The notes beneath the pieces were generated by a model. The model was not told the DNA's origin and searched no databases. It was given only the letters and a program-made list of their open reading frames with translations. Positions 1 through 10,325 of a stretch of DNA of 10,325 nucleotides are shown here, in pieces. This stretch comes from Azolla caroliniana (Eukaryota; Plantae; Polypodiophyta): NCBI GenBank assembly GCA_043228905.1, contig JBHGNT010001282.1, positions 1-10,325 on the forward strand. The letters run 5' to 3'. Within the stretch, counting starts at the first letter, position 1; each line of letters begins with the position of its first letter. The translations under genes were made by a program, and so were the position numbers.

Positions 1-719
1 AAATTGTTGATCAGCTTGCTCGGCTCGATCATTGTAGGCATCGTCCTCCACGATTGTGGATTCTCCACATCAGTCTCCTCTAACCATTGTCGATGCTTAT
101 CAAGACGGCTACAAGTCTTCTTCACCGCCGCCCAATCCGCTACCAAGCCATTTGGTTGCATTTCAACCTCCAAAAGGCTGCCCAATTCTCGCCGTTCTTT
201 CATATCCACCACCTTCAAGAACAGCAGGACTTTATCTCTTTCGAGAACTCGTTGATCCGCACTCAGAAGTCAGTTGTACTTTTGGTCAAATTCCGCATAT
301 ACTCCTGCCGCACACAGATTATTCCCTTTCTTCTCGATCCAAATCATTAGTGTATGTCGAGTCATCCTTGACGCATCTTCAAGCATGTATTCAGCAAGAA
401 CCACATTTTCGAACTCTGCCCAAGTTGTGTGCTCGTTTTAGATCTCCATTATGCGCTCACAGATCCCTGGTTCCACCACACGTTTAAAGCTAGAAATTTG
501 TTTGAGATCATTGACATCCCTCTGCTACATCTCGTTTAGATAGGTAGCAAGCAGATCTGTGATATTCTTGCCACCAAACCATCCAACTATCTCCACCGTT
601 CAATCAACATCTTTGTCGATTAAAGCCTCCCGATCTCTCACCTTCAGCATGTATTCCACGACGAACACCATGCCTTTCGTTAATTCCTCTCCTTGAGTTC
701 CGCTTGTCGAAGCCATCAT
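1..719 (-). pseudogene. gag: Retrotransposon gag (capsid-like), disabled by nonsense mutations
   Basis: One frame from ATG 719: MMASTSGTQGEELTKGMVFVVEYMLKVRDREALIDKDVD*TVEIVGWFGGKNITDLLATYLNEM*QRDVNDLKQISSFKRVVEPGICERIMEI*NEHTTWAEFENVVLAEYMLEDASRMTRHTLMIWIEKKGNNLCAAGVYAEFDQKYN*LLSADQRVLERDKVLLFLKVVDMKERRELG... It carries gag-type motifs (F.G.NIT..L, TW.EF...L..Y, VY.EF, K.LLFL). Stops at 600-602, 525-527, 438-440 and 270-272 are each explainable by one C->T change; no frameshift. Confidence 0.8.
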
Positions 720-747
720 CGCACTTGATATCCTCCTACCGCCTTGT

Positions 748-765
748 TTCACGTCGGGTTCACCA
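748..765 (-). other. Primer-binding site complementary to the 3' 18 nt of cytosolic tRNA-Trp
   Basis: Minus strand TGGTGAACCCGACGTGAA. The plus strand TTCACGTCGGGTTCACCA matches the 3' end of plant tRNA-Trp(CCA) as I recall it, including CCA. It lies 4 nt inside the LTR terminal CA. Confidence 0.85.
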
Positions 766-769
766 ACGA

Positions 770-1037
770 TGTTGCGAAAATACGACGAGTGTCGTGAACT
801 TGAGGTAGGACCCCGGGTCCTCCGACCAAAGGATATGAGATTCATCTGTTTATACTTTTAACAATTAATGGAAATGAGAAATATTGTAATTTTCTTTTCC
901 TTGGCTAATGAAAAATTACAATATTTTCTCATTTCCATTAATTGTTAAAAGTATAAACGCATGAATCTCATATCCTTTGGTCGGAAGCCCTGGGGTCCTA
1001 CCTCAAGTTCACGTATCCTCGTCGTATTTTCACCACA
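770..1037 (-). repeat. 5' LTR of the gypsy element, forming a near-perfect palindrome (arms 770-894 and 910-1037, 15-nt spacer)
   Basis: Minus strand begins TGTGGTGAAAATACGACGAG and ends CTCGTCGTATTTTCGCAACA. Manual alignment of the left arm to the reverse complement of the right arm gives about 9 mismatches and 3 single-nt gaps over about 128 columns (about 91%). Confidence 0.9.
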
Positions 1038-1167
1038 ATGCTCTAACTCACTACGTTCCACACGCTATGCAATTTCCTGCCCTGTACCACGATCACCTTG
1101 ATACGTACCCCGAAGGACTGAGGGTAGGCCATGTTCCTAACCGGCAACACTTGGTTGCTTAACATGA

Positions 1168-1800
1168 GAACAAGTGACTGAAGAGTATTCGATTACATCT
1201 TCATACAAGGAGTTATCGGAAAATTTTATTGCTTTTAAGGATTGGGTTAGTATTACATATTTGAAATTTTCCATTCTAGTTTATTACATATGTGAACAAT
1301 GTATGAGTTACTTCTTTTGTTGTTTCACATAGAAACCATGTCATAGCAAGAAGCCTGGAGAAGTCAAAGACAAACATGATTTTCCAACTTCCTTTCTTGC
1401 CCATCTTGAAAGAGCACAGAAACAAAACAATCGGTGCTTAATGAAGGCATTCGATGTGGACGATTACGGAACTTTCAAGAAGTTTAGCCACAAAAATGAT
1501 ATCACCCAAGAATTGTATTATAATGTGTACTATGGTGATGTGCCGAAGATGATCCAGAAGTTGCCAAACAAGCAGTACACGTTACTCATTGTGGATATTC
1601 CATACGATTTATATATGGTCGGATCTTCTTATGATGATTAACCATTTAGGTTCAAACAATTGGAGAAAATGGTGAAGGATTTCGCAAAAGTTGACCAAAA
1701 CGAGCTTGTGGAGAATAGTGGTCTTTCATAGCATGGACCAAAGATATTCTATGGCTCAAACGTTGAGATCTCGTTGTCATGGTGTAGAGAACCTTGTTTG
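1168..1800 (+). pseudogene. Decayed spliced gene fragment resembling a beta-class N6-adenine/N4-cytosine DNA methyltransferase (N6_N4_Mtase-like N-terminal half)
   Basis: Exon ~1168-1245 (EQVTEEYSITSSYKELSENFIAFKDW), phase-0 intron 1246-1332 (GTTAGT...TTTTGTTGTTTCACATAG), exon 1333-1800 ending TG|GTAAG. Translation: KPCHSKKPGEVKDKHDFPTSFLAHLERAQKQNNRCLMKAFDVDDYGTFKKFSHKNDITQELYYNVYYGDVPKMIQKLPNKQYTLLIVDIPYDLYMVGSSYDD*PFRFKQLEKMVKDFAK/(+1 frameshift near 1690)LTKTSLWRIVVFHSMDQRYSMAQTLRSRCHGVENLVW. This parallels the consensus I.GD...L..LP..S.DLIVTDPPY ... helix ... G.IYVFH ... N.IIW. DIPY is at 1594-1605. Confidence 0.6.
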
Positions 1801-2439
1801 GTAAGCCTTACTTTTGGGTGTGACCATAATGAGTCTCCAAGTGTATCCACTATATGATACATGTGTATGGATGTCCTCATTCATGTGTGTGTATTGGGAA
1901 AACTCTAGATGATATTTCACATGGACTTTATGTCCATAGTGTCCATATGTTTGATTTTCTTCTTTCTTACTAACATTAGAGTAAGGTATTATATCGGGCC
2001 GCATTCACTAAGTATTAGAGTGCATAATGCATAATCACTAACTATAGCTATCAAATGTTGTATACACCATGTTCGTAACCTGTAATTTAATTACATTTTA
2101 TGTCTAGAGGTCATGATTTTCTCAATATTTCAACCAACTTTGCAAATTACATAATATAGCATTTAAATTGAATAAGCAATTGTCATATTCTTAATTTTAA
2201 ATAAATTTTGTATTCAGAGATCATCAACTTTATAAATATTCAAAGAATACATGTTTTTTACTTTAAAACTTGTTAACTATTAATAATTTAGCAAATTCTA
2301 TATGGGTTGACGAACATGTGATACTAATGTAACAAGTTTCTATATATTGCATAAATTTGCAAAATTATAAAAAGAATCTAAAAATGGAATGCACTATCCT
2401 TCCACTTCTGAACGCGAACGTGTTAATTATAGGATCATG

Positions 2440-4040
2440 TTATGACATTGAGAGCATGTCAAAACCTTTATGAACTCTTTCAATGGGTCTCTCTATTTGA
2501 GGGACGTATGACTCCACAAGGTCATCTAACTCTTTTAAACAAAACCCTAAGTCCTAGAGAAATTCCATCAAGGCTCTTGTCAAGATTACAATCAATTTTT
2601 AGAGTCACGCGTGATCGTGTGGAAGTTGATGATGTATTTGTAAACCCACCAGTTGTAGGTTTCAGCCCATGCTAGAAGTCAAGCTGGTTACGACGTTTGG
2701 TACATCTCTAGTATGTCCTAACAAAATAAAGCAAGATAATCAAGAAACTATGGACTAAAATATGGCTAATGTTTCTTGACATACAAACCTTTCAAGACCC
2801 TCCATCTTGTCAAGTCAGTCTAGTTGGATCTTTCAATCAAACCTTATTGCATTATTTGCAACATGATAACAATGTAGGAAGTGCCCTTGACGGTGCCTAT
2901 ACGTGTTCTTGGTTTTGGTGATGGTTTTGGTGATGGTGGTTGTACATGAGTTGTCCTCCTAGTTTGTGTTTGCAATGGCATTAGAGAAGCACTTACGGAG
3001 GTCATCATACTCGAGCGTTTGTAAGAGAGCCAAGTGTGATATTATATCCTCATCTGTATACCCCGATACCATCGTGCAACTATATGGAGAATATAAGTGT
3101 TGGGATGGTTGATGGTAATTTCTCCAACATAAGTTCCATAATACCTAAAACACGTACATAAACAATTCTAGTATGTATGTGTGTGCATGAATGATTGATT
3201 GTAGGAATGAATGTGTGCATCAATTTATGTATGCTATATGTGTGTGACTGAATGTGTATGTATGAATGAGAATCTTGTGTATAAATGTTAGTTTGAATAT
3301 ATTTATGCTAGTTTATAATTGAATTGTTAAACGTAAGGTATCTATGTGTACGAGTGTATAAATGTACGTGCATGAATGTGTTCATTAATAAATTATTATA
3401 TGGATGTTTGTATATGATTGTGGTAATGAGTACATATATATGAAATCATAAATAGCCTGAATAATGTGCATGTGTCCATTACCATACACACTTACATTAC
3501 AATTTAACAATGAAGTCCCAAGTACCTTTGAGATATTGGATATATTTTTCTCGTGAATTAGAATGCTTGATGATAATATAAAAGGAAAGAAGGTGGTCAA
3601 TACAATGGTCCATGCATTGGGACATGAAGATTATAACAAGGGTGTAAGTGTGGTGTAGAACAACTTCGCATCATTTGATCGTGAAGTGCCCAATGATAAG
3701 GCTAAAGATAAGAACATGTGTGAAAACGAGATCCCTTGGAATAGTTTGGACAATGCCGTGACATAAATCTCCAAGGCTTCAAGCCTAGCCTACACTACAT
3801 TGGAAAATATGAGAGGACCATTGGCATTGTGCAACAATATGCACCTTAGAAGCTTTGAGTTGGAGCACTACTATACCCGGTAATGGAAATAAGAAGGTTG
3901 AAGGTTGTCTAGATGATGGCATGAATGTCCTCTCCAAAACTTCATCCCCAAGCTTCACTATACTTTGTAACTTTATGAAGCAATGAAGTTATATGGGAAC
4001 AAAGAATATGTAAAGGCCAAATTTGAGAAGTCATTTGCCA
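2440..4040 (-). pseudogene. Decayed multi-exon gene of unknown function, convergent with the methyltransferase-like fragment
   Basis: Putative minus-strand introns 3145-3495 (GTAAGT...GTGTTTTAG, phase 0) and 2718-2788 (GTTTGT...TTTTGTTAG, phase 2) join one reading frame: ...ARLEALEIYVTALSKLF...LLNCN|VLWNLCWRNYHQPSQHLYSPYSCTMVSGYTDEDIISHLALLQTLEYDDLRKCF...LDKMEGLER|TY*RC...(frameshift)ELDDLVESYVPQIERPIERVHKGFDMLSMS* (TAA 2440-2442). It has several stops and frameshifts, no recognised domain, and an approximate upstream boundary. Confidence 0.35.
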
Positions 4041-5116
4041 TATAGAAACATTTAATACATGCATAAAATCATAAACATACATACAATTGTACTTTGTACA
4101 TATATAAACATACAATCATTAATTTATACAAATGCATACATTCATTCATTTACACATGCATATAACAATCACACACGCACATTTTTTACAATCATTTGCA
4201 TACAATCATAGAAATATAAATGCATTAATTTATATACATATAAACATTGGCATAAGCTCTTCATCATTGCGACTTGTCATTTTATTTCCATTTGACATTC
4301 CTCACCATCTAGTTCTATATGTAGCTCAAATTTTAATGGTAACTACTAACGGAGGAGTAATAGGAACACTTCAAGAAAAGGAAATGAAGAACTATAAATA
4401 AAAGGGGTTGTACTCCCCTAAACTATATTACGGATAATGTTGCTTTCCATTACTTTATGAATGATAGATTAAGTAGAGTAGGCCTTTGACATTTATCTCA
4501 TTATACTGCAAATTACATTTTGCTTGATTTATACTTCATTTTCCATATATTTTAAGTAGAGTAATGCAAATATGGTCAAAACGATAGATGATGAAAAAAA
4601 AAACCATAAAAAATGTGGAAAAAAAACCTAATCCAAATTATGTTATTTAGATTTCGTAGATTAGACAAATAAAATTGCATATTGTATGTTATGTTGTTAT
4701 TGAAGTTATGGAAAAAGGATGGATCATGGGAGACGATACAATACCCCCCCAAAAAGAACAAAAAAATACGAAGAATATGCTGGGTAGGAATCTCCTCAAG
4801 GTCAACACAGATACAGAGGGTAGTGCGCACAGATGATGTTCAAAAGAATTCCTCTCTACATAATTTCCTGAAAAAGAGGTTTGAATATAATGAGTCTGTG
4901 CAGATTAAATTTTTCAATGAGTTGAATGGCGATTGAGCAGTGCATGATCTGTGGGTCTCCCCTTTAGATGACCTTACGAACGAGGAGAGCTCAATCAGAA
5001 TCTCCTGGTTCTAGCAGCGACACATCAATCCATCCTTACAGCGAAGGATTGACCAAAATGCATGATTCTCTGCAGATGATCCTCTCTGAGCAATAGACCA
5101 TGACTTGCTCATTCTG

Positions 5117-5167
<51 letters not shown>
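5117..5167. repeat. (TACATA)8 microsatellite
   Basis: Eight perfect TACATA units at 5117-5164 plus TAC, followed by degenerate TA/CA-rich sequence to about 5225. Confidence 0.95.
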
Positions 5168-5221
5168 TACATATACATGATATATATTATGTATATGTGT
5201 ATGTATACATACATTATTACA

Positions 5222-5248
5222 TATATAAACCCCTCTCTCTCTCTCTCT
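5222..5248 (+). promoter_or_regulatory. Probable core promoter of the GLR gene: TATA box and (CT)8 Y-patch
   Basis: TATATAAA at 5222-5229 is followed by (CT)8 at 5233-5248 and a pyrimidine-rich leader, about 90 nt upstream of ATG 5319. This is a typical plant core-promoter layout. Confidence 0.55.
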
Positions 5249-5318
5249 CCCTCGTCCCTTCCACCCCCTCAGTTCACACTTGGCCACCCGTTGGGGCCGT
5301 CATTCTCATCCCCCGACC

Positions 5319-5645
5319 ATGTATGCTCCAATGGGCCTCATCACGGCTCTCCTAGTGCTTGCCATCTTCTTCTCCCCTGAATTTCCGACTGCGCACGCGA
5401 CCAATTCCTCCAACTTGAAGATCCTTGTTCCTCTCAAACTTGGATTCGAGGAGTTTGTGAGTTGGCAATCGTCTGAGATACCGGTCACGCCCAACTCCGT
5501 CGTCAATTTCTCCGGCTTCGCCATCAATGTGTTTCAAGAATGCGTTGAGAAGCTTAATTATCGTATTAATTACACATTAATTGGCTATGGAGATGGCCTT
5601 GTAGACCCAACCTATAATGACCTTGTGCAAAAGCTTGTCTCTAAG
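5319..5645 (+). CDS. GLR: Glutamate receptor-like (GLR/iGluR-family) ion channel, exon 1: signal peptide + start of S1 ligand-binding segment
   Basis: ACCATG at 5319 starts MYAPMGLITALLVLAIFFSPEFPTAHA|TNSSNLKILVPLKLGFEEFVSW...FSGFAINVFQECVEKLNYRINYTLIGYGDGLVDPTYNDLVQKLVSK. This matches plant GLR S1 motifs (LRIGVP.K.GF.EFV; GFCIDVF; P.Y.DLV). 109 codons, ending AAG|GTATTA (phase 0). Confidence 0.9.
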
Positions 5646-6686
5646 GTATTACATTAGCTATACCTAATTTTTTTTTGTTTTTGTTGTAGTAATGACACTT
5701 AATTTTCGTAAAAATCAATCGCTTAAGGTTAATCATTTATGATAAATGGACCTCGATAATGTGTTTATATCTATGTTAGCAAGAATTTCTACGTGCACAT
5801 TAATGATAGAAAAGACATAAGGGATTGTGGCAATCCTCAAGTAGGATGTCATGGCTAGACAGGGAGAAACTAATATCTAAGTCCATAAAATACCTCGAGA
5901 TTATATGTAACAAATTACTAAGATTGTCCTAATATCATACCCCTTACCATGGAATCTCGTTCAAAGATTGACATAGGCACTAACAAATTGTTGATAATTC
6001 CATCTATAATTGAGGGTTTGATCCAGTGGACAAGAGTTTGAACTCCAATACATATGAGTGTTTTAAAAGTAATTTTTAGCATCGCTAAAATTATTTTGAC
6101 ATTCCATGATATACTATTCAAGCATCGGTTGGCCAAGGTAATGTTTTCTAGTTATTCTTGTAAGATCTATTTGATTAATTGTGCAAGATCTATATTTCTT
6201 AGCGCCAAATAAGTCAAATATGAGAGGCTTATTCGGTGAATAATTGGTTTTGTTGTATTGTATGGAAAAGCTACTCTCAAGAGAGTACGATGTGCTCACT
6301 TCGAAGAGATAAAGTAACTTTGTTAGTAATCCTTGTGTAGAATGGTCCAAGGAATAGTTTGAGCAAATTTAATACCAAAGATTGAAATTTTTACTCAAAG
6401 AAATACATGTGCAATCAAGTACAAGTGTATGGAGTAAGAGCCAAAAATGTATGCAGTAGAATCGCTTCGTATGGAGAGGGAGTTGTCCGATTTTGACATA
6501 CGGAAGCCTATTTGATGAAGATATTGCGTTATCTTTGAATGCCAAGCACACGGTGCTTTGAATTTCCACTGCTTGATAATGATATTTACATAGCATACAA
6601 CAAGTTGGATTAATAAGGTTTTAATTAATTCTGTGCTCCAGTAATACGTTCGTATTGGTTTTCACTATATGCATGCATGGTCATAG
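5646..6686 (+). other. GLR intron 1 (1041 nt, GT-AG, phase 0)
   Basis: Donor AAG|GTATTA at 5646 and acceptor TCATAG|GAC at 6685-6686 join VSK|DVDGVVADL in frame. Angiosperm GLRs have an intron at the equivalent position, just before xFDAVVGD. Confidence 0.85.
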
Positions 6687-6970
6687 GACGTAGATGGAGT
6701 AGTTGCTGATTTGACGATCACTAGTGACCGGTTACAGTTAGTAGACTTTACCCAGCCATATATAGGATCAAGTCTTCAAATGATCGCGCCACTTCAATCT
6801 AGGAGTAATATTTCATTCTGGACATTCATTTCCCCTTTCTCTTGGCAACTTTGGATAACCATTGGAGCATTATTTATTGTCACAATGTCTTTGATCTTCT
6901 TCGTGGAATGGTGTGGCCGAGCTGATGAACACGATGGAGGTTGGGGAAAGGCCTTCTCAAAATCGTTTTG
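6687..6970 (+). CDS. GLR: GLR exon 2: end of S1, M1 transmembrane helix, start of the M2 pore region
   Basis: DVDGVVADLTITSDRLQLVDFTQPYIGSSLQMIAPLQSRSNISFWTFISPFSWQLWITIGALFIVTMSLIFFVEWCGRADEHDGGWGKAFSKSFW carries the hallmark D.TI...R...VDFTQPY and W.F..PF...LW motifs. It ends TG|GTAAG (phase 2, split Trp), the conserved plant GLR intron site. Later exons are not in the window. Confidence 0.93.
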
Positions 6971-7252
6971 GTAAGAACTCATGATCACCTCATATCATAT
7001 TGTTTGTATCAAACTAGATTTTTCAACACCTCATATTAGTGTGTAATTTAAACGCACACAACATATGAATGCGAATATTTAATTGTATATATTGATAATA
7101 AATATGTTAAATTCGAGTCATAATATGGCATTGATGGCAATTGACAAGGTGCGGAACAACTTTCAATAGCAGGTACTATGATATTGACAAGGGATACAAG
7201 ACTCTCTTAGGTGGAGGGTTTGTCGAGGTAGTGTTTATAGCAAAAAGAAGAC

Positions 7253-7430
7253 AACCCAAACTTGAAGATAGATGTCTAGGGTTTACGGTTTAGGAACATG
7301 GAATTGGACGAGGTCCGGGCTGGGAGTACATGTGTAATATCGCGCTTTATATCAAAATGAAGTTAACCCAAACCCAAAGATAGATGTCTAGGTTTCTCAA
7401 GTAACCCTCACCTAATAGGGTTTAGGGTTT
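7253..7430. repeat. Short imperfect direct repeat plus telomere-like/telo-box motifs
   Basis: AACCCAAACTTGAAGATAGATGTCTAGGGTTT (7253-7284) and AACCCAAACCCAAAGATAGATGTCTAGGTTT (7365-7395) share the exact 16-mer AAGATAGATGTCTAGG. TAGGGTTTAGGGTTT lies at 7416-7430. Confidence 0.7.
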
Positions 7431-7945
7431 CATAGTAACTGCTACCCAATTGCTCTAGATTGTTTTCCAGGAGCTATTTAGACAACAATCTTACGATTGA
7501 TTGCTAGCCATAGTTGGTTGGGAGATTAGTTACAAGCATAAACTGAAAGACATGAAGGGGATAGATATCATGAGGAATGTAGGAAGACAATGTGTTGTTG
7601 AAGAAGAGAAAAATCTAGAGACGTGAACCATGGGTAGAGTTCATCATAACAATAAATATATTAGGAAAATAAATATATCAAGCAGCTAAAATTACAAGTT
7701 AGTTACCTTCGACGGAGAGTTACTTGGGTGTTGAAGGACTATAGACTATGCCCTCACTAGTGTGCATTATATAATTGAGTACCTAACTAACATACTACGC
7801 CTTGCCTCATCTCATCTTTCAAGATCCTTGTCCCGTTAGGAGCATCTACCGTTCAACAAAGCTTTTGCTTGAGTAAATGACAATAGAATAGTATGCTTGC
7901 CCAAATCTTCAACTACAAACGTGTTGGTCTTCGATTACTGAGATT

Positions 7946-8444
7946 CGTGAGGAAATCCGATTATGAAATGCACAATAATGCGGGAACAAAAAAATAGGAA
8001 ATGCACAGAGTACACAGTTTTACGTGGAAGTCCTAAACAGGGAAAACCACGGGAATTGAGATCCACTATACAATGGAGAATACAAAGGAGACAATATAAA
8101 ACACTCTCTCTGCACAGAGTCTTGGCGTCACTCTCACTCTCACTCTTCACTCTGTTCCTACTACTCTTACTTCTATTATTATACTAATAATAATAGAAAA
8201 TAATCAACCGATTGATTGAATAGTCAATTCAACTAGTCGACTCTAGTGTCGACTGTCCAGTTCGCCCGACTAATCGGCCTTGTCGTTGACAGTCCGGTCG
8301 GCTCGACTAGTCGGTCTAGTTTTCGACTTGGATCCTCTGTTGTCGACTCTCCTTGACATCGACTGTTGTCTCCCGGCCCGACCAGTCAGCTACTCCTTGT
8401 CTTCGACTATCGGCTCCTCCCATAGGAGGGACATATCCCTAACA
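7946..8444 (-). repeat. 3' LTR of the copia element (about 500 bp)
   Basis: Minus strand starts TGTTAGGGATATG at 8444, 2 nt after the PPT. It has a CGAC-rich U3, an AT-rich TATA-like segment near 8170-8195, a GA-rich R region and a T-rich U5. The distal end is only resolved to 7922-7948. Confidence 0.8.
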
Positions 8445-10325
8445 AACTCCCCCTTCACTCCTATGGGTGGAGTTAGTTAGCCCTGTCCTTTGTCGACTTA
8501 CTTTGAGTTTGTCCATCGATAGGTTCTTCGTGAGCATGTCGGATCCATTTTAGTCAGTATGGGTCTTCACAAGAGTAAACTCTCCATCTTCCACTCTCTC
8601 CTGTAACCAGTGATACCTTCTCTATATGTGCTTGGTTCAGGAGTGGTACATAGCGTTCTTGGCTAGATGTATGGGGTTGTGGCTATCACAGTGAAGCAAG
8701 GACTCCCTTTGCTTCATTCCTAACTCACTGATCAGCTCTTTTCCGGCCTCTACCGCTGCCATATACTCTGCCTCTATGGTCAACAAGGCCACATATTTTT
8801 TGAAGTTGTGACTGCCATGACATTACTCCCCATGCATAAGTCATCATGTACCCTGAAGTGGATGAACTTGAGTTTGTGTCCCCCAATGTTTCCAAGTCGG
8901 TAAACCCTTCAACCATACCTTAGGCATACCCCAAAGGTGCCTTTCAAGTACTTGAGTATTTATTTAACAGTTGCCCAATGTTCTCTTCCAAGATTACTCC
9001 TATATCGGCTTATTGTCCCCATAGCAAATGCTATGTATGGTCTCGTACAAACCATAGCATACATTAAACTGCCGACGGCTAAGGCATATCGTACTTTCCT
9101 CATCTCAACCTTTTCTTTCTCACCCCTTAGGCATTGCTTAACATTCAACTTAGTTGGCCGGTAACATAGAGCCGACTAGCTTTGCTTCCGAGATGTTGAA
9201 TCTTTCTAGGATCTTTGTCACATACTTCTCTTGTGACAACCACAACACTTTCTTAGTTCTGTCCCAAACTATGTGCATCCCTAAAATCTGTTTAGCGGGT
9301 CCAAGATCTTTTATTGCAAACAACTTGCCTAGAGCTTTCTTTTAGCTCAAGATCCTCTTCATGTCTTGTCCGACTCTCAAGATGTCATCCACATATAATA
9401 AGAGAATTAAGAAGTAACCTTCATCATACCTCTTTACATACACATAGTGATCAACTTGTGTTTTCTGGAACCTATATTCCAACATGAAGGACTCGAACTT
9501 CTTATAACATTGGCATGGAGCTTGTTTTGAACCATACAAGATTTTCTTTAGTTGACATAGTAGGTTCTCTTTCTCTTTCTTCGCAAAGACTTTGGGCTAA
9601 TGTGGGACATCACCTTTCAATGGTATTGAGGGAGACCTATTGATCAAATAAACAGTTGTGTACATCGCCTCAGTCCAGTACATTTTCGCCAGCATAGCAT
9701 GCAACATCATGCTCCTTACTCTTTCCATTATCATCTGATTCATCCTCTTTGTAAGCTTGTTTATTGCTGGGTTCTTTGGCACTGTGTATTCGATTCGAAT
9801 ACTTTGGTCCTTGCAGTATTCTTTGAAATGCCCTCTATATTCGCCACTGTTGTCGGTTCGGACCACCTTCAAGTTCTGACTTGACTCTCTTTTTGCCCTT
9901 GCTTGGTACTCCTTGAAGAACGACAATACTTGATCCTTCAATTTTAGTACTAAAGTCCACAATTTTCGACTGTAGTCATCGATGAACGTGACGAAGTACT
10001 GTCCGCCTCGATGTGATGGAGCCTCTACATAGCACACGTTGGTGTGCACTAGTTCCAAGAGCACTTCTCTTCTTGGTGGTCTTGAGTAGAATGCTGCTCT
10101 ATTCTACTTTCCGACTAAGCAGCCGACACACTTCTCCAAGTGTACTCCTTTCACTTCCGGGAGAAGTTCCTGGTCAGCTAGTAGATGCATTCCCTTCTAA
10201 CTCATATGGTCTAGCCTCTTATGCCATAACTCTCCACTCGAGTTGGCTACCAAGTTCACTTTCGACTTGTACAGTCGGGCATGCATCATATACAATGTGC
10301 CCTCTTTTTGTGCTCGGGCCACTAT
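8439..10325 (-). pseudogene. pol: Copia pol (GAG-pre-integrase HHCC, integrase core, RT, RNase H), disabled
   Basis: HHCC: ELWHKRLDHMS*KG...CVGCLVGK (~10110-10230). Integrase: LVHTNVC...YFVTFIDDYSRKLW...RTDNSGEY...NKLTKRMN (9597-10064). RT: LYGSKQAP...LLYVDDIL (YVDD at 9384-9395) and AVGSLMYAMVCTRP. RNase H: GFTD...STSGY...EAEY...HCDS...TKHI...SDMLTK. Multiple stops, frameshifts and deletions; two DDE residues are altered (D->N, E->K). Confidence 0.92.
8447..8461 (-). other. Polypurine tract of the copia element
   Basis: Minus strand GGAGTGAAGGGGGAG, then TT, then the LTR TG. Confidence 0.85.

Follow-up and report, generated by a model that had tools for sequence, protein, structure and literature searches.

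A decayed exon of a Sola1-like transposon accessory gene in Azolla caroliniana, with a predicted ParB-like/amino-methyltransferase product

The relic and its neighbours

The window, by which we mean the whole stretch of DNA analysed here, comprises 10,325 nucleotides of Azolla caroliniana (assembly GCA_043228905.1, contig JBHGNT010001282.1, positions 1 to 10,325 of the forward strand). Its positions 1333 to 1800 (+) are almost certainly exon 4 of an accessory gene, predicted to have six exons and to encode 974 amino acids, that belongs to a Sola1-like transposon. What survives of the element in the window, from 1149 to 2424, is a portion of exon 3 followed by exon 4, the 3′ end and the right terminal repeat. 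Its leftmost similarity to intact copies in blastn is at 1149, where the 3′ part of exon 3 begins (1149 to 1245, +), bounded on the other side, in agreement with the exon model, by a donor GT at 1246-1247. Intron 3 (1246 to 1332, +), a GT...AG intron legible in the sequence and shared with element families A and B, leads to exon 4, which lies between an AG ending at 1332 and a GT at 1801-1802. This exon, broken in the present copy, encodes a helical linker and the catalytic half of a beta-class amino-methyltransferase (in-frame peptide YNVYYGDVPKMIQKLPNKQYTLLIVDIPY). Motif IV, which reads DIPY, is found at 1594 to 1605 (+), and the family profile described below aligns it with the M.MboIIA catalytic motif. 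A TAA stop occurs at 1639-1641, the segments WRIVVFHS and VENLVW are read in the next frame, and the alignment to the nearest relative fetched (89% identical) reveals an extra base at about 1690. Direct reading and alignment thus place the splice sites, the motifs, the stop and the frameshift where the original prediction, made from the letters of the sequence, had put them.

Exons 5 and 6 had no match anywhere in the window, and the match to the nearest relative breaks off at 1810 and resumes at 1825, on the far side of these two exons. We therefore place an internal deletion junction at approximately 1811 to 1824, where both exons, with the SAM-binding motif, and part of the 3′ region are gone; the C-terminal half of the enzyme, which the first reading had looked for in vain, is indeed missing. 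The 3′ non-coding part of the transposon follows (1825 to 2388; it matches L078, the nearest relative, piecewise at 82-91% identity), and then the right terminal inverted repeat (2389 to 2424), which ends in GTGTT. On the chromosome copy that matches the window, the left half was not found in the 20 kb upstream. With one stop, one frameshift, exons 5 and 6 deleted and the left half lost, the window copy is dead, as expected of the decayed copy it had been taken for.

A genome search with exon 4 returned 1091 first-look candidates; among the 150 that were scored, many are open over exactly 156 codons, the length of exon 4, and the exon is thus not a chance frame. Near-identical copies of the relic itself are found clustered on contig C2 and also on small contigs. 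In the single C2 copy that was aligned to the whole window the flanks also match at 99%, which points to spread of the window copy by segmental duplication and not by transposition. The duplicates differ by 14 nonsynonymous and two synonymous changes (ratio 1.56, from small counts), indicating that the window copy is free of constraint.

Several other features lie around the relic. A Ty3/Gypsy-like remnant with gag-like frames (3-1148, −) adjoins it at 1148/1149, and the pol-like frames of this remnant are found farther upstream on the C2 copy. Inside the remnant sits a long inverted repeat (770-1037), with 89-nt arms that are 94% complementary and additional outer arms of 20 nt, which is a possible source of hairpin RNA and of which partial copies occur upstream on C2. 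AT-rich degenerate repeats at 3170-3420 and 4070-4250, in opposite orientation, flank a stretch of unplaced origin (about 2430-4400). Exons of a glutamate-receptor-like gene, with weak matches to Lig_chan-Glu_bd and SBP_bac_3, occupy 5319-6974 (+). C2 has this receptor segment again near 21.06 Mb, and the adjacent relic turns up about seven times over 21.04-21.24 Mb, which suggests a tandem array. A decayed Copia-like LTR retrotransposon with an integrase match (about 7700-10325, −) appears to have inserted into one of the introns of the receptor gene.

The Sola1-like transposon and its accessory gene

Carriage by a mobile element had been thought probable, and a comparison of the ten young copies listed, each with 10 kb to either side, bears this out: they have in common a 9.4-kb unit with sharp ends (in one of the ten, the left end falls outside its stretch). 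Elements range from 7 to 9.4 kb and end in inverted repeats beginning with AACAC. They are bordered by a 4-bp target site duplication in seven of the eight copies in which both ends were read, and in 10 of the 11 terminal-repeat pairs found among 20 further loci; the combination of such a duplication with terminal inverted repeats that is expected of Sola was found in 17 of the 19 evaluable insertions. The genome contains 685 exact matches to the terminal repeats of family A and 357 to those of families B and C, as against none in reversed controls, which implies several hundred elements. At least three families (A, B and C) share the same layout; the proteins of A are about 50% identical to those of B/C. 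Copies from these families frequently lie inside or beside one another, as at L052, L075, L078 and L071.

On the strand opposite the accessory gene, the element encodes a protein of 927 amino acids whose only Pfam match is DUF7869 (E 1.8e-51) and which we read as the transposase. Three candidate aspartates, in IDG, QLDN and HIDQ, are kept in families A to C, their assignment to a catalytic triad being our own reading, made apart from any Sola profile. The N-terminus of this protein (L043:3623-6403, −) contains short repeated FSIEEY-like motifs in all three families, and its end forms a conserved beta-rich domain that bears no Pfam name. Sola elements are defined, in the available part of PMC10741241, by a DDD transposase and a 4-bp target site duplication. 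Since the duplication seen here fits that definition and the termini start with AAC as in the Sola1 of Ectocarpus, we regard the carrier as a Sola1-like cut-and-paste DNA transposon, a name given by these features and independent of the Repbase Sola1 sequences.

The accessory gene model has six exons, five GT-AG introns and 974 codons free of internal stops. The family-B copy L059 gives 969 amino acids with the same introns, and the junction of exons 2 and 3 is identical in gene models of Ceratopteris and Ginkgo; the model supports the spliced gene that had been proposed. Five of the 12 family-A copies keep an open frame, and in two of these five the transposase is open as well. Since the 12 had been selected for their exon-4 score, the proportion of intact ones is biased upward. 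The gene would be spliced and transcribed divergently from the transposase. A look-up of RNA data for the intact exons listed none that contained them, and two runs with the same label gave no contig matching them, which we count neither for nor against expression.

The methyltransferase half

Exon 4 is silent on its own. Neither the window exon nor its intact counterpart matched PF01555 in a Pfam scan, searches with exon 4 alone gave no methyltransferase in Pfam or the PDB (CcrM reached only E 0.096), and an exon-4 profile found non-significant, unrelated PDB matches only. It is the downstream exons and the family profile that carry the methyltransferase call. In an intact copy, exon 5 scored 34.2 bits against PF01555, for which the curated cut-off is 26.7, and all 150 scored matches of a genome search with PF01555 were above this cut-off. 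Exon 5 carries NPYQKP and DLFSGTG, the latter spanning the junction with exon 6, and the motif order is permuted, DIPY in exon 4 preceding the SAM-binding DLFSGTG of exons 5 and 6; intact relatives thus have the downstream motif of FxGxG type that the original prediction called for.

A full HMMER search with the exon-4 profile collected 158 proteins at E ≤0.001; word-index protein searches for longer relatives yielded none among 358 candidates for exon 4 and none among 196 for exons 5 and 6. When 38 longer relatives were scanned, 18 matched PF01555 and 15 of these passed the cut-off, two of them spanning the profile from position 3-5 to 218. A family profile built from 31 sequences aligned with M.MboIIA from motif IV through motif I (E 5.5e-10), with D-x-P-Y on the catalytic motif, and M1.HpyAVI, CcrM and M.RsrI also scored with it, above the 4mC enzymes. 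The window peptide matches this profile with a probability of 98.4, partly by construction. An AlphaFold model (pLDDT 74.9) of the relative P0115, which is 34% identical to the host protein and stands in for it, matched CcrM (E 1.9e-13, probability 1.0) and M.MboIIA (4.3e-12). The 4mC enzymes follow closely (rotifer N4CMT 1.0e-10, PvuII 1.2e-10), and the fold consequently does not decide which base is modified. The downstream exons, the profile alignment and the CcrM-like model agree with the proposed assignment to the beta-class amino-methyltransferases, and none of the three outcomes named beforehand as fatal to it was encountered (no profile or structure match, homologues without the D-x-P-Y and IW/VW positions, or no homologue with a SAM-binding motif downstream). 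Like CcrM, M.MboIIA, M1.HpyAVI and M.RsrI, the family has motif IV before motif I and the same fold, and can be aligned with them end to end; it differs by its low identity (17-21%), by DIPY in place of DPPY and by being spliced, and, when set against beta-class 6mA enzymes, by a long N-terminal ParB-like half and an acidic tail.

The DIPY motif had been put down either to decay or to a variant of the family. The second explanation holds and the first does not: DIPY is read in all 25 loci caught by the pattern (30 loci fetched), and DPPY in none of the 125 aligned stretches that cover all four columns. The second position is I, A, V, L or F, so that the family departs from the canonical (D/N/S)PP(Y/F); this weakens the case for calling it a canonical member of the class but leaves the fold assignment as it is. 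Some relatives read DLPR or DIPH at this place. An unnamed subgroup (P0124, P0142, P0151 and P0178) combines DLPR with a retained SAM-binding region, and is possibly an inactive or re-purposed branch.

Selection on the coding sequence was estimated from families B and C, the only pair quoted because both comparisons with A have saturated dS. The dN/dS ratio is 0.055 for the methyltransferase core (bootstrap 0.03-0.09; 225 codons) and 0.057 for exon 4, against 0.176 for the transposase; within family A, whole-gene ratios are 0.11-0.18 (9 comparisons). Judged by these ratios, the methyltransferase core is under stronger purifying selection than the transposase, and the accessory gene was therefore needed by the active lineages of the element. 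These values bear on the idea that the protein is a non-catalytic helper, which binds the palindromes described below and aids transcription or transpososome assembly, its fold only binding SAM or DNA. The non-canonical DIPY, the DLPR of some relatives, a review that holds the methyltransferase domains borne by DIRS elements to be likely inactive, and the inactivity in E. coli of DAM enzymes of retrotransposons, which are of a different family (bioRxiv 10.64898/2026.05.21.726589, in its available part), all speak for a helper. However, at motif IV 115 of the stretches keep D, 118 keep P and 90 keep Y, all three families (A, B and C) retain DLFSGTG and the acidic motif after it, and the core ratio is below that of the transposase; we thus consider a helper unlikely, and the methyltransferase of intact copies to be probably active.

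An active enzyme might write 4mC, or act on RNA or single-stranded DNA such as element transcripts or excision intermediates. PF01555 covers 6mA and 4mC enzymes alike, 4mC structures score near the 6mA ones, and eukaryotic relatives of this class have, according to a review, often shifted to RNA. On the other hand, the known eukaryotic 4mC enzymes have SPPY or TSPPY in the descriptions available, no S occurs at the first motif position among the aligned stretches listed, the top sequence and fold matches are 6mA DNA enzymes, and the fused domain has a ParB fold, which makes such an activity improbable. As far as the available sources go, 6mA enzymes typically have a motif IV led by aspartate and 4mC enzymes have SPPY, and the leading aspartate here points to 6mA. 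If the enzyme is active, its target is therefore likely adenine rather than cytosine.

The ParB-like half and the intron-1 palindromes

The other half of the protein had no Pfam match by sequence. When the host's own domain was modelled (pLDDT 82), ParB and Noc filled all top 10 Foldseek rows (best E 5e-5), with 7BNR as the best structural match. The model superimposes on PadC with a Z of 9.9 (rmsd 2.8, 96 aligned) and on ParB/Srx folds with Z 8-9.9, while the helical part that follows resembles the DNA-binding domain of KorB weakly (Z 5.3, rmsd 4.1, 103 aligned). The modelled N-terminal half thus folds like ParB. The canonical CTP-binding arginine patch of ParB is GxxR; the family differs from it, having GG(S/N/C)H..EARR where the patch falls.

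All copies of a 19-bp palindrome were found inside intron 1 of the accessory gene, seven in the copy examined for family A and 16 in that for family B. The palindrome reads CTCGATACG-N-CGTATCGAG in family A and TCCGATGCA-N-TGCATCGGA in families B and C, the arms of A and B/C sharing five of nine bases and differing by transitions only; in the other non-coding DNA, the families compared have at most one match, of 53 bp (E 0.01). Perfect palindromes make up 79 of 96 sites in A and 34 of 37 in B. The pattern has 3886 matches genome-wide, compared with three for the control, and none in the window. Since the pattern was derived from these families, the 3886 matches reflect copy number and not function. 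We regard the palindromes as candidate binding sites.

Alternatively, an active DNA methyltransferase may not be aimed at the element at all, the palindromes being transposase sites, promoter elements or self-homogenising hairpins. This would suit the variation in array size, from one to 16 sites, and the three of 20 diverse loci without any site, and the cysteine-rich and C-terminal regions of the transposase could themselves bind DNA. However, the arrays lie within intron 1 of the accessory gene in both family groups, and the arrays of red-algal elements adjoin a ParB-bearing gene (bioRxiv 10.1101/2025.02.11.637652, in its available part), so that we hold an enzyme with other targets to be rather implausible, and slightly favour one aimed at the element through the palindromes.

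Relatives in other organisms

Of 150 relatives listed, 30 were looked up; the 14 that carried an organism name are all streptophytes (Chara 5, Riccia 3, Adiantum 3, Ceratopteris 1, Diphasiastrum 1, Ginkgo 1). No flowering plant occurs among the named relatives of these 30, and no brown- or red-algal protein among the 14. A search with the ParB-like half (33 matches) added Ceratopteris, two from Ginkgo and Calypogeia. Green-algal relatives are also said to have been reported, by Iyer in 2011. A tree of 24 methyltransferase regions has weak deep support and contains no prokaryotic outgroup, and for these reasons we make no claim on donor or descent. The Ginkgo relative matches 554 phage records, all below 60% identity (24-28% among the matches listed), which is compatible with a distant origin in prokaryotes but identifies no donor. 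The phage matches and the prokaryote-type domains could also evoke bacterial contamination or a recent one-off gene transfer; against this stand the five conserved GT-AG introns, the hundreds of chromosomal insertions with target site duplications and the range of relatives from Chara to Ginkgo, and we attach next to no weight to it.

Comparison with known systems

The closest description is that of Sola1-1_Ec32 of Ectocarpus, for which the available part of PMC12477816 reports a 1104-aa ParB-methyltransferase gene opposite the transposase and a proposal of self-modification by its authors. That element is of Sola1 type and the present one Sola1-like; both show 4-bp target site duplications and termini starting with AAC (AACCG there, AACAC here), and both have one opposite-strand gene of about 1000 amino acids with ParB-like and N4C/N6A methyltransferase domains. 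The Ectocarpus element resides in a brown alga, is 21.5 kb long with a 282-bp terminal inverted repeat and has two intact copies, whereas the present one is found in a land plant as three families of 7-9.4 kb with short terminal repeats and hundreds of copies. That account, in the part available, contains neither a selection test nor a palindrome array.

In red algae, the Plavaka genes PAG2/PAG3 involve a PF01555 methylase and a ParB-like domain for which 7BNR is likewise the best structural match, and tandem inverted-repeat arrays lie beside the ParB gene (available part of bioRxiv 10.1101/2025.02.11.637652). There the transposase is of EnSpm type, and the methylase is fused to SET and the ParB domain to a 2OG oxygenase in separate genes, whereas here ParB and methylase are joined in one protein. 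The likeness to the Ectocarpus and red-algal proteins is one of description and layout, not of compared sequences, and it is against these descriptions, as far as available, that we find both domains on a DNA transposon opposite the transposase.

Marchantia MpDN4MT1 and the bdelloid N4CMT are also prokaryotic-type beta-class amino-methyltransferases of multicellular eukaryotes. According to the sources available, however, they belong to the host, have SPPY motifs and write 4mC, and the Marchantia protein has no extra domains, whereas the present family is transposon cargo with a D-type motif and a ParB-like domain. Retrotransposons carrying DAM are a further case of mobile elements with prokaryote-type adenine methyltransferases, of a different family (Dam, with an NPP motif) and on retroelements. 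The available part of their description (bioRxiv 10.64898/2026.05.21.726589) proposes the enrichment of 6mA on these retroelements as an advantage, gives DAM-LTRs as absent from Streptophyta, a group without abundant genomic 6mA, and notes that enzyme-made 6mA in multicellular eukaryotes is disputed.

As the design is known from the Ectocarpus and red-algal transposons, the idea is less new than was implied. Our literature search found no report of the gene in transposons of land plants or other streptophytes, which the bioRxiv supplements or Repbase (Physcomitrella Sola1) may describe, and nothing on the element appears in the available parts of PMC4738411, PMC12344493, PMC5751038, PMC5753468, PMC9033089, PMC6431247, PMC12633428 and PMC12695648. 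As far as searched, we did not find in print the presence in streptophytes and land plants, the selection test or the named candidate sites.

Proposed function and significance

Taken together, we propose that intact copies would make a fusion of a ParB-like domain with a beta-class amino-methyltransferase, predicted at 974 amino acids, a dimer of which would recognise the 19-bp palindromes as ParB recognises parS. The methyltransferase would then mark adenines at or near the shared CGAT core, and N6-methyladenine on the element's own DNA would help its expression or mobility against 5mC silencing by the host. We give the whole chain up to self-directed 6mA marking a probability of roughly 0.55. 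The fuller picture, of a streptophyte-wide transposon lineage, intact and recently mobile here, whose ParB-guided 6mA writer loads at the intron-1 palindromes and marks its own element to counter 5mC silencing, is tentative, and we would not bet on it.

Gene models annotated as 'DNA methylase N-4/N-6' or as hypothetical in Chara, Riccia, ferns and Ginkgo are probably transposon cargo. The element is also a test case for the idea of self-modifying accessory genes that arose from algal transposons, in the available accounts of which no functional test appears. For the question of 6mA, the genome of Azolla caroliniana provides a candidate for the writer, together with intact copies and predicted sites in the thousands; if the proposal is true, land plants would have enzyme-made 6mA that is restricted to transposons.

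Follow-up and report, generated by a model that had tools for sequence, protein, structure and literature searches.

In canonical plant GLRs an amino-terminal domain (ATD), amounting to about 45% of the protein (PMC11479355), lies ahead of S1. A gene on contig JBHGNT010001282.1 of Azolla caroliniana seems to lack this domain, its S1 following a hydrophobic leader almost directly. Does the locus encode a two-layer GLR that arose by loss of the ATD, or is it a damaged copy of a longer gene? We addressed this question in the whole 10,325-nt stretch analysed (hereafter, the window), with the help of related loci (L001-L011), contigs of sequencing run X1, protein searches, phylogeny and structural modelling.

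Architecture of the window gene

The sequence-only reading had proposed the order TATA box, CT tract, ATG, leader, five residues, S1. All of these elements can be read directly in the sequence:

5222-5229, plus strand: TATA-box-like TATATAAA, read from the sequence; its TAA doubles as the nearest in-frame stop upstream
5230-5318, plus strand: CT tract and probable 5' UTR, with the element GTTCACAC... kept in paralogues (X1 contig and L002-L006 alignments)
5319-5645, plus strand: exon 1 coding sequence, ATG at 5319, 109 aa, stop-free
5319-5399, plus strand: predicted signal peptide, residues 1-27, hydrophobic LITALLVLAIFF, ending in A-H-A (residues 25-27)
5400-5414, plus strand: five-residue linker TNSSN, at the place of the usual ~400-aa ATD and WPG..PRGW linker
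5415-5645, plus strand: first part of S1, beginning LKILVPLKLGFEEFV, with K40 at the position of AtGLR3.3 Arg11, and Y99
5646-6686, plus strand: intron 1, GT..AG, 1041 nt, phase 0; joint present in X1 contigs, donor the same in L001-L011
6687-6970, plus strand: exon 2, with the end of S1 (D117, T119, R124), pre-M1, M1 (about 6837-6911) and the M1-M2 loop; stop-free
6971-10325, plus strand: intron 2, extending beyond the end of the window
7922-10325, minus strand: degenerate copia element in intron 2 (3' LTR 7922-8444, polypurine tract 8445-8455, broken RT and integrase)

Direct reading of exon 1 shows the hydrophobic leader fused to S1 with a gap of five residues. Its designation as a signal peptide is a prediction from an 11-residue Kyte-Doolittle maximum of 3.1 together with the A-x-A motif. 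Elements resembling TATATAAA, namely TATATAAAC/ATGTAAAAC, lie upstream of paralogues L002-L006.

Residues 32-106 align with the beginning of the AtGLR3.3 LBD (E 2e-6) and residues 490-561 of AtGLR3.4, and exon 2 matches residues 565-635 of the latter (E 6e-12). The Asp/Thr/Arg set that coordinates the amino acid is present in exon 2 (D117, T119 and R124, within ADLTITSDR); retention of this motif and the absence of stops from both exons had been claimed from the start, and both were seen. Lys40 occupies the plant-specific Arg11 position, as it does in several canonical sequences from seed-free plants. Both introns had also been said to sit at conserved GLR positions. This holds for intron 1, which falls at residue 545/546 of P0022, identical to the canonical control loci; intron 2 is only close to its position in these controls. 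By its nearest relatives and intron positions, the gene is a plant GLR, of the iGluR superfamily.

A profile built from 21 canonical ATDs matched none of 12 sequences (the window and L001-L011) as against 8 of 8 canonical loci (L012-L019), the upstream sequence searched being 5.3 kb in the window, 4.6 kb in L001, 2.3 kb in L003 and about 0.2-1 kb in the other 9 of the 11 related loci. Searches by tblastn with two full-length GLRs agreed, yielding no ATD in the window or the related loci; most canonical controls showed ATD and S1 in a single reading frame. An in-frame stop lies 10 codons or fewer before the Met in 5 of the 11 related loci. A domain search had been expected to return a ligand-binding or channel domain and no ANF_receptor. 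With Pfam, the latter expectation was borne out; on the former count exon 1 gave no family and exon 2 only sub-cutoff matches to Lig_chan-Glu_bd and SBP_bac_3. PF01094 was also absent from the fern relatives P0021 and P0054, where LBD and Lig_chan are present. As judged from its sequence, the window gene is not a canonical three-layer GLR, in which an ATD (PF01094) stands before S1.

Several repeats occur around the gene. A 268-bp TG...CA element at 770-1037 consists of one long inverted repeat, whose 89-nt arms are 94% complementary and extend to about 130 nt; it lies beside a stretch resembling a primer site and a disrupted gypsy gag (1-720, minus strand) and is possibly a palindromic LTR. 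Upstream of position 1149, L001 (1-477) no longer follows the window, so the gypsy remnant is not common to both at that flank. A broken reading frame with a DIPY motif and no Pfam match spans 1333-1760 (plus strand). Just upstream of the TATA box, a TACATA array (5117-5187) differs in length between the window and L001, and TTTAGGG-like repeats with a 50-nt direct repeat are found in intron 2 (7234-7440).

Transcripts and the downstream half

Run X1 is one of two runs listed; its RNA status is presumed, it belongs to a single study, and its contigs inform neither on the start site nor on the level of expression. Five X1 contigs were aligned to the window, on which no contig from run X2 could be placed. 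One X1 contig, without a mismatch to the window across 5516-5643 and 6685-6972, joins 5645 to 6687; a second skips the same 1041-nt intron, with 35 differences in 416 letters. Both spliced contigs diverge from the genome after 6972, continuing W-L-T-A-M, which implies that a third exon exists. Altogether, at least four types of ATD-less paralogue are represented in this run.

The event that the sequence-only reading had named as fatal to its proposal, splicing of upstream ATD exons into an acceptor near 5415, was not seen. A third X1 contig is colinear over 5263-5545, spanning the ATG as well as 5415, and its 5 differences in 283 letters make it an allele or close paralogue of the window gene. 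By this contig, an acceptor at 5415 is ruled out for that allele or close paralogue; no weight is given to the absence of contigs upstream of 5263. For a further candidate acceptor, the AG at 5271-5272, the contig coverage falls short of a 31-letter bridge. This acceptor was judged unlikely: the AG is missing in L002-L006, and an ATD joined upstream would turn the leader into an internal membrane helix.

No exon for M2, M3, S2 or M4 was detected with a C-terminal profile in the remaining 3.3 kb of the window. L004 likewise shows no third exon within 2.8 kb, which suggests that a long intron 2 is a trait of the family. The copia element in this intron is common to the window and L001.

The M2-M3 exon of the family can be seen in L006 (550-1275), a pseudogene among the paralogues, without exon 2 and with a stop immediately behind the M3 motif; the GSF of S2 is also present there. 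A 520-letter X1 contig aligns from the first base of this M2-M3 exon, with 48 letters ahead of the exon, and has Ser where L006 has the stop. If the contigs overlap by the usual 30 letters, we infer a 32-nt micro-exon between exon 2 and the M2-M3 exon. Such a micro-exon would keep the frame and would equal the 10 residues present at that place in P0021. Neither the window nor L004 yielded the micro-exon motif, and the three stretches of intron 2 that would formally qualify as 32-nt exons were discarded, as they do not read W-L-T. At the third M3 residue, L006 has Ile and the X1 contig something other than Thr (the single T>C place of the run lies elsewhere). Thr occupies this position in 129 of 132 motif matches; three other plant proteins likewise have Ile or Leu there.

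Relatives, phylogeny and selection

A phmmer search over 1.84 billion representatives returned 57 matches. The best 11 of these are leader-S1 exons, 46-80% identical to the query, with an equivalent hydrophobic leader and the same donor at the end. A recognisable S1 start was found in 86 of 187 proteins examined. A hydrophobic leader (Kyte-Doolittle 2.36-3.79) lies within the 45 residues ahead of S1 in 28 of the 86 and is absent from the other 58 (1.55 or less), and among these leaderless proteins 51 carry the canonical WPG/PRGW linker. Complete ATD-less proteins of 438-658 aa occur in Pteridium and two Adiantum species:

P0021, Pteridium aquilinum: transcript ORF of 463 aa, complete, ATD-less
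P0054, P0070, P0074 and P0089, Adiantum nelumboides: complete, ATD-less
P0080, Adiantum capillus-veneris: complete, ATD-less

Two intron-less ORFs in Logan contigs are also complete and ATD-less. One subgroup keeps a Cys-containing spacer of 30-45 residues. An ATD-less fern subgroup comprising P0072, P0074, P0076 (whose model start is doubtful), P0080 and P0089 is characterized by long insertions, rich in Pro and Ser, in the cytoplasmic loop between M1 and M2. The nearest named row, P0026, is a leaderless partial model of 183 aa. Longer proteins were sought with exon 1 by word seeding, giving 0 of 422 candidates, a weak result since P0014 and P0021 were missed as well; the exon 2 search gave 1 of 66.

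In a tree of the S1-M1 region (49 rows, 165 columns; P0051 and P0114 left out for short coverage), the window gene groups with four related loci and a further 11 rows, with support of 100/99. All nine named members among these 11 rows are ferns, the other two being unnamed. The clade was recovered with support of 100/100 in an S1-M4 tree of 41 rows, in which the window gene is partial; the outgroup does not fall on one side of a branch here, making the root unsure. Canonical GLRs from ferns, lycophytes, gymnosperms and angiosperms lie outside the ATD-less clade. The proposal of a plant-derived GLR subclass formed through ATD loss is supported, with a spliced gene, paralogues, complete relatives and a well-supported clade to its credit. 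The original framing around Physcomitrium did not survive, as all nine named clade members are ferns; no named moss protein fell into the clade among those that the searches returned. The group is likely to be a clade of ferns, on present sampling of sequences. In the trees it is a separate clade, placed outside GLR1&2, the clade of ATD-lacking angiosperm models.

ATD-less proteins from spinach and Bauhinia were placed among angiosperm GLRs. A single origin of these and the fern clade was rejected on S1-M4 (p-AU 0.0002) and not rejected on S1-M1 alone (p-AU 0.08). From the tree topologies, the losses in spinach and Bauhinia were apparently independent events within angiosperms, a lineage that appears to have repeated the loss. 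The proteins in question (P0064, P0115 and P0118; 464-496 aa) have the leader directly on S1, and the spinach first exon is also found in a Logan contig.

S1 is under purifying selection: dN/dS ranges between 0.07 and 0.41 against 9 of 10 related loci, the remaining comparison being saturated. Over 7.4 kb, L001 and the window are 98.4% identical, and their exon 1 does not differ at all. M1 and the loop evolve more freely than S1 (dN/dS 0.54 against L004). Between the window and its closest RNA paralogue, 21 of the 29 listed codon changes are non-synonymous and 8 synonymous; in M1 and the following loop (6807-6941), a region picked after the fact, all 14 changes are non-synonymous (P about 0.02). 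L001 has some of the RNA paralogue's letters in this interval, suggesting gene conversion or a mixed assembly.

Proposed function and comparison with known receptors

The ten complete clade members have D-x-T..R and the S2 Glu without exception (10/10 each), the Tyr in 9 of 10 cases and SYTASL in 10 of 10; the ligand-coordinating consensus that they match is that given in PMC11479355. An AlphaFold model of P0021 (pLDDT 83.5) has AtGLR3.4 as its best match and superimposes on the AtGLR3.3 LBD with a TM score of 0.92 by target length. Its C-terminal helix (426-462) matches M4, and M2 is of the GLR type. Retention of the ligand residues and SYTASL in the ten complete members favours a functional amino-acid-gated channel over a decoy. 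On the strength of sequence and model, the product of the window gene, like its relatives in the clade, is probably a two-layer channel subunit that is gated by amino acids and permeable to calcium.

Such proteins would descend from one ancient deletion, by which an early GLR of ferns lost what lay between leader and S1, and the founder gene would then have multiplied into the clade. The leader would be cleaved after A27, and S1 and S2 would close on an amino acid via D117, T119, R124 and partners in S2. Tetramers would assemble by LBD and membrane contacts alone, either as homomers or with sister ATD-less paralogues, and the resulting channel would be free of ATD-based control (glutathione binding, partner selection). 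AMPA receptors from which the ATD has been deleted still function. As the complete fern members keep the full pore and ligand site, a self-sufficient channel seems at least as likely as a modulatory subunit in need of full-length GLRs.

One form of the latter idea takes the protein for a tuning subunit of the insect IR kind, with varied ligand specificity, able to traffic and conduct only as a heteromer with a full-length fern GLR as co-receptor. Full-length GLRs do persist in ferns (Ceratopteris P0085), four or more ATD-less paralogue types occur in a single run, and the non-Thr M3 residue and fast-evolving M1 would suit a dependent subunit. Furthermore, heteromers are held to be important for GLRs (PMC11479355), and most insect IRs have no ATD while IR8a and IR25a keep it (PMC2924276). 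Yet the complete fern members retain SYTASL and the ligand residues, the core of the latter being conserved rather than diversified, and the ATD is the very layer thought to guide partner choice (PMC3483616). We regard this form of the idea as unlikely. Equally speculative, by analogy, is the wider picture in which ferns would have assembled, out of plant components, a chemosensory system of the insect-IR kind, with an expanding ancient two-layer clade tuning a few full-length GLRs, and the changed gate residue and fast M1 setting the properties of the mixed channels.

Alternatively, the clade could be real and the window subfamily non-conducting or inhibitory, acting as a ligand sink or dominant-negative subunit after replacement of the gate Thr and drift of M1. 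The non-Thr gate position in L006 and the X1 contig and the relaxed M1 would agree with this; however, purifying selection persists on S1, the X1 contig has Ser at the L006 stop, and Ile or Leu at the M3 position recurs in three other plant proteins, all of which makes such a role quite improbable. Nor is there more reason to view the window copy as a truncated or dying duplicate, severed by the copia insertion from the exons at its 3' end: the element in intron 2, the 3.3 kb devoid of a downstream exon, the pseudogene paralogue L006, the excess of amino-acid changes between recent copies and the interpretation given to ATD-less angiosperm models (PMC4995503) could be taken that way, but a contig identical to the window copy splices from exon 2 into the next exon, the lack of a third exon within 2.8 kb in L004 makes a long intron 2 a family trait, exon 1 is identical in L001 and both exons are open.

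The preferred reading, a two-layer GLR channel subunit, has precedents in part. ATD-less plant GLR models are already known: they made up 11.03% of 881 GLRs from 45 species (Chen et al. 2016, PMC4995503), 74% of them in angiosperm GLR1&2, where they were read as removal of redundant copies, and an example from pear was not expressed. The main text of that paper does not contain the word 'fern'. Like those models, the fern proteins are plant GLRs without PF01094; unlike them, they form a conserved, spliced, multi-species clade, of which no description was found in the literature searched (a body of text that excludes most subscription papers). ATDs were found in all sugarcane GLRs (PMC9506223), and GLR numbers rise in aquatic ferns according to PMC8079949, where no domain detail accompanies the statement. 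In the portion of PMC11479355 consulted, GluR0 alone is named as ATD-less. Reviews present the ATD as an invariable component of plant GLRs, and the ATD-less models described earlier were dismissed as decay. The fern clade changes the way in which fern GLR expansions should be counted. It also offers natural test cases for what the plant ATD does (assembly, glutathione control, trafficking), and structural and recording work would find smaller targets in its proteins of about 450 residues.

Canonical plant GLRs (AtGLR3.4, PDB 7lzh; AtGLR3.3 LBD, 6r85; PpGLR1/2) resemble the window gene in S1 sequence, D-T-R residues and intron positions, and the complete fern relatives in S2, M1-M4, SYTASL and fold. 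The fern clade differs from them in lacking the ATD and the WPG..PRGW linker, in forming a separate clade of 438-658 aa proteins and, in the window subfamily, in the non-Thr M3 residue. Insect tuning IRs similarly combine an iGluR core without ATD homology and expanded paralogues beside ATD-bearing relatives; however, they keep about 200 N-terminal residues (PMC2924276), as compared to 5 to about 45 in the fern clade, which is of plant ancestry. By its best matches, which are plant GLRs, the window gene does not appear to descend from protostome IRs (the trees being free of IR sequences). GluR0 of Synechocystis has the same arrangement of signal peptide, S1, pore and S2 with no ATD, but it lacks M4 and is K+-selective (PMC11479355), whereas in the fern proteins M4 is present and a K+-filter motif absent. 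Unlike GluR0, the fern proteins would have arisen by loss from eukaryotic GLRs. Two-layer proteins with an LBD and a membrane domain that includes M4 also occur in the animal lineage, as the kainate-binding proteins of vertebrates and as AMPA receptors engineered to lack the ATD. The fern clade suggests that plants, as did insects and some vertebrates, kept two-layer glutamate receptors.
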